Below, piece by piece: positions 1-64,000 of a DNA stretch of 64,000 nucleotides. Under the pieces are notes generated by a model. It saw only the letters and a program-made list of their open reading frames with translations, made no database searches and was not told the origin of the DNA. The translations under genes and the position numbers were made by a program. The stretch is from Octopus vulgaris (Eukaryota). Each line of letters starts with the position of its first letter. The stretch's first letter is position 1. Location of the stretch: the NCBI GenBank assembly GCA_951406725.2, contig OX597814.1, positions 195,858,001 to 195,922,000 of the forward strand, read 5' to 3'.

Positions 1-450
1 CTCACTTACTCACTTCCTAACTCACTCACACACTCACTCACTCACACACTCACTCACTCACACACTCACTCACTTACTCACTCACTCGCTCTCTCTCTCA
101 CTCACTCACTCACTTACTCACTCACTGACTCACTCACACACTTACTCACTCATACACTCACTCACTTACTCACTCACTCACTCACTCACTCATTCTCTCC
201 CTCCCTCACTCACTCACTTACTCACTCACTCACTCACTCACTCACTCACACACTCACTCTCTCCCTCACTCGCATACTCACTCACTCACTCACTCACTCA
301 CTCACTTCCTAACTCACTCACTCACTCTCTCACTCACTCACTTACACACCCACTCACTCATTCACTCATGTACCCACTCACCCACTCACCCACCCACTCA
401 CTCCCTCACTCACTCACTCACACACACACACGCACACACACACACACAAA
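1..450. repeat. (CACT)n / (CA)n microsatellite
   Basis: Continuous degenerate CACT tetramer ending in a CA run. Confidence 0.95.
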
Positions 451-921
451 CACTCACCAACACTATCTCGACCCTATTCTCAATCATTCTAAAGTATTTA
501 TCAAGACATCTATCAGTATCGATCTATTCATCAGGCCAACTTCAATATTATTATATTTCATTGTCAAGCAAGCAATCCACTTTTTTCTTCTTCAATTTAC
601 CAAATGGAAAACGTAGCGGTGTTTTAGTGAATTCATTTATTTGTTTAAATTTCTTAAACGACACTAAAAGTACTTGTCACCTATATTCCAAAACGGAAAC
701 GAAATGTCGTCAACACAATGCGACACTGATTTTGCAAACAATTTCCAATAATTACAGAGAAGTGAGTTAAAGGGAAGTAACACAAGTGGGCCGATGCTAT
801 GGATCAACGTACGAAGGTGGTGTAGGCAATATATACATACACACACATATGTGCGTGTGCGTGCGTGTGTGTGATGTGTGTGTATCTGTGTGTATACATA
901 CATATATACATACATACATAC

Positions 922-1090
922 ATAGGGAGAGTTTACGAAAAAAACAAAAGACGAAGACAGGTGGTGTACAAAACAGATTTATTAGTATAACGCTCAGGAA
1001 TAGAAAAAAGTCTTTTACGTTTCGAGCCTACGCTCGTCTACAGAAAGGGACACAGGAAAAACAAGGAGAGAAACGAGGAAAGAAAAAAAT
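922..1090 (-). mobile_element. Short non-autonomous element (Penelope pLTR-like) with variant hammerhead motif
   Basis: Homologous to 55745-55910 in opposite orientation. Minus strand 1012-1047 reads cttt-CTGTAGA-c-GAGC-gtag-GCTC-GAAA-cg-TA-aaag. Flanked by (TACA)n. Confidence 0.6.
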
Positions 1091-1351
1091 GTCTGTACAT
1101 ACATACATACATGCATACATACATACATACATACAAGCATAACGCAAACACCAGGCAATCCAAAATGGCAGGACCTTTGTGAATACTCATTCCTTGACTA
1201 GGTAGGCCTTTACATCATATACAATATATATATATATATATTATATGTATTTTTATATGTAATAATATCAGTTATCGGATTGGACACGATAGTGTAGTAC
1301 CGAACATCACTCCAGTCAGAGTAAGAACACAATATTCTTTTATTCTTTTAT

Positions 1352-1890
1352 TTGTTTCACTCATTTGACTGCATACTCAGCATCTCCCGGCCAGACAAGG
1401 TGACCAACACCGATGTCCTGACTTGTGCTAGCCTCCCTTCCACGTACACCTTGCTGAGACAACATCGACTACGCTGGCTAGGCCACGTTCACCGTGTGAA
1501 CGACGGCCGAATCCCAAAAGACATTTTCTACGGAGAACTCGCGACAGGACAGAGGAACAAGGGCCGCCCGCAGCTGAAGTACAAGGACGTGTGTAGGAAG
1601 GACATAAAGGCGCTCAACGTCGACATCAAATCCTGTGAGGACCTGGCAGCAGACCGCACTAGGTGGAAAAGCACACATCTCAAACAGCAACGGATCGGTG
1701 GGAGAAGCTGTCAGCAGCAGAAAAGCGAACCCGAAGTAAGGGGTCGACAGCCGACAGACCAGAATCCACAAACAGATGCGATCTATGCGACCGTCACTGT
1801 CATTCTCGCATTGGTCTCCATAGCCACAAGAGGCGCTGCTCAAGCCGAGCGGCCCAACCTAGACAATAAATGGACGGACGTGATGTCCAT
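1352..1890 (+). pseudogene. 3' fragment of RTE-clade LINE ORF (post-RT region plus C2H2 zinc finger), frameshifted
   Basis: LRWLGHVHRVNDGRIPKDIFYGELATGQRNKGRPQLKYKD in ORF 1352-1924; CDLCDRHCHSRIGLHSHKRRC in shifted frame 1663-1869. Confidence 0.85.
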
Positions 1891-1908
1891 GGGTAGCCAA
1901 TATATATA

Positions 1909-2156
1909 TTGGGTTGGTGCATAATTTTTGCGGCTTTTATTCAACAAATTTTATTCAACAATAAGATTGACAATATTTAACACAAACATATTTAAACGAA
2001 TAGTCTAAACGTTTGCCAAGCAAATGGGAAGCAATAATTGAATTAGATGGCGAATATGCTCCGGAATAATCATTAAAGATGTTTTTGTTACTTGTTATTG
2101 TTTTTGTTGAATAAAATTTATTGAAAAAAAACAGTAATAAGTATGCAGCAACCCAA
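1909..2156. mobile_element. Tc1/mariner-type MITE
   Basis: TIRs ttgggttggtgcata / tatgcagcaacccaa, extended imperfect inverted repeats inside, TA flanks. Confidence 0.75.
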
Positions 2157-2276
2157 TATATATATATATATATATATATATTGGACGAGCCCAAATATTT
2201 TAAAGGTGGTGCTCCAGCATGGCCGCAGTCAAATGACTGAAACAAGTAAAAGAATAAAAGAATAAAAGAATATATG

Positions 2277-2340
<64 letters not shown>

Positions 2341-2561
2341 TCAATATAGGGTGGCAAGGAAAATTTTGTAGAATTTTATTGCCACCAGCGGCCCAGTGGG
2401 AAAAAATTAAATAGTCATAGACCATTTTTAAGTTCAACATTAACAATTAAGGAACGGCCATAATAGGCCATTCACCCACTAGAAATAACAGCCAAAGCTT
2501 CTACCGCAAATAAAGATCAATTCCGTAAACAGGAGAAAATTAAAAAAACATTTACCCTGTA

Positions 2562-2668
2562 ATTTCTTGTACGGTATACCGTTTCATCTGCTGTTTAATG
2601 GTAAACTAACCTGATTAAATTAAATCAAGCCAATCTTCCATAAGCCCTCAGATTCTTCAGCAAGAAAT
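2562..2668 (-). ncRNA. Type I hammerhead ribozyme (array A left arm; also 3053-3159 and 3544-3650)
   Basis: Reverse complement of the motif at 4052-4158. Confidence 0.85.
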
Positions 2669-4051
2669 AGCTCAAGTCGGAACAGATATTTACACGAGGC
2701 GTACCTAACCCTGCCAAGGCAATATCTGACCTAAAATTTTCAAATCGTCGCACTCGCGCCAAATTTATCGGCAGCAAATAAATATCAGCCGTCGATTCCA
2801 TTACGGAGTTAACCAAAAAATTCATAATTAATCAATATAGGGTGGCAAGGAAAATTTTGTAGAATTTTATTGCCACCAGCGGCCCAGTGGGAAAAAATTA
2901 AATAGTCATAGACCATTTTTAAGTTCAACATTAACAATTAAGGAACGGCCATAATAGGCCATTCACCCACTAGAAATAACAGCCAAAGCTTCTACCGCAA
3001 ATAAAGATCAATTCCGTAAACAGGAGAAAATTAAAAAAACATTTACCCTGTAATTTCTTGTACGGTATACCGTTTCATCTGCTGTTTAATGGTAAACTAA
3101 CCTGATTAAATTAAATCAAGCCAATCTTCCATAAGCCCTCAGATTCTTCAGCAAGAAATAGCTCAAGTCGGAACAGATATTTACACGAGGCGTACCTAAC
3201 CCTGCCAAGGCAATATCTGACCTAAAATTTTCAAATCGTCGCACTCGCGCCAAATTTATCGGCAGCAAATAAATATCAGCCGTCGATTCCATTACGGAGT
3301 TAACCAAAAAATTCATAATTAATCAATATAGGGTGGCAAGGAAAATTTTGTAGAATTTTATTGCCACCAGCGGCCCAGTGGGAAAAAATTAAATAGTCAT
3401 AGACCATTTTTAAGTTCAACATTAACAATTAAGGAACGGCCATAATAGGCCATTCACCCACTAGAAATAACAGCCAAAGCTTCTACCGCAAATAAAGATC
3501 AATTCCGTAAACAGGAGAAAATTAAAAAAACATTTACCCTGTAATTTCTTGTACGGTATACCGTTTCATCTGCTGTTTAATGGTAAACTAACCTGATTAA
3601 ATTAAATCAAGCCAATCTTCCATAAGCCCTCAGATTCTTCAGCAAGAAATAGCTCAAGTCGGAACAGATATTTACACGAGGCGTGTAAATTTTCTCCTGT
3701 TTACGGAATTGATCTTTATTTGCGGTAGAAGCTTTGGCTGTTATTTCTAGTGGGTGAATGGCCTATTATGGCCGTTCCTTAATTGTTAATGTTGAACTTA
3801 AAAATGGTCTATGACTATTTAATTTTTTCCCACTGGGCCGCTGGTGGCAATAAAATTCTACAAAATTTTCCTTGCCACCCTATATTGATTAATTATGAAT
3901 TTTTTGGTTAACTCCGTAATGGAATCGACGGCTGATATTTATTTGCTGCCGATAAATTTGGCGCGAGTGCGACGATTTGAAAATTTTAGGTCAGATATTG
4001 CCTTGGCAGGGTTAGGTACGCCTCGTGTAAATATCTGTTCCGACTTGAGCT

Positions 4052-4158
4052 ATTTCTTGCTGAAGAATCTGAGGGCTTATGGAAGATTGGCTTGATTTAA
4101 TTTAATCAGGTTAGTTTACCATTAAACAGCAGATGAAACGGTATACCGTACAAGAAAT
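4052..4158 (+). ncRNA. Type I hammerhead ribozyme with extended stem II (first of 14 plus-strand copies, every ~491 bp)
   Basis: Stem I atttcttg/caagaaat; core CTGAAGA 4060-4066; stem II atctg/cagat; GAAA 4135-4138; palindromic stem III ACGGTATACCGT; predicted GUA cleavage after 4150. Confidence 0.9.
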
Positions 4159-7100
4159 TACAGGGTAAATGTTTTTTTAATTTTCTCCTGTTTACGGAAT
4201 TGATCTTTATTTGCGGTAGAAGCTTTGGCTGTTATTTCTAGTGGGTGAATGGCCTATTATGGCCGTTCCTTAATTGTTAATGTTGAACTTAAAAATGGTC
4301 TATGACTATTTAATTTTTTCCCACTGGGCCGCTGGTGGCAATAAAATTCTACAAAATTTTCCTTGCCACCCTATATTGATTAATTATGAATTTTTTGGTT
4401 AATTCCGTAATGGAATCGACGGCTGATATTTATTTGCTGCCGATAAATTTGGCGCGAGTGCGACGATTTGAAAATTTTAGGTCAGATATTGCCTTGGCAG
4501 GGTTAGGTACGCCTCGTGTAAATATCTGTTCCGACTTGAGCTATTTCTTGCTGAAGAATCTGAGGGCTTATGGAAGATTGGCTTGATTTAATTTAATCAG
4601 GTTAGTTTACCATTAAACAGCAGATGAAACGGTATACCGTACAAGAAATTACAGGGTAAATGTTTTTTTAATTTTCTCCTGTTTACGGAATTGATCTTTA
4701 TTTGCGGTAGAAGCTTTGGCTGTTATTTCTAGTGGGTGAATGGCCTATTATGGCCGTTCCTTAATTGTTAATGTTGAACTTAAAAATGGTCTATGACTAT
4801 TTAATTTTTTCCCACTGGGCCGCTGGTGGCAATAAAATTCTACAAAATTTTCCTTGCCACCCTATATTGATTAATTATGAATTTTTTGGTTAATTCCGTA
4901 ATGGAATCGACGGCTGATATTTATTTGCTGCCGATAAATTTGGCGCGAGTGCGACGATTTGAAAATTTTAGGTCAGATATTGCCTTGGCAGGGTTGGGTA
5001 CGCCTCGTGTAAATATCTGTTCCGACTTGAGCTATTTCTTGCTGAAGAATCTGAGGGCTTATGGAAGATTGGCTTGATTTAATTTAATCAGGTTAGTTTA
5101 CCATTAAACAGCAGATGAAACGGTATACCGTACAAGAAATTACAGGGTAAATGTTTTTTTAATTTTCTCCTGTTTACGGAATTGATCTTTATTTGCGGTA
5201 GAAGCTTTGGCTGTTATTTCTAGTGGGTGAATGGCCTATTATGGCCGTTCCTTAATTGTTAATGTTGAACTTAAAAATGGTCTATGACTATTTAATTTTT
5301 TCCCACTGGGCCGCTGGTGGCAATAAAATTCTACAAAATTTTCCTTGCCACCCTATATTGATTAATTATGAATTTTTTGGTTAATTCCGTAATGGAATCG
5401 ACGGCTGATATTTATTTGCTGCCGATAAATTTGGCGCGAGTGCGACGATTTGAAAATTTTAGGTCAGATATTGCCTTGGCAGGGTTAGGTACGCCTCGTG
5501 TAAATATCTGTTCCGACTTGAGCTATTTCTTGCTGAAGAATCTGAGGGCTTATGGAAGATTGGCTTGATTTAATTTAATCAGGTTAGTTTACCATTAAAC
5601 AGCAGATGGAAACGGTATACCGTACAAGAAATTACAGGGTAAATGTTTTTTTAATTTTCTCCTGTTTACGGAATTGATCTTTATTTGCGGTAGAAGCTTT
5701 GGCTGTTATTTCTAGTGGGTGAATGGCCTATTATGGCCGTTCCTTAATTGTTAATGTTGAACTTAAAAATGGTCTATGACTATTTAATTTTTTCCCACTG
5801 GGCCGCTGGTGGCAATAAAATTCTACAAAATTTTCCTTGCCACCCTATATTGATTAATTATGAATTTTTTGGTTAACTCCGTAATGGAATCGACGGCTGA
5901 TATTTATTTGCTGCCGATAAATTTGGCGCGAGTGCGACGATTTGAAAATTTTAGGTCAGATATTGCCTTGGCAGGGTTGGGTACGCCTCGTGTAAATATC
6001 TGTTCCGACTTGAGCTATTTCTTGCTGAAGAATCTGAGGGCTTATGGAAGATTGGCTTGATTTAATTTAATCAGGTTAGTTTACCATTAAACAGCAGATG
6101 AAACGGTATACCGTACAAGAAATTACAGGGTAAATGTTTTTTTAATTTTCTCCTGTTTACGGAATTGATCTTTATTTGCGGTAGAAGCTTTGGCTGTTAT
6201 TTCTAGTGGGTGAATGGCCTATTATGGCCGTTCCTTAATTGTTAATGTTGAACTTAAAAATGGTCTATGACTATTTAATTTTTTCCCACTGGGCCGCTGG
6301 TGGCAATAAAATTCTACAAAATTTTCCTTGCCACCCTATATTGATTAATTATGAATTTTTTGGTTAATTCCGTAATGGAATCGACGGCTGATATTTATTT
6401 GCTGCCGATAAATTTGGCGCGAGTGCGACGATTTGAAAATTTTAGGTCAGATATTGCCTTGGCAGGGTTGGGTACGCCTCGTGTAAATATCTGTTCCGAC
6501 TTGAGCTATTTCTTGCTGAAGAATCTGAGGGCTTATGGAAGATTGGCTTGATTTAATTTAATCAGGTTAGTTTACCATTAAACAGCAGATGAAACGGTAT
6601 ACCGTACAAGAAATTACAGGGTAAATGTTTTTTTAATTTTCTCCTGTTTACGGAATTGATCTTTATTTGCGGTAGAAGCTTTGGCTGTTATTTCTAGTGG
6701 GTGAATGGCCTATTATGGCCGTTCCTTAATTGTTAATGTTGAACTTAAAAATGGTCTATGACTATTTAATTTTTTCCCACTGGGCCGCTGGTGGCAATAA
6801 AATTCTACAAAATTTTCCTTGCCACCCTATATTGATTAATTATGAATTTTTTGGTTAATTCCGTAATGGAATCGACGGCTGATATTTATTTGCTGCCGAT
6901 AAATTTGGCGCGAGTGCGACGATTTGAAAATTTTAGGTCAGATATTGCCTTGGCAGGGTTGGGTACGCCTCGTGTAAATATCTGTTCCGACTTGAGCTAT
7001 TTCTTGCTGAAGAATCTGAGGGCTTATGGAAGATTGGCTTGATTTAATTTAATCAGGTTAGTTTACCATTAAACAGCAGATGAAACGGTATACCGTACAA

Positions 7101-10100
7101 GAAATTACAGGGTAAATGTTTTTTTAATTTTCTCCTGTTTACGGAATTGATCTTTATTTGCGGTAGAAGCTTTGGCTGTTATTTCTAGTGGGTGAATGGC
7201 CTATTATGGCCGTTCCTTAATTGTTAATGTTGAACTTAAAAATGGTCTATGACTATTTAATTTTTTCCCACTGGGCCGCTGGTGGCAATAAAATTCTACA
7301 AAATTTTCCTTGCCACCCTATATTGATTAATTATGAATTTTTTGGTTAATTCCGTAATGGAATCGACGGCTGATATTTATTTGCTGCCGATAAATTTGGC
7401 GCGAGTGCGACGATTTGAAAATTTTAGGTCAGATATTGCCTTGGCAGGGTTAGGGTACGCCTCGTGTAAATATCTGTTCCGACTTGAGCTATTTCTTGCT
7501 GAAGAATCTGAGGGCTTATGGAAGATTGGCTTGATTTAATTTAATCAGGTTAGTTTACCATTAAACAGCAGATGAAACGGTATACCGTACAAGAAATTAC
7601 AGGGTAAATGTTTTTTTAATTTTCTCCTGTTTACGGAATTGATCTTTATTTGCGGTAGAAGCTTTGGCTGTTATTTCTAGTGGGTGAATGGCCTATTATG
7701 GCCGTTCCTTAATTGTTAATGTTGAACTTAAAAATGGTCTATGACTATTTAATTTTTTCCCACTGGGCCGCTGGTGGCAATAAAATTCTACAAAATTTTC
7801 CTTGCCACCCTATATTGATTAATTATGAATTTTTTGGTTAACTCCGTAATGGAATCGACGGCTGATATTTATTTGCTGCCGATAAATTTGGCGCGAGTGC
7901 GACGATTTGAAAATTTTAGGTCAGATATTGCCTTGGCAGGGTTAGGTACGCCTCGTGTAAATATCTGTTCCGACTTGAGCTATTTCTTGCTGAAGAATCT
8001 GAGGGCTTATGGAAGATTGGCTTGATTTAATTTAATCAGGTTAGTTTACCATTAAACAGCAGATGAAACGGTATACCGTACAAGAAATTACAGGGTAAAT
8101 GTTTTTTTAATTTTCTCCTGTTTACGGAATTGATCTTTATTTGCGGTAGAAGCTTTGGCTGTTATTTCTAGTGGGTGAATGGCCTATTATGGCCGTTCCT
8201 TAATTGTTAATGTTGAACTTAAAAATGGTCTATGACTATTTAATTTTTTCCCACTGGGCCGCTGGTGGCAATAAAATTCTACAAAATTTTCCTTGCCACC
8301 CTATATTGATTAATTATGAATTTTTTGGTTAACTCCGTAATGGAATCGACGGCTGATATTTATTTGCTGCCGATAAATTTGGCGCGAGTGCGACGATTTG
8401 AAAATTTTAGGTCAGATATTGCCTTGGCAGGGTTAGGTACGCCTCGTGTAAATATCTGTTCCGACTTGAGCTATTTCTTGCTGAAGAATCTGAGGGCTTA
8501 TGGAAGATTGGCTTGATTTAATTTAATCAGGTTAGTTTACCATTAAACAGCAGATGAAACGGTATACCGTACAAGAAATTACAGGGTAAATGTTTTTTTA
8601 ATTTTCTCCTGTTTACGGAATTGATCTTTATTTGCGGTAGAAGCTTTGGCTGTTATTTCTAGTGGGTGAATGGCCTATTATGGCCGTTCCTTAATTGTTA
8701 ATGTTGAACTTAAAAATGGTCTATGACTATTTAATTTTTTCCCACTGGGCCGCTGGTGGCAATAAAATTCTACAAAATTTTCCTTGCCACCCTATATTGA
8801 TTAATTATGAATTTTTTGGTTAACTCCGTAATGGAATCGACGGCTGATATTTATTTGCTGCCGATAAATTTGGCGCGAGTGCGACGATTTGAAAATTTTA
8901 GGTCAGATATTGCCTTGGCAGGGTTAGGTACGCCTCGTGTAAATATCTGTTCCGACTTGAGCTATTTCTTGCTGAAGAATCTGAGGGCTTATGGAAGATT
9001 GGCTTGATTTAATTTAATCAGGTTAGTTTACCATTAAACAGCAGATGAAACGGTATACCGTACAAGAAATTACAGGGTAAATGTTTTTTTAATTTTTCTC
9101 CTGTTTACGGAATTGATCTTTATTTGCGGTAGAAGCTTTGGCTGTTATTTCTAGTGGGTGAATGGCCTATTATGGCCGTTCCTTAATTGTTAATGTTGAA
9201 CTTAAAAATGGTCTATGACTATTTAATTTTTTCCCACTGGGCCGCTGGTGGCAATAAAATTCTACAAAATTTTCCTTGCCACCCTATATTGATTAATTAT
9301 GAATTTTTTGGTTAATTCCGTAATGGAATCGACGGCTGATATTTATTTGCTGCCGATAAATTTGGCGCGAGTGCGACGATTTGAAAATTTTAGGTCAGAT
9401 ATTGCCTTGGCAGGGTTAGGTACGCCTCGTGTAAATATCTGTTCCGACTTGAGCTATTTCTTGCTGAAGAATCTGAGGGCTTATGGAAGATTGGCTTGAT
9501 TTAATTTAATCAGGTTAGTTTACCATTAAACAGCAGATGAAACGGTATACCGTACAAGAAATTACAGGGTAAATGTTTTTTTAATTTTCTCCTGTTTACG
9601 GAATTGATCTTTATTTGCGGTAGAAGCTTTGGCTGTTATTTCTAGTGGGTGAATGGCCTATTATGGCCGTTCCTTAATTGTTAATGTTGAACTTAAAAAT
9701 GGTCTATGACTATTTAATTTTTTCCCACTGGGCCGCTGGTGGCAATAAAATTCTACAAAATTTTCCTTGCCACCCTATATTGATTAATTATGAATTTTTT
9801 GGTTAACTCCGTAATGGAATCGACGGCTGATATTTATTTGCTGCCGATAAATTTGGCGCGAGTGCGACGATTTGAAAATTTTAGGTCAGATATTGCCTTG
9901 GCAGGGTTAGGTACGCCTCGTGTAAATATCTGTTCCGACTTGAGCTATTTCTTGCTGAAGAATCTGAGGGCTTATGGAAGATTGGCTTGATTTAATTTAA
10001 TCAGGTTAGTTTACCATTAAACAGCAGATGAAACGGTATACCGTACAAGAAATTACAGGGTAAATGTTTTTTTAATTTTCTCCTGTTTACGGAATTGATC

Positions 10101-10662
10101 TTTATTTGCGGTAGAAGCTTTGGCTGTTATTTCTAGTGGGTGAATGGCCTATTATGGCCGTTCCTTAATTGTTAATGTTGAACTTAAAAATGGTCTATGA
10201 CTATTTAATTTTTTCCCACTGGGCCGCTGGTGGCAATAAAATTCTACAAAATTTTCCTTGCCACCCTATATTGATTAATTATGAATTTTTTGGTTAACTC
10301 CGTAATGGAATCGACGGCTGATATTTATTTGCTGCCGATAAATTTGGCGCGAGTGCGACGATTTGAAAATTTTAGGTCAGATATTGCCTTGGCAGGGTTA
10401 GGTACGCCTCGTGTAAATATCTGTTCCGACTTGAGCTATTTCTTGCTGAAGAATCTGAGGGCTTATGGAAGATTGGCTTGATTTAATTTAATCAGGTTAG
10501 TTTACCATTAAACAGCAGATGAAACGGTATACCGTACAAGAAATTACAGGGTAAATGTTTTTTTAATTTTCTCCTGTTTACGGAATTGATCTTTATTTGC
10601 GGTAGAAGCTTTGGCTGTTATTTCTAGTGGGTGAATGGCCTATTATGGCCGTTCCTTAATTG

Positions 10663-10703
<41 letters not shown>

Positions 10704-10708
<5 letters not shown>

Positions 10709-10916
10709 TAATCCAAACATGAAAACACAAAGAGAAAACACAACAACGCGAGGACGTGGAACAAATATAGTATCATTGGACGCTCAGGAAGGAAGGGAAG
10801 ATGCAGGGTTTAACGTTTCGAGCGGAGCTCTTCGTCAGAAACATAGGAAAAGGAAAGATCCAGAGAAGGGAAGACGGAGGAAAAAAAATCGCCAACGGTA
10901 AACGCGCGGTCACATT

Positions 10917-10920
<4 letters not shown>
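10704..10920 (-). mobile_element. Short Penelope pLTR-like fragment in (TA)n with minimal hammerhead
   Basis: Minus strand 10808-10842: gttt-CTGACGA-a-GAGC-tcc-GCTC-GAAA-cg-TT-aaac; (TA)n on both sides. Confidence 0.75.
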
Positions 10921-10964
<44 letters not shown>

Positions 10965-11186
10965 TCAATATAGGGTGGCAAAAGAAATTTTGTAGAATTC
11001 TTTTGCCACCAGCGGCCTAGTGGGAAAAAATTTAAATAGTCATAAACCATTTTTAAGTTCAACATCACAATCAAGGAACGGCCATAATAGGCCATTCACC
11101 CACTAGAAATAACAGCCAAAAGCTTTAACCGCAAAATAACGTCAATTCCGTAAACCAGGAGAAAATTAAAAAACATTTACCCTGTA

Positions 11187-11293
11187 ATTTCTTAGACGAT
11201 GCACCGTTTCATCTACTGTTTAATGGAAAACTAACCTGATTAAATTAAATCAAGCCAATCTACCATAGGCCCTTAGATTCATCAGTAAGAAAT
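11187..11293 (-). ncRNA. Type I hammerhead ribozyme, subfamily B left arm
   Basis: Reverse complement of the 11879-11985 motif. Confidence 0.85.
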
Positions 11294-11878
11294 AGCCAAG
11301 CCGGAACAGATATATTTCACGAGGCATTCTCGTTGCTACCTCGTCAATATCTGACCTAAAATTTTCAAATCGTCGCACTCGCACCAAATTTATCGGCAGC
11401 AAATAAATATAAGCCGCCGATTCCATTACGGAATTAACCAGAAAATTCATAATTAATCAATATAGGGTGGCAAAAGAAATTTTGTAGAATTCTTTTGCCA
11501 CCAGCGGCCTAGTGGGAAAAAATTTAAATAGTCATTGACGTTATTTTGCGGTTAAAGCTTTTGGCTGTTATTTCTAGTGGGTGAATGGCCTATTATGGCC
11601 GTTCCTTGATTGTGATGTTGAACTTAAAAATGGTTTATGACTATTTAAATTTTTTCCCACTAGGCCGCTGGTGGCAAAAGAATTCTACAAAATTTCTTTT
11701 GCCACCCTATATTGATTAATTATGAATTTTCTGGTTAATTCCGTAATGGAATAGGCGGCTTATATTTATTTGCTGCCGATAAATTTGGCGCGAGTGCGAC
11801 GATTTGAAAATTTTAGGTCAGATATTGACGAGGTAGCAACGAGAATGCCTCGTGAAAAATATCTGTTCCGGCTTGGCT

Positions 11879-11985
11879 ATTTCTTACTGATGAATCTAAG
11901 GGCCTGTGGTAGATTGGCTTGATTTAATTTAATCAGGTTAGTTTTCCATTAAACAGTAGATGAAACGGTGCATCGTCTAAGAAAT
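11879..11985 (+). ncRNA. Type I hammerhead ribozyme, subfamily B right arm
   Basis: atttctta-CTGATGA-atcta...tagat-GAAA-cggtgcatcg-TC-taagaaat; canonical CUGAUGA core and GUC site. Confidence 0.9.
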
Positions 11986-12313
11986 TACAGGGTAAATGTT
12001 TTTTAATTTTCTCCTGGTTTACGGAATTGACGTTATTTTGCGGTTAAAGCTTTTGGCTGTTATTTCTAGTGGGTGAATGGCCTATTATGGCCGTTCCTTG
12101 ATTGTGATATATATATATATATATATATAAATGCAAGTTGTATTATCTTTCACGGACGAATACTGGCAAAGGAAGGGTCGTTCGTTCTGTATCAAAGCAT
12201 TTCGTTATCACTGGTGCCGGCAGAACTTCTAATCAGGAAATGGATGGTGGGAAACTTTTAGTTGTGCGTGCGGACGAATACTAATCTCAAATTGAAGTGT
12301 AGCACAAATATAT

Positions 12314-12525
12314 AAGGCAGCGATCCGGCAGAACCGTTAGTATGCCGGGCAAAATGCTTCGCTGCATTTCGTCCGTTTCTACGTTCTGAGTTCAAATTTC
12401 GCTTAGGTCGACTTTGCCTTTCATCTTTTCGACATCGACAAAATAAGCACCAACTGAGTAGTGGGGCCGATGTAATTGATTCATCCCACTCCTAAAATTG
12501 CTAGCCTTGTGCTAAAATTCGAAAT
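12314..12525 (+). mobile_element. tRNA-derived SINE family 1, diverged
   Basis: aaggcagcgatccggcagaaccgttag...gttctgagttcaaatt...gactttgcctttcatc matches many copies in the window. Confidence 0.8.
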
Positions 12526-13199
12526 TAATCAATTAACTAATCAATTAACTAATCAATTCCAGTTCATAACTAATGAGTATTTTGTTGACTTTGCATTTAT
12601 CAGAGACTGAACCGATCTCCATAACCAGTGTGATTTAAGGAAGTATATCCTGGTATGTTTCTACGACAACGAGCAGATTCTGCCGTAACAACTCTTTTAG
12701 ATTATATAAAATATTGAAATTTATTCGCTCTTACCTTGGTCTTTTATTCTTGCAAACCACCCAATCTAAAAATCTAAACAAATTAAGGTACAAACATTGA
12801 TTGTCATTCACTGTCAAAAGAAGTAACGCTGTAGTGTCTTTCACTCTCGATGAAGATGGCGATCAAAAAGAAATCTTTTTTTTTTCTTTTTAAGCAGTTT
12901 ATATATTCACTTCATGTATTTACGATCATCTTGACAGTTTCTCTGGTTTGATAATACGTTCAGACACTTAACTACTTGGCAAGCTTTGTCATTGGAGGCT
13001 CAAGGGAATTGTGATGACGTTGAAGTTGGTTTCGTAAAATTGATAATATAAAACCCCCATTAGTTTAAAATATTTATTATTGGAATCACCAGAGGAAAAC
13101 CAAAAAGCAAATAAAACAACTAGACCTAATAGTATAGAGGTAATAAAAAAAGCACTTCTTTTTTTAAGAATGCTTTTAACGTCTCTTCGTCCTTCGGAA

Positions 13200-13600
13200 T
13201 GACAAATAAATATTTAAGCATTGAGAAATGTTCTGATTGTCAGTGATTCTACTGATTGCTGGGATTAATGAAAAGTTCGGAAGTAAAGCTTGTAAAGAAC
13301 CACCACTCATGCTGGTATACTTATTGGTCAACGGTGACCGGAGAAAGATCTATGTTAGATTTTTGTAGAAAACATTTAGCAAGGAAAAGCGACGGTGTTG
13401 AAGAGATTCAACTCTCTGGTCTCATCCAGAGAGTTTGCAACCAAGTGAATGTGGATAATTTCCAGTGACACTTGGCCTGGTGGTACTATCGGGGAAGCAT
13501 TGCATTTTTGAGACACACAACCGGTGATATTCGAAATGCACGTAGAGCACTCGGGACAAGTCATTCCTGCTGTCATGCTGATCCTCTATTTGAAGGATTC
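13200..13600 (-). pseudogene. Possible decayed retroviral-type (Gypsy/Ginger-like) integrase fragment
   Basis: CPEC followed by PIVPPGQVSLEIIHIHL resembles the zinc-finger/core boundary of rve integrases; heavily disrupted. Confidence 0.35.
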
Positions 13601-13635
13601 TTAGAAGTAGCATTCCTTTTTTGAAACATCTTTCT

Positions 13636-14042
<407 letters not shown>

Positions 14043-14062
<20 letters not shown>

Positions 14063-14215
14063 TTAGGAGAAATGAGGTACTCAGAAATCTGGATAGTTTT
14101 ATATTTACAGATATTTATTAGTATGTCACATGTTTTTATAAATCATATATTTGCGCTTGCGTCCACTCCAGTGAAGTCGTCAGACTGAACTTTTGCAGGA
14201 ATATATACATACATA

Positions 14216-14304
<89 letters not shown>

Positions 14305-14458
14305 ATTAGGAGAAATGAGGTACTCAGAAATCTGGATAGTTTTATATTTACAGATATTTATTAGTATGTCACATGTTTTTATAAATCATATATTTGCGCT
14401 TGCGTCCACTCCAGTGAAGTCGTCAGACTGAACTTTTGCAGGAATATATACATACATA

Positions 14459-14541
<83 letters not shown>
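14043..14541. repeat. Tandem duplication of a ~140-bp core flanked by (TG)n and (CA)n/(TA)n
   Basis: Core ttaggagaaatgagg...ttttgcagga is identical at ~14063 and ~14306. Confidence 0.85.
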
Positions 14542-14545
<4 letters not shown>

Positions 14546-14650
14546 GGGGAGTTGTAGCTGTTTGTGTGTATAGCATTTTCTTGATATACCGAGGAAGCGT
14601 GTCTAGTGTATACTGTAGTAGCGCCAGTTAAGTTTTAAGTATTAAGGGTC

Positions 14651-15235
14651 AAGGCGGCGAGCCGGTAGAAACGTTAGCACGTCGGGCGAAATGCTTAGCG
14701 GTATTTCGTCTGCCGCTACGTTCTGAGTTCAAATTTCGCCGAGGTCGACTTTGCCTTTCATCCTTTCGGGGTCGATTAAATAAGTACCAGTCACGCACTG
14801 GGGTCGATATAATCGAATTAATCCTTTTGTCTGTCCTTGTTTGTCCTCTCTGTGTTTAGCCCCTTGTGGGTAGTAAAGAAATAGAAATAGGAATTTCGTC
14901 TGCCGTTACGTTCTGCGTTCAAATTCCTTTCGGGTTCGATAAATTAAGTAACAGTGGCGTACTGAGATCGATTCAATCGACTGGCCCCTTCCCTCCAAAT
15001 TTTGGACCATGTGCCTAAAGTAGAATAGATTATATTAAGGCGGCGAGCTGGCAGAATCGTTAGCATGACGGGCGAAATTCTTAGCGGTATTTCGTCTGCC
15101 GTTAGGATTGGATTTCGAATTTCCCTATCAGCCTTTGGCGGTCGATAAAATTAGTACCAGTTACGTACTGGGGTCGATCTAATCGACTGTCCCCCTCCCC
15201 CAAAATTTGAGGCCTAGTGCTTCCAATAGAAAGGA
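14651..15235 (+). mobile_element. Cluster of SINE family 1 copies (dimeric plus single)
   Basis: aaggcggcgagc(c/t)ggcagaa heads at 14651 and 15037; gcctttcatcctttcggggtcgat core. Confidence 0.85.
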
Positions 15236-17089
15236 TGTATTCAAGTTGAAAACATGTGACACACTGACATTCACATTTATTATATTAGATATGTTTAGTT
15301 TTGGAGAAACTTTATTTCAATTCAAGTGTATTTAATTTATATTTATGTGTGTGTATTAAACAAAGCAAAAAATAAAACAAAAATGATGGTGTTCAGTATG
15401 TTAGCGACAAGAATTTCTGTCAAAGACATATGGTTAAACAATGTTAGGCACCATCTTCCTCTTTCTCTCACACACCCACTCTTTCTCCCTCTTTTACTAT
15501 TACTCCCACTACCACCATCAACACTACTACTTTTAATAAAACATCAACTCACCCTAAATTTCTTTGTCTCTCTCTCCCTCTCTTTTTCTTTCTCTCTCCT
15601 TCACTGTCTGTTTTCGCCACCGCCCTCACCGTCTCTATGCGTACTATTACTCTCACCCCATCATGAGGAATAGTAAGAGTGTCATTGAATAGTGAGAGAG
15701 GAGGTCTAAGTATTTTACACTGACGCAGAAATTAGTGTTCGCATTTATTATATTAGATAATAGCTCCATATGGTTTAATGTTTTGTGGGCGCGTATGATG
15801 AACCCATCTCATTAAATATATATATATGTGTGTGTGTCTTTTTCACTTGTTTATACCATATAAGTCCGTCTCAACTCAATTGGCCTGGGGTACTATAGAG
15901 AAGGTCTTCCTTAACTAACAGTATTGTGTAGTATGTGGGTTGTTCCCAAAAGGGTGATTTGTTTTCACAAATATTACTATTGTTCGGGATTATGGTCTGT
16001 GAAATTCCTCTTCGCTCTCTTCATGAATTGTAAAACTCCGATGACTGTTTTATATTATGTCGGTATTCATACACGACACCATGTTCATTTTTATAATAGC
16101 ACAAACCACAACGACAATGCCAGCTGCAATGACAACGTTCCGCCATGATCCAATAAGTGAGTCTCATTGTTGTCACATCAACTGCTGGAAATAGTAGCAA
16201 GTTTTTTTCTTAAATTATGCGTTACTGTTTAAAATAAAGCAGATGTTTATGAGTGGATAACTTCGATTATACGAGTGCTCAATCAAGGCTCAGGGGGAAA
16301 CATGAACAATAGCAGTAACTCGACCATAGACACAGGCATAAACACAGATATTGACATAGATGCAATTGTACCCACACTACTAAACGTTCGCTCACACACA
16401 CACTCACAATCTGGTACACACATAGCTGTTACACAGACAGATACAAAGACACACACATGAACACATGCCAGAAACACAGACTCACATACCAGTGATACTA
16501 CACATACCATACACAACAACATAAATACACATGCGTTGCTATAGAATTACCTGAACACATATGCACATACAATAGCCATGACAAGACATATTGACGGCGT
16601 TTAGCAAATCACAAACAATACAAAACACCTGCGGCCATTTTCAGAAACACCACAGATAAGAAGGTCACAGAAATGATAATAGAAAAATATTTTTCGAAAC
16701 TAAACAAGTCATAATGGTGTGAGCATGACTGCTGATTGCTGACTGCTTATTTTTCTTTCCATCGGCACATGTGCCACTCACAGGTTTATAAGGTTAAACA
16801 ATAGCAACGACATTCTAGAAATAGCAACAAAATGTGGTTTGTAGTAGATTCCGCCATTTTTCGCTAACCTCGTCTGGTATGAATTATGATTGAAAACAAA
16901 AAGAAAGGTAAGGTCACGGATGGAAAGTGCTCAAATAATGATTACCGAGGGCTAAACAACATCAGTCAATATACCAGCAATAGCTACATTCTACTATACA
17001 ATCAATATACCAGTCGTACCTTACAGTCGATATTCCTGTCAAAGTCATATTCTACCACACAATAAATATAGCAATGATAGCTACATTCT

Positions 17090-17656
17090 TTTCTACTCTA
17101 GGCATAAGGCCCGAAATTTTTGGGGGGAGGAGGCCAGTCGATTAGATTAACCGGTACTTAATTTATCGACCCCGAAAGGATGGAAGGCAAAGTCGACCTC
17201 GGCGGAATTTGAACTCAGAACGTAACAGCAGACGAAATACCTATTTCTTTACTACCCACAAGGGGCTAAACATAGAGAGGACAATCAAGGACAGACAAAC
17301 GGATTAAGTCGATTATATCGACCCCAGTGCGTAACTGGTACTTATTTAATTGACCACGAAATGATGAAAGGCAAAGTCGACTTCGGCGGAATTTGAACTC
17401 AGAACGTAGCGGCAGACGAAATACCTATTTCTTTATTACCCACAAGGGGCTAAACACAGAGGGGACAAACAAGGACAGACATAGGTATTAAGTCGATTAC
17501 ATCGACCCCAGTGCGTAACTGGTACTTAATTTATCGACCCCGAAAGGATGAAAGGCAAAGTTGACCTCGGCGGAATTTGAACTCAGAACGTAGCGGCAGA
17601 CGAAATACCGCTAAGCATTTCGCCCGGCGTGCTAACGTCTCTGCCAGCTCGCCGCC
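17090..17656 (-). mobile_element. SINE family 1, internally multimerised
   Basis: Three repeats of the atcgaccccgaaaggatgaaaggcaaagtcgacc module; head gctcgccgcct at the right end. Confidence 0.85.
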
Positions 17657-17977
17657 TCCATTGAGGATATTGTATATTATAGCTGACACTAACTATACAA
17701 GTCGTAGCTTTATTCTTCCCCAGTCAATATTCCAGTCAGAGCTATCGTCTCCCTTGCAGTCACTGTAGTAAATATTGTGACTTTTCACATTATAATCAAT
17801 TTGTTATTAGACCGTTAGATTACCTCAGATTTTTCTTCTACTATTTCCAAGTCGATCGTATTCTAGAGGCCAAAGATTTCTCAAGCTTGGTGACCATCAC
17901 CACTGAGTTGCAGCTCAACGACAAAAGTTTACTCAAAGCTGTGATGCTGTAATGTTTTCTAAATGTGCAGCAATGCA

Positions 17978-18200
17978 TGCGCGTGGCCTAGTGGTTAAGG
18001 TGTTGGACTCATGATCGTAAGATTGTTGTTCGATCACTGGACGCGTTGTGTTCTTGGGCAAAGCACTTCATTTCACGTGTTTCCACTCTACTTAGCTGGC
18101 AAAAATGAGGAATCCTGCGACGGATAGGCGTCCCGTCCAGGTGGGGAATATATGCGCCTTGGAAAGCGGCTCTATGAACCTATATGACTCGGTAAGGATT
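17978..18200 (+). mobile_element. tRNA-derived SINE, diverged
   Basis: A-box-like tggcctagtggtta and B-box-like gttcgatc, then ttcttgggcaaagcacttcatttcac; related copies at ~22690 and ~32530. Confidence 0.6.
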
Positions 18201-18759
18201 TTCATCTTGTCTACCCAACGCTGGGGCGACGGCAGTCTAATAACATCTTTATTACGTAGACTAAGTATTCACTTCATAGAAGTAAATCGTAAATCGAAAC
18301 GCACGATGGAGCTTCTGCGCGAACTCCAGAGCTGTTACAAATACTATTTTATTGTTGGAATGCAATTCATCATAGGCCACCAAACAACGCTGATCGGCAG
18401 ACTAATGCCTGAGGATCGCATCAAGTAGTTCCTAGCGACAGAAGCCTGAACTACAACGGGCTTGTCCCACAGATCAGCTGTAACTAAATGCTAGGATCAG
18501 ATATATAATGCTAAAAATCAACATTAAAACGCATGAAAACTAAACGAAAATGCTCTAGTTTCGCCCTGTTGCCTTAAAACGCCCCAGACACAAAGAATCT
18601 GGAGATGTGAACCTGCACACCGAGCACCAACTTAGCAACACCAGAGCAGAGCGCGCCGAGGTGACTACTTGAGTAAACATCGCATCTGGTTCCAAATCTG
18701 TCAACACTTCGAGGATGAATATGATTTGAAGGACACCGATTCCCTGATAGCCGCAAGAG

Positions 18760-19542
18760 CCAACCATAACGGAATATCTATGCAACTTCTACACATGCAT
18801 AGGGGAATTAAGGAACAGCGACTATGTCAATCTTCAGAGAACATTTTGTTCTGAAGCTATCATTAATTTAATAACCTTTCTTATATTCACGAGTGAATGC
18901 GGCGGCCGAAACAGTTGTCAGTCTTTAAATAGCTTACAAGGACGTAAGTTTACGAGTGGATTTTCACTCTTTAGGAATGGTTACATGTGGCTTGAGGACC
19001 AGCTTCGTTCATGCCAAATGCTGACTTCCCAAATGAATGAAAACATCATGAAAATTCAAGAATTGACCTTGGAGGAACGTCACCGAACAATTGACGATCT
19101 TGTTTGATATGACCGGTGATTCTTGGAGCTCATGTGAATGTATTTTGAGCAAGGAATTGCGAGTTAAAAGAGTTGTAGCAAAATTTGTGTTTCGCTTGCT
19201 GATGGAAGATCAAAAGCAGTCACGACTAAATGCATGTCGTGAGCTGAAAGAACAGCTGGAAGTGGATCCGGAATACATTTTCAGAGGTCATCGTTGGTGA
19301 TGAAAGCTGGTGTTACGGGCTATGCAGATGTGGAAGAGGTGAAGAAAAGAAACGGCGGAGGCATTCAAAGGCATTACTTCGTAAAATTTTCAACACTGCT
19401 TCCAACAGTGGAAAATGCGTCTGTGCCGATGTATTGCTTCGAATGAAGAATACTTAGAAGGCGATAAAAGACCAAACATGTAAAACCAAATGAATAAAAT
19501 AATATTGCTAACACCTGGTTTCTTTTGGGTACACACTCGTGT
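18760..19542 (+). pseudogene. Decayed, internally deleted mariner transposase
   Basis: KRVVAKFVFRLLMEDQKQSRLNACREL; ggtgatgaaagctgg (GDESW); C-terminal FQQW..RCIAS..EYLEGDK. Confidence 0.75.
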
Positions 19543-19545
19543 ATG

Positions 19546-19592
<47 letters not shown>

Positions 19593-19601
<9 letters not shown>

Positions 19602-20202
19602 GTGAATTGAAGAAATGGAGCTGAACGAAGATTGAACAGAAATCGTTTTATTTCATTCTACACGTGTTTCGAAAGGCACAATTTACCAAAATCCGATTGA
19701 ATAATGAGACCATATTGTGTCTTTCTCTTCAGGAAGAAATAGGAAATCCGTTGGAAAAAACAAAAACAGAACAGAGGCGGAGCAAAACAAATCGAACTAG
19801 GCTCCTAAGAGCCCATGGCCAAACTCTTGGCCATGGGCTCTTAGGAGCCTAGTTCGATTTGTTTTGCTCCGCCTCTGTTCTTTTTTTGTTTTTTCCAACG
19901 GATTTCCTATTTCTTCCTGAAGAGAAAGACACAATATGGTCTCATTATTCAATCGGATTTTGGTAAATTGTGCCTTTCGAAACACGTGTAGAATGAAATA
20001 AAACGATTTCTGTTCAATCTTCGTTCAGCTCCATTTCTTCAATTCACCAATAATATTAAAATTCAATTATCCGCACCAACGCACGGTTGCAACACCATAT
20101 GGTTGTACCTCCAACCGTGCTGTCTTCTGCTGTGATTTTTGCTACCAAGGTATCGGTTAAACTTTTGATTCATCTGCTACAAGATTATTCATCTTTCTAT
20201 TT

Positions 20203-20205
<3 letters not shown>
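19593..20205. mobile_element. Fold-back element (230-bp near-perfect arms 19593-20056, 4-nt loop) with head-to-head hammerheads, in (TA)n
   Basis: Only one arm mismatch seen; the right arm continues ~150 bp to the next (TA)n. Confidence 0.85.
19908..20000 (+). ncRNA. Type I hammerhead ribozyme (mirror copy on minus at 19649-19741)
   Basis: tatttcttc-CTGAAGA-gaaagacacaat...attgtgcctttc-GAAA-cacgtg-TA-gaatgaaata; palindromic stem III ACACGTGT. Confidence 0.85.
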
Positions 20206-20288
<83 letters not shown>

Positions 20289-20840
20289 TGTATATAAATT
20301 TATACGTGTTTGAAAGTTGTGGCTTCTTTGGTGTGTTTGTTACCAAGCAACACTTATTTTAGTGGTGTTGACACCGCAGGATTATTGGTATGACTATTTT
20401 TGCATAAGTGGAATAGTATCATAACACATCCTTTTGATATATATATATATATATATATGAGTATATATACATATATATATATGTATATATATGTATATGT
20501 ACGTATATATGTATATATATATATATATAAGTACATATATATATGTATATATATATATGTATATATATATACGTATATGCATATATATATATGTATATAT
20601 ACGTATATGTATATATGTATATATATATGTATATATATATATATTTATATATATATAGATCTATATATATATATATGTATACATGTATATATATATATGT
20701 ATGTATATATTTATATATGTATATATGTATATATATATATATTTATGTATGTATATATGTATATATATATATATATGTACATTTATATATATGTATATAT
20801 GTATATATATATATATATATATTTTATGTATGCATATATG

Positions 20841-20895
<55 letters not shown>

Positions 20896-21023
20896 ATATA
20901 TATATGTATATATATATATAAATATATGTATATATGTATGTATATATGTATATATATATATATATGTACATATATATATATTTATATATATATATGTACA
21001 TATATATATATGTATAAATGTAC

Positions 21024-21119
<96 letters not shown>

Positions 21120-21126
21120 GTACATA
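20206..21126. repeat. Degenerate (TA)n/(TATG)n microsatellite field
   Basis: Direct reading; source of the YI-repeat ORFs. Confidence 0.9.
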
Positions 21127-21418
21127 TTCAAATTGATTGGTGGTAGGGACTCTATATTTTGTTTTGCGAGCACAATATACATCCAAAGACATTAGAGATA
21201 TAGAAGTGAATTATGTGTCTTCTTTTCTGGGTTAACAGTGTGATGCAAACACTTTTAAGTTACCTCAGGTGGTGGCTCTAAATTTTATATGAAATCTGTA
21301 GCGATAACGTGAAAGTGATCTCTATCTCTTCCTCATTCTGCATATATATATGTATCCGTGTGTATGTGTGTTTGCATGTGTATGTGTTTGAGTGTGTTTA
21401 GATATGTATTCATATATA

Positions 21419-21807
21419 TCCTTATATATAAAAGGGAGGTTGTGTGCTGTGTGTCTCCTACGATTTAGATTCCTAACTACTCCCACATTTTGCGGTGCAG
21501 TTTAACCAAAACCGGGTATATTATAGTCATGATTCATATCGAGCCCTTCTGGGTATTAGCGCGTGTCTACGATGAGTCTACGATTTAAAAAAAAAATTAC
21601 CATCAATTTTCCCATTTTTAATGCATTTTTTGGCATATAAAAGGGAAGTAACTCTCTGAAAATGTATTATTAAATCTCAGAACGTAAAAAGCTACAGTAA
21701 CCCTTTGTGGTTAGCCATATTGAGATGGCTATTATACTTTGCATCTCTAAAGATGCTTATATAGTTATTTCCCTTACAAACCGAGCAACGCCGGGCGATA
21801 CTGCTAG
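21419..21807 (+). mobile_element. Non-autonomous Helitron
   Basis: 5' TC, subterminal GC hairpin ccgagcaacgccggg, 3' CTAG, inserted between A and T; second copy at 41277-41679. Confidence 0.8.
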
Positions 21808-23059
21808 TATATATATATATATATATTGCTAAATTTTTCTTGAGAATATTTCTTAGTGGTAAGACCATAGTGGATCTATTTCTAGCATAAGGGTGTCCAC
21901 ATAGTGATCCATCCATATACATTGTATTGCAGCTAACTGTTGTAGCTATGTTCTATATTCTATCCAATAGTTAACATACGTATCATATTAATATTCAACA
22001 GGAAGAAAGCAAATATATGTCATTACGATAACCGCCCTAAGCAAAATAATAACAATCGCAGCTACGTTCCGCCTTACAGCTACTGTAACAGCTTGCACAA
22101 ATTTATATATAGGTGTACGAGTGTATGTGTATGTGTGTGTATTTCAAGATCATAGTTATGACGTTATTGTTACAGGTCTACTAGAACACGTGACAAAATA
22201 CTGTTCAGGTTTCAAATCCCCGCTGAGCTCGATTTTTTTTTCTTTCTTTTATCTTTCTGATATCAATAGAATAACTCTCGGTCATGTTTTGAAATAGCTT
22301 CGATCCACAGTTCTTCCCCGCATTACACACAATGCGCCGTTTTGCTTTAATCAATGTAAGGAATTTAATATTGAATCGAACAGACAACTGTGAGAATGAT
22401 TGCGGTAAAAGAGGCCATCCTGCAGTGTCGTGACAATTACACAGTTTCAATTCTAGGTTGAGCTAAGTTCATTTGACTTACGTTATTATTTCTGCCCTAC
22501 GGGAGATTATAAACGTGACAAGCCTTACTTAGTATTAACGTGCTCTGGCACGGCTTAAGGCGTGATAAAGAAGACAAAGAGAGCATTTAAACAAATGAAA
22601 TAACTCGTAACTCCCAAATAATTGCAACTTTATTACTACTCATGAGAGACCTCAATGCAATGTAAGTCTGGTACCCGTGAGTAGTGAGGGCGAGTGGCCT
22701 GGTGGTTAGGGTGTTGCACACACGAATACGAGATCTGGGTTCGATTCTCGCACCGGGCGGAGATTTTTGTTCTTAGGCAAATCACATCGTGTTAGGCTGT
22801 TCTACGATCATGATCATTTCAATATTTGTCGTCTGACACATCGTGCACCTATAAAGGCAAATGTCAATTTGATGGAGGGAGTGAACTAATGTACAGTACA
22901 TGCATTTATTTGATCGTGATAAACAAATCATCTGTGCAATTATAGCAACACGAAAATTGGGTAATTCTCATTCTTTTGGTACTATTTGAGAGTTAAGCGA
23001 AAAGAGAAAAAATGAAAAAAACATAAGACATGCGCTCTAAACTAGTGAATCAGTATATA

Positions 23060-23473
23060 TTTCCTTACTGCCCACAAGCGGCTAAACATAGAGGGGACAA
23101 ACAAGGACAGGCAAAGGGATTAAGTCAATTACATCGACACCAGTGCGTAAATGGTACTTATTTTATCGACCCCGAAAGGATAAAAGGCAAAGTCGACCTC
23201 GGCAGAATTTGAACTCGGAACGTAACGACAGACGAAATACCTATTTCTTTACTACCCACAAGGGGCTAAAGACAGAGGGAACAAACAAGGATAGACAATT
23301 GGATTAAGTCGATTATATCGATCCCAGTGCGTAACTGGTACTTATTTAATCGACCCCGAAAGGATGAAAGGCAAAGTCGACCACGGCGGAATTTGAACTC
23401 AGAACGTAACGGCAGACGAAACACCGCTAAGCATTTCGCCCGGCGCGCTAACGTTTCTGCCAGCTCGTCGCCT
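23060..23473 (-). mobile_element. SINE family 1 (dimeric)
   Basis: Matches other copies. Confidence 0.85.
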
Positions 23474-23977
23474 TTTCTAGTGAGTCAGTATATTGACGGC
23501 TTTTTCGAAATCCTCTTTCTTCTTTTGCCTCAGTTATACTCCTGAGAAAGCCATGAATGTTTTACGTTCTAATTTCTTTATAAATTCATACATTACTTTC
23601 AAACCGGGGAACAATTTTACAGATTACTTTATGTGGAAAGCAAAACGATTATTTCATAAGAACTGTAAGATTGTGTCATGTCATGGTTAAGAAACGTCGA
23701 TGATTATCAGAAAATAAAATTTTCAAATCATATATGCTATATTACTAATCTTTGTAGGAAAGACGCCATAGTCTAGTCTCACATACAATTTCTTCCCTGC
23801 ATATGCACCCCACCCCACCCCACCCCACCCCACAAGCACGCACTCACACAATCACATTCACCCACCCACATACAGATACTCACTCACAAACACACACGCG
23901 CGCATACACATGAAAAAGCAAAATCTTTGAAGTTTTAGTATGGAAAAGTTTATGTGGAAGACTATTATTTGTATATT

Positions 23978-24190
23978 AAGGCGTCGGGCTGGCAGAAACG
24001 TTAACACGCCGGGCAAAATGCTTAGCAGTGTTTCGTCTGTCTTTATGTTCTAAGTTCAAATTCCACCGAGGTCGACTTTGCCTTTCAGCCTGGGTCGATA
24101 AATAAAGAACCAGATGCTTACTGGTGTCGATCTAATCGACTGGCCTCTTCCCCCAAAATTTCAGGCCTTGTGCCTAGAGTAGAAAAGAAC
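23978..24190 (+). mobile_element. SINE family 1
   Basis: Matches other copies. Confidence 0.8.
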
Positions 24191-24310
24191 TATATATATA
24201 TATATCTATACACACACACACATTTTTGATAAATTTGGCGGTGATGTAAAGTTGTCTTGACCGATTGGAGAGTTTAATTCATCACACATTTCAACCACAC
24301 AATAATGATA

Positions 24311-24383
<73 letters not shown>

Positions 24384-24770
24384 GCACACAATAATAAGAG
24401 TGGCTTATTCGCAATATTACGACCAAACGGCGGAAATATTGAAGTCACTAAAGTGACAAAGGTCACTGGTCGGCACCAGCAATGCTAGAAATAAGAGTGA
24501 AAACAACTCATAGCCATGATAATACACTTGTTTTAATGAGTTACAAGGGCGGGAGCAAGCTCTCTACAACATCTCGGCATAGCCAGATCAGCAGTGATTT
24601 CGCATCTTAATCAATGTTCACCTGTGGCTCTCACCAGGAGCCTAGGGTTAAACTCAATTCGCCTGGTCAGTTTATGAAATTACCGTAGAAAGCACGGTGA
24701 TTTCATAAATGGATTGGGAAGGGAGCCAAGCTCCCCAAAACATCCGGTCGTGGCCAGATCACCACGATAC

Positions 24771-24803
<33 letters not shown>

Positions 24804-24839
24804 CAAACATACACACACACACATATTTATATACAAATA

Positions 24840-24943
<104 letters not shown>

Positions 24944-26301
24944 TGTATATAAGTACATACACACACATACTTATATGAAAAAAAAAATATATATATATAT
25001 ATGGGTATATATACATATATATTCACACGGATGCTACGTTTCATAATCTCCGATATAAATAATAAAATTACATATATTAGCCAGAAAAGTCCGCAATATA
25101 TATATACATATATACCTGCATATACCACAGATAGCCGTGAATTATGAGATAGCAAAAGCTTGTTAAGGGGAGCCACACTTTTCCTAATTGTTCAGATGCT
25201 TACGTAGTCGAGAGAGGTTATCCACAACGTCTCCGCCCTACAACCCTTGATCTAACAGAACTTCCAGGACATGATTTTACAATTGGCAGAGACAAGGCTG
25301 CCCTCCCGCCCACTTGTTACTCATTACACAACATACCTCCCTGTCCTTGAATTGAACCTAGGACCTCAGCGTTACAAACATTGGAAACACACACCGCTAA
25401 ACCACATACCCTCCCATACTTACACATATATTCTAATTATTTGCTAGAAATTGTATATATCGGTTTCAATTCGAAACCGATATATACAATTTCGGTAGTA
25501 ATTCGAATACACTTGCCCGAGGGCTCGACTGGTAATCATTTTATCAACCCCCCACGAAAAGTTAAAAGGCAAAGTCAACTACAGCAGAATTTGAACTCAG
25601 AACGTAAAGACAGACAAAATGGCGCTATGCATTCTGCCCCCTCGGCGCCCTAGAAATTGTATCTTTTTAATTAACGACTTATCCATTGTTTGTAGTTACA
25701 ATGTATATTCTAAGTGTTATAACGTTTACTCTAAGAATAGAGAACCCCAACGAATTTTTATTGTAACAAAATCTCCTCAATCTACATCTTTTTAGTTACC
25801 CAGTTTAATTTCTCAACAGAAAGCTAATAAAACCAATTACAAACTCATCCTTATTCTGATCTATCTTCTCATCATGGGTATTGTCAGTAAATATTCCTTT
25901 GTGAATCCTAAAACAACAGAAAATGCAATTATATATACGAAGAATGACTTCATCATAATACGACACTTCCTAACTAAAACCTAAACAGTAACAAAATTCC
26001 TATATCAAACAAAAATAACTCGCTTAACCTTTCTTACAAGTGTATACTTTCTTCCTATCAATTTTCATTTACGTAACGTATAATTTCCTTCTGTCCTTCC
26101 CTGTACTTTACGCCCACCATACACAAGTACATCTGCTTGTCTAAATCAGGCGTAATTGTCATATTACCATGACACCTTCTAACAAATACCCAAAGACATT
26201 ATAAAGTCAGAATCAATCAAGGTAAATACCAATCTGACGAAGGTGAGCAAGCAAAAACGTCGTAGTAATTGCCGATATTGCAAAAGTTGAAGTGTGTGTA
26301 T

Positions 26302-26359
<58 letters not shown>

Positions 26360-27735
26360 CTGTATGTATGTATGTATGTATGTATGTATGTATGTATGTA
26401 TGCTTGTATGTATGTATATATATATATATGCATCCATGTGTCTTTCTGTTAGCTCACCACCACCCACATCACCACCATATCTTCACAACCAGTGTTGGTC
26501 TGTTTATGTTCCCGTAACTTAGCGCTTCGGCAAATACATTCTGGGTTGAATTGTTTGCCCAAGCCTGTCAAGGCGCTGCTCCAACATGACCGTAATCGAA
26601 TGAATGAAACAAGTGAGAGAATAAATATTATATACATACATATATATATATATATGAATATATAGTTATATATATATACACACACGAAGATATATATATA
26701 TGGGTATATATACATATATATATATGTATAGACGAATATATATATATATACATATATAAATAGATGCATATACATATATATGAATATATATATATATATA
26801 TGTATTTATATAAATATAAACATAAATATATAATATATATATTGATAGATAAATGGATACATAGATGTATGTACACATACATGTATATAAATACATATAT
26901 ACATATATGTATAAATGTTTATATTTATATATATATGTGTATATCTATGTATGTATCCTATTAGGCATTATAATAAATGACAAAGCAGTATTTAAAACGG
27001 AATTTCAAGTTAGATTTGCTGCGATATTATATAAATCAACCTCATCATAATGATCAATCGCAGCAATATGACAACTAAATCTATGTAATCGAAGATCATA
27101 AATACTAGATATAGCAGCAAATTTCTCATAAAAACAATTTTCCGTATTTCTAATTATTTCTGAACGAATGGCCCAGCGCTTCGTTGAATTTTGCAGCTGA
27201 CCATAACGTTATGTTCAAATATACTCCTAATTGTACAAATTCTGGTAATATAGCCATGTATAATAACAGGGCTGTCGTACAGACTGTTTCAAAGAGTTCA
27301 TCCGGTGTTAGCAATTACAACGAGATACACAGAAAGATTTATGCTTTCATTGAAAAAATCGCTGTAGGTTGTTGCATTAACAGAAGGCACTTTCACTCTG
27401 TTTATGATATATTAGATGTATTATTCTGAGCGGAACATTATCTAAATTAATACATTGTGGTGTATTGCGGGAGCCATGCGATAGATACATTTTGAAGTTA
27501 GGAGAGAAAGCAAACCAAAAATGTATCCGACGCCGTCTACTGTATTATGGTTCTGCTTTAAGCAAGCTATTGTTATATTGGCAAATTGGTTATTTCGCCT
27601 CACCAAACTGGTAATTATACCGCCTGGTATCCAAGACATGTTTAATGTGACTGTTAATCTAGATATAGAATATGTTTATAGAATTTTTGAACAATCTGAT
27701 ATACAGATACATATATACACACAGAAACATATATG

Positions 27736-27791
<56 letters not shown>

Positions 27792-28273
27792 CACATACAT
27801 AAATGCATGTATAGAGAGGTAAGTAGAGAAAGAGAGAGATAGAGGGATAGAAAAAGTGAGAGATAGACAAATATAACGCGCGTACATATCTCCATATTTA
27901 CATATCTCCATATATACCTGATATATATTTGTCTATCTATCCATCCATTCATCCATCCATCCGTTCGTCTGTTCGTCCGTCCGTCCGTCCGTCCGTCTGT
28001 CTGTCTCTCTTAATCTCTCTCCTGTCTGTCTATTTCTCTGTCTCTCTATCTATCTATCTGTCTGTCTATCTATCATATATGTATCACATGATTTGAATGT
28101 AGATGATCTCCAGTACGTTGATAGGTGCACGAGGTGTTTCTGATCGATTATCTTATTTGTAATGGATATTAATTCTGGTGGCAATATCTTATTAACCAGA
28201 ATGCTCTATATGTTTTATATCTATCTATCTATCTATCTCTCTCTCTATATCTATATCTATCTATCTATATGTA

Positions 28274-28333
<60 letters not shown>

Positions 28334-28369
28334 GATATGTATATCTATCTATCTATCTATCTATATGTA

Positions 28370-28400
<31 letters not shown>

Positions 28401-28471
28401 ATCTATATCTATATATTTATCTATCTATCTATATCTATCTATATCTATCTATCTATCTATTTATCTATCTA

Positions 28472-28561
<90 letters not shown>

Positions 28562-30026
28562 TGATACACAGTTAATATTGCTGCATATACACAGTGAAAA
28601 ACTATATAACTAAAATATTGAACACGTTTTCAATCAACTTCGAATATATTTTTTATATACGTATATTACATTAAATTATACTACGGCTGATGCACAGATT
28701 GCTAACATGTTTGTCAAAGTGAATATGTTATTTTGACAGCCGTATGATTGTGACCATTCTGCTGTATGATGTTTTGACTATTATAAGAAATGTTATTATG
28801 GTAAATACTGGACGATTTGTTGTTAATGCCTGCAACATTAAACGCTAGACCTATCTCGTTAGAAAGAACGTTATATATTTTACATTGGATTTCGAATAGG
28901 TTCCCCTTGAAATGTGTTATTCTTTGGAGTTTGATATATTTATGGAGAGTAAAATTTCTCCGTCAAATTGCAAACTGTCTCTCTGTCTTTCTTTCATACC
29001 TCTTCTCTCTCTCTCTTCCTCTTCCTCTGTCTCTCTTCCCTTTCCTCTTTCTCTGTCTCTTTCTCACTGCAGCCCGACGACTCAACTACTCTGTTTACGG
29101 AACTCGTTTCTATCACGCGTTCTTCTGAACTCTTAAGAACTCACATGTTGCTACAACAGACTGCATACACTTATATACACACATGCTCCCTCTGTCTCAC
29201 ACACACGCAAACAAACACGCACGCACACTCACACACAAACACACACACACGCAAACACACGCAACATTTAAAGTACACTACTAAAATAAGAGCTACCTGT
29301 ATTTAATGTGCACTGTATGAAAATAAGAGTCCCGTGTTGAGACACATGGTTAGGCTCGCTTTGCCTTGTGTCTTCAAGTAATCTTCAGACTCTAGGCACT
29401 TGTTTTTTTTTTGTTTTTGAAAATCAGGACGCTGGTACATGGGAAACTATGAGAAAAAACGAGAAGAATGTTGATACAAAACATTGAATGAGAATACAAA
29501 GAGTAAACAAAAACAGTCAAAGGAAGGAAAGAAAATTAGAGTTACGTACCCTTGGAGCCTATAGGTTGCTTGGAGACATAAGGTATGTTATAAAGATCTG
29601 CTTAACTAAGTGTCTCCATGGCATGAAACTATTAGTAGCTCTTATTTTGATTCAGTGTACATTAAATATTTATCTCTCAGTGGGTAGAGCATTCTTTTTC
29701 GTTCGTCTTTCTTTAACGGAACAGTAACTACACACACACACGTACACACACATACGAACATACACGCACACACATACACACATGCACACACACACTCATA
29801 CAGACCCACACACACATGCAGGTGCACACACATACGCCACACACCCACATACATACACGAACACACACATACACACACATGCACACACACACATGCACAC
29901 ACATACGCAGACGCATACACACACATACACACAGCAATGCACACACACATACACACACATACACACACGCACCAACACACCTATCACACACACACAGCAA
30001 CGCACACTCACAGAAATGCACGCATA

Positions 30027-31368
30027 AGGCGGTGAGCTGGCAGAAACGTTAGCACGCCGGGCAAAATGCATAGCGGTATTTCGTTTTCCTTTACGTTCTG
30101 CGTTCAAATTCCGCCGAGGTCGAATTTGCCTTTCATCCTTTCGGAGTCCATAAATTAAGTACCAGTTACGCACTGGGGTTGATGTAATCGACTTAATCCC
30201 TTTGTCCTTGTTTGCCCCCTCTATGTTTAGCCCCTTGTGGGCAATAAAGAAATAAGAAATGCCCCCATGTTAGATCTCACTTTCTAGCCGTTACAGCTTA
30301 CGATGGTCTCTCGCAGCAACTTCTGTATCTATCAATGGCCGATATGCATCTGAAAATAAGTCTTAGATTTCTATTAGGACTGGAAACTACTTCAGCTTTG
30401 ACAGCATTTTGACGCTTTGCAATGTACAAATGTGGTTCCTACTGGAGTCCTTAAGGCGGCGAGCTGGCAGAAACGTTAGCACGACGGGCGAAATGCTTAG
30501 CGTTATTTCGACTGCCATTACGTTCTGAGTTCAAATTCCGCCGAGGTCGACTTTGCCTTTCATCCTTTCGGGGTCGATTAAATGAGTACCAGTTACGCTC
30601 TGGGGTCGGTATAATCGAGTTAATCCGTTTGTCGGTTCTTGTTTTTTCCCCTCTGTGTTTAGCTCCTTGTGGGCAATAAAGAAATATATAGGAGATTTCA
30701 TGAGATCTTAGGATCGTGCCGCTGCCATACACACACGCATCCACGCACGCACACGTACACACATTTAGACTGCATACGAAAGGAGGCTATTTAAATGATT
30801 GCCTAACGCCACTATCTAAAATCTGGCCATTATCATCTCTTTATTTCCCTTCTCGTTCTACAACGACCTCTACTCTCCTAAACAGTCCTAGCTGTATTCA
30901 GCATCTCTCCATCCTGACATATGCACTTTATCGATATCTTCCTCTCTTCTCATGCCTATTTCTTTACTACCCACAAGGGGCTAAGCACAGAAAGGACAAA
31001 CAAGGACAGACAAACGGATTAAGTCGATTACATCGACCCCCAGTGCGTAACTGGTACTTAATTTATCGACCCCGAAAGGATGAAAGGCAAAGTCAGCCTC
31101 GGCGGAATTTGAACTTGGAACATAATGACAGATGAAATACTTATTTCTTTTACTACACACAAGGGGCTAAGCACAGAGGGGGACAAACGAGGACAGACAA
31201 ACGGATTAAGTCGATTACATCGACCCCCAGTGCGTAACTGGTATTTATTTTATCGACCCCGAAAGGATGAAAGGCAAAGTCGACCTCGGCAGAATTTGCA
31301 CTCAGAACGTAACGGCTGACGAAATACTGCTAAGCATTTCGCCCGGCGTGCTAACAATTCTGCCAGCT
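30027..31368. mobile_element. Three SINE family 1 copies (30027-30255 +, 30453-30685 +, 30958-31368 -)
   Basis: Head and core motifs as above. Confidence 0.85.
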
Positions 31369-31780
31369 CCAAACCTACAGCAACTTGCTCATCTCTCCGA
31401 TCTCGTGCTAAACACTTTATCAAATCCCTCCTTTTGTGATCCATTATAGTCTCTTCCTTGCTCACACCACGTGCCCCCTGACATCATCGACCTCGTACAA
31501 GAGACACCCACGCCTCTTTCAGTAAGCTAATGAAATAACAGCTACATCTAAAATTACATTTCCTTTACTATGATGTAATAAAAAATAAAAGAGATCGAGC
31601 TACGTCTCTTTTAAGTCTTCACATTTTATTTCTTACTTCAGAGCAAAAAGGACATATATTTTAACAAACCAAAAAGAGGTGAACACTTCCCGGAAATGTC
31701 ATCCCTTCAAAGGATGTCCTCTACAGAGTGACATCTCTTTTGATACCTCATATGACGGTGGTGGTAATAATAATAATAAT

Positions 31781-31831
<51 letters not shown>

Positions 31832-32824
31832 CCGCTGTTGAACATCGTTGACACTATAAAACTGATAGATTGAAAGAACATTAAAGAGAATCTGTTGTGG
31901 ATTTCCTGCAACACTGATAAGACATTAAGCGAAGCAATTCGGTGAATATTTCGTTTGAAGAGATGAAATTTAAAAACATGTTAAAGAGTGTAGAGGGGAA
32001 TAAAAACATAAAGGTTTAAAAACGCCGGGAACGGTGTGATGTGGAAATATTGAACAAAGGAACATTGTTTTAATAAGGAGGAGACTAGAGCCATCGTTTG
32101 AGTAAAAAGCAGCGAACTTTTTATAACAGTTGAGAGGCCACAGGATATTAAAAAACAACTGGTGTGGGTGGAAGATTGGCAATGAGTTTGTTCGATACAG
32201 CGATAAAAATAATCAATTCTCAACACGTATTGGTTTTAAGTATTTATACAATCAAATATATAAATTCACTCATGCAAGTAAATGTCTTATTGAAGCTGTG
32301 TATAGTTTGTGATTCTATCGCTGTGTACTATATAATATGACGTTTAAAAATCAATGGAACGTTTGAATAACATGAAGTTTCAGATGTTTTAGGAGATGAA
32401 TAACAAACATACAATTATGTAAGTTCTTTACATCTCTAAAGATGTCAAACGTGTAATTCATCTGTCTGTTCTTACTGGTGCTTCGGTTGTAATTACGCTT
32501 GATAATATTACGGGAACTTGGTGGAGGGTCTTGGTTTAGTGGTGACGATGTTGCACGCATGATCATAAGATAACGTTGTGCTTTCTATCCCTGGATCGGT
32601 TGATGCATCGTGTGCTTGGGTAAAGCATTTCATTTCATGTTGGTCCACTCAGCTGGCAAAAATGAGTAATCCAGCGACGGATCAGCGTCTTGTCCAGGTC
32701 AGGGAAGAAATTTAAACGTCTCAGAATCCTAAAACTGCCTTATTACATGAAGATAGATACACTACTTAACTGTTATAATTATTAACTACAATAATTAGTA
32801 TATTTCAATATATTTATTGATCGA

Positions 32825-33495
32825 GCAGGCAGAATCGTTGGCACGCCGAACAAAATGCTTAGCGGCATTTCATCCGTCATAACATTCTCAGATCAAATTT
32901 CACCGAGGTCGACTTTGCCTCTTCTCCTTTCGAGGGCGATAAATTAAGTACCAGCTACGTAGTGGGGTCGACCTAATCGACTGCCCCCCTCCCCCAAAAT
33001 TTCGGGCTTTGTGCCTAAAGTAGAAAAGAATATATTTGTTGATCGGGCAGACAGAATCGTTAGCACGACGGGCAAAATGCGTAGCGACATTTTGTCCGTC
33101 ACTACATTCTGAGTTCAAATTCCGCCGAGGTCGACGTTACCTTTCATCCTTTCGGAGTCGATAAAGCAAGCACTAGTTAAGCACTGGGATCGCTGTAATC
33201 GACTTACCCCTTTCCCAAAGTTGCAGGCCTTGTGCCAAAATTTGAAACCAATATGTTGAATATATATTTCTTTACTACCCACAAGGGGCTAAACATAGAG
33301 GGGACAAACAAGGACAGACAAAGGGATTAAGTCGACTACATCGACCCCAGTGCGTAACTGGTACTTTATTTATCGACCTCGAAAGGATGAAAGGCAAAGT
33401 CAACCTCGGCGGAATTTGAACTCGGAACGTAACGATAGACGAGATACGGCTGCGCATTTCGCCCGGCGTGCTAACGTTTCTGCCAGCTCGCCGCC
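32825..33495. mobile_element. Three SINE family 1 copies (two +, one -)
   Basis: Head and core motifs as above. Confidence 0.8.
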
Positions 33496-33717
33496 CTAAT
33501 ATATTGAATATAGAGACACCATATTTGCTATAAATGAACTTCCCTATTAATCGTTCAACCACTGAAATGTTTTACTATTTTACCAGAATAAAGGCACAGC
33601 AACTTAAGATAACTGGTCTCTATTCTGAATAGTATTTCAATCATAATTTCATTTGATTATATTTCGTTTTGGGATTTGGTTTGCAAGATTCTTTATATGA
33701 GTTCGTGTGTTGAAGCA

Positions 33718-33997
33718 TATTCTGTTGTGTCTGGGGAGAGTCATTTTCTTTTAGTGCCTTATAACATAACACACTCACCGGTAAAATTACCACTTTTTTC
33801 ATATTTTTATTTTCCTAAAATTTTCGTTGCATCTTGCAATCTTTTCGATAGTCTTGACTCAAGACCATTGAAAAGGTTGCAAGACGCAACGAAAATTTTA
33901 GGAAAATAAAAATATGAAAAAAGTGGTAATTTTACCGGTGAGTGTGTTACATAATAAGGTACAAAAAGAAATGACTCTCCCCACACACAACAGAATA
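33718..33997. mobile_element. Fold-back element (~140-bp imperfect arms) with central head-to-head hammerhead-like motifs (U3-A8 core)
   Basis: Inverted repeat centred at ~33858. Plus strand: cca-TTGAAAA-g-GTTGC-aagac-GCAAC-GAAA-at-TT-tag (33865-33901). Confidence 0.7.
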
Positions 33998-35851
33998 CAT
34001 TTGACTATATTACCTAAAATTTGTATCACGGATCCGTTCTCACAGGGAAACCAGTAGTTGTTTCTGTAGTTGACAACTCTTACTATGTTGACGTCAACAC
34101 TTAGTATAGTCAACTGTATTAAATAAAACGAGGTGTAGGAAATTTTAAGATGGATGTCATAACTTTTTGGACACGTCTCCTATATGACTGAGCATTACTA
34201 TTTATTAATACTATTGTATCAAATATACGTTATAGAAATCTATATATCTTTGACGACTAGAGGAGAGGTTTTGGTGCCAGTTAGAATTTAACAGTTAAAT
34301 TGTTGTCAATTTAAAGGTTAAAGTTTTGTAAGAATACAACCGCTGATAGCCAACATAGAAAGTGAGTGTCTTTGAAGATAGAATCAATATTGTTAACACT
34401 GGAGGATATAGACGTAGTTTTTGAACATTTTTATAAAATTGATAAATGGAAGTGATAGCAAGCCATCACATCGGAATAACACCTGAGTACACTGATATTT
34501 AGTCTTGCTTATTTCCCCCCTGATATGTCGTCATATGTCTATCCATTTATTTGCTCTTTATTGTATCTTTTGTCTAATCTATTCATCTAATCTCTGTTTA
34601 TTTTATTCTTTAGCTCTTTATTCATTTGTCTTTTTTCCCCCTCTGTGAATCTCTTTATCCTCTCTGTTCCATTTTTATGATTTATTTCTCTTGTTTCATT
34701 ATCTATAATTTATATTTATGTGTATTTCAATATTTTTTTTGCAGTAATTTTTAAATAATATCTTATATAAATATGATGAAATCTCTACTGGCGCAATGGC
34801 GAATCTCTGAACCAATTTCAATTCTCATTTGAAACTACTTCATTTTAAGTCACTAATTACGTTTAAAAATTTACAAGTACTTAACCAACATTGCCCTTGT
34901 GTCAATACAGCTTGTCATCTATCGATACTTTCCTAAAGAATAGCCAAGCAGAAACTATGAAAATTCGATGTGAGACTATTTATATCTTCTTTATGTGACA
35001 TACACAAATAATTGATCAGGATTATTTCTCAAATTTCCATTTCAACTAAAAGCTTTTATAACTGAATTTTAAAAATATTGGTGTACTGGACCGTACGCAT
35101 TAAATTTAATGTTTTTCACAAACACAATTCTTTAATTAGATTTTATCTGTTTGTATATTTGAAAAATATATCTCTACTTCACGCTTTCGTTGTAATTATG
35201 AAAGAACTCGGTATTAACATGGCTGCCTAAACATTCTGTTTGAACCAATCACCGATAGTACGTTTAATGATTTCAAAATAGAAAATGTATTTTTCTGAAC
35301 TAATGTAGGGTCACCGTACTTTGGTAGATTTGCAGTTAAGTTGAATGTCTTTTATCTTTTGCTTCTTTCAATCATCGATCTGCGATTGCACTTGGAGACG
35401 CCTTGAAGTCGAACTAATTAATCTCAGTAGTTACGGTACATAACTAACTACCGTGACTGAAGTCTGGTACATGTTCTATTGGTTTCCTTACCGATTAGAT
35501 AATTTACAAGGATGTAAACAAAGCAATGCTGGTCCTCAAGCAGCGGGGGTGGGAGACAAATACATTGCACAAACATGCATAAACACACACACACACATAC
35601 ATGCATACATACACACATATATGCATACATATATACATACATACATACATAAATACATACATACATACATACACACACATACACATATATACACATACAA
35701 AAGGCTTCCGCGCAATTTCTGTCTATGAAATTCATTCATAAAGCAACGGTCGGGCAGAGCTATAGTAAAAGACACTTGCCCAAGATGGTGCAGAGTGGAA
35801 CTGAACCCAAAAAGCCACATAGGCATACCTGCACCTATATATATATAAATA

Positions 35852-35917
<66 letters not shown>

Positions 35918-35935
35918 CATGTATGTATGTATGTG

Positions 35936-35978
<43 letters not shown>

Positions 35979-35982
35979 GTAG

Positions 35983-36250
35983 TGGAGATACATGGCTTAG
36001 TGGTTATAGCAGCGGACTCGCGGTCGAAGAATCGCGGGTTCGGATCTCAGACCGGGCGATGACTGTGCTTATGAGCGAAGCACCTAAGCTTCACGTGGCT
36101 CCGGCAGAAGGTAACGGCTCTTTCTACTGACTCTTTGACCACGACTTTCTCTCACTCTCTCCTCCTGCATCTTTCAGGTGGGGAACCTTTACGCCAATGG
36201 TACCGAGAAACGGGCCCCTATGAACCAGGCATGGCTCGAGAAGGAACAAG
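35983..36250 (+). mobile_element. tRNA-derived SINE (family 3-related)
   Basis: tggcttagtggttatagcagcggactcgcgg...ggttcggatctc; (AAC)n tail. Confidence 0.7.
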
Positions 36251-36257
36251 CAATAAC

Positions 36258-36335
<78 letters not shown>

Positions 36336-36429
36336 TGCGTGTGACCTAGAGCATAGGCCGCACAAACTACGGCCCGCGACGTCAATTTGTCCGGCCCGCC
36401 GTCGTATGCTGAAAAAAAAAACATGCTTA

Positions 36430-36833
36430 GGAGTGGCTGTGTGGTAAGTAGCTTGCTTACTAACCACATGGTTCCGGGTTCAGACCCACTGCGTGGCACC
36501 TTGGGCAAGTGTCTTCTGCTATAGCCTCGGCCGACCAATGCCTTGTGAGTGGATTTGGTAGACGGAAACTGAAAGAAGCCCGTCGTATATATCTATATAT
36601 ATGTGTGTGTGTGTGTGTGTTTGTGTGTGTGTGTTTGTCCCCCCAACATCGCTCGACAACCGATGCCGGTGTGTTTACGTCCCCGTTACTTAGCGGTTCG
36701 GTATAAGTGACCGATAGAATAAGTACTGGGCTTACAAAGAATAAGTCCCGGGGTCGATTTGCTCGACTAAAAGGCGGTGCTCCAGCATGGCCGCAGTCAA
36801 CTGACTGAAACAAGTAAAAGAGAGTAAAAGAGT
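36430..36833 (+). mobile_element. SINE family 2 (tRNA head, ccttgggcaagt core, internal microsatellite)
   Basis: ggagtggctgtgtggtaag...gggttcagaccc...ccagcatggccgcagtc; further copies at ~35380-35830, 40290-40700, 40845-41830 (split), 43250-43657. Confidence 0.85.
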
Positions 36834-37524
36834 ATGCTTCTTATACTGCTTAGATTACGCATGTATACTGAGTCAGTCACGTCATGCGCTATGTATTTCA
36901 CGCGCCATAATAATTACTACAGTACATCACGTGTGCCTCAGGCTTGTCAGTTTTTTTTTCTTTTTTTTCTTCTTGTTCCAGCTCAGAGCTGCGGCCATGC
37001 TGATGCACCGCTGTTTAGAATATGGAACGCTTCACGAATTTGCGTGTCATCCTTGCGCAGTTATTAGTGATTACAATTAAAATGAGTATATCTGACACCG
37101 AGGTCTAAGACTACTTTTGTTTTTATTCACCCAGCGTTATGGCTACAAGGAAGAGAAAGGTTGATGATGTATATCGCATTTTCAATAAAGAATGGGGAGA
37201 AAAGTACTTCTTTGGGGAAACAAACGGCTAGAAAGCTAGTTGCTTGATATGCAACGAAAGTGTTTGCTGTTATGAAAGAGTTCAATATCCGTTGATACTA
37301 CGAAGCAAAACATCTTTCAACACATTCTAAATATTCTGGAAAGTTGCGACCCGAGAAATTTGAATCTATGAAACGTAGTTAGGAATCTCGAAGGAATTTC
37401 TTTACGAAAAAGTTTGTTGAAAATGAATCTACTATTTATGTAAGTTACATGTAAGTGAATAAGTTGGCAGAGCGAGGAAAACCATTTTCGACGGAAACTT
37501 TATAAAAGAGTAATAATTTATATT

Positions 37525-37940
37525 AAGGTGGCGAGCTGGCAGAACCGTTAGTACGCCGGGAGAAATGCTTAGCAGTATTTCGTCTGCCGCTACGTTCTGA
37601 GTTCAAATTCCGCCGAGGTCGACTTTGCCTTTCATCCTTTCGGGGTCGATTAAATAAGTACCAGTTACGCACTGGGGTCGATATAATCGACTTAATCCGT
37701 TTGTCTACCCTTGTTTGTCCTCTCTGTGTGTAGCCCCTTGTGGGTAGTAAAGAAATAGGTATTTCGTCTGCCGCTACTTTCTAAGTTCAAATTCCGCCGA
37801 GGCTGACTTTGCCTTTCATCCTTTCGGGGTCGATTAAATAAGTACCAGTAACGCACTGGGGTCGATATAATCGACTTAATCCGTTTTCTGTCCTTGTTAG
37901 TCCGCTTTGTGTGTAGGCCCTTGTGGGCAGTAAAGAAATA
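37525..37940 (+). mobile_element. SINE family 1 dimer inserted in hAT transposase
   Basis: Target-site duplication aaactttataaaagagt on both sides. Confidence 0.9.
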
Positions 37941-38469
37941 GAAAACTTTATAAAAGAGTGCATGATGGAAACAGCAAATGACTTGTTTTCCTGAAAAAGC
38001 TAACATATTTGGCTGTATCAGCCTTTCAACAAGTTCAGTTGTGCGGAGAATAGAAGAACTTGGGGAGAATATACAGTTACAAATACATGAGAAAGCTTAG
38101 AAATGTTTGTGGTATTCTGTTGCAATAGATGATTCTACTGATCCCTCTAGTACGTCACAATGTCTTGTCTTAATTACAATTGTGAGATTATAGAAGAAAT
38201 GGCATACGTTTGCAGTATACATCGAACAAAAACTGGAGAAATATTTTTATAGAGGCGCAGAAAATTTTGCAAAACTATAACGTTCAGTGGAAGCAGCTTC
38301 AGTGTATTACAGTTGATGGAGGTAAAAACATGGCAGGAGTGAGGAAGGATTTTGTAGGGCAGATCCAGACCAAGTTGGAGGAGCTTCAACTTCCGAAAGC
38401 ACTGTTTATACACTGCATTATACATCAGCAAGCACTCTGACGAAAATACTTAGATATTTCTTGCGTATT

Positions 38470-38850
38470 GGAAGCACTCCGTCGGTGTACGACGACGAGG
38501 GTTCCGGTTGATCCGATCAACGGAACAGCTTGTTCGTGAAATTAACGTGTAAGTGGCTGAGCACTCCACAGACACGTGTATCCTTAACGTAGTTCTCGGG
38601 GATATTCAGCGTGACACAGAGAGTGACAAGGCCGGCCCTTTGAAATACAGGTACAACAGAAACAGGAAGTAACAGTGAGAGAAAGTTGTGGCGAAAGAGT
38701 ACAGTAGGGATCACCACCATCCCTGCCGGAGCCTCGTGGAGCTTTAGGTGTTTTCGCTCAATAAACACTCACAACGCCCGGTCTGGGAATCGAAACCGCG
38801 ATCCTACGACCGCGAGTCCGCTGCCCTAACCACTTGGCTATTGCGCCTCC
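38470..38850 (-). mobile_element. SINE family 3 inserted in hAT transposase
   Basis: TSD ttcttgcgtatt at 38458-38469 and 38852-38863. Confidence 0.9.
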
Positions 38851-39349
38851 GTTCTTGCGTATTATAACCGGTTATAACTGTGGTGAACTTCATTCGGAAT
38901 CATGGGCTTAATCACCGACAGTTCCAGGCTTTCTTTGAAGAAATGGATTCTAATTTCTGTGACTTGCCTTACTACACAGAAGTGACATCGCTCAGTTGTG
39001 GTAAAGTCCTGTTCGTTTTTATAAGTTCCGAAAAGAAATAGATCTTTTTCTCACCGAAAAGAATAGATCTGATCGACTGCTGTCAGATCCTTCATGGTAA
39101 TCAAAGTTGTCATTTTTAGTTGACGTTATTTCTCATATGAATGAATTGAATTTAAAAGTGCAAGGAAAGAATAACCTTGTCTGTGATCTCCGCATAATTA
39201 ATACAGCATTTCGGGGGAAAGCTAGCATTGTTTGAAGTACAACATGAAGGAGGAAACGTCTCTCATTTTCCGTGTTTTCAAGAGTTTTGCACAGAAAATG
39301 TGGAACATATTGACCTCGAGTTTCAGAAAAAAAATATTCGTGAGATTCT

Positions 39350-40140
39350 CAATACAATATACTCACCCTCGAGTACCCTGTCTGGAAGCATTTCAATGTC
39401 TTCATGGACCCTCTGAATGATTGCTGAGATGCTCTGCCCGAGCGAATTCTGGGAGGCAGAGCATGTAATCTGGAGATATTGGATCTTGTCTGCCCTGTTA
39501 AACAACAGGGCGGCCATCACCTCTCTCGCGTCTACTCCTGGTGGCACTTCTGTCACCTTTACACGAGAAGTCCCTCTTACTATGTAGGTTGGCAGAAGCA
39601 CCGCATCTTTTTTTTAGGGGCTCACAGAGTACCCAAGGGCCTTTTCCTCAGACGTGAAACGCACCTCAACAGTGCCATATGTTTTGCCCCTCGCAATATA
39701 CGTTATGTTCTTCCAAATCGGGGCAAGACAATTTTCAATTTTCTCTTTTTCGAAATGTTTAAATCGTCTGTTTTTCGGACAGAACGATTTAAATATTATT
39801 GTTTTTCGGTCCGTTTCAACCGTCTTAGAGGAGGGTGATATTTTTATATCACCATCCTCCTCTTTAATTCTCCTAAAATATTCTTGTAGCTTCTCCACAG
39901 GAATATCTGTTTCCGGTTGCCACAGCGGCAACCACCGAAAACTTGTTTGCGGGGTTAACATTACTCTCTTCGTGAGTGCATTTTTCATGTATAATTTTGA
40001 CCGACATATTCGACCGAAATTAATTACACAAGAAAATATAACACAAAAATCGGTTTTCCACAAGGAATACCTACAACTACTTTTCGCAAAAACAGTTTAT
40101 AAATTTTTCGACGATAGTTCAAATCCCGCCCCTGGAGGGG
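39350..40140 (-). pseudogene. Non-LTR retrotransposon ORF1-like fragment
   Basis: Frameshifted ORFs 39614-40063 and 39323-39601 with RRM-like ITYIARGKTYGTVEVRFTSEEKA and RVKVTEVPPGVDAREVMAAL. Confidence 0.5.
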
Positions 40141-40289
40141 ACGGTACACAAATATGAAGTCTAAAATGACTTCAGCAAGTCCAATTTTTTCGCAGTATTT
40201 TGTTTTAAAATAGCCACAATGGCTACAAAAAGAAATAACAATTTCCGTCACCCGATATACCGGGCAAGAGCACAAAGTTCAACAATGAT

Positions 40290-40450
40290 AGGCAGTGTGG
40301 TAAGTAGCTTGTTTACCAACTACATGGTTCCGGGTTCAGTCCCACTGCGTGGCACCTTGGGCAAGTGTCTTCTACTATAGCCTCGGGCCGACCAAAGCCT
40401 TGTGAGTGGATTTGGTAGACGGAAACTGAAAGAAGCCCGTCGTATATATG

Positions 40451-40481
<31 letters not shown>

Positions 40482-40700
40482 TTGTGTGTCTGTGTTTATC
40501 CCCCTAGCATTGCTTGACAACCGATGCTGGTGTGTTTACGTCCCCGTCACTTAGCGGTTCGGCAAAAAAGACCGATAGAATAAGTACTGGGCTTACAAAG
40601 AATAAGTCCCAGGGTCGATTTGATCGACTAAAGGTGGTGCTCCAGCATGGCCGCAGTCAAATGACTTAAACAAGTAAAAGAGTAAAAGAGTAAAAGAGTA
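40290..40700 (+). mobile_element. SINE family 2
   Basis: Near full-length match to 36430-36833. Confidence 0.85.
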
Positions 40701-41045
40701 AAGATAACAATCCAACAATACAATAGTATTGTCCAACAGTAATACATCCGATATTAAACGATAAAATTCCTTTCGGAGCGAAAGCAACACTGATCTCAGT
40801 CAACGAGCGGAAGCAATCTTCTTACCACACAGCCACTCCGACGCCTTTTATTCTTTTACCTGTTTCAGCCATTTGACTGCGGCCATGCTGCAACACCACT
40901 TTTAGTCTAGCAAATGGACCCCAAGACTTGTTCTTTGTAAGCCTAGTACTTATTCTCCCGTTTTTTTTTTGCCGAACCGCTAAGTTACGGAGACGTAAAC
41001 ACAACGACATCGTTTGTCAAGCAATGTTGATTGGGACAAATAGAT

Positions 41046-41076
<31 letters not shown>

Positions 41077-41079
<3 letters not shown>

Positions 41080-41276
41080 TGTATAAAAGGTCGTGGGTAA
41101 GGCCAAAACATTCGCATCGGCACCATTCGTCACTTTCTTGAAAAGGGGGGGAGGTCATAACCCCGAAATATTGAATACAGAGTAAGACTACATTAATTCA
41201 CATATTTGTTTTCTTGTGATTTACCTTGCATTAACTTCGCATTGTTTTGGCCTTACCCACGATCTTTTATACAATA
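41077..41276 (+). mobile_element. 200-bp element with 34-bp terminal inverted repeats and internal U3-A8 hammerhead-like motif
   Basis: IR 41077-41110 / 41243-41276; ttc-TTGAAAA-gggg...cccc-GAAA-ta-TT-gaa at 41135-41175. Confidence 0.65.
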
Positions 41277-41679
41277 CTAGCAGTATCGCCCGGCGTTGCT
41301 CGGGTTTGTAAGGGAAATAACTATATAAGCATTTTTAGAGAGCTTTAGCAAAAAAATAGCAAAAACATGCATTAAAAATGGAAAAAAAATGATGGTAAAT
41401 TTTTTTTTTTAAATTGTTGACTCATCGTAGACATTTTTAGAGAGTTACTTCCCTTATATAATAGCGAAAACATGCATTAAAATAGAAAAAAATGATGGTA
41501 ATTTTTTTATTAAATCGTAGACTCATCGTAGACGAGCGCTAATACCCAGAAGGGCTCGATATGAATCACGACTATAAGATACCCGGTTTTGGTTAAACTG
41601 CACCGCAAAATGTGGGAGTAGTTAGGAATCTAAATCGTAGGAGACAGACAGCACACAACCTTACTTTTATATATAAAGA
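41277..41679 (-). mobile_element. Non-autonomous Helitron nested in the microsatellite of a family 2 SINE
   Basis: Reverse complement of 21419-21807 with CTAG/hairpin and TC ends. Confidence 0.8.
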
Positions 41680-42620
41680 TATATACACGACGAGATTCTT
41701 TCAGCTTCCGTCTACCAAATCCACTCACAAGGCTTTGATCGGCCCGAAGATAGAGAAGAAGACACTTGTCCAAGGTGTCACGTGTCATGTGGTTGGGAAG
41801 CAAGCTTCTTACCACATTGCCACGCCTGCGCCTATATACATTTCCCGATTCACGATATTTATAAGGTCGGATATAACATTGACGGATATAAATCTTCTCT
41901 GCACATTCCAGTCAATATTTTGGTTTGAAATATTATCTAACTTCCGCGTAGTTTCGTACTCATCACACTTGCTATATTCAATAAGATTTATTTCTTGACA
42001 TAAAATCCTTAACATTAATAATATACATCTCTAAAATAACCACAGTTCATACTTATAAAAGTTAATACTTAATAAAGTTGATATCGAATAGTCTGCTGAT
42101 TAAATTGTTTTTTTTTCTTTTTTGCGTTCTTTGATTTCAAAGGAAATTTTTGAAATCAGATGATAGCGTTCGAGATGAAGTTTATCTAAAGACTCCAAAG
42201 AATTGATGATCATCAAAGATTCCATTCAGATAATTGATAAAGCTATCTCATATACACTTAAAAAACAGACTAAATTTCTTTCACATAAATCTATAACATT
42301 AGATTATTAAGATGGATTTCAAAGACGTATAAGCCACGTATTAAATACTATTTCATATTACAGAGAATTACTAGTTGTAGACTACTTTGAGTTTCTTTTT
42401 AGTTATTTACAGAAGTAAAAAGTTCTGTTATTACTGAACATGTTAATGTAGGTAATGATGATAATATTAATATTTGTACCAGTGAAAGAACTGAAGAACC
42501 TGTTATTTAAGGCACGCTGATGTTACTATATTGTTGTATTTAGGAATGGTCATTTTGCCAGTTTAGCCAATAAAAACACACGCACTATATATTTGGTGTT
42601 ACTTTATATGAATATGTATA

Positions 42621-42670
<50 letters not shown>

Positions 42671-43249
42671 CATACATACATACATGCATACATATATATA
42701 TATATATTTGTTGTATTTAGGAATAGTCATGATGCCAGTTTAGCCAATTTTGCTTCAGCGTTATTTATTTTTTACATTAATCTTAATCTTATTTCGGCCA
42801 GAGTTCTTTCGTCACACTCCTGTGATCGCATCAGTGGTCCTTTGCTTTCTTCTTTCTTATTTGTGTCTCTCCTTACCAACGGTCAGACAACTTGTATTTT
42901 GTATTTCTATTGTATGTGTCTTCATTTGCGCATGCGTATATCTCTATGTGCGTCTATGTTTAGTTAGTGTGTGTGTGTGTATGGGGGAAATGCCGATAAA
43001 ATTTGTATCACCTGTTTATATATGTTGCTATATCTTTCACATAAAGCGAAGAAGATGAAGCAGTTAGAAGGATAAGTCACAGTGAAAATAAGCAACATAT
43101 GTGCATTGAAAGAAAGTGTTTGCATTCAGTCCCAACAGACCGCCCGTGACCGACCTGCAGCAGAGCATTCAGGGCACGCATCGGACTGACTGGTAACAAT
43201 CGGGTGCACCTTACCTCGTCGTCTTCTCCTTTGTAACGTCCTTGGTTAT

Positions 43250-43657
43250 CTCTTTTACTCTTTTACTTGTTTCAGTCATTTGACTGCGGCCATGCTGGAG
43301 CACCGCCTTTAGTCGAGCAAATCGACCCCAGGACTTATTTTTGTAAGCCTAGTACTTATTCTATCGGTCACTTTTGCCGAACCGCTAAGTTACGGGGACG
43401 TAAACACACCAGAATCGGTTGTCAAGCGATGTTGGGGGGACAAACACAAACACATAAATACACACACACATAAATACACACACACATACATATATACGAC
43501 AGGCTTCTTTCAGTTTCCATCTACCAAATCCACTCACAAGTATTTGGTCGGCCCGAGGCTATAGTAGAAGACACTAGCCCAAAGTGTCACGCAGTGGGAC
43601 TGAACCCGGAGCCATGTGGTTGGTAAGGAAGCTACTTACCACACAGCCACTCCTGCG
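43250..43657 (-). mobile_element. SINE family 2
   Basis: Full-length match. Confidence 0.85.
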
Positions 43658-44989
43658 CCTACCGTCGTCGACAACGACGGAATAACTCTTCTTCATACTT
43701 GGGTCTGTGTTTCTCTGAGGTTGACTATACTTTTTTTTCTCTCTTTCATTTATTGAGTCATGATAAAATAAATACTCTTTAGAGATCAAAAGCAAAGCTA
43801 ATCTCTGTACGATTTGAAATTGCAACCATAAAACTTAACATACTTGAACTGGAGTAGATCAATTCTTCATTAAGGAATGCAAAAAACGATAGTTGGCGAA
43901 ATCGTTAGCTCATCGGACGGAGTGCTTAGCAGCTTTTCTTCCGGCTCTTTACAGTTCAAATATCACCGAGGTAAAGTTTGCCTTTCGTCGTTTCGTGGTC
44001 GATGTAATAAGTACCAGTCAGATACTTGAGTCGATTTAGTCGACTTGACACCTCCTTCAAAACTTCAGCCTTGTGTTCAGAGCCCCACCGATGTCAATTT
44101 TACTGTACATTCATTCGGGGTCGATAAAAAAGTGGTACCAATCAAGAGAAGTGGATTTGTGGAACTGTCAGAACATCGGTCTGTTCTGATTATTTGTGTT
44201 CTGAGTTCAAGTTACTCCATGGTCATTTGGCTTGGTAGAAATTAATCCATCAACCAGCTGAACTGGCACTCCGTCGGTTACGACGACGAGTTTTCCAGTT
44301 GACCCAATGAACGGAACGGCCTGCTCGAGAAATTAATGTGCAAGTGGCTGAGCAATCTACAGACATACGTACCTTTAACGTAGTTTTCAACATGATACAG
44401 AATGGCTGGCCCTTTCAAATACGGCTACAACTCATTTTTGCCAACTGAGGGTACTGAAGCAATGTGAAATGAAGCGCCTTGCTCAAGAACACAACGCGCC
44501 GCTGGTATTCGAATCCACCACGACTTTAAGAACGTGAACCGAATACACTAACCACTACGCCCCGCACCTTCACTTCACCAGGCTTAGCCCCACCAGTATC
44601 CAACAAAGGTGCCTTTAGCGTAATCCAATCTCGTTGCAAAGCATGTGGGCCAGGACTCTAGTCTGAGGATACCTACCTCACCTGCCCATTAACCTCAAAG
44701 GAAGTCCGACTGGTTCTAGGCGCTATCTTTCATTTCAATTAAAAAGACGAAAACAAATTTGTACCCTTTAATGACCGTTTAAATAACATTTAAGTAAGTT
44801 CGTTTTTAGTTTAGGAAGAAGACGACAATCGTGTGGGAGTTGGAAACGGTTGTGTTCTGAGACAGACGAGTTAAAGAATATAAAATTCTTTATGATTATT
44901 ATCGAAATGGAAACAAAACCTGAAGATAAACAGAAAAAAAAATGGCAGGCTAGTTACGGACCACCGACACAACCATAGGCATCAACATC

Positions 44990-45392
44990 GTTCCCCTGCC
45001 ACCATCACCGCCGCTACCATCCCCACAACCACCACCACCACCACCACCACCACTACCGCCGCCGCACCAACACCACCGCCGCCGCCGCCGCCGCCGCACC
45101 ATCACCACCATCATCACCACGTCCGCAACCTAATGAGCTGCAACCAACACTGCCGCAGCCATTGGCACATCAATATCCGCTCCGGCACCAACACCAACAC
45201 CACCACCATCACACCGCTACTACCACAGCCACTGCCAACTGTGTCGCTGCCCGCCAGCAAAACCACAACAGCCGCCATCATCAACGCCACCGCCAAATCA
45301 AGAGTAACCCCACCACCACCGCCGCCACCAACAACAACAACAACGACACCTCCACCAGCGCCACCAGTATCAGAACCACTACCATCATCACT

Positions 45393-45423
<31 letters not shown>

Positions 45424-45440
45424 GCAACACCAGCAGTCAT
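44990..45440. repeat. (CCA/CCG/CAA)n low-complexity trinucleotide tract
   Basis: Direct reading. Confidence 0.8.
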
Positions 45441-45489
45441 ACTGAGATGTAATTCACTGAAATGACTTTCTTTTAATGTTGATTATAAC

Positions 45490-45912
45490 GTCTCTCTCCC
45501 TCTCATTTTTTCTCTGCCTCTGTCTGTCTGTCTCTCTCTCTCTCTCTGTGTCGCTGTCTGTCTTTCTGTCTCTGTCTGTCTCCCTCGGTCCCTCCCCCTC
45601 TCTCTGTTTCTCTCTCTCTCTGCTGCTCTCTCTCTCTCTGTTTCTCTCTCTCTGTTCTCTCTCTCTCTGTTTCTCTCTCTCTCTCTGTTTCTCTCTCTCT
45701 CTCTGTTTCTCTCTCTCTCTCTGTTGCTCTCTCTCTCTTTGTTGCTCTCTCTCTCTCTTTGTTGTCGTCTGTCTGTCACTCTCTTTCTCTCTGTCTCTGT
45801 CACTCTTTCTATCTCTCCCCCTCTCTCCATCTCTCTTTCTCTCTGTCTCTCTCTGTCTCTCCTCTCTCTCTTTCTCTCTGTCTCTTTCCCCCTCTCTCTC
45901 TGTGTCTCTGTC

Positions 45913-45983
<71 letters not shown>

Positions 45984-46100
45984 ATGTCTGTCTCTGTCTT
46001 TGTCTGTCTGTCTATCTCTCTCTCCCCCTCTCTTTCTGCATGTTTGTCTCTCTCTTTGTCTGTCTGTCTGTCTTTCTGTCTGTCTGTCTGTCTGTCTCTC
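45490..46100. repeat. (CT)n/(CTGT)n polypyrimidine tract
   Basis: Direct reading. Confidence 0.9.
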
Positions 46101-46233
46101 TCCGTTGCTCGCTTCTTACGGGTTGCATTGTCTTAATTTCCCCAAGGACACTGTGTCTAAATATATAATGATTGAGGTCATTTTTAGCTTTAGAATTATC
46201 TTTTATTTCATTAGTCTTAGTCTCCAAGAAAAA

Positions 46234-46280
<47 letters not shown>

Positions 46281-46639
46281 AAATATTTATTTAATACTTA
46301 AAATTTTGAGCTTTTCCCATAAAAAGTGTTCGTTTCTATCCAGACAAACACACACACATCCATATACACACAAACACATAAACACGTACACACATGTACA
46401 CACACACATGTATACACACACACACACACACACGCGCATGCACTCGCCTCCGCACTGTTTACTCAAACACCAATATACTCTTTTGCACTCATGGACCCCT
46501 TCTTTCCTGCACACCGGCGTGTCTATTTCTAGAATGAAATTACTAATATATATCTGAGTGTGTGCTTCCATCTATCTGTGTGTGTACGTGTATGCATGTA
46601 TGTATGTATGTATGTATGCATGTATGTGTGTAAGTATGC

Positions 46640-46706
<67 letters not shown>

Positions 46707-46720
46707 TACATTAAATAAAG

Positions 46721-46766
<46 letters not shown>

Positions 46767-47349
46767 TGATGTAAGCGTTGGAATTGGAAATTATATTGAA
46801 ATATATTTTAGAGACGTGGCTGTATGGAAAGAAGTTGGTTTCCGGACCACATCGTATCAGGTTCAGTCCCACTCAGTGGTACATTGCGTAGGTGTGCCTC
46901 GGCCGACCAAAGCCTTGTGAGTGGATTGAGCATACAGATACTGAAATATTCCTGTCGTATATATGTATGTATATATATATATATATATATTTTTTTTCAG
47001 GATTAAATAAAAAGAAGACAACAAACCGAGAATATGTCGTATCTATCTATCTATCTCTACTCCCTCTCTTTCTATATATATATAATTCACAAAAAGCGTG
47101 TAGTAAATAAACGAACGAACATATACTAAATACAGAGGCGAACGGAAGGCACTCAAGGTCAACAACTCACCATTACTCCTTGGGTAGAGTGTCAAACGCA
47201 ATTTCGGCCATTATCGATAATATTGATTCCACTCTGGAGGCATCGGCAACAAACCGATAGTGGACGGATGAGGAACAAAACAAAAAAAAAACAGAATAAA
47301 GGCTTAGGGCCAGACGTAGACAACAATTAATAATAATAATAATAATAAC

Positions 47350-47381
<32 letters not shown>

Positions 47382-47382
<1 letters not shown>

Positions 47383-47884
47383 TCCAGTACATACAGAACC
47401 ATCAAAGTCAATAAACCAGATATTGTTGTGAAAGACCAAAACAATAAAGTTTGCTTATTGATCGACATGAGCATCCCCTGTGATCATAATATCTCGGCGA
47501 AAGAGTTTGACAAGCTCAGAAAATATAAAGGCCTGCTCATTGAAATTGAGAAAATGTGGCATCTCAAGGCGGTTACAATACCAGTGATCGTAGGAGCACT
47601 AGGAATGATCAAGAAGGGAACCGAAAATTATATGAGAATGATCCCTGGCTTACCATCCCTGCAAGAAGTGCAAAAGATTGTTTTAACTGGTACATCACAC
47701 GTATTGAGAAAAGCATTGTCGATGTGAGAACTATTACTACCCATGTATTAACTTAAAAAAAAAAAAAACTAACTAGTGAGTTTAGTTTAATGGCCTACCA
47801 ATGTAAACTATGAGTTTCTTGGCCCTAGGAGTCGGGAAGACACTCGGCAAGAAATGGATGCAAATTTGAAAGAAGAAAAAAAAA

Positions 47885-47886
<2 letters not shown>
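47382..47886 (+). mobile_element. 5'-truncated R4/Dong-like non-LTR retrotransposon (restriction-like endonuclease C-terminus plus 3' UTR) in (TAA)n
   Basis: KPDIVVKD...LLIDMSIPCDHNISAKEFDKLRKY...IPVIVGALG motif; (AAT)n on both flanks. Confidence 0.85.
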
Positions 47887-47930
<44 letters not shown>

Positions 47931-48782
47931 TAATAATAATAATAATTCATATACAACAAAAATCGCCTTGGGGCTGCAAGAAAAGTCAAAACTGAGTAAC
48001 GCAAAGGTGGAATGTAAACTGTCCTAAAGGACTATAGACACGGGAGAGGTAGAACGAGGAGCATAGAAAATTGTGACCAGTCCGGTCAAAGGCAAAGCGA
48101 AAAAAAATGACACGCGGGGTGTTGGCTTTAAGGGTATTGCGAAAAGCCTAGTTGGAAGCCCAACATTCCGAGTTCTTTTACAGACTGGCTGAAATAAGTA
48201 TGTTAATCTGAGAGGTCAGTATGTGGAATAGGATCATAATTAACTGATCCTCCTGTATTTTCTTTTACCCAAAGCCAGGAACTTTTCCTTAACCCCTCAC
48301 ATACATACATATATACATACATCTATGTGTGTGTGTGTGTGTAGTAATTTCATTTGGGTGTTAATGCTGCTGTCTTCCTATTGAGCTAATCCACAGGTAC
48401 AGGCTATCAGACATATGGTAATCTGAAGATCGTTTGTTATATGCAATACATACCTGAATCTCCACACATATCCTCAAAATTTCTACAATTATAACCTAGG
48501 AGAATGCAGTTCACAAGTCCTTTGATTTCATAGATTTTACAACAGAAAATCTCGCAGATGAGTATTGTTATATCATTATGCAACAAATGACGCATGAGGT
48601 GTCCATTATTCGGAATCATGCACAATAGAAGACCTTTTCCCCCTCATTCTTCATTCATTCCGATTAACTTGGTTAAATTTTCAAATACAAAGGATTTCCA
48701 TTACAATTAAGCAGTTTTAGATATGAAAACAAAAAAAAACAACAAAGAAAATATAGATGAAATGAATTAAGCAATAAAATAT

Positions 48783-49014
48783 ATTTCGTTATTACCCACA
48801 AGGGGCTAAACATAGAGGAGACAAACAAGGACAGACAAACAGATTAAGTCGATTACATCGACCCCAGTGCGTAACTGGTACTTAATTTATCGACCTCGAA
48901 AGGATGAAAGGCAAAGTAGACCTCGGCGGAATTTGAACTCAGAACGCAGCGGCAGACGAAATACCACAAAGCATTTCGCCCGGCGTGCTAACGTTTCTGC
49001 CAGCTCGCCGCCTT
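48783..49014 (-). mobile_element. SINE family 1
   Basis: Matches other copies. Confidence 0.85.
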
Positions 49015-49229
49015 AAATTAAGTAATAATATACTCACGGTTTGAGAAAAAAAGGGGGAGAAAGAGAGAGAGAGAGAAGGAGAGAAAGTCAAGAGGTTAGA
49101 CGGATGCAGGGAGGGGAATAGTGTGAGAGGGACAGCGATTAATGACACAGAGAGGAATAGTGAAAGAGAGAGAGAAAAAGTCATACATTATACGTTGTGT
49201 AGTTAATCATAGATTTGTATATGATAATT

Positions 49230-49302
<73 letters not shown>

Positions 49303-49321
49303 CACAGATATATATATATAT

Positions 49322-49407
<86 letters not shown>

Positions 49408-50221
49408 TGTGATGCAGGGAAAGAAATATAAGAAAGAGAAAGAAATATATAGGTTGTACAGTCAACTTGAAGTTGCAGCAGGACTACGTCATACATTTAG
49501 TTTCTAATAAACAACTTTCCGTCCCCTGTCACCAACTCTGTAACCACTAACTAAAGCTACTACCAAGCTCGAAATATGTGCTGACACCCTTGACGTCCTG
49601 ATATGAAATTAGCGTAATGAAGCTGTGAAATTCGAAATCCCAATACGTCAATATAAGTATGTATGTCTGTCTGTATGTATAAAATACCAAAAGAGGAAAT
49701 ACCAACGGAGAATGAAAAACACCAGCTGCCGCCATATCGTGATAATAGCAATAATAGTAACAGAGCCAACTGGGTAGCAGCGTTATAATTGTTATAATTT
49801 TATTCATACTTTATAAATGAATATTTTATTCTTTGATTTACTATGCTTTTACCTTATTTATATTTAACTTCCTGCTATCATCACTATTTACTTTAATTAC
49901 TGTTCTAATTTTATTTATCTACTCTACTCTATCTCTAATCAACCTGTAAACCCCCTCGCCAGAGCATTTAACAATACAAATCATAAACTGTAACATTTAA
50001 TCTGCTGAAATGAATTGATAAGCCCACCTATAACATCCAAAGTTACATCTTTTTTTTCCTCTGAAGACATTATACTTATGTAACATAAATGTATATTTAA
50101 TGTACAAATTTGTAATTAAATTATTGAGTATTAATTGAAACGGCTGTAAGAAGCGAAGATGACCAATTTGTTGTTGATAATAAAACAATTATCAACTTCC
50201 TAATCTCCATTTCCTTTTCTC

Positions 50222-50260
<39 letters not shown>

Positions 50261-51817
50261 CCTTTCTGTGACACGTATATATATATATATATATACCTTT
50301 CTGTGCCACGTATGTAAGAATATCTTGCATGTTTTATTTCATCTTCCCGACCAGGCTTTGTCATCTTCTGGCCAATTTCTCCGGTTCTTTTACCAATTAA
50401 AAAAAATTTTTCTCATCAATTTCTTTTTACTTTTCTTTTCATTATGGAAGTCAATCATTTTAAAATCCATTTTTTTCTTTCTCTTATTATTAATTTTCAA
50501 TGTAATCCTTGACTATATGTTTCTATTAATGCACATGGACTCACACAAAAAACTAGTATTTGGCTATGGGCATCCCATGTGCTTCATCAATAACTTTAAT
50601 CCCACACGCTCGCCTTACATTCTCAAATACACACTTTCACACAACAATTGCACATACACCAATAATCCGACACCACTATAATTCAACCAATTTATACACA
50701 AAGATACAAAATCGCAAACGTGCTTACAAATACATATGTAGATTACACGTGTAAAAGTTCTAACATATACACGAGCACATTATGCTTGTTTCTAGAAAAA
50801 GAAACATGGAATTCCTCCCTTTTTACTCTTTTTTCCTTCCCTTATACACTCAGCACTTCGCTAGTACCACTCACAAAGATTCTCATATTTTCTTTCTTTT
50901 CTTCTGATAAACGGATAACGTCCGAAAGGTTAAGGCGTTTTTATCATCAAATGAAAAGCTTTGAACTAATAGCTTATCCGTCATAAATTGCTGACTCTTT
51001 CGCCACAACTTTCTCTCACACGTCTCCTCCTGCATCTTGCAATTCACCTGCGACAGACCGGTATAGGTGGGAAGCCTATACGCCAAGAAAACCGGGAAAC
51101 CGGCCCTGATGACCCAGGCATGGCTCGAGAAGGAGCAAACAAAACAATACGTGTGTGTGTACATAATGTATGTGTGTGTGTATGTGTTAGTGTATATCAA
51201 AAAATTTTAATTATATATATACTTAAAAAGTATCCTACTCAAATCCTGAAATATAGGGAGGACTGCACCATTATTCGGCGAGTATACACTTTCAGCTGGG
51301 TGGACTGCAGCTACGTTAAATAATGTTACTTGGTCACTGAAATAAAATACCGTCGAGTCTGACGTAGGTATCGAAACCACAGACTTAATGATCCTGAGTC
51401 CAACGACTAAGCCACGTGCCAAAATATAACTATAAATTAAGAATAACTTGAAATATCAAACAGAAGCGACATTTTTTTCATACAAGATCTCAATTTACAT
51501 AATTCACAACAAATATTAATTAATTTGAGTTTATTTGTCTTATTTTCTTTCATATAAAATGATATTTATTTGAAGACGGGTTTGTATAAAATTGTTTCAT
51601 TGCTTTCACCTCTCGACGGATGTCAAGGACGTTTCTTTTGTTCGTATTCGACATCTTTGCTTTTAAATGTGTGTGTGTGTGTGGGGGGTGGTGGCTGTAT
51701 GTGCGCGTGTGAGTTTGTGCGTGTGTGTATATACTTGTATAAATATTTGTATATATATGATATATAGTTATGTGTATAGATATATATGTAAATATTTCTC
51801 TAAATGTATACCTACAT

Positions 51818-51890
<73 letters not shown>

Positions 51891-52030
51891 CATCTATATC
51901 TCTCTCTATATATATATGGAGAGAGAGAGAGAGATTTGGTAATGCAAACAGGAAAAATATAACTAAAAGCATGAGTATATATGTATATACATTCATAGAT
52001 ATATACATATATATACGTACATGCATAGAT

Positions 52031-52096
<66 letters not shown>

Positions 52097-52102
52097 TATA
52101 TA

Positions 52103-52295
<193 letters not shown>

Positions 52296-53429
52296 TGAAT
52301 CCAGACAAGTATAACGTTATCAATAAAAAAAATACCAGAGTTATAGTAATGAAATTAAAACAAGCCGAACATATAGAATGATTAACCATGCTTGAAACAT
52401 AAATCACAAGGAGAACTTCACGTCCATTCCAAATGAAGATTAATTAACGCAGCCAAGTAAAATCTGATAAAATAGGAAACACATCTTGAACATTATAAAT
52501 GTCAAAATCAAGAGCACCAAAAAGAACAAGCAATGGAATATCAGTAACGATGTAGTCATGTGACTCAGCAGTACTGGAAACAAAAATTAATGGTAGCTTT
52601 ACCCAGTGTAATATTGTTGGTTAGAATTCTTCCATCTTGAATTCCTTATTCACCATGACTTAAAATTTTCCCAGAAATATTGCACTATAAAAGATATATT
52701 CGGTTGGAAATATAGTGTTTTCGAATTTATGAAATGATTCCGTTGAGAATACTTTTTCAATATTAATGATAAAAAAGCATTAACCTTCACTTTTTAATGT
52801 TTCCTCGCTTTGCTCATTACTTTGCTCATTACTTTATAAATGCGTTTCGATTTTATTCCTTTAAAATGAGTTAACATCAGACCCATATCAGACACTTCCT
52901 CTGCATGAATTCAAAAGGGGCTTTTTCAATATTAAAGCAGCAAGAAATATGCATCTGGACATGCCAACGATGGTTTCATTAGTTTCGTTCGGGAAATTTT
53001 TTTTTCTCAAATACCTGACATTCTAGACTACTAAGATCAGGCAATATTGATCTTCTGAAAATCGTAGTTGAGGAAAATCCAAAGCTTCATGAGAATTAAC
53101 AAAACCGTTTAGTTCAAAATATACTTCAAACATAGACCACCTTAACGAACTAGGAAAAGTGTCTAAGTGTGGCTAGAGGATTTCTGAGCTTCTCTGCTCA
53201 TCATTGACAAGTAAACTTGTTACCAAACCTTTCCTGAGCAGAATTGTGACAAGTGATGAAATATGGGTTCTCTATAATCATATCAAACGAAAACACCAAC
53301 TGTTCGTAACCAATGGAAAAAGGTGGAATTCATCTGCAAACCAGGACTACACGTGAAAAATGTTATGCTCTGTGTTTGTTGGTATAAGATAAGCGTCGTC
53401 TTTCATGAAGTGTTAAACTAAAACCAAAC

Positions 53430-53840
53430 GAATAATATATTTCTAAATTTCTCGGACAGATTTATGCAGTAGCAGCAAATGTGACAGTCCCATAAAAGGG
53501 AAGAATGCTACTGTTATTTAGCTCTAGGAAACACCGTTTCTCGTTGAACTTGAGACAGTTCCTGTGTTCTTATGTTTCTAAAGTGGAGGCAAGTACCTCC
53601 ACCCAGCAAAGCCAGTACCCAGAGACTAGTTTCAGAGTAATCGCTCATCATCAGCCACACTACTCCAGACTGATGATGAGAAATGACTCTGAAACTAGTC
53701 TCTGGTGCTGGCTTGGCTGGGCGGAGGTGCTTGTCTCCACTTTGAAAACGTAAGGACACAGGAAATGTATCAAGTCTAACAGGAAACGGTGTTTCCTAGG
53801 GCTAAATAATGGTAGCATTCTTCCCTTTTATGGGACTGTC
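53430..53840. mobile_element. Fold-back element (arms 53482-53841) with head-to-head hammerheads, inserted in mariner
   Basis: Imperfect ~175-bp inverted arms; candidate TSD aaaaccaaac (53420-53429) / aaaacgaaac (53841-53850). Confidence 0.8.
53665..53705 (+). ncRNA. Minimal type I hammerhead ribozyme (mirror copy on minus at 53619-53656)
   Basis: ccaga-CTGATGA-tgagaaatgactct-GAAA-ctag-TC-tctgg; palindromic stem III ACTAGT; GUC site. Confidence 0.85.
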
Positions 53841-54419
53841 AAAACGAAACAGTGCGGAGAAGTATTGACGTTCCTTGAAAGCATTGCACAAAATTTGTAG
53901 AAAAAAAAAGTGTACATCGTGGGTCAGTATTAAAGGGGTGTAAATCTCACACGATAAAGTCAGACCAGAAATTGTTCACTCAGGAGAATATGTTGGCACA
54001 AAATATAGAAATTTTGTCTTATCCTCCGTATTCTTCTGATTTTATTCTATGTGACTCTTACCTTTTCAAATCATTGCAACGTTATTCAGAGGTGCAGAGA
54101 ATAAAAAAAATACCAAGTCTTTAACTGCTTCAAAAAACTGATAAAACAGATGAGATTTATACTCGAGAATCAAAATTTGCATAATTTATGAGACGGTATT
54201 ATCAATAATGAGGTGAAATATTATCTAGAATAAATATATGAATTTAGAACAAAAGAGCATTTGCTTTTTGCCCAAGCAGAAATGGGACCAGATTTTTTCA
54301 ACATAGTACATAGACTAATTATGGACACATTATATTTTTACTATTTTATTCCACTCAAGATGTAGCTTATGAAAACATGAGCATGAACGGTTTTCTACAT
54401 AGTGAAATGTGCAACTATT

Positions 54420-54632
54420 CTTTTCTACACTAGATACAAGTCCGAAATCTTTAGAAAGGAGGCCAGTCTATTACATCGGCCCCAGTACGGAACTGGTACT
54501 TAATTTATCGACACTGAAAGGATGAAAGGCAAAGTCGACCTCGGCGGAATTTGAACTCAGAACGTAACGGCAGACGAAATACCGCCAAGCATTTCGTCCG
54601 GCGTGCTAACGTTTCTGCCAGCTCGCTGCCTT
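54420..54632 (-). mobile_element. SINE family 1
   Basis: Matches other copies. Confidence 0.8.
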
Positions 54633-54823
54633 TGAAACGTACAGCTATTAATGCCTTCAATCTCTCTCTCTCTCCCTCTCTCTCTCTCTCCCTCTCTATC
54701 TATCTATCTATCTATCTACCTATCCGTATGTCTGCCTATCTGTCTGTCTGTCACACGCACTAAAAGAATATTCTTCTTCTTCTTCTTCTTCTTCTTACTA
54801 TTCTTATTATTATCATATATTTA

Positions 54824-54860
<37 letters not shown>

Positions 54861-55744
54861 ACAAGACAAATATTTACAAATTATGAAAGCGAATTAAGAG
54901 AGAGGTCTTGGTGATAATGTTCTTATGGATGAAGGGAAGAAAGATTGTTATAAGGAAATGTTCTTTTAGTTCGACTTGTATTTAGCGTGATCGAACGGAC
55001 ATCCGGTTGCGTTTCACTAAAATATACTGTATTAGATAACTTTATTTAGCAATACACTATATTATGTAAAAATATAAAGTCGATGATGTTTCTTCAGAAT
55101 ATGATGACAAAAGTAATTGTGGTCCCCGCAACACATCAATGGATTTCTTCAGCTGACTCTACCGTAGCTGAATAACAAGTCAAATGTTATATTGAAAATA
55201 TATGGACGTCCTGTTGCGCTGATATATCACATCTCTGTGTAATTGTATCAAATTCCTCACAAATATTACATGCTGCGAAAGTCATAGACTTTTTGCTACG
55301 ACTTTCATATGTTTATTTGAAGTTATGAAATAAATGTTGAGGATTTAAAGAATAAAATTAAAACTATATCCGACATTTTAAAAATTTATATAGAAATATT
55401 GAAGAAATAGAAACAAGAGATAACCAATTGAAAAGAACAAACAGCAGGGTGTTAGATATCAACTTATTTGATGTAACATATCTCGTATATCTGGTTATAA
55501 ATAAGTTTTGAAAGAAATTTTCAAAACAGGCTAGGCTGTGTGGTTAAGATGTCTGCTTCACAAGCAAACATCTTAACCATACATAGTTTCGCGTTCAATT
55601 CCACTACGCCCAAGCATGCGGTGCCATGGGTAAGTGTTTTCTACTATATCTCCGAGGCAACCAATCGCTTCTGAGTGAATTCTGTAGATGGGATGAAATT
55701 TGTGTGGTGTATATATTCGCCATGATAGATCACTAGCCGCTATA

Positions 55745-55910
55745 CATTCTTTATTTTCTCTCCTTGTTTCTTTCTGTGTTCCTTTCTGTGGAAGGCCGTA
55801 AGCTCGAAACGTTAAAGACTTGTTCAGTTCTCCAGCTTTATACAAAAAAATCTATTTGTTGTTTACACCACTTGTCTTCGTCTTTTGTGTTTTTTGTGAA
55901 CTCTCCCTAT
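55745..55910 (+). mobile_element. Second copy of the 922-1090 element with variant hammerhead motif
   Basis: cttt-CTGTGGA-aggccgtaagctc-GAAA-cg-TT-aaag at 55782-55817. Confidence 0.55.
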
Positions 55911-56069
55911 ATGTATATATATATGTGTGTATGTGTGGGTGTGTGTGCGTATGTCTGTGTGTCTATGTGTGCACGTGTGTATGTATACAAATCATATACA
56001 TATGTATGTTTATATATATATTTGTGTATATATATATGTACATATATCTATCTATGTACACACACAGAC

Positions 56070-56430
56070 ACACGCTATATATTAACACGAGCAGTTCGGC
56101 CGATTATATTCACAGTTACATTCAAATGCCCTCTTTCTAGCGCGCCAGATTCCTCGTGTTAATATATAGCGTGCAGTTCGACAAATTATATTTTGACGTA
56201 CTCCACCGATGATCTGAGGATAATTATGTAAGTAAAATTGCATAATTTATTAACAGTGAAACAATTGTATGGGGTTCATCTATATTTTTGTTATTTTTCA
56301 TTTGTCCTGCTCGCTTACGTTCTTAGTGTGCTAAATTTTTTCTTGAGAACAATTCTTAGTGGTTGAGTCCCTTTGCGGATCTATATCTAGCGTAAGAGCG
56401 TCCACATAGTGGATTCTCTCTCATATTTAT
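56070..56430 (+). mobile_element. Short element with 5' inverted duplication and long-stem-II hammerhead motif
   Basis: IR cacgctatatattaacacgag / ctcgtgttaatatatagcgtg; HHR at 56200-56275; 3' part homologous to 21826-21920. Confidence 0.65.
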
Positions 56431-56671
56431 TGTGTATATATATATATATATATATATAGGTATTTACATGTATACAGATCAAAACGATTAGTTTTTCAAA
56501 GAAGCCAGCTGCTCCCGAGTGCTGGACGATTTAGCATCATTGATGTAAGTGGACACTGGTTATGAAACAGCTGTCGATAAATTCTTAAGGATGTCTAATT
56601 CCTCCTGAATTTTTTGTGGATTATATATATACACATACATACATACATACATACATACATACATACATACA

Positions 56672-56707
<36 letters not shown>

Positions 56708-57351
56708 TGTATATATATAATTATATATATATATATATATATACATATATATATGTATATATATATATGTGTGTGTGTATATATATATGTATTATATGCA
56801 TATATACATACATACATGCATATATATATGTGCGTGTATATATATATGTATTATATATATATATATGCATATATACATACATGCATATATATATATGTAT
56901 ATATATATATATGTATGTATGTATATATATGTATATAGATATATATGAAAGGGACATTGTGAGTGTTTATTGAGCGAAAACAGCTAAAGCTCCTCGTGGC
57001 TCCGGCAGGAGGTGTTGGTGAACCCTGCTGTACTCTTTCACCACACTTTCCCTCACTCTTTCTTCCTGTTTCTGTTGTGTCTGTATTTCAAAGGGCCAGC
57101 CTTGTCACACTATGTGTACATGTGTCTTTGGAGTGCTCAGCCACTTACACGTTAATAAATGAGCTGCGACCTCACTGGTGCCAAGCTGTTTCCGCCTTTA
57201 CCTTTCCCTTGGATGACATCGGTGGCGTAGAGAGGAGAGGCTGGCATGCATGGGCACCTGCTGGTCTTCCATTAACAACCTTGCCCAGACTTGTGTCTTG
57301 GAGGGTAACTTTCCAGGTGTAATCCCAATGACCGAAGAGAGTCACAACTAC

Positions 57352-57405
<54 letters not shown>

Positions 57406-57439
57406 ACAATATATATATATATATGCATGTATATATTTA

Positions 57440-58258
57440 GGTAAACCTTAACCCCCCCCATAAAATGCCAGAAGGTATGGGAATAAAATATATGTATAAT
57501 GTGGAAGTGACATCGACGCTACTCTCGGAACACAACATGGTATAGCTGACCATGTATGGGTCGAAGGAAACCATGGAGATGCAACCTACAAGAAACTCTC
57601 AAAATATTTCCAGTTTGAGCTTCGAGAAGTCAAACTGGAAATAAATTGAGAAAGAAATCCTCAAACAAAACTGGCTTAAATGTTTCTACTCACCGGACAT
57701 CCACAAAAAGATTCAGCAATTCATAACTGTAATTCAAGCCATATAATGCAAATGTGTCTCTGAGAAAAAAGCCACTGTACACAAGAACAAAATCCCTAGG
57801 GAGAGGAAAATTCTTCGGCGTACACAAATTTCAAATCGCCTAAAGAAACAAATTGAAAGAAGTGAAAAGTCCCGCCTGAAAATATAACTGCAGGAAATTG
57901 AAAAATATCTGAAACTCACCCATGAAGAAGAAAGAGCAGACAAAGAAGACTACTATAGTCTTCTACAAGTTTGCCAAAGAAACAGCCTCAGTGCACTTAA
58001 GTTTAAGGCCACTCCTCGAAAAAGATGGTTCATTCAAACGAAACCTAATGAAGAATCCCAGTGAAGATTAGTGATACTAAATGAGCAATTCAAAAGTGTT
58101 TTCACTCCACCTCTAGGACACTTGTAAGTCAGCAATCCAGCTGATTTTTTTTACCACTGCAGATATAAAAACAGAGGTAGTGATAATTGATTACATCAAT
58201 ATAAAAGATGTCGATGTAATAAGGACTATGAACCTGATCTCAGCTACAGGCCCTGATG
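57440..58258 (+). pseudogene. Decayed CR1/L2-like LINE ORF2 fragment (endonuclease-to-RT linker)
   Basis: Fragments FYKFAKE, LNEQFKSVFT and SATGPD; many stops. Confidence 0.55.
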
Positions 58259-58283
58259 TGAGCAACGCCGCGCTATATTGCTA

Positions 58284-58339
<56 letters not shown>

Positions 58340-58609
58340 GTGTGTATGCGTGTGTATATGTGCATGTTTTTGTGTTTGTCTTCTTCATTGTTTCGTAACT
58401 GGTATTGGTTTGTTTACGTTCGCGTACATTAACGCCTCGGCAAAATTAATGTTAAAATAAATTCCAAACACTAAAATTTGCACTGGGGTCGATTTGGTCG
58501 ACTGAACCCTTCAAGATAGTGCCCCAACATGACCACATTCCTAGAGAAAAAATAAAAGAACAAAAACACTTTGTAAATAAAATTTCCACGAGCATATCAC
58601 ATGTTCTTT

Positions 58610-59280
58610 TCTTTTCTGTTCTAGGCACAAGACACGAAATTTTTGAGGAGGGGGCCATATATATATATATATATATATATATTAGCTTGACCTCAGAACT
58701 CAACTGGTATTTAATTTATCGACCCCGAAGGATGAAGGGCAAAGTCAACCTCGGCTGAATTTGAACTCAGAACGTAACGGCAGCCGAAATATCGCTAAGC
58801 ATTTCGCTCGGCGTGCTAACGTTTCTGCCAGCTCACCGCCTTTCAGCTATTTGAAATATTTTTTCTACACTAGGAACGAGGCCCGAAATTTTAGGAGGGG
58901 GAGGACAGTCGATTAGATCGACCTCAGAACGAAACTGGTACTTAATTTATCGACCCCGAAAGGATGAAAGACAAAGTCGACCCCGCCGGAATTTGAACTC
59001 AGAACGTAAATACCGCTAAGCATTTCGTCTGGCGTTCTAACGTTTCTTATTTCTTTATTGCCCTTAAGGGACAAAACATAGAGGGCACAAACAAGGACAG
59101 ACAAAGGGATTAAGTCAATTACATCGACCGTAGTGCGTAAGTGGTACTCAATTTATCGACCCCGAAAGGATGAAAGGCAAAGTTGACTTCGGCGGAATTT
59201 GAACTCAGAACGTAACGGCGGACGATATACCGCTAAGCATTTCGCCCGGCGTGCTAACGTTTTTGCCAGCTCGCCGCCTT
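58610..59280 (-). mobile_element. Cluster of SINE family 1 copies
   Basis: Matches other copies. Confidence 0.85.
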
Positions 59281-60961
59281 AGACACATATACACATATTG
59301 TTCATTAACGACTTATGTGAGTAGCTTCAAGGCTTTTATTCTGAGGTTAGGGTTCTATATCTCGTTTGTACGATTTTTAAGAACTAATGCACAATGTTAG
59401 AAATTATACCTCATATTAACAGCTTATCAAGAAGACAATAATTTCTCACTCAATTAACATAGCATATAATGGAAAAAAAGCCGTACATTTCTTTCTGTGT
59501 ACGCTTAGCGTAATGGCGGATTTAGAAACTCTATGCTAACATTTCTAAGATAACAAACCGACATGTTTTTACGTACGATTCACTGAACCCTTTAACTTAG
59601 TTAAGACGCTCTGTTTGACACTATTGAAATTTAATGAAAGCAAGACATTTTAAAGAAATTAGTATTTCGTTTGCTTTATCCCATGCAGAACGATCCTATA
59701 ACATGTTATCATCCTAAGGGAAAATTGCGTAACATTAATTTGGTCTTTCTTTGACGTTTGTATTTATTTTTATCCGTAAATATTTTCCTCTTATTTTTTT
59801 TTCTTTACAGCAATGTACTTGTAAACATTTTGATAGAAAGAATATTTCGATAAAAACGTCTGGAGGCAATGTTGTGAGATAATATTAACCAATATTCCAT
59901 TGTACCCTAAGGGAAGAAAATTACATGAAGATGGATTATAACGAATCAAGCCATAGCTTAAGGACATCAATTTGCTCTTTTACGCTTGAGATAAAAATAA
60001 ATAAATAAACGAACATTTCTACTGAGTTATTTGTTTTTCGAAAGGCAAACATCATTAAATATTTATTGGAATTCCAAATGATAAATCAATCTTACTCCAT
60101 TAATATCCCGCCATATTTTTCAGAGATTCCATCCAAATGTTTTGAAGAACTCATTACTACTCTAAAGAGTCTCATGCCCATTTTTAATCGTTTGTAATTC
60201 GTCTTCATGGAGACCTAAAAAGATATAAATTAATTTATGGAGAAGCGAATGAGTTCATCGTTATTATTTTCTCGTGACCCCTAATTTTATAAGGTTGATA
60301 ACTCGCTGCGTCCTCGCTAATTGTTTTATTTTGTGTTCGCTGAGCAAACTTTATTTCATTAATTAGTGAAATGAAATTGGTCGCATCATTTTAAAATTTC
60401 ATCAGGTTATAATTTTCTGTTTAGATGTATAAATGGATTTGTAACAAATGTGCGTGCATCCGTTGAATTTTACATTTCCTTGTAATTAAACCCTGCATTT
60501 CTAAAGAAAAACTTTTTAGCAGACAACTTAACGCCGTCAGCGCCTTACCAGATGTCACTCTTCAAAACTGACCTTTGGTTATAACATAGCGTAATTGAAG
60601 AGGTAGGTTCTGTATTAGCCGCTGTGATACGAGGGACAAACAGTATTACAAGCAACATTCTTATAATCTTCAGCTCTGCAACAAAGAAGCAAAACACGCG
60701 ACAATGCTTATGAAAATAAAAACACGACTAGAAAATAGCAATATTCCAGTCTATCATAACTTAAAAAAGAGATTAAAATCAGATAAAAGCTAAATATATT
60801 TTGAGCGATATGGCTATTGATATCGCCTTCAAAACAAAATATTTTGTCGAGCTACTTCAGAATATCAGCAATACGTTCATAAATATATAATAGTAATTGT
60901 TCAGTTGAGAACAATCGAGTGTAAAGGTTAAAACATTAAATATATATGTGTGTGTGCGTGT

Positions 60962-61052
<91 letters not shown>

Positions 61053-61588
61053 TACATTTAAATTGTCTACAATGGCGTAGATGACAGATACAAGCAGAGT
61101 TACTGGCAGGAAGCAATTACTAGATTTAATGTCATCCTCCGCATTTCAAGTTTTAAAATTTCATCAGACTCACCTGTGACACCTTTAGCACCAAAGTCAA
61201 AATTACAAAGGATAATAATATTCAGTATATTATTATTTCTAATAATTTTGATTAGGAAATGATGAACTCTGACCTGTATCCATTACAAATATTAGAGTTT
61301 TCTTCATCTGTAATAGATAAGAACATTTGTTACATCACAATTTTGTTTTTAAATATTTAACAGTTACGTAATACACCTTTACCGCGATTTTCTTATAAAT
61401 TCGGCGTGACATTATGCATGACTACCTGACAAGGTGTGGGTGGCGAAGGGCTTTTCAAATACAGATGGAGTCAATCCGGGCGATTTACATGTAGATCCCA
61501 TGTATCAAATTTTGCTATAAATTCATGGGTTCATTCGAAATAATTAGCAAATTATCAAATGTGCTACAATGTGGCATCGAACTGTGTG

Positions 61589-61971
61589 TGGAAGCACTCC
61601 GTCGGTTACGACGATGAGGGTTCCGGTTGATCCGACCAACGGAACAGCCTGCTCGTGAAATTAACGTGTAAGTGGCTGAGCACTCCACAGACACGTGTAC
61701 CCTTAACGTAGTTCTCGGGGATATTCAGCGTGACACAGAGAGTGACAAGGCTGGCCCTTTGAAATACAGGTACAACAGAAACAGGAAGAAAGAGTGAGAG
61801 AAAGTTGTGGCGAAAGAGTACAGAAGTGATCACCCCCCCCCCCCTGCCGGAGCCTTGTGGAGCTTTAGGTGTTTTCGCTCAATAAACACTCACAACGCCC
61901 GGTCTGGGAATCGAAACCGCGATCCTACGACCGCGAGTCCGCTGCCCTAACCACTAGGCCATTGCGCCTCC
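61589..61971 (-). mobile_element. SINE family 3
   Basis: Full-length; TSD ggcatcgaact on both sides. Confidence 0.9.
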
Positions 61972-62042
61972 AAAAGGCATCGAACTAGAGACCTAATGGT
62001 TGTAAAACGATATTCCTTAACCATTCTGTTGTGGACACACCA

Positions 62043-62118
<76 letters not shown>

Positions 62119-62149
62119 ACGCACGTGTGCAGAGCTCCTCTCACGCCGG

Positions 62150-62465
62150 GACTCTGTCGATTACGGCAAGGGTTCCAGTTGATTTGATCAATAAAGCATC
62201 CAGCTCGTGAAATTAACATGCAAGTGGCTGAGTACTCCACAGATGCGCGTACCCTTAAAATAGTTCTCAGGGAGATTCAGCGTGAAAAAAGAATGTGAAA
62301 AAGTTGGCCCTTTAAAACACGGGTGCAACTCATTTTTGCCAGCTGAATGGACTGGAACCACGTGAAATAAAGTGTCTTGTCCAAGGACATAAGCGCCGCT
62401 GGTAATCGAACTCACCACCATACACTCGTTAACCAAATAACTTAACCATTAAGCCGCGCACCTTC
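62150..62465 (-). mobile_element. Diverged SINE sharing the family 3 3' half
   Basis: ctcgtgaaattaacatgcaagtggctgag...; related copy at 44260-44570. Confidence 0.65.
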
Positions 62466-62925
62466 ACCACACACACACACACACATACACATCTGGCATT
62501 CGAACTATTATTTTTCTAAATGACTTGACACAAAACAACTTCTATATATATTTCCATTACTCTCAATTTTTCCTTCCTTCTTCTCCACTTTTTCATTCTG
62601 TTATGTCTTTAACGTTCCAAAGATCTCAAACCGAAAACTCCAAAAACACTTAAAGCTTTCGCCATCTTTCGTTGAGAGTTGAGCGAGTAATTACGCTTCA
62701 TTTTTCACTGTTTCTTTATTTTCGTCGTAAATTTTTTAAACATCTTCAACCCACGCCGCACAAAAACGCACACAAGCACATATGTAAACACACACATACG
62801 TTTTTCTTTTGTCTGTGTGGTGGGTACACAAACACGGGATTGTACTGGAAGCAATGAAAAAGTAGACCTTACGTTTGTTTATTTACTCCCACATGTCATT
62901 TAACTGGCATATATTAGTAGAGTAA

Positions 62926-63308
62926 GGAGGCGCAATGGCCCAGTGGTTAGGGCAGCGGACGCGAGGTCATAGGATCGCGGTTTCGATTCCCAGACCGGGC
63001 GTTGCGAGTGTTTATTGAGCGAAAACACTTAAAGCTCCCCGAGGCTCCGGCAGGGGATGGTGGTGATCCCTGCTGTACTCTTTCACCACAACTTTCACTC
63101 ACTCTTACTTCCTGTTTCTGTCGTACCTGTATTTCAAAGGGCCGGCCTTGTCACTCTCTGTGACACGCTGAATATCCCCGAGAACTACGTTAAGGGTACA
63201 CGTGTCTGTGGAGTGCTCAGCCACTTACACGTTAATTTCACGAGCAGGCTGTTCCGTTGATTCGGATCAACCGGAACCCTCGTCGTCGTAACCGACGGAG
63301 TGCTTCCA
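62926..63308 (+). mobile_element. SINE family 3
   Basis: tRNA-like head tggcccagtggttag...ggtttcgattccc; TSD attagtagagtaa at 62913-62925 and 63312-63324. Confidence 0.9.
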
Positions 63309-63559
63309 TCCATTAGTAGAGTAACTCATCCACTATAGTTACCCTGACTCTGCCTGTTCTCTTTTAATTGTATCAAAATAAGCGCTTCCAAGAAGAAGCA
63401 ACGTGCCAACGTTGACCTTTTGAAGAAGGAGCAGCGCAAGATATTCGATATCTACAGAAATCTGCGGGTTGATTACAGACATGATGTTAAGGACAGGAAT
63501 AATGTGCATAAATCCATAGAAAGATTTAAAGGAGGAGAAATCAGAATTAAGATTAACGA

Positions 63560-64000
63560 AGCCGTAGGAGACCACCAATAGCAACCAGCGTCATTAAGCT
63601 CCAGCGAGTGGGCGGACTGATTAGAGAGGAGAGATGTTAAAAGCCGTGAGCTTGTCACACAACTGGACTCCGGTTACAATGCATTACAGAAGACGGTGGA
63701 AAACTTTGGGTTTCGGAAGATGGTCGCAAAGTGGGCAATCCAAAAGGTAACGTTCGATTCGATGGAGACAATGGTGGAAATCTGACGTAGCCTACTGAAA
63801 GCATTTGAGGCTTATGAAAATTATATTATTTTTCTATCTGGAAAGAAGGAATGAAATATGAGCACATGATTTTGATCCAGAAACGAAGGATCAGTCCATT
63901 AAATGAGGTCACAGCTCTTCTCCAACATCTAAGAAGTTTAAGAGTCAGCGATGTTCACAAAACGTAGTAATGAATGCTTTGATGACATTTCAGGATGACG
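63560..64000 (+). pseudogene. Decayed mariner transposase fragment
   Basis: LGFRKMVAKW, DFDPETKDQS and SSPTSKKFKSQR fragments; runs off the window end. Confidence 0.65.

Follow-up and report, generated by a model that had tools for sequence, protein, structure and literature searches.

A dispersed 491-bp repeat of Octopus vulgaris with the sequence of a non-LTR retrozyme and insertion ends of Penelope type

A 64,000-nucleotide stretch of the Octopus vulgaris genome (contig OX597814.1, positions 195,858,001 to 195,922,000; hereafter the window) contains a 491-bp tandem repeat, raising the question of what the repeat is and how it came to be inserted there. The initial annotation proposed a tandem retrozyme with one hammerhead ribozyme per unit, a candidate circular RNA replicon of a class thought to be mobilized by Penelope-like elements (PLEs). 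We find that the sequence has the features of such a tandem retrozyme, and that the ends of its insertions point to the machinery that moves it.

The repeat unit and its hammerhead

The repeat forms two arrays in the window, each composed of two arms joined head-to-head inside (TA)n, a layout that the initial annotation does not mention. In array A, TRF revealed a period of 491 at 2336-3684 (2.7 copies) and at 3688-10667 (14.2 copies), with units that are 99.6-100% identical to one another. Numbering the unit from the first base 3' of the predicted ribozyme cut, the 2.75-unit inverted arm (2336-3684, minus strand) has its 5' end at unit 359 and its 3' end at unit 234-237, referred to as site 2, next to the (TA)n target at 2270-2335. 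The arms meet at 3685-3687. The 14.2-unit direct arm (3688-10667, plus strand) starts at unit 29 and ends at unit 131, referred to as site 1, where it abuts (TA)n at 10668-10704. Array B (10957-12108) represents an independent insertion, from a subfamily with approximately 90% identity to A. Its inverted arm (10957-11535, minus strand) and direct arm (11534-12108, plus strand) are 1.2 units each, have their 3' ends at site 2 and site 1, respectively, and are flanked by (TA)n at 10921-10956 and 12109-12130. As the flanks on either side are (TA)n, a target-site duplication could not be delimited at these arrays or at the other loci described below. The arrays are separated by an unrelated fragment (10705-10920, minus strand) in which a minimal hammerhead core lies at 10838; another PLE-type element probably left its 3' end here.

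A hammerhead descriptor that was matched by none of 2000 shuffled sequences identified 13 plus-strand copies in array A, with predicted cuts after 4150, 4641, 5132, 6115 and onwards to 10536, and three minus-strand copies in its inverted arm (2562-2668, 3053-3159 and 3544-3650; predicted cuts after 2570, 3061 and 3552). Array B contains two more, at 11187-11293 on the minus strand and 11879-11985 on the plus strand, with predicted cuts after 11195 and 11977, respectively. A fourteenth plus-strand copy in array A (5525-5632) fails the descriptor owing to one extra G before GAAA, either a mutation or an assembly error. The annotated copy numbers of 14 plus and 3 minus in array A and 2 in array B are therefore borne out by the descriptor and by reading of the sequence, with the fourteenth copy imperfect; the accompanying claim that every full unit has a hammerhead holds, as regards an intact motif, for 13 of the 14 plus-strand copies.

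In the example at 4052-4158 (plus strand), which was identified by the descriptor, folding and covariation, helix I is formed by 4052-4059 and 4151-4158, the CUGAAGA core occupies 4060-4066, and helix II (4067-4071 and 4130-4134) carries a long extension of approximately 60 nt and is followed by GAAA. Helix III (4138-4149) is palindromic, and the cut is predicted after 4150, giving a predicted 491-nt monomer from cut to cut at 4151-4641 on the plus strand. The hallmarks of a type I hammerhead are present, namely the CUGANGA, GAAA and NUH core and three helices with the motif open at helix I, and the hammerhead fold is also obtained for the motif in isolation (z -5.7; 0 of 200 shuffles). The Rfam hammerhead search that the initial annotation had named as a check gave no support: neither the whole window at the gathering score nor the unit region 3900-4700 at E<=10 returned a match. 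The Rfam models probably miss this hammerhead owing to its long helix II.

Covariation was analyzed in an alignment of 17 natural copies from different subfamilies. RNAalifold predicted 108 pairs in the whole unit, and the only four with changes on both sides lie in helices I and II, the helices in which the array B copy at 11879-11985 carries compensatory changes. The 35 hammerhead pairs are paired in 99.5% of cells over the 17 copies, compared to 28-46% for slid controls. They include 16 two-sided cells, a number reached by none of 500 shuffles, although these cells represent perhaps four events and the kinship of the copies can inflate the shuffle test. Conservation of the core over genomic copies, the lack of which was to count against the annotation, is also seen: at each of the 10 core positions tallied no more than 2 of 288-295 copies deviate (the copies are not independent and include one locus partly counted twice), and position N7 is variable (A196, T83, C6, G4). 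Taken alone this invariance is weak evidence, since 89% of sites in the unit have less than 5% minor letters.

Whether the predicted ribozyme would be active is less clear. The palindromic helix III is predicted to pair with a second copy at -18.8 kcal/mol, compared to -2.9 kcal/mol as a hairpin, and would be compatible with cleavage as a dimer as described in PMC4209133. In the context of the window, over one or two units or a circle, helix I is predicted to be out-competed (P<=0.04). For transcripts ending approximately 14 nt past the cut, helix I has a predicted probability of 0.35-0.93 in 13 of the 16 other copies; after adding approximately 50 nt it falls to 0.03 or below in the six A-type copies. 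This length dependence could reflect a switch in which the RNA is cut and then locked, or simply model error. The first pair of helix II, 10.1-11.1, is A-U in the unit and G-U in one subfamily, whereas the hammerhead account in PMC4209133 gives it as normally G-C. Together, the A-U pair and the predicted competition for helix I count against ribozyme activity. In related systems, only one of nine Xenopus retrozyme dimers is reported to cleave in vitro (10.64898/2026.07.22.740005), and hammerhead cleavage is reported to be dispensable for PLE insertion in vitro (PMC11167929).

A young dispersed family and its older relatives

The initial annotation anticipated dispersed copies, and a genome-wide search found them in abundance. 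In the assembly (2.8 Gb in 227 contigs), a 32-mer of the unit has 2,588 exact matches, compared to 0 for a control. The first 100 matches listed fall into 38 clusters in 99 Mb, giving an estimate of approximately 1,000 loci, and among these same matches all 14 clusters that hold both strands are ordered minus then plus. Fourteen lone pattern matches, inspected within 1.5 kb around each, are all short retrozyme insertions. Majority sequences are letter-identical between many loci on different contigs, indicating recent spread. Many variants of the unit are also present in two sequencing runs whose label names a second organism.

The unit has a GC content of approximately 0.37, and no LTR, PBS or PPT was seen. 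Its longest open reading frames are 40-76 codons, are not kept in all subfamilies, and include no RT or GIY-YIG frame. One 66-codon frame was taken as chance, as it is absent from some subfamilies and has no Atlas match. By sequence, the unit satisfies the definition of an animal non-LTR retrozyme as it is given in PMC7229834 and 10.64898/2026.07.22.740005.

Two sister families share the layout of the 491-bp unit and are older. Family 2, reached through a weak profile match beside a PLE, has a period of approximately 445 nt (1,056 candidates, 40 scored) and is 57% identical to the unit (248 of 436 columns), with two ends approximately 90 nt apart. It has its own hammerhead at the same position, with CTGATGA and GAAA then GTC in 9 of 12 copies. 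The third family has a period of approximately 452 (270 candidates, 40 scored), a different hammerhead, in which helix III is palindromic, and ends approximately 95 nt apart in BLAST coordinates. A decayed GIY-YIG-like frame end next to one third-family locus (L190) was discarded as a candidate, as its one weak match elsewhere has no adjoining unit. None of 30 Rfam hits for a sister family is a hammerhead; all that came up were sub-threshold miRNA and snoRNA hits at two loci. Across the three families, the long tail (the interval between the two ends) and the ribozyme thus persist while the ribozyme sequence turns over.

These data bear on whether the repeat is an ordinary satellite, or a DNA rolling-circle repeat, expanded by unequal crossover and carrying a dead or chance hammerhead look-alike. 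Such a reading would fit the tandem arrangement, the lack of an Rfam match and the mosaic structure of two loci described below. It is at odds with the failure of shuffled sequences to match the descriptor, the confinement of compensatory pairs to the ribozyme, the approximately 1,000 short, scattered loci with fixed ends in (TA)n, and the retention of a different hammerhead by each of three families; we give it almost no credence. The 491-bp repeat is a young dispersed mobile family and not a satellite.

Sequencing runs provided further observations. The stretch is present in 18 of 21 run rows, 14 of which were guessed, and none recorded, to be RNA. A 521-nt contig from run X2 that closes head-to-tail was discarded as a candidate circle: the same joint occurs in X16 and in the genome, and it has no value for circularity since tandem DNA has the same head-to-tail joint. 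Run X1, guessed to be RNA, yielded minor contigs with clustered A>G and T>C changes. At 9 of 12 sites checked the altered letter occurs in at most 2 of approximately 270-340 genomic copies, and at the other three in 6, 3 and 12 copies. These clusters look like editing of double-stranded RNA from inverted arms, which, if read through, would fold into kilobase hairpins.

Insertion ends and the Penelope-like signature

To define the insertions, ends were mapped in the two window arrays and 56 further stretches, representing 57 distinct loci; L034 was left out because it duplicates L033, and a C7 locus spans two stretches. The typical locus consists of two head-to-head arms within (TA)n. Ninety-seven of 106 segments end in (TA)n, and the remaining nine comprise two at a stretch edge and seven internal breaks or rearrangements. 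Despite the 49 AT dinucleotides available per unit, 93 of the 97 TA-abutting 3' ends fall at two sites, unit 127-136 (46 ends) and unit 230-241 (47 ends). The modes of these sites, 131 for site 1 and 237 for site 2, are 106 nt apart and bound a 'tail' that in an example unit occupies 4282-4387 on the plus strand, from site 1 (4281) to site 2 (4387). At 37 of 40 two-arm loci there is one end at each site, and at none is one site used twice; two of the remaining loci have a shortened site 1 and one is rearranged. As the 57 loci were the top BLAST matches, 20 further loci were picked by position. Both ends were recognized at nine of these, all nine of which obey the one-end-per-site rule, while nine showed one recognized end and two showed none.

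The 5' ends are less regular. Overall, 25 of 98 lie in the first 41 nt after the predicted cut. Among long arms 13 of 61 do so (p=0.0014 against a uniform distribution), compared to 4 of 61 in the 41 nt before it. This cluster may be a sign of germ-line cleavage or of stalling at the junction left by ligation. Structure or microhomology could also be its source, since 5' ends cluster at unit 183-210, approximately 278 and 331-360 as well.

Inverted arms are also produced by L1 twin priming, in which the first primer sits on the poly(A) tail and a second, at a variable site, gives rise to an inverted 5' arm. The inverted arm is shared with the octopus insertions, whereas in the latter both sites are internal and fixed and each arm can be many units long. 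An L1-style scheme, in which the first arm would end at the site of the second primer, found no support, as the 5' ends of the site-2 arms are scattered.

A closer precedent is found in PLEs, which are described as having inverted 5'-truncated arms, a tail of 30-40 bp at one end and (TA)n targets, and as forming partial tandems themselves (PMC8557442). A purified PLE protein is reported to cut both strands of AT-rich DNA and to initiate reverse transcription internally, at the two sites that delimit the tail (PMC11167929). Canonical EN+ PLEs with a C-terminal GIY-YIG domain, as described in these two sources, resemble the unit in that they are truncated at the 5' end, have tandem and inverted arms, target (TA)n, can carry a one-end tail arising from two internal RT starts, and have a hammerhead upstream of the 3' end. 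The unit differs from them in having no ORF, a tail of 106 nt instead of 30-40, a full hammerhead with a 4-bp helix III, and no match to the pLTRs sampled.

We scored 150 of 6,136 GIY-YIG candidates and 130 of 23,292 protein candidates for PLEs in the octopus genome. Young PLEs are present, with open RT plus GIY-YIG frames of 781 and 784 codons. Mapping of two of these loci (L136 and L138) revealed two 3' ends in (TA)n, one per arm, and the same two-end layout was seen by eye at L148, L172, L173/174 and L175/176. The tails of the in-genome PLEs are 32-40 nt, compared to 106 nt in the unit. In blastn and profile searches of 56 PLE-locus stretches no PLE resembled the unit, and the only hits were separate retrozyme insertions. 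Pieces of PLE coding sequence occur in 5 of 104 stretches.

The retrozyme insertion ends carry the PLE 'tail' signature. The annotated proposal of mobilization by PLEs is thereby strengthened, as the fixed two-site ends in (TA)n match the PLE pattern, including that of young PLEs in the same genome. We consider it very likely that this non-LTR retrozyme is moved in trans by PLE-type two-site priming.

The template of the arms and the place of the repeat among known elements

The observations that any mechanism has to accommodate are the motif, its covariation, dispersal, the target, the two-site rule, near-clonal units and seamless junctions. The last two concern the template. Of the variants found inside loci, 86 occur in a single unit each, and only two, confined to array A, are shared between units (C7 was excluded from this tally). 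Other variants occur at just one of the 57 loci sampled from approximately 1,000; at L058 (4 units), L065 (8), L069 (3) and array B (3), these are present throughout both arms, in every unit that covers the position. At 285 of 290 junctions (304 less 14 double matches), the spacer spanning the cut is unaltered. Copying of a single monomer fits the near-clonal units, the seamless junctions and the post-cut 5' truncations. A monomer needs re-multimerization at some step, since a linear copy cannot exceed its template. Later unequal crossover is disfavored because shared variants are rare, as is jumping of the RT because the junctions are clean. Array A is mosaic at two sites and the C7 locus at one (3 of 10 units), which a single circle does not explain. 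The simplest reading, which we find somewhat more likely than not, is that the template was a circle. Self-cleavage and a 491-nt circle, as put forward in the initial annotation, are plausible.

We envisage the following sequence of events. Arrays would be transcribed, and the hammerhead would cut after GUH to release units of approximately 490 nt, either as a monomer or as a dimer through the palindromic helix III; a host ligase may then circularize these units. From the insertion ends and PLE biochemistry, a PLE endonuclease would nick both strands of (TA)n, and the two DNA 3' ends would prime reverse transcription, one strand at unit 131 and the other at unit 237. Each cDNA would extend for 0.1 to 14 units, most simply around one circular monomer, and stop randomly or just past the cut site. 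Finally, the cDNAs would join head-to-head to give the structure seen at the loci, (TA)n - inverted arm - direct arm - (TA)n. In its fullest form, which we put forward tentatively and hold at slightly less than even confidence, the scheme is that of a clan of retrozyme families, at least three in succession, whose copies record two-primer rolling-circle reverse transcription of a ribozyme-made circle by a PLE RT/EN dimer at (TA)n nicks. Priming would take place at structure-defined sites approximately 100 nt apart and yield two multi-unit cDNAs that join head-to-head, and the driver would be either a PLE with a long tail or one with a short tail that the RNA fold re-aims.

The same two-site priming might instead use a linear template, either a partly cleaved multimer or monomers between which the RT jumps, with the hammerhead only setting the 5' ends. 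A cleaved linear multimer accounts for the post-cut cluster of 5' ends equally well as a circle, such a pile-up being expected of a cleaved linear 5' end. The mosaic arrays, the partial tandems made by PLEs themselves (PMC8557442) and the report that unprocessed RNA is the main PLE substrate in vitro (PMC11167929) also favor it. Against it, a variant from one unit could not fill the eight units of both L065 arms without re-multimerization, jumping would be expected to leave scars at junctions that are almost all exact, and the ratio of shared to private variants speaks against later unequal crossover. We regard a linear template as rather unlikely.

The term replicon in the initial annotation implies more, namely that a circle is copied from RNA to RNA as in viroids, with the DNA copies as by-products. 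The whole unit does have a stable fold (z -5.0), and replication of this kind has been floated as one possible source of the RNA heterogeneity of mussel retrozymes (PMC7229834). The fold is branched rather than rod-like, though, and on its antisense strand the unit gave no match to the hammerhead descriptor. Transcription from DNA plus retrotransposition covers all features seen, and inverted arms predict antisense RNA in any case. We saw no sign of RNA-to-RNA replication, leaving this part of the annotation without support, and consider an RNA replicon highly improbable. Plant LTR retrozymes and viroid-like circular RNAs are likewise small, structured and hammerhead-processed RNAs, a processing that is predicted for the unit, yet the unit, unlike them, gives no pointer to RNA replication. 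The plant elements are described as having type III hammerheads, LTRs, a 4-bp TSD and a Gypsy helper (PMC7229834; 10.64898/2026.07.22.740005).

The closest relatives in kind are the animal non-LTR retrozymes of coral, mussel and axolotl, as described in PMC7229834 and in the vertebrate survey 10.64898/2026.07.22.740005. They share with the unit tandem non-coding repeats with one type I hammerhead each, a GC content of approximately 37%, no LTR, PBS or PPT seen, and coexisting PLEs. They differ in that their RNAs on blots are 170-400 nt, compared to the unit of 491 nt, and in that the unit has a helix II extension of approximately 60 nt with an A-U first pair. Circles have been demonstrated for them and are predicted for the octopus unit. 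The annotated view that 491 nt is at the long end for the class holds in comparison with a range of 150-450 bp (PMC7229834), but families of 51-972 bp have also been described (10.64898/2026.07.22.740005). None of the retrozyme descriptions compared includes a two-armed insertion in (TA)n whose 3' ends lie at two fixed sites, as seen for the octopus unit. A literature search, resting largely on the main text of openly available papers, found neither a cephalopod retrozyme nor two-site retrozyme ends. The retrozyme class and the proposal of PLE mobilization were already known; the insertion anatomy is new here.

According to a 2020 review (PMC7761336), animal retrozyme repeats show no motif that indicates a helper element, and in the 2026 preprint 10.64898/2026.07.22.740005 a role of PLEs is argued from co-occurrence and pLTR trees, with the mechanism still to be worked out. 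The octopus family provides unusually direct genomic evidence on mechanism, as PLE-type integration can be read from the insertion ends: dozens of loci show the PLE signature with single-base precision, in a genome that also contains young PLE genes that are intact. How a retrozyme integrates thus becomes a defined assay with a given protein, RNA and target, predicted starts at 131 and 237, and linear versus circular template as the variable. Mapping of retrozyme 3' ends in any assembled genome could similarly reveal helpers. If the rolling-circle reading of the clan is true, these insertions would be the first mechanistic read-out of animal ribozyme circles entering DNA.

Related families and autonomous elements

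Two older sister retrozyme families, with periods of about 445 nt (second family) and 452 nt (third family), carry differing hammerheads within the same two-end layout (genomic loci L178-L188; L104:425-1020 on the minus strand, L190 and L191). In both, the tail, the stretch between the two internal RT start sites, measures approximately 90-100 nt. The second family also has in common with the 491-bp unit a 16-nt motif located upstream of the ribozyme. The genome (G000) further contains at least three young, two-ORF Penelope-like element (PLE) families with open RT/GIY-YIG frames of 781 or 784 codons (L131-L147, L171, L172). Inspection by eye revealed variant hammerhead cores in these young PLEs, for example UUGAUAA, which we read as U-A replacing the C3-G8 pair.

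Promoter-like motifs and the 66-codon frame

Each 491-bp unit carries TTTGGCGCG followed by TTTGAA (3945-3985), and its helix II extension contains a CCAAT box (4085-4095). These motifs are putatively similar to E2F/CHR/NF-Y promoter elements. CCAAT and TGACGTCA repeats are present in the PLE terminal repeats (pLTRs) as well. Several subfamilies, though not every one, keep open a 66-codon frame (4386-4586) that begins at priming site 2; the commonest deletion is 6 nt and in frame. An Atlas search with this frame returned no match.

Other repeats in the window

Adjacent to the arrays is a 216-bp minus-strand fragment (10705-10920) with a minimal hammerhead core at 10838, the 3' end of which adjoins the (TA)n that array A also borders. 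This fragment is one of three insertions hosted by a single microsatellite cluster. By eye, a decayed piece resembling it lies near 940-1090. The plus strand at 1325-1921 has a 199-codon frame that, judging by motif, presumably resembles the 3'-terminal part of an RTE-type LINE. An abundant SINE-like repeat, presumably an octopus SINE, occurs in dispersed tandem pairs of 184-187 bp (17148-17609, 23058-23425, 30957-31328 and 37575-37941).

Variation among units, loci and sequencing runs

Among array A units, variants at unit positions 253 and 355 are seen in all four combinations, a mosaic possibly due to a polishing artefact, template switching or gene conversion. L033 and L034 (C30), separated by about 360 kb, contain an identical insertion in opposite orientations, which looks like an inverted segmental duplication. 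For window 3959-4449, sequencing run X2 has a single contig, representing one unit variant; X1 has one dominant variant plus contigs with editing-like changes. In contrast to these few variants, runs X16 and X17 yielded 192-1,499 contigs. Provided that X1 and X2 are RNA, the expressed loci may be few.

Follow-up and report, generated by a model that had tools for sequence, protein, structure and literature searches.

The window, by which we mean the whole stretch of DNA analysed here, comprises 64,000 nt of the Octopus vulgaris genome (GCA_951406725.2, OX597814.1:195,858,001-195,922,000, forward strand) and contains two arrays, A and B, of a single repeat with a 491-bp period. Positions within the repeat unit (u) are numbered from a predicted hammerhead cleavage site, with window position 4150 as u0, and two recurrent outer ends are designated S1 (near u131) and S2 (near u237). 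Array A begins against a (TA)n tract at 2270..2337 with a minus-strand arm of 2.7 units (2336..3684) whose outer 3' end lies at S2 (u234) and whose inner end lies at u359. An inversion junction of three bases foreign to both arms (3685..3687) leads into a plus-strand arm of 14.2 units (3688..10667), which starts at u29 and has its outer 3' end at S1 (u131), where a second (TA)n tract begins (10666..10704). Array B, set between (TA)n tracts at 10921..10959 and 12107..12129, is much shorter, with a minus arm of 1.2 units (10957..11535; outer end at S2, u238 in B numbering; inner end u152) and a plus arm of 1.2 units (11534..12108; inner end u49; outer end at S1, u131) that overlap by 2 bases at the inner junction. 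These coordinates bear out most of what a first-pass annotation had proposed for the two arrays: a head-to-head polarity with the minus arm before the plus arm, four outer ends that all lie in (TA)n and are all distinct from the cleavage site, a right end common to both arrays, and inner inversion points that differ. The common left end it had also proposed stands as far as the site is concerned, S2 in both arrays, while the exact positions differ by some 3-4 nt.

Arrays A and B are independent insertions. The first-pass annotation had named an old segmental duplication as the alternative, and this is ruled out by unrelated outer flanks, which have nothing in common at E<=1e-10, the sole flank match between A and B being the spacer that they share. 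The units of the two arrays are 89.5-92% identical to each other, and array B units find 99% matches at other genomic loci. Across its 8.3 kb, array A carries no singleton substitutions; it does show unit-level single-base indels, and it is a mosaic at u253 and u355, where an A-private allele and a family allele occur in all four combinations. The spacer holds an unrelated 216-bp dispersed repeat (10705..10920, minus strand) with a motif that by eye resembles a minimal hammerhead. This repeat has 370 candidates in the genome, with (TA)n on the left in 15 of 19 homologues and on the right in 14 of 19, and is probably another Penelope-type passenger. Elsewhere in the window, an open frame at 1325-1924 (plus strand) resembles, to our reading, the C-terminal region of an RTE-type LINE protein, microsatellites enclose a duplicated segment of 243 bp (14006-14529), and a SINE-like repeat occurs in several tandem copies of 184-187 bp (17148-17609, 23058-23425, 30957-31328 and 37575-37941).

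Each 491-bp unit contains one hammerhead motif, consisting of a 4-bp P1, a conserved core, a P2 with a long structured loop and a short palindromic P3. With our own descriptor, type I hammerheads are predicted at 4056..4154 (plus strand) in array A, with predicted cleavage after 4150, and at 11883..11981 (plus strand) for subfamily B, with predicted cleavage after 11977. Compensatory changes favour these predictions: among 336 motif copies in the fetched loci, both partners of a P1 pair differ between the two subfamilies, A and B, and in 12 copies both strands of P2 have changed. Searches with Rfam models gave no hammerhead in 1-20000 (E<=0.1) or 10500-12150 (E<=10), a miss probably due to the long P2 loop; what they hit was simple-repeat noise. 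The unit folds more stably than its shuffles (z -4.9). Folding predictions for the circular unit and for the hammerhead region alike set other pairings in competition with the active P3 and favour a P3 self-duplex, and thus cleavage may need a dimer. Apart from one frame that enters the left end from the flank, the arrays contain no ORF of at least 120 aa; an ORF with reverse transcriptase (RT) and GIY-YIG domains is absent from them, and there is no Penelope-like protein match within the window. The family is dispersed, with 1288 and 911 genome candidates, ends at S1 and S2 in (TA)n and no LTR. Sequencing runs of three organisms contain the unit, and contigs from two presumed-RNA runs cover it and run round it, contigs that would look the same whether the molecule was circular or tandem, RNA or DNA. 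Judged by its sequence, this is a real and young family of non-LTR retrozymes, with a predicted ribozyme and with insertions that bear a Penelope-type footprint.

Another non-coding family, whose type I hammerhead motif likewise has a long loop, also occurs head-to-head in (TA)n (L117, L179-L208; 2444 candidates). In a query-biased sample, its ends lie 36 and 136 nt after the predicted cleavage site, enclosing about 100 nt. Its L117 representative shows no detectable relationship to the 491-bp unit, their alignment scoring 90-91 against shuffles of up to 110.

The architecture of arrays A and B recurs throughout the genome. We fetched all other loci with listed positions, 78 in number, of which searches with the A and B units had each recovered 39. 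Fifty-nine were two-armed, every one of them minus-then-plus, and 19 were one-armed; 128 of 137 outer 3' ends fell at u128-136 (S1) or u228-244 (S2), and (TA)n flanked both sides of 56 of the 59 two-armed loci, where it would mask any target-site duplication. A locus was scorable if both outer ends fell in the S1 class (u100-140) or the S2 class (u225-246), which left out L033 and L034 (one duplicated locus and the sole true duplicate pair), L049, L081 and L096. Every one of the 54 scorable loci had one S1 and one S2 end, with no S1/S1 or S2/S2 combination (p 1e-16 for pairing versus independent choice). The left-right order of the two ends is split 27:27, and the occurrence of S2 on the left in both A and B is chance.

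Because these 78 loci had been selected by similarity, a second sample was drawn from exact junctions of S1 or S2 with (TA)n on one contig (C1), similarity not being a selection criterion. Genome-wide, such junctions number 695 raw matches for S1 and 1233 for S2, the latter count inflated by double listing. On contig C1, 56 S1 ends and 82 distinct S2 ends formed 32 head-to-head neighbours within 10 kb, a set that includes arrays A and B, and all 32 were S1/S2. A third sample of 20 further stretches, 18 of them at unpaired ends, yielded 11 new insertions, again all S1/S2; the remainder comprised two unscorable, six one-armed, one already counted and one without the unit. Pooled over the three samples, 97 of 97 scorable insertions have one end of each class. 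Several loci classed as one-armed (L060, L090) have, by eye, a second arm of 10-16 bases that ends in the other class.

Thus the polarity, the fixed ends and the (TA)n flanks that the first-pass annotation proposed to check across other arrays hold genome-wide and are not random. Its two preferred AT-rich priming sites were rightly seen as two fixed sites; they are not independent of each other, as each is used once per insertion. Nor does AT-richness alone account for their selection, as 128 of 137 outer ends fall at the two sites: 35 unit positions pass an AT-word filter, and the homology of S1 and S2 to (TA)n amounts to only 2-5 bases. For these two reasons the choice of sites likely depends on protein and structure. 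In the predicted fold, where pairing probabilities around the two sites are modest, a small loop finishes at S1, and S2 follows a long hairpin and falls within an AU-rich stretch or loop that is unpaired. Many of the flanks of L031-L108 have other repeats in common beside the same (TA)n tracts, which suggests that such tracts collect several insertions.

The segment between the two sites (u132-237; for one unit, 4282..4387, plus strand) measures about 106 nt and is the equivalent of the "tail" of Penelope-like elements. A search for an intact element with RT and GIY-YIG domains and the same target, as the first-pass annotation had suggested, was productive: a GIY-YIG family search and two protein searches recovered three autonomous Penelope-like families that end in (TA)n, young families in which the GIY-YIG domain is C-terminal. 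One encodes a 781-aa ORF with a GIY-YIG match and an RVT_1 match just under the cut-off. This ORF and that of a 775-aa family carry a CX4CxxC motif before the nuclease, a motif assigned to Neptune and Nematis (and Naiad) in the part of the literature available to us (PMC8557442). In the 775-aa family the tail (27 nt; 21 loci examined) is present on exactly one arm in 8 of 8 head-to-head insertions; the same holds for 3 of 3 in the 781-aa family (tail about 39 nt) and for 11 of 11 in the third, 753-aa family (tail about 47 nt; 11 of the listed pairs fetched), so that the one-of-each end rule applies in 22 of 22 pooled cases. Each of these tails is shorter than that of the retrozyme. Among the loci compared (the best of 6136-30319 candidates), no sequence was common to the unit and the autonomous loci beyond stray or nested unit fragments. 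Two observations concern the families themselves. All 76 scored copies of the 775-aa family (L229-L278), some of them in 4.27-kb head-to-tail tandems, have 100% amino acid identity over the query, indicating very recent activity. In the 781-aa family (L159-L174), the RT-endonuclease frame is preceded by a second open frame, as long as 479 codons, for which no convincing Pfam match was found.

In regard to mechanism, priming from both strands of a cut (TA)n tract, as first proposed from the two arrays, is borne out in its polarity, fixed ends and target, and the autonomous elements follow the same rule; there is good support for twin priming by Penelope-like machinery. Each insertion likely had a single RNA template. 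A circular template is probable and, together with rolling-circle copying, is inferred from the homogeneity of the arrays only. As a whole, we hold it somewhat more probable than all other readings together that each array is one insertion of the 491-base unit, made by a Penelope-like enzyme that nicks both (TA)n strands and starts at S1 and at S2 on the same, probably circular, RNA.

The properties of the arms bear on this reading and on its rivals. Among the 54 scorable loci, arm lengths are uncorrelated (rho -0.18, p 0.19), the longer arm being the S1 arm in 26 and the S2 arm in 28, and both arms exceed one unit in 28. Such independence argues against a fold-back, or template switch, in which priming occurs once and the new cDNA is itself copied into the second arm by self-priming. 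This idea has a precedent in the self-priming from palindromes at inverted junctions proposed for rotifer Penelope, as far as the available text sets it out (PMC3846280), and near-symmetry is seen at 5 of 57 junctions against 2.4 expected, two of the five lying within the unit's own hairpin. Yet 52 of the 57 are asymmetric, a fold-back arm cannot become longer than the first arm, as either arm does here by up to several units, and a fixed second end 106 nt away is left unexplained; we therefore consider it very improbable. The argument from arm length is weakened by one locus (L085, G000:C18:59.816-59.822 Mb), in which a block of four variant units is repeated in the long arm, implying that some arrays grew after insertion or from a multimer. 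This block, together with the indels and mosaic sites of array A, could also be read as assembly noise or later unequal exchange, in keeping with the idea that the arrays are assembly artefacts or satellite DNA inverted and amplified by recombination. That idea seems to us scarcely credible, less so than any other considered here, because two fixed ends, one polarity and one target recur in two subfamilies at over 100 loci spread over many contigs, because three protein-coding families obey the same rule with different tail lengths, and because the unit is present in the runs of three organisms. The mosaic sites and the L085 block may themselves reflect later exchange, assembly polishing or multimeric templates.

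The last of these possibilities touches on what kind of RNA Penelope-like twin priming would use. A linear multimeric transcript, uncut or partly cut, has in its favour the mosaic of unit types in array A, the L085 repeat and the behaviour of a related enzyme in vitro, whose main substrate was unprocessed multi-copy RNA in the available account (PMC11167929). It would also explain why 5' ends gather just after the cleavage site, where a cut 5' end would place them: with a shifted query that avoids query-edge bias, 34 of 172 fell in u1-40 and 8 in the preceding 40 nt (p 7e-5), the dip before u1 being itself non-significant (8 versus 14 under a flat expectation, p 0.12). Besides a cut 5' end, this pile-up could come from RT stalling, either where the RNA was ligated or at the P1 helix. 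A linear monomer fits a few short insertions (L220, L223). End-to-end jumping between linear monomers is disfavoured by the cleavage-site junctions within arms, which are intact: 312 of 326 match the motif, and the other 14 mostly have single-base changes. Against the multimer, locus-private alleles occur in every unit of both arms (4+4 units in L065, 3+3 in L105) and call for a bottleneck of a single unit followed by a multi-unit product, both of which a monomer circle would give directly. Long arrays are very uniform (singleton divergence 0-0.8%), and none of 65 minor variants, most of which probably arose after insertion, is repeated at the same lap of the other arm. In L046 and L056, moreover, both 5' ends lie near the cleavage site after unequal numbers of laps. 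A linear multimer thus appears unlikely, though it is the strongest of the rivals. If an asymmetric dimer gripped two separate RNAs, using S1 on one and S2 on the other, neither RT would need to displace cDNA made by its partner 106 nt further on. Transcripts from one source locus would also share alleles, and in 15 of 49 insertions the distance between the two arms is not below the mean distance to other loci. However, 51 rare alleles (22 loci) are fixed in both arms and none in one arm only, despite several subfamilies in the genome, and strict one-of-each pairing would require an extra assumption. Two RNAs are accordingly improbable, more so than a linear multimer.

For twin priming on one circular RNA, we envisage the following course. 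Transcripts of an array would self-cleave into monomers, some of which would be ligated into circles. A dimer of the RT-endonuclease would hold one RNA around the S1-S2 segment and offer one site to each nicked strand. Both RTs would then travel in the same direction round the RNA, with strand displacement and independent numbers of laps, often halting immediately 3' of the cleavage site. Finally, end-joining of the two cDNA 3' ends, through short microhomology or inserted bases, would give the head-to-head junction, and one-armed copies would arise if one priming fails or stays very short. The inner junctions are compatible with such joining: where inserts are lacking, 20 of 38 have microhomology of at least 2 nt, compared with 17% at random, and 20 of 58 junctions score as carrying inserts, a number that reference mismatch has inflated (array B was scored -9 and overlaps by 2). 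More broadly, we see an even chance that the tail is not optional at all, and that in every two-strand insertion RTs start before and after the tail on one RNA, chasing each other round when that RNA is a small retrozyme circle. If this is true, one mechanism would account for the tandem pseudo-LTRs (pLTRs) of Penelope-like elements, their inverted arms and their tail at one end only, and would be how animal ribozyme circles re-enter the genome.

A young family with hundreds of insertions and a strict one-of-each rule, which three autonomous families also follow, supplies a countable constraint, namely two coupled primings, likely on one RNA, and the coupled-priming reading predicts that in vitro each molecule will carry a heterotypic pair of starts and that a circular template will be copied for more than one lap. 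The arrangement has a familiar counterpart in LINE-1 twin priming, which also gives a minus arm followed by a plus arm, both 3' ends facing outward, and microhomology at the inner junction. In LINE-1, the first primer anneals at the poly(A) end, the position of the second priming varies and there is hardly any overlap between the arms, whereas the octopus family has two fixed internal sites and arms whose overlap spans whole units.

As an element class, the family resembles the metazoan non-LTR retrozymes in its non-coding tandem units of a few hundred bases and low GC content, so far as these are characterised in the available portions of two reports (PMC7229834; bioRxiv 10.64898/2026.07.22.740005), and in its dispersed multimers with one type I hammerhead, here predicted, per unit (available part of PMC7229834). 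A circRNA template and a Penelope-like helper have been put forward for retrozymes, and in the accessible text both the helper and the route of the animal elements stand as proposals (PMC7229834; bioRxiv 10.64898/2026.07.22.740005); phylogeny also links retrozymes to pLTRs (bioRxiv 10.64898/2026.07.22.740005, available part). The unit of 491 bp is longer than the 170-400 nt given in one of these sources (PMC7229834, available part) and lies within the 51-972 bp given in the other (bioRxiv 10.64898/2026.07.22.740005, available part), and its long P2 loop is unlike the published metazoan retrozymes as far as the first describes them. The octopus family is further set apart by its two-armed head-to-head insertions in (TA)n and their fixed pair of end points: the main text of PMC7229834 nowhere uses the word "inverted", and no such structure is described for retrozymes in the available part of bioRxiv 10.64898/2026.07.22.740005. 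A published count of strict pairing, or a two-armed retrozyme structure, was likewise not found in the open literature outside supplements, which may hold structure counts.

It is the Penelope-like elements that the insertions themselves resemble, both in an inverted, 5'-truncated head-to-head arm and in two internal 3' end points that bound a tail. The differences are that the retrozyme lacks an ORF, has a tail of about 106 nt and builds arms of many units. Endonuclease-bearing Penelope-like elements have been described with an inverted 5'-truncated copy and a 30-40-bp tail that is called optional, with no pairing count in the available parts of these reports (PMC8557442, PMC3846280, PMC2377424), and the origin of their tandem and inverted insertions is named as an open question in the accessible portion of one of them (PMC8557442). 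The closest biochemical parallel, within the available part of PMC11167929, is Poseidon of the green anole, which in vitro nicks and extends both strands of an AT-rich target, uses two internal RT starts bounding the tail with either start on either strand, is predicted to act as a dimer, and does not need ribozyme cleavage in the assay. Poseidon starts in an AC-rich stem-loop, whereas the octopus ends lie in AU-rich stretches predicted to be unpaired, and the same portion of that source models Poseidon with a linear multi-copy RNA and does not report coupling of the two starts in each event. The element class is known, and the parts of this architecture are each in print qualitatively; the informative part is the strict one-of-each pairing, which the octopus retrozyme has in common with three autonomous Penelope-like families.

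Follow-up and report, generated by a model that had tools for sequence, protein, structure and literature searches.

A hammerhead repeat of Octopus vulgaris is probably a retrozyme mobilised by a Hydra-like Penelope element

We conclude that a tandem hammerhead repeat of Octopus vulgaris is probably a non-autonomous, non-LTR retrozyme that depends for its movement on a protein borrowed from a Hydra-like Penelope element with (TA)n as its target. The window, by which we mean the whole 64,000-nucleotide stretch of DNA that was analyzed, holds insertions A and B of this repeat, and the family comprises at least 2,715 copies in many subfamilies. Its unit is 484 to 494 bp long, non-coding (a search for open reading frames over positions 2447-13421 found none of 100 or more amino acids), and arranged in tandem with one hammerhead each, at a GC content of 36 to 37%. 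Judged by these sequence features, the element is a non-LTR retrozyme of the known kind and a new member of that family. An earlier note on this DNA had recognized the hammerhead motif but neither the identity of the element nor its Penelope-type pattern of insertion.

Table 1. Positions in the window of the two insertions, their hammerheads, and their ends
Feature	Position	Strand	Remark
Type I hammerhead, lineage A	4052..4158	+	first of 14 copies; starts 4052, 4543 ... 10438
Stem I, lineage A	4052-4059/4151-4158	+	sequence and fold
CUGANGA core, lineage A	4060-4066	+	sequence
Stem II, lineage A	4067-4071/4130-4134	+	sequence and pair counts
Stem II extension, lineage A	4072..4129	+	internal loop, then 4-bp + 14-bp hairpin (4079-4122)
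GAAA, lineage A	4135-4138	+	sequence
Stem III, 12-nt palindrome, lineage A	4138-4149	+	sequence, pair counts, cofold
H17, lineage A	4150	+	predicted cut 4150/4151
Hairpin, then "short" 3' end site	4248..4281	+	about +131 from cut; 90/191 arm ends meet (TA)n
About 105-nt "tail" with G+C hairpin (4334-4370)	4282..4387	+	"long" 3' end site about +236; 86/191 arm ends meet (TA)n
Type I hammerhead, lineage B	11879..11985	+	predicted cut between 11977 and 11978
Insertion A, (TA)n target, left flank	2270..2337	.	
Insertion A, left inverted arm	2336..3684	-	2.7 units; ribozyme starts 3650, 3159, 2668; long 3' end 2336
Insertion A, right arm	3688..10667	+	14.2 tandem 491-bp units; 5'-truncated at 3688; short 3' end 10667
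Insertion A, (TA)n target, right flank	10666..10704	.	
Insertion B, (TA)n target, left flank	10921..10959	.	
Insertion B, left inverted arm	10957..11539	-	long 3' end 10957; hammerhead 11293-11187
Insertion B, right arm	11534..12107	+	short 3' end, then (TA)n

The insertions share a footprint that can be counted. Arm 3' ends fall at the two sites of Table 1 in 176 of 191 cases and adjoin (TA)n in 180, and among 77 two-armed insertions 65 pair a short end with a long one, with no case of two short or two long ends. Target-site duplications of non-LTR retrozymes, where present, exceed 4 bp; because (TA)n lies on both sides here, any such duplication would be masked. Arm 5' ends are scattered over the whole unit. 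We considered whether arms truncated at the cut site would prove that cleavage occurs in vivo, and rejected this argument: 5 ends lie within 3 nt where 2.8 are expected (P = 0.15); a wider window of –3 to +16 gave 14 against 7.9 (P = 0.03) but had been chosen post hoc, and an initial 21 against 9.9 (P = 0.001) was an artefact of reference phasing.

Intact Penelope elements in the same genome leave the same footprint. All 35 termini of the autonomous family D lie at two sites, and short is paired with long in four of four inverted pairs of this family and in 12 of 13 of the autonomous family C. Family D has an intact open reading frame, in whose translation we read the DKT, CxCx5C, and C-terminal GIY-YIG motifs. 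These are marks of the Hydra clade, which as a whole inserts in (TA)n, and by them we class family D as a Hydra-like Penelope element; the tail and the inverted arm are likewise described Penelope marks. Among the matches listed for an autonomous Hydra-like element, 60 of 62 were without stops, most with a 727-amino-acid frame. Pfam gave no match for two family C proteins and two open reading frames of the window, and blastn of lineages A, B, and F against parts of families C, D, H, and J (the pLTR of J in part) and one decayed family gave no significant match (best E = 0.03). Families C and H here have long-stem-II hammerheads with a palindromic stem III and GUA. A kinship of lineage A with family C, proposed from a 16/17 match at the start of stem I and the core, was dropped (E = 0.36; the match is lost in lineage F).

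For the movement of animal retrozymes, Penelope elements were named as candidates by Cervera and de la Peña (2020, PMC7229834), and Li, Clavereau, and Pollet (2026, 10.64898/2026.07.22.740005) add co-occurrence and homology in vertebrates while deferring, in the main text, the mechanism. The octopus repeat contributes a footprint made up of target, two starts, and paired opposite ends. Intact Hydra-like elements of its own genome leave an identical one, which points to how RNA repeats spread in animals. The shared footprint therefore provides a defined RNA, start sites, and candidate enzymes with which the mechanism can be tested, and the short-plus-long rule constrains models of insertion by Penelope enzymes.

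The catalytic core (numbered C3 U4 G5 A6 N7 G8 A9 / G12 A13 A14 A15.1 / U16.1 H17) agrees with the Rfam hammerhead consensus. A scan of the window with Rfam nevertheless returned nothing at the gathering score, the best sub-threshold score being that of RF00008 (12.9 bits against 48.5 needed, E = 7.4, with a 56-nt insert); this miss reflects how far the model can detect hammerheads and is no biological argument against one. In canonical fast hammerheads the loops of stems I and II make a tertiary contact; here stem II leads into an internal loop and a long hairpin of 18 bp, which together form an extension of 63 nt that is absent from the earlier note. In lineage A the hammerhead is the minimum free energy fold (z = –4.6), and the lineage B monomer has a lowest-energy fold other than the hammerhead. 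The 12-nt stem III forms 4 bp and a tetraloop within a monomer, whereas two units can pair over all 12 bp to give a double hammerhead. The latter is the lowest-energy cofold for 28 of 30 haplotypes, and the monomer hammerhead exceeds a probability of 0.5 in just 5 of 30. Thus, in these predictions, the palindromic stem III favours the double hammerhead.

Lineages A and B, previously presented as the subfamilies of the repeat, are merely two among many, with 16 ribozyme haplotypes each found in at least two insertions. They differ at 12 positions of 4052-4158. Confirming the changes reported before, we find the closing pair of stem I (G4059-C4151 in A, A11886-U11978 in B), the fifth pair of stem II (G4071-C4130, A11898-U11957), N7 (A4064, U11891), and H17 (A4150, C11977) exchanged, and stem III self-complementary in both lineages, with one type of G-U pair, in B. 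Two further changes had been passed over: a two-sided one at 4143/4144 (A-U to G-C), which pairs in the dimer only, and a mismatch swap at 4083/4118 (U-U for A-A). The assertion that such changes validate the ribozyme fold fails for this pair of sequences alone and holds for the whole family. Flanks diverge by 8.2% and the ribozyme by 11.2%, so that the ribozyme overall is not the better conserved; 11 unchanged core bases are expected between two such sequences with P = 0.39, and at least two doubly hit pairs among 37 with P = 0.057 (at least three, P = 0.0035).

For the family, we aligned 30 replicated haplotypes with MAFFT and found 98.6% of 1,110 stem cells (37 pairs) to be paired, against 31 to 44% in slid-alignment controls. 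Both sides changed in 8 of the 37 pairs, compared to a mean of 1.2 and a maximum of 5 in 4,000 column swaps that preserve the tree, and RNAalifold found the hammerhead unaided. This covariation is far beyond chance and backs three helices around the core, with stem I open. Another 12 pairs vary on one side, nearly all of them retaining G-U on the sense strand; within the stem II extension 8 of 18 pairs vary, every one of them one-sidedly and almost always with G-U retained. Two pairs count against the model: 10.1-11.1 is loose (in 116 insertions, A-U 97, G-U 9, A-C 9, and U-U 1), and among 118 insertions three have A-C at the dimer-only pair. The MAFFT alignment gives the cleaner pair counts, since the pairwise alignment of the 118-insertion set misplaces stem I of lineage F at columns 4053-4056 and thereby creates false broken pairs.

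That core changes are confined to free positions is borne out: within the 13-nt core, changes of lineages hit N7 and H17 only. Among 118 insertions N7 takes all four bases and H17 is A or C; the 11 invariant sites show no change common to two insertions and are damaged in three single ones. N7 is the most variable of 491 sites (7 steps in 35 insertions, a set picked by a non-core anchor, and 11 steps in 86), with 0 steps at the 11 core sites. Set against the rest of the unit, much of which is likewise conserved, this invariance reaches only P = 0.04-0.07 for that reason. Private decay in single copies proceeds at about equal rates in the core (5 of 3,492 unit-bases) and elsewhere (283 of 122,455); therefore, only changes common to several insertions are informative, and the refutation proposed earlier, core positions mutating as freely as flanks, was mis-aimed, since inserted copies behave in just this way.

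As a circle, the whole unit has a stable predicted fold (z = –6.0 to –7.2 in three lineages), with an energy of –142 kcal/mol for the sense and –96 for the antisense strand; in a circular consensus of 12 units, 2 of 5 two-sided pairs lie outside the ribozyme helices, so covariation over the whole unit is weak. Because one-sided stem changes are nearly all sense G-U wobbles and the sense circle is the more stable, selection appears to act on the sense-strand RNA. The data thus support a type I hammerhead fold with selection on RNA of the ribozyme strand. Of the earlier proposal that selection acts on RNA catalysis, the part concerning RNA is upheld by the wobbles and fold energies, but covariation reports on structure, not catalysis. 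The simplest view is that what is selected is the spread of the element itself rather than any service to the host.

One probable RNA run contains A-to-I hyper-edited contigs of the repeat from both strands, which weakly indicates transcription of both, although both-strand editing would equally be expected if transcripts read through inverted arms. RNA-like contigs cross the cut site, and no contig in this run ends there. Four studies have probable RNA runs that contain the repeat, which also occurs in two further organisms; none of the listed runs containing it is recorded as RNA. Among lineage changes on internal branches A>G exceeds T>C (47 vs 24, P = 3e-5), an excess that neither terminal branches (17 vs 20) nor private changes (27 vs 28) show. 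ADAR as the source of these changes was not borne out: 5'-G depletion is lacking (13/64 vs 28/128 in the background), a look for genomic units with clear hyper-editing yielded none, and tolerance of wobbles predicts the same A>G bias.

We propose the following course of events. Every non-coding unit of roughly 490 bp contains a type I hammerhead, and the lineages that spread have conserved its helices and core. As the probable RNA data weakly suggest, the repeat is transcribed and is edited on both strands. Tandem transcripts would then self-cut, mainly as double hammerheads via the 12-nt palindrome, into unit-length RNAs, which a host ligase may circularise, a step demonstrated in the retrozymes of mussel, coral, and axolotl (PMC7229834). 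The Penelope reverse transcriptase-endonuclease would cut both strands of (TA)n and start reverse transcription at two internal sites, one per strand, passing through the ribozyme site into several units and leaving back-to-back arms, one with the tail of about 105 nt and one without. Only copies with a working ribozyme would found new lineages, which would account for the conserved core and stems; inserted copies would decay, and arrays would be remodelled by duplication at the DNA level.

We assign a lower but appreciable probability to Penelope mobilisation without circles, in which linear read-through RNAs are the templates, the ribozyme merely trims, and arrays grow mainly by unequal exchange of DNA. 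In about 9 of 71 arrays variants recur with a period of 2-4 units, so rolling-circle copying cannot by itself account for array length, and some arrays have arm-specific variants. Both-strand editing and the contigs across the cut site also fit such linear templates, as do the reports that the anole Penelope protein acted mainly on uncut RNA and that ribozyme mutants left insertion unaffected (PMC11167929) and the preference for local amplification by unequal crossover in 10.64898/2026.07.22.740005. However, strong lineage-level selection on the catalytic core requires cleavage to matter for spread, the whole unit is a stable predicted circle, and in many young arrays the 8-13 units hardly differ from one another over the two arms. 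Twelve of the 71 arrays carry a variant common to both arms and absent from the other sampled insertions.

Rather unlikely, in our estimate, is a more far-reaching version, in which a viroid-like octopus RNA circle with no recognisable relation to its helper is primed at two fixed sites, one per DNA strand, by a dimeric Hydra-type Penelope enzyme, and ADAR edits become heritable A-to-G changes of lineages. If true, it would explain the short-plus-long rule (65/65), the both-arm variants, the A>G excess, and perhaps the hypervariability of N7.

That the ribozyme is kept for the host, e.g., as a regulatory circular RNA or ADAR decoy, we consider very improbable: its presence in several probable RNA runs and the hyper-edited reads would suit this role, but thousands of young dispersed copies have cores that decay after insertion, and conservation is restricted to lineages that spread. 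Template switching of DNA or cDNA between inverted-repeat arms could produce compensatory changes without selection on an RNA catalyst, and the unit is rich in inverted repeats and two neighbouring stem II pairs did change together on one branch; yet such switching yields perfect Watson-Crick copies rather than one-sided wobbles, leaves the unpaired invariant core around N7 unexplained, and would have to join stem I partners 92 nt apart across a three-way junction, so we give it hardly any credence. Least probable is mobilisation by a LINE-type element, which the literature leaves open and which LINE fragments in the window and the lack of a Penelope partner matching by sequence might suggest, since two internal starts, a one-end tail, and a second arm in inverted order characterise Penelope elements and recur in families C and D, and no poly(A) or common LINE 3' end was seen at arm ends.

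Like the retrozymes of PMC7229834, the octopus elements encode no protein, consist of tandem units with a single type I hammerhead each, have a GC content below 50%, and give a self-paired predicted circle, and their predicted dependence on dimers resembles the dimer-dependent cleavage of axolotl retrozymes; mussel retrozymes are described there as lacking the usual contacts between the loops of stems I and II. They differ in unit length (170-400 nt in the metazoan retrozymes described), in the stem II extension, and in a 12-nt palindromic stem III in place of 1-2 bp. The (TA)n target, two fixed ends, and inverted arms of the octopus repeat do not figure in that description. Xenopus retrozymes led to the same conclusion of Penelope dependence (10.64898/2026.07.22.740005), on the grounds that in 31 vertebrates, 3 insects, and 1 coral retrozymes and Penelope elements occur together and share pLTR homology; only one of nine predicted Xenopus retrozyme dimers was cleaved in vitro, which counts against the cleavage proposed here. 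The octopus unit lies within their range of 51-972 bp; it showed no pLTR homology in the families examined but has the insertion footprint and the Hydra-clade link. The main text of that paper does not contain "tail," "octopus," or "mollus," and its supplements or those of PMC7229834 could list a cephalopod case.

The pDo500 satellite of cave crickets (Martinsen et al. 2010, PMC2837043) is likewise a tandem hammerhead unit of about 500 bp for which compensatory stems and a conserved core were argued, but it was treated as satellite DNA across species, whereas the octopus repeat forms young dispersed insertions with a transposition footprint in one genome. The octopus family amounts to a natural mutagenesis of the hammerhead over many young lineages, in an animal with very high RNA editing. 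With Hydra-clade Penelope-like elements (Craig et al. 2021, 10.1101/2021.04.23.441226) it shares the (TA)n target, a hammerhead near the 3' end, a one-end tail, and an inverted 5'-truncated copy; unlike them, it is a pure tandem unit without an open reading frame and without a sequence match to the families examined. Its tail exceeds the 30-40 bp of typical Penelope-like elements, and tails are about 70 nt in family D and about 150 nt in family C. In PAc, a Poseidon element of the anole (Frangieh et al. 2024, PMC11167929), two internal starts of reverse transcription set the tail and both strands are cut and extended, as we propose for the octopus repeat, and the target of both is AT-rich. PAc, however, is autonomous, belongs to another clade, and is reported to show no strand preference of its start sites in vitro, whereas octopus arms never share an end type (0/65).

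The ribozymes of lineages A (4052-4158) and B (11879-11985) are copies of one motif within a 491-bp tandem unit, and the window holds 19 such copies. All of the A/B differences listed in the earlier note are present in the sequence. Its argument that compensatory changes between the two establish the hammerhead fold therefore starts from real changes, but two sequences alone are thin evidence: A and B differ at 12 of 107 nt in the ribozyme versus 8.2% in the flanks, and for this pair only we obtained P = 0.39 for all 11 core bases being unchanged, P = 0.057 for two doubly changed pairs, and P = 0.0035 for three. The minimum-energy structure of copy A is a type I hammerhead (z = -4.6), and copy B on its own also gives a stable fold (z = -4.0), which has a different shape. 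Rfam gave no match in the window at the gathering score and, below threshold, a single hammerhead match (12.9 bits, with a 56-nt insert). One A unit (5525-5632) carries an additional G directly before GAAA that is private within the array.

In the 2.8-Gb genome we counted 2,715 exact matches to a 22-mer of the stem II extension (reversed control, 0), a lower bound because lineage F (82–85% identical to A) lacks this 22-mer. We analysed 118 independent insertions. The unbiased subset, selected independently of core sequence, comprises the 36 insertions to which the first 100 matches in the 22-mer list belong (contig 1, 0–95 Mb). The remainder are a biased sample: some were top-scoring matches of A, B, or F, and others were retrieved with a pattern requiring an intact 5' core and an N7 other than A. 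Leaving out 8 damaged or truncated matches, we parsed 407 units into 107 ribozyme haplotypes; 16 of these recur in two or more insertions, and a further 14 recur in two or more units of a single insertion. The repeat is also present in sequencing runs of two further organisms.

No change at the 11 invariant core positions is common to two of the 118 insertions, and the core is damaged in three single insertions. Compared with the remainder of the unit, this invariance gave P = 0.074 (35 unbiased insertions), 0.036 (86), and 0.042 (118), modest values because about three quarters of the other unit sites are equally invariant. The earlier note's observation that the core changes at the free positions N7 and H17 only holds throughout the unbiased set, where every one of the 8 parsimony steps is at N7 (7) or H17 (1), a confinement expected 1 time in 78 by sites. 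H17 is A or C and never G. Of the 491 sites, none varies more than N7 (window 4064), which with its 7 steps in 35 insertions and 11 in 86 exceeds other unpaired sites; a hot spot, recombination, or selection may account for the excess. Changes private to single units occur at 1.4 per kb in the core versus 2.3 elsewhere (5 versus 283 events). Copies thus decay once inserted, leaving selection visible only on spreading lineages. In one lineage F insertion (L231/L232), a C3-to-G core change is common to both tandem units and is thus older than the duplication or was copied twice.

Covariation over genomic copies upheld the fold. In an alignment (A2) of the 30 replicated haplotypes (16 + 14), 98.6% of 1,110 stem cells are paired, and two-sided change is seen at 8 of 37 pairs, far above a control with partners slid by 1–3 columns (31–44% paired, 0–2 two-sided pairs). 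Because events per covarying pair are few, mostly one or two, we additionally computed a tree-preserving null in which the 3' partner is replaced by a random column of equal variability and majority base; this gave a mean of 1.2 and a maximum of 5 in 4,000, versus 8 observed, on an alignment with a misaligned lineage F stem I. Four of the eight pairs lie in stem I (F contributes three), three in stem II, and one is dimer-only. RNAalifold, unaided, recovers the same three helices. One-sided stem changes are nearly all G-U wobbles of the sense strand, and sense versus antisense circles fold at -142 versus -96, -147 versus -95, and -140 versus -120 kcal/mol (sense z = -6.0 to -7.2). Counting against the fold are pair 10.1-11.1 (A-U 97, G-U 9, A-C 9, U-U 1), pair five of stem II (A-A in 2), and the dimer-only pair (A-C in 3). 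A natural U-U at 10.1-11.1 has been described (PMC3088659), and the covariation argument has already been used for a cricket satellite (PMC2837043).

In 115 of 118 insertions, the 12 nt of stem III and its loop are palindromic. For isolated 115-nt stretches folded without tertiary terms, the lowest-energy cofold was a double hammerhead in 28 of 30 haplotypes, and the monomer hammerhead probability exceeded 0.5 in the 5 A-type haplotypes only; for the remaining 25 it lay below 0.15. Both dimer cleavage and a palindromic stem III are documented for animal hammerheads (PMC4209133; PMC7229834).

Both window insertions consist of two back-to-back arms flanked by (TA)n. We mapped 191 arm 3' ends relative to the predicted cut after H17: 90 are at +125 to +136 (short ends), 86 at +230 to +245 (long ends), and 15 elsewhere; 180 adjoin (TA)n. 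The inner 5' ends (n = 194) are scattered across the whole unit. Both ends are visible in 77 two-armed insertions; 65 of these pair a short with a long end, 12 have one odd end, and none is short+short or long+long; in the unbiased 36 insertions, 22 of 26 are short+long. A one-end tail and an inverted 5'-truncated copy are reported as marks of Penelope elements, and (TA)n insertion with DKT and CxCx5C motifs as marks of their Hydra clade (10.1101/2021.04.23.441226). The tail is described as the stretch separating two internal reverse transcriptase (RT) start sites, with both strands extended by the enzyme (PMC11167929). What goes beyond routine here is this footprint linking the retrozyme to Hydra-like enzymes, the strict opposite-end pairing, and a link to RNA editing.

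The same genome carries autonomous Penelope families (C, D, H, and J) with motifs read by eye, the Hydra-like label resting on these motifs rather than on a tree against reference clades. One Penelope protein of this genome gave an 88% match to an Octopus sinensis entry across 30% of the query, from which the host is probably an octopus. The window contains the 3' end of family C, a second hammerhead element, as an inverted pair in which each 3' end carries a type I hammerhead; other copies have RT and GIY-YIG motifs upstream. Family C inverted pairs are short+long in 12 of 13 cases, from a query that favoured long ends. Family D has DKT, CxCx5C, and a minimal hammerhead, and 60 of 62 listed protein-search matches are stop-free. 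All 35 of its termini fall at two sites ~70 nt apart, adjoining (TA)n, and its inverted pairs are short+long in 4 of 4. From its sequence, family D is a candidate active enzyme. Family H has a long-stem-II hammerhead with palindromic stem III; family J has many stop-free matches, a 3' UTR >1.8 kb, and CUGAAGA at the end of the sequence examined. Lineages A, B, and F gave no significant match to the parts of families C, D, H, and J, or of one decayed family, that were compared.

Coral, mussel, and axolotl have non-LTR retrozymes that form circular RNAs, and Penelope elements were proposed as their helpers (PMC7229834), and a July 2026 preprint draws the Penelope link from co-occurrence and homology to Penelope terminal repeats, mainly in vertebrates (10.64898/2026.07.22.740005). 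An Rfam scan of giant squid reports 235 hammerheads (PMC6962438). Our literature searches listed no published octopus retrozyme, a point on which the papers' supplements may bear.

Rolling-circle copying of the retrozyme is likely. Comparing 71 arrays of at least three units, we found 16 in which every unit carries a variant that no other sampled insertion has. In 12 of the 16 the variant is present in both arms, as a single template or a single unsampled source would give. Near-uniformity is common among young arrays of 8–13 units. Variants recurring every 2–4 units in ~9 arrays, sometimes on a single arm, suggest that the templates were multimeric or that DNA was duplicated later. Periods of 2, 3, or 4 were seen in L133, L047, L162, L135, L176, L192, L128, and L166, and columns 3912 and 4014 of the window A array show all four combinations of two variants.

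Fourteen probable RNA runs from four studies, their RNA status guessed and none recorded as RNA, contain 44–64% of sampled retrozyme words. We compared two of these (X1, X2) and two DNA-like runs in detail. An X1 contig (depth 23) shows A>G at eight places, with none or almost none in the DNA-like runs, which may come from a different animal; at four of the eight, G occurs in 0 of ~400 genomic units. By-eye comparison of X1 loose ends with the alignment showed six A>G in 25 nt of the ribozyme strand, including A15.1, and also T>C runs, the mark of opposite-strand editing. The X1 changes fit ADAR hyper-editing of double-stranded transcripts from inverted arms; octopus hyper-editing is reported as among the strongest, with repeats the main target (PMC5625713). 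Unedited contigs cross the cut site (X1 depth 187, X2 depth 5), as expected from circles or uncut RNA. Lineage-forming branches carry 47 A>G versus 24 T>C changes (P = 3e-5 for base counts), an excess absent from terminal-branch and private changes; we found no ADAR neighbour signature among the lineage-forming A>G changes.

Positions of the retrozyme insertions, candidate helpers, and other repeats (plain coordinates, window; L-numbers, other genomic stretches)
Feature	Position	Strand	Details
Insertion A, right arm	3688-10667	+	14 motif copies
Insertion A, inverted arm	2336-3684	-	3 motif copies
Second insertion	10957-12107		one copy per strand
Family C inverted pair in (TA)n	19597-20207		short end ~20056, long end 20207
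Family C hammerhead, + copy	~19909-19998	+	type I, long stem II, 8-nt palindromic stem III, GUA
Family D examples	L193-L222, e.g. L195:1501-3630 (+)		young, intact, Hydra-like
Families H and J	L253:1060-1160, L043:944, L254, L257, L261-L263		further Hydra-like families
Second dispersed family	17148-17609, 23058-23425, 30957-31328, 37575-37941		184-187 bp tandem dimers
Other hammerhead-like motifs in flanks	L038:2581, L247:410, L221, L230:252, L148:723, L237:2349, L175:2379, L099:5833, L240:3169

Judged from sequence patterns, the extra hammerhead-like motifs in the flanks suggest that the genome may have many more ribozyme-bearing repeat families. Pattern scans found no hammerhead core in the 184–187-bp dimer family. 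Window 47330-47950 is a non-LTR element 3' fragment with (TAA)n on both sides and an endonuclease-like (PD..D) C-terminus at 47380-47727, for which Pfam gave no match. At ~53480-53850, within a stretch that we take to be decayed and transposase-like, minimal hammerhead motifs (53658 +, 53666 -) with a 6-nt palindromic stem III occur in an inverted pair arranged back to back; a relative is present at L102:5390.

Follow-up and report, generated by a model that had tools for sequence, protein, structure and literature searches.

Within the window, the whole 64,000-bp stretch of Octopus vulgaris DNA that was analysed, a decayed mariner copy (Tc1/mariner) occupies approximately positions 52696-54298 and is interrupted by a 411-bp insert at 53430-53840, which forms a hairpin. 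The 5' part of the mariner with its first catalytic-motif region (52696..53429, + strand) was delimited by paralogue coverage and by matches to SETMAR and Mos1 (E 5e-4 to 2e-3), and the 3' part of the same copy (53841..54298, + strand) by paralogue coverage; the latter carries a decayed motif which we take to be YSPDL-like, and gave a weak SETMAR/Mos1 match only (E 0.24), while the Pfam Transposase_1 profile matched the host with an E-value of 0.0023, below its cut-off. Each mariner flank was aligned separately to 43 paralogue loci, none of which contains the inserted segment. The insert is bordered by the 10-mers AAAACCAAAC (53420..53429, + strand, mariner sequence) and AAAACGAAAC (53841..53850, + strand), located by paralogue alignment and a scan for target-site duplications (TSDs). 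These are identical in 9/10 positions and correspond to one and the same single position in the mariner paralogues, which makes the target duplication genuine. The first base of the right copy may belong to the adjoining arm, so the TSD is 9-10 bp in length, and just past the duplication the right flank is 4 nt shorter than the paralogues. The first-pass annotation had described an insertion interrupting a recognisable mariner transposase, with a candidate TSD and a pre-insertion site that could be reconstructed; the flanks do form a single decayed copy, and the empty site, with the 10-mer present once, is seen in the paralogues, which speak against the counter-possibility named there that mariner itself contains the segment.

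The insert consists of two inverted arms (53482-53654 and 53670-53841) which are approximately 87% complementary, and the 412-nt strand folds with a predicted energy of -279.8 kcal/mol (z -29), a value not equalled by any of 100 shuffles (0/100). An initial description of a ~360-bp fold-back with outward-facing cores at its centre is thus confirmed for the arms, the cores and the hairpin fold, and the ~50-bp overhang of the left arm over the right was measured at 51-53 nt. When aligned to the 345-bp monomer described below, the left arm (53482..53656, - strand) is a 5'-truncated copy of monomer positions 91-267, and is continued by a one-sided 3' tail of 51-53 nt (53430..53481, - strand), which ends at about monomer position 341 and has a 27-28-nt deletion (approximately monomer 269-296) at its inner edge. 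The right arm (53653..53841, + strand) is likewise a 5'-truncated monomer copy, of positions 76-264, and stops approximately 27 nt before the usual short end. The arms meet at an inversion junction at 53653..53656 (junction gap -4), where they have a 4-nt overlap (AGCC) in common. Over 171 columns there are 14 private changes in the left arm, 8 in the right arm and 2 changes common to both, and the arms are 87.8% identical vs a median of 92.5% in 27 loci; judged by this divergence, the window copy is an older, decaying insertion.

Two cores of the form CTGATGA...GAAACTAGTC read outward from the centre of the fold-back, at 53670-53700 (+) and 53654-53624 (-), and are 15 nt apart. The right core is part of a type I hammerhead (53653..53713, + strand), recognised from its sequence and predicted stems: a distal stem I (53653-57/53709-13) is separated by an internal loop from a 5-bp proximal stem I (53665-69/53701-05), the core letters are at 53670-76 and 53691-94, the 3-bp stem II (53678-80/53687-89) rests on a U-U, and helix III is a palindrome of 1-2 bp, with the cut predicted after 53700. 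This fits the definition of the type I hammerhead given in PMC4209133, a form described there as working as a dimer. The left core (53624..53654, - strand, from core pattern and folding) has intact core letters and lacks the 5' strand of stem I. That copy is truncated at position 91, so that only 2 bp of stem I are possible instead of 5, its constrained energy is -4.2 vs -12.0, and it is predicted to be non-functional. At its base, stem II has U-U rather than a base pair in both window hammerheads, and A-U or C-A in sister subfamilies. What had been called a canonical hammerhead pair is therefore canonical in its two intact cores, but not in the left stem I or in the U-U under stem II.

At the gathering score, an Rfam search over the window called neither hammerhead motif, and a loose hammerhead pattern had 15 matches in the window, which is not above chance (20/100 shuffles as high). 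The tight core had 856 exact matches in the genome vs 6 for a reversed control. The second counter-possibility named in the first-pass annotation, homologs without the conserved core, was not borne out either. Thirty tight-core loci were examined, of which 22 are the monomer family or its close sisters and 8 are other sequences; repeats that are older and unrelated, and combine this core and a palindromic stem III with other stems, were seen at L137, L141, L143, L145-L147, L152 and L155. The hammerhead stems are paired in 86% of cells vs 18-47% for slid controls, and stem covariation did not exceed that of shuffles in a set of 20 close sequences which are 90% alike and were partly chosen by core pattern. 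The stems of the right hammerhead have a probability of 0.0 when the whole hairpin is folded, stem I reaches 0.3-0.9 when only the right arm is, and the 65-nt right motif by itself is predicted to misfold; for a read-through RNA, a 170-bp hairpin is predicted which would bury the right hammerhead. With the cores on opposite strands there can be no dimeric ribozyme within one transcript, and a full core in both arms was found in only ~5/36 fold-backs of the family, which together make the pair an accident of two long truncations. Activity of the hammerhead is probably confined to dimers within tandem transcripts from source copies, and in the window copy the hammerhead is likely to be a passenger. 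The fragment 53665-53705, which had been put forward for a cleavage assay, does not include loop 1 or the distal stem I of the right hammerhead.

The search for other copies suggested in the first-pass annotation led to a repeat family whose mobile unit is a monomer of 345 bp, non-coding and bearing a type I hammerhead, its tail running into its head, with a GC content of 40% and a longest stop-to-stop frame of 92 aa. When the genome was searched with the right arm, 2523 first-look candidates came up and 40 of them were scored; a 16-nt motif near the monomer 3' end had 1056 exact genome matches vs 3. The family comprises at least hundreds of copies. From 60 loci fetched, 7 duplicates were dropped to give a family set of 53, which were chosen as best matches and are therefore biased toward young copies. 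Thirty-six of the 53 are head-to-head pairs, 17 are single-armed and none is tail-to-tail; in a second set, selected by motif and position rather than likeness, 21 duplicates were removed along with 9 loci in which no arm scored, and 14 of the remaining 30 loci are head-to-head. Arms longer than one monomer make up 16/89, reaching up to ~2.4 monomers, and no long tandem arrays of the monomer were seen among the fetched loci. Only 3/53 loci adjoin (TA)n, in agreement with the earlier view that hammerhead fold-backs are not restricted to such sequence. That these fold-backs are mobile insertions is correct insofar as there is a true insertion with a TSD, but the fold-back is not the mobile unit, and a mobile or functional role of the hammerhead pair is not supported. 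Contigs of four runs, for which an RNA origin is a guess, cover one family copy with 89-237 contigs each, and are of a kind from which ends, strand, circularity and level cannot be read. At one locus (L225, G000:C1:150060000-150064500) a small fold-back of the family has been amplified together with its flanks into a tandem of four copies with a ~900-bp period.

Across these loci the 3' ends cluster at monomer positions ~280-296 and 341-360, whereas the 5' ends are scattered by variable truncation. One long and one short end are combined in 25/36 pairs, with at least one other end in the remaining 11/36, and in 25/36 pairs one arm overshoots the other by ~55-65 nt; in all 20 TSD-bounded loci (20/20) the tail measures 53-66 nt. 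The short end of the window copy (264) lies outside the usual 280-296 cluster. A TSD was found in 20/36 fold-backs vs 4/300 mismatched-flank controls (17/36 vs 0/300 at a stricter score), with lengths of 9-15 bp and one 25-bp microsatellite match, and none was detectable in the other 16/36. Eighteen of the 36 junctions overlap by 2-6 nt, 9 overlap by more and 7 have extra bases, and both arm lengths and junctions are different at every locus. Of 41 arms selected by their tails, 15 run through the predicted hammerhead cut and 0 start at a distance of 5 nt or less from it; approximately one start would be expected there by chance, so the ends do not pile up at the cut, although this does not imply that it is avoided.

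A second element is associated with some monomer copies, and is absent from the window copy. It is 1.87 kb in length, encodes a zinc knuckle (Pfam zf-CCHC), has an AATAAA-like tail and is too short for a second ORF, and is, from its sequence, apparently an ORF1-only retroelement (L224:1298-3169, L259, L261, L150/L151, L158 and L260). Its insertion site is monomer position ~68-83, shortly before the hammerhead, and is marked by a ~16-bp duplication. In 30 loci chosen by the 3' end of the zinc-knuckle element the monomer follows in 8, 7 of these at position 68-74, and in L259 and L261 tandem zinc-knuckle arrays begin at monomer position 69-70. More distant zinc-knuckle copies lie elsewhere, while two others (L140 and L226), also more distant, are at about the same monomer position.

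The window contains further fold-backs and repeats. A second young fold-back, of another family, is located beside (TA)n at 19593-20056, with 98.7% identical arms and outward hammerhead-like cores that have CTGAAGA, a long stem II insert and a palindromic stem III. A short repeat with a (TA)n run on either side (10674-10962, - strand) carries a minimal hammerhead motif (core at 10838); the repeat has copies elsewhere and interrupts a tandem and inverted array of ~490-bp units at 8719-12108. A large inverted array at 2336-4875 is 96% identical over 2.5 kb with a ~490-bp periodicity, and short MITE-like fold-backs at 33718-33997 and 1900-2165 are without hammerhead cores.

Head-to-head arrangement, a one-sided tail, 5' truncation and a short TSD together correspond to the published insertion signature of Penelope-like elements (PLEs). 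The genome does contain young PLEs with open reverse transcriptase (RT) and GIY-YIG frames of 781 aa, and the autonomous-looking families (L126:1745-4088, L127 and L189-L191) have such frames of 781 aa in many copies or of ~820-880 aa; no canonical hammerhead was found near them. A nucleotide match to the monomer was absent from 28 GIY-YIG loci (0/28) and from 29 loci of a further PLE family (0/29), both being the best-scoring candidates, the 53 family loci have neither a PLE frame nor a match to a PLE protein within the monomer or directly adjoining it, and no RT/GIY-YIG element sharing the monomer turned up among loci selected by the core or the 3' hairpin motif. Two candidates for a partner were rejected: an RT fragment near one copy, the seed for the further PLE family, lies beyond a microsatellite and other, unrelated DNA, and two pairs of same-strand copies with spacings of 1.6 and 2.2 kb, which have the appearance of an ORF between terminal repeats, hold a secondary zinc-knuckle insertion. 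In L224 the monomer copy splits an opposite-strand element that carries an RT (L224:318-849, 3707-4566), gives a weak RVT_1 match and presumably resembles a Naiad PLE.

We consider it very probable that the window insert arose by retro-insertion of a non-LTR retrozyme, the non-coding 345-bp hammerhead repeat, and has since decayed; a Penelope-like RT/GIY-YIG enzyme acting in trans is the likely agent of its mobilisation. The monomer length, the geometry, the two preferred 3' ends, the truncation, the partial tandems and the duplication are all observed, and the enzymatic steps that we infer from them would run as follows. A PLE enzyme would cut an AT-rich target with a ~10-bp stagger, and reverse transcription would be primed by each target end within the element RNA, at about monomer position 345 for the first end and about 290 for the second; the two cDNAs would halt early and be joined 5' end to 5' end via an overlap of a few bases, and repair of the stagger would yield the target duplication. 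Arms that continue across the predicted cut, and may be longer than one monomer, point to an uncut multimeric or circular RNA as the template.

The window copy also bears on how the second priming site is chosen, as the usual short-end site falls within the 27-28 nt missing from its long arm, and its tail still measures 53 nt. If the template was already deleted, the second site would have been set by distance, and a ruler of ~55-60 nt, not sequence, may thus position it, although this is one case and we lean against it. The deletion junction of the left arm has a single match in the genome, the window locus itself, and a deleted subfamily matching the left arm was rejected for that reason. 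No second case was found when the ruler was sought in further loci: a 37-nt deletion in the long arm of L209 goes with a normal short end, and in L090 22 nt are missing from the short arm but not from the long one, from which it follows that arm-private deletions in this region are not rare.

The arms might instead be clipped terminal repeats (pLTR stumps) of a yet-unfound autonomous Penelope-like element rather than copies of a self-standing retrozyme. The sequence has an ATG at core position A9 with the cut 25 nt downstream, and the Anolis Poseidon element is similar, with its ORF starting at stem II and its cut 26 nt downstream (PMC11167929). The frame from the A9 ATG is short, however, and long arms run upstream of the hammerhead into the tail of another monomer, reaching 2.4 monomers, and never into a common ORF sequence; furthermore, the flanks have only unrelated repeats in common and give no PLE protein match, and we regard this origin as unlikely.

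Still less probable, and largely refuted, is mobility of the fold-back itself as a MITE-like or hairpin element with a functional outward hammerhead pair. It would account for a strong hairpin with a flanking duplication and for the fold-back being the majority form (36/53), but not for junctions and arm lengths that differ at every locus, asymmetric ends, TSDs that vary in length and sequence, or the 17/53 loci with a single arm. Two full cores are the exception in these pairs (~5/36), the left core of the window copy is without stem I, and within the whole hairpin the hammerhead stems have zero probability. The fixed symmetric termini, uniform length and fixed TSD of a MITE or class II fold-back are all absent. 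A LINE-type insertion of a single monomer with twin priming, or later recombination between two nearby insertions, is very improbable as well. TSDs of 9-15 bp and short overlaps at inversion junctions, as seen here, also arise from LINE twin priming, which inverts the 5' part of the element without duplicating the 3' part; here both arms span the same monomer positions and are enclosed by a single TSD, neither poly(A) nor a simple-repeat tail is present, and tail-to-tail pairs number 0 in 53 loci.

With the retrozyme copied by a PLE enzyme as the preferred reading, the window locus is an ordinary dead insertion, and hammerhead fold-backs with TSDs would be a normal by-product of PLE-type insertion. 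Movement of animal retrozymes by PLEs has been proposed from their co-occurrence and from phylogeny, and two internal priming sites have been shown for PLEs; the octopus family connects both, as a non-coding retrozyme which displays both ends, the inversion and the duplication, without a pile-up of ends at the ribozyme cut. If true, this would be direct anatomical evidence for retrozymes copied by PLEs with priming inside uncut or circular RNA. The family also offers a compact, clearly delimited substrate with which to ask how PLEs complete an insertion. The combined proposal that retrozymes are copied by PLE enzymes which prime inside uncut or circular RNA and not at ribozyme-made ends, that a ~55-60-nt ruler operates, and that the zinc-knuckle element specifically targets the monomer is put forward tentatively, as we consider it rather doubtful as a whole.

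The literature search gave no description of the 345-bp monomer family (Repbase and Dfam were outside its scope), whereas there are several systems with which it can be compared. From its sequence the monomer would qualify as a non-LTR retrozyme: like the metazoan members described by Cervera and de la Pena 2020 (PMC7229834) and Li et al. 2026 (bioRxiv 10.64898/2026.07.22.740005) it is non-coding within 150-450 bp, has a GC content below 50%, a type I hammerhead with a weak palindromic helix III, TSDs longer than 4 bp and head-to-tail copies, and occurs in a genome with PLEs. The axolotl HHR_Amex2 also has a U-U at the helix II base (PMC7229834). The metazoan retrozymes form long tandems, in contrast to the mostly dispersed, truncated and inverted monomer copies (PMC7229834; 10.64898/2026.07.22.740005). 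The word "inverted" is absent from the main text of PMC7229834 and occurs in that of 10.64898/2026.07.22.740005 in a reference title only; no description of PLE-type ends was found in either main text, nor one of an inversion, tail or TSD in the latter. The 2026 preprint does argue that animal retrozymes are non-autonomous PLE derivatives, and reports that 1/9 hammerhead dimers cleaved.

The Chlamys MRC1-type elements resemble the monomer as non-coding PLE derivatives with head-to-tail insertions, but differ from it in having 3' ends in common with autonomous families and in the absence of canonical hammerheads (PMC8557442). In PMC3846280 an adjacent inverted pLTR, a one-sided 31-bp tail and TSDs of 8-10 bp are described, with the head-to-head form as the commonest, and the Figure 2 legend of PMC8557442 gives the same PLE insertion anatomy for several clades. 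The insertions of the Adineta Pen2a-type endonuclease-positive (EN+) PLEs (PMC3846280; PMC8557442) are like those of the monomer family in being head-to-head and 5'-truncated with a one-sided tail and partial tandems, and also have a hammerhead in the terminal repeat. In comparison with EN+ PLEs the monomer family has no ORF, its tail is 53-66 vs 30-40 nt and its TSD 9-15 vs ~8-10 bp, and an autonomous element with the same ends was not found among the examined loci. For the Anolis carolinensis Poseidon element PAc, Frangieh et al. 2024 (PMC11167929) report that two internal priming sites define the tail in vitro, and that ribozyme cleavage is dispensable for insertion. PAc is autonomous and primes 111-118 nt into its ORF, whereas the monomer ends are ~165 and ~220 nt past the cut, yet both have two priming sites or ends downstream of the hammerhead, and both have an ATG at the start of stem II (PMC11167929).
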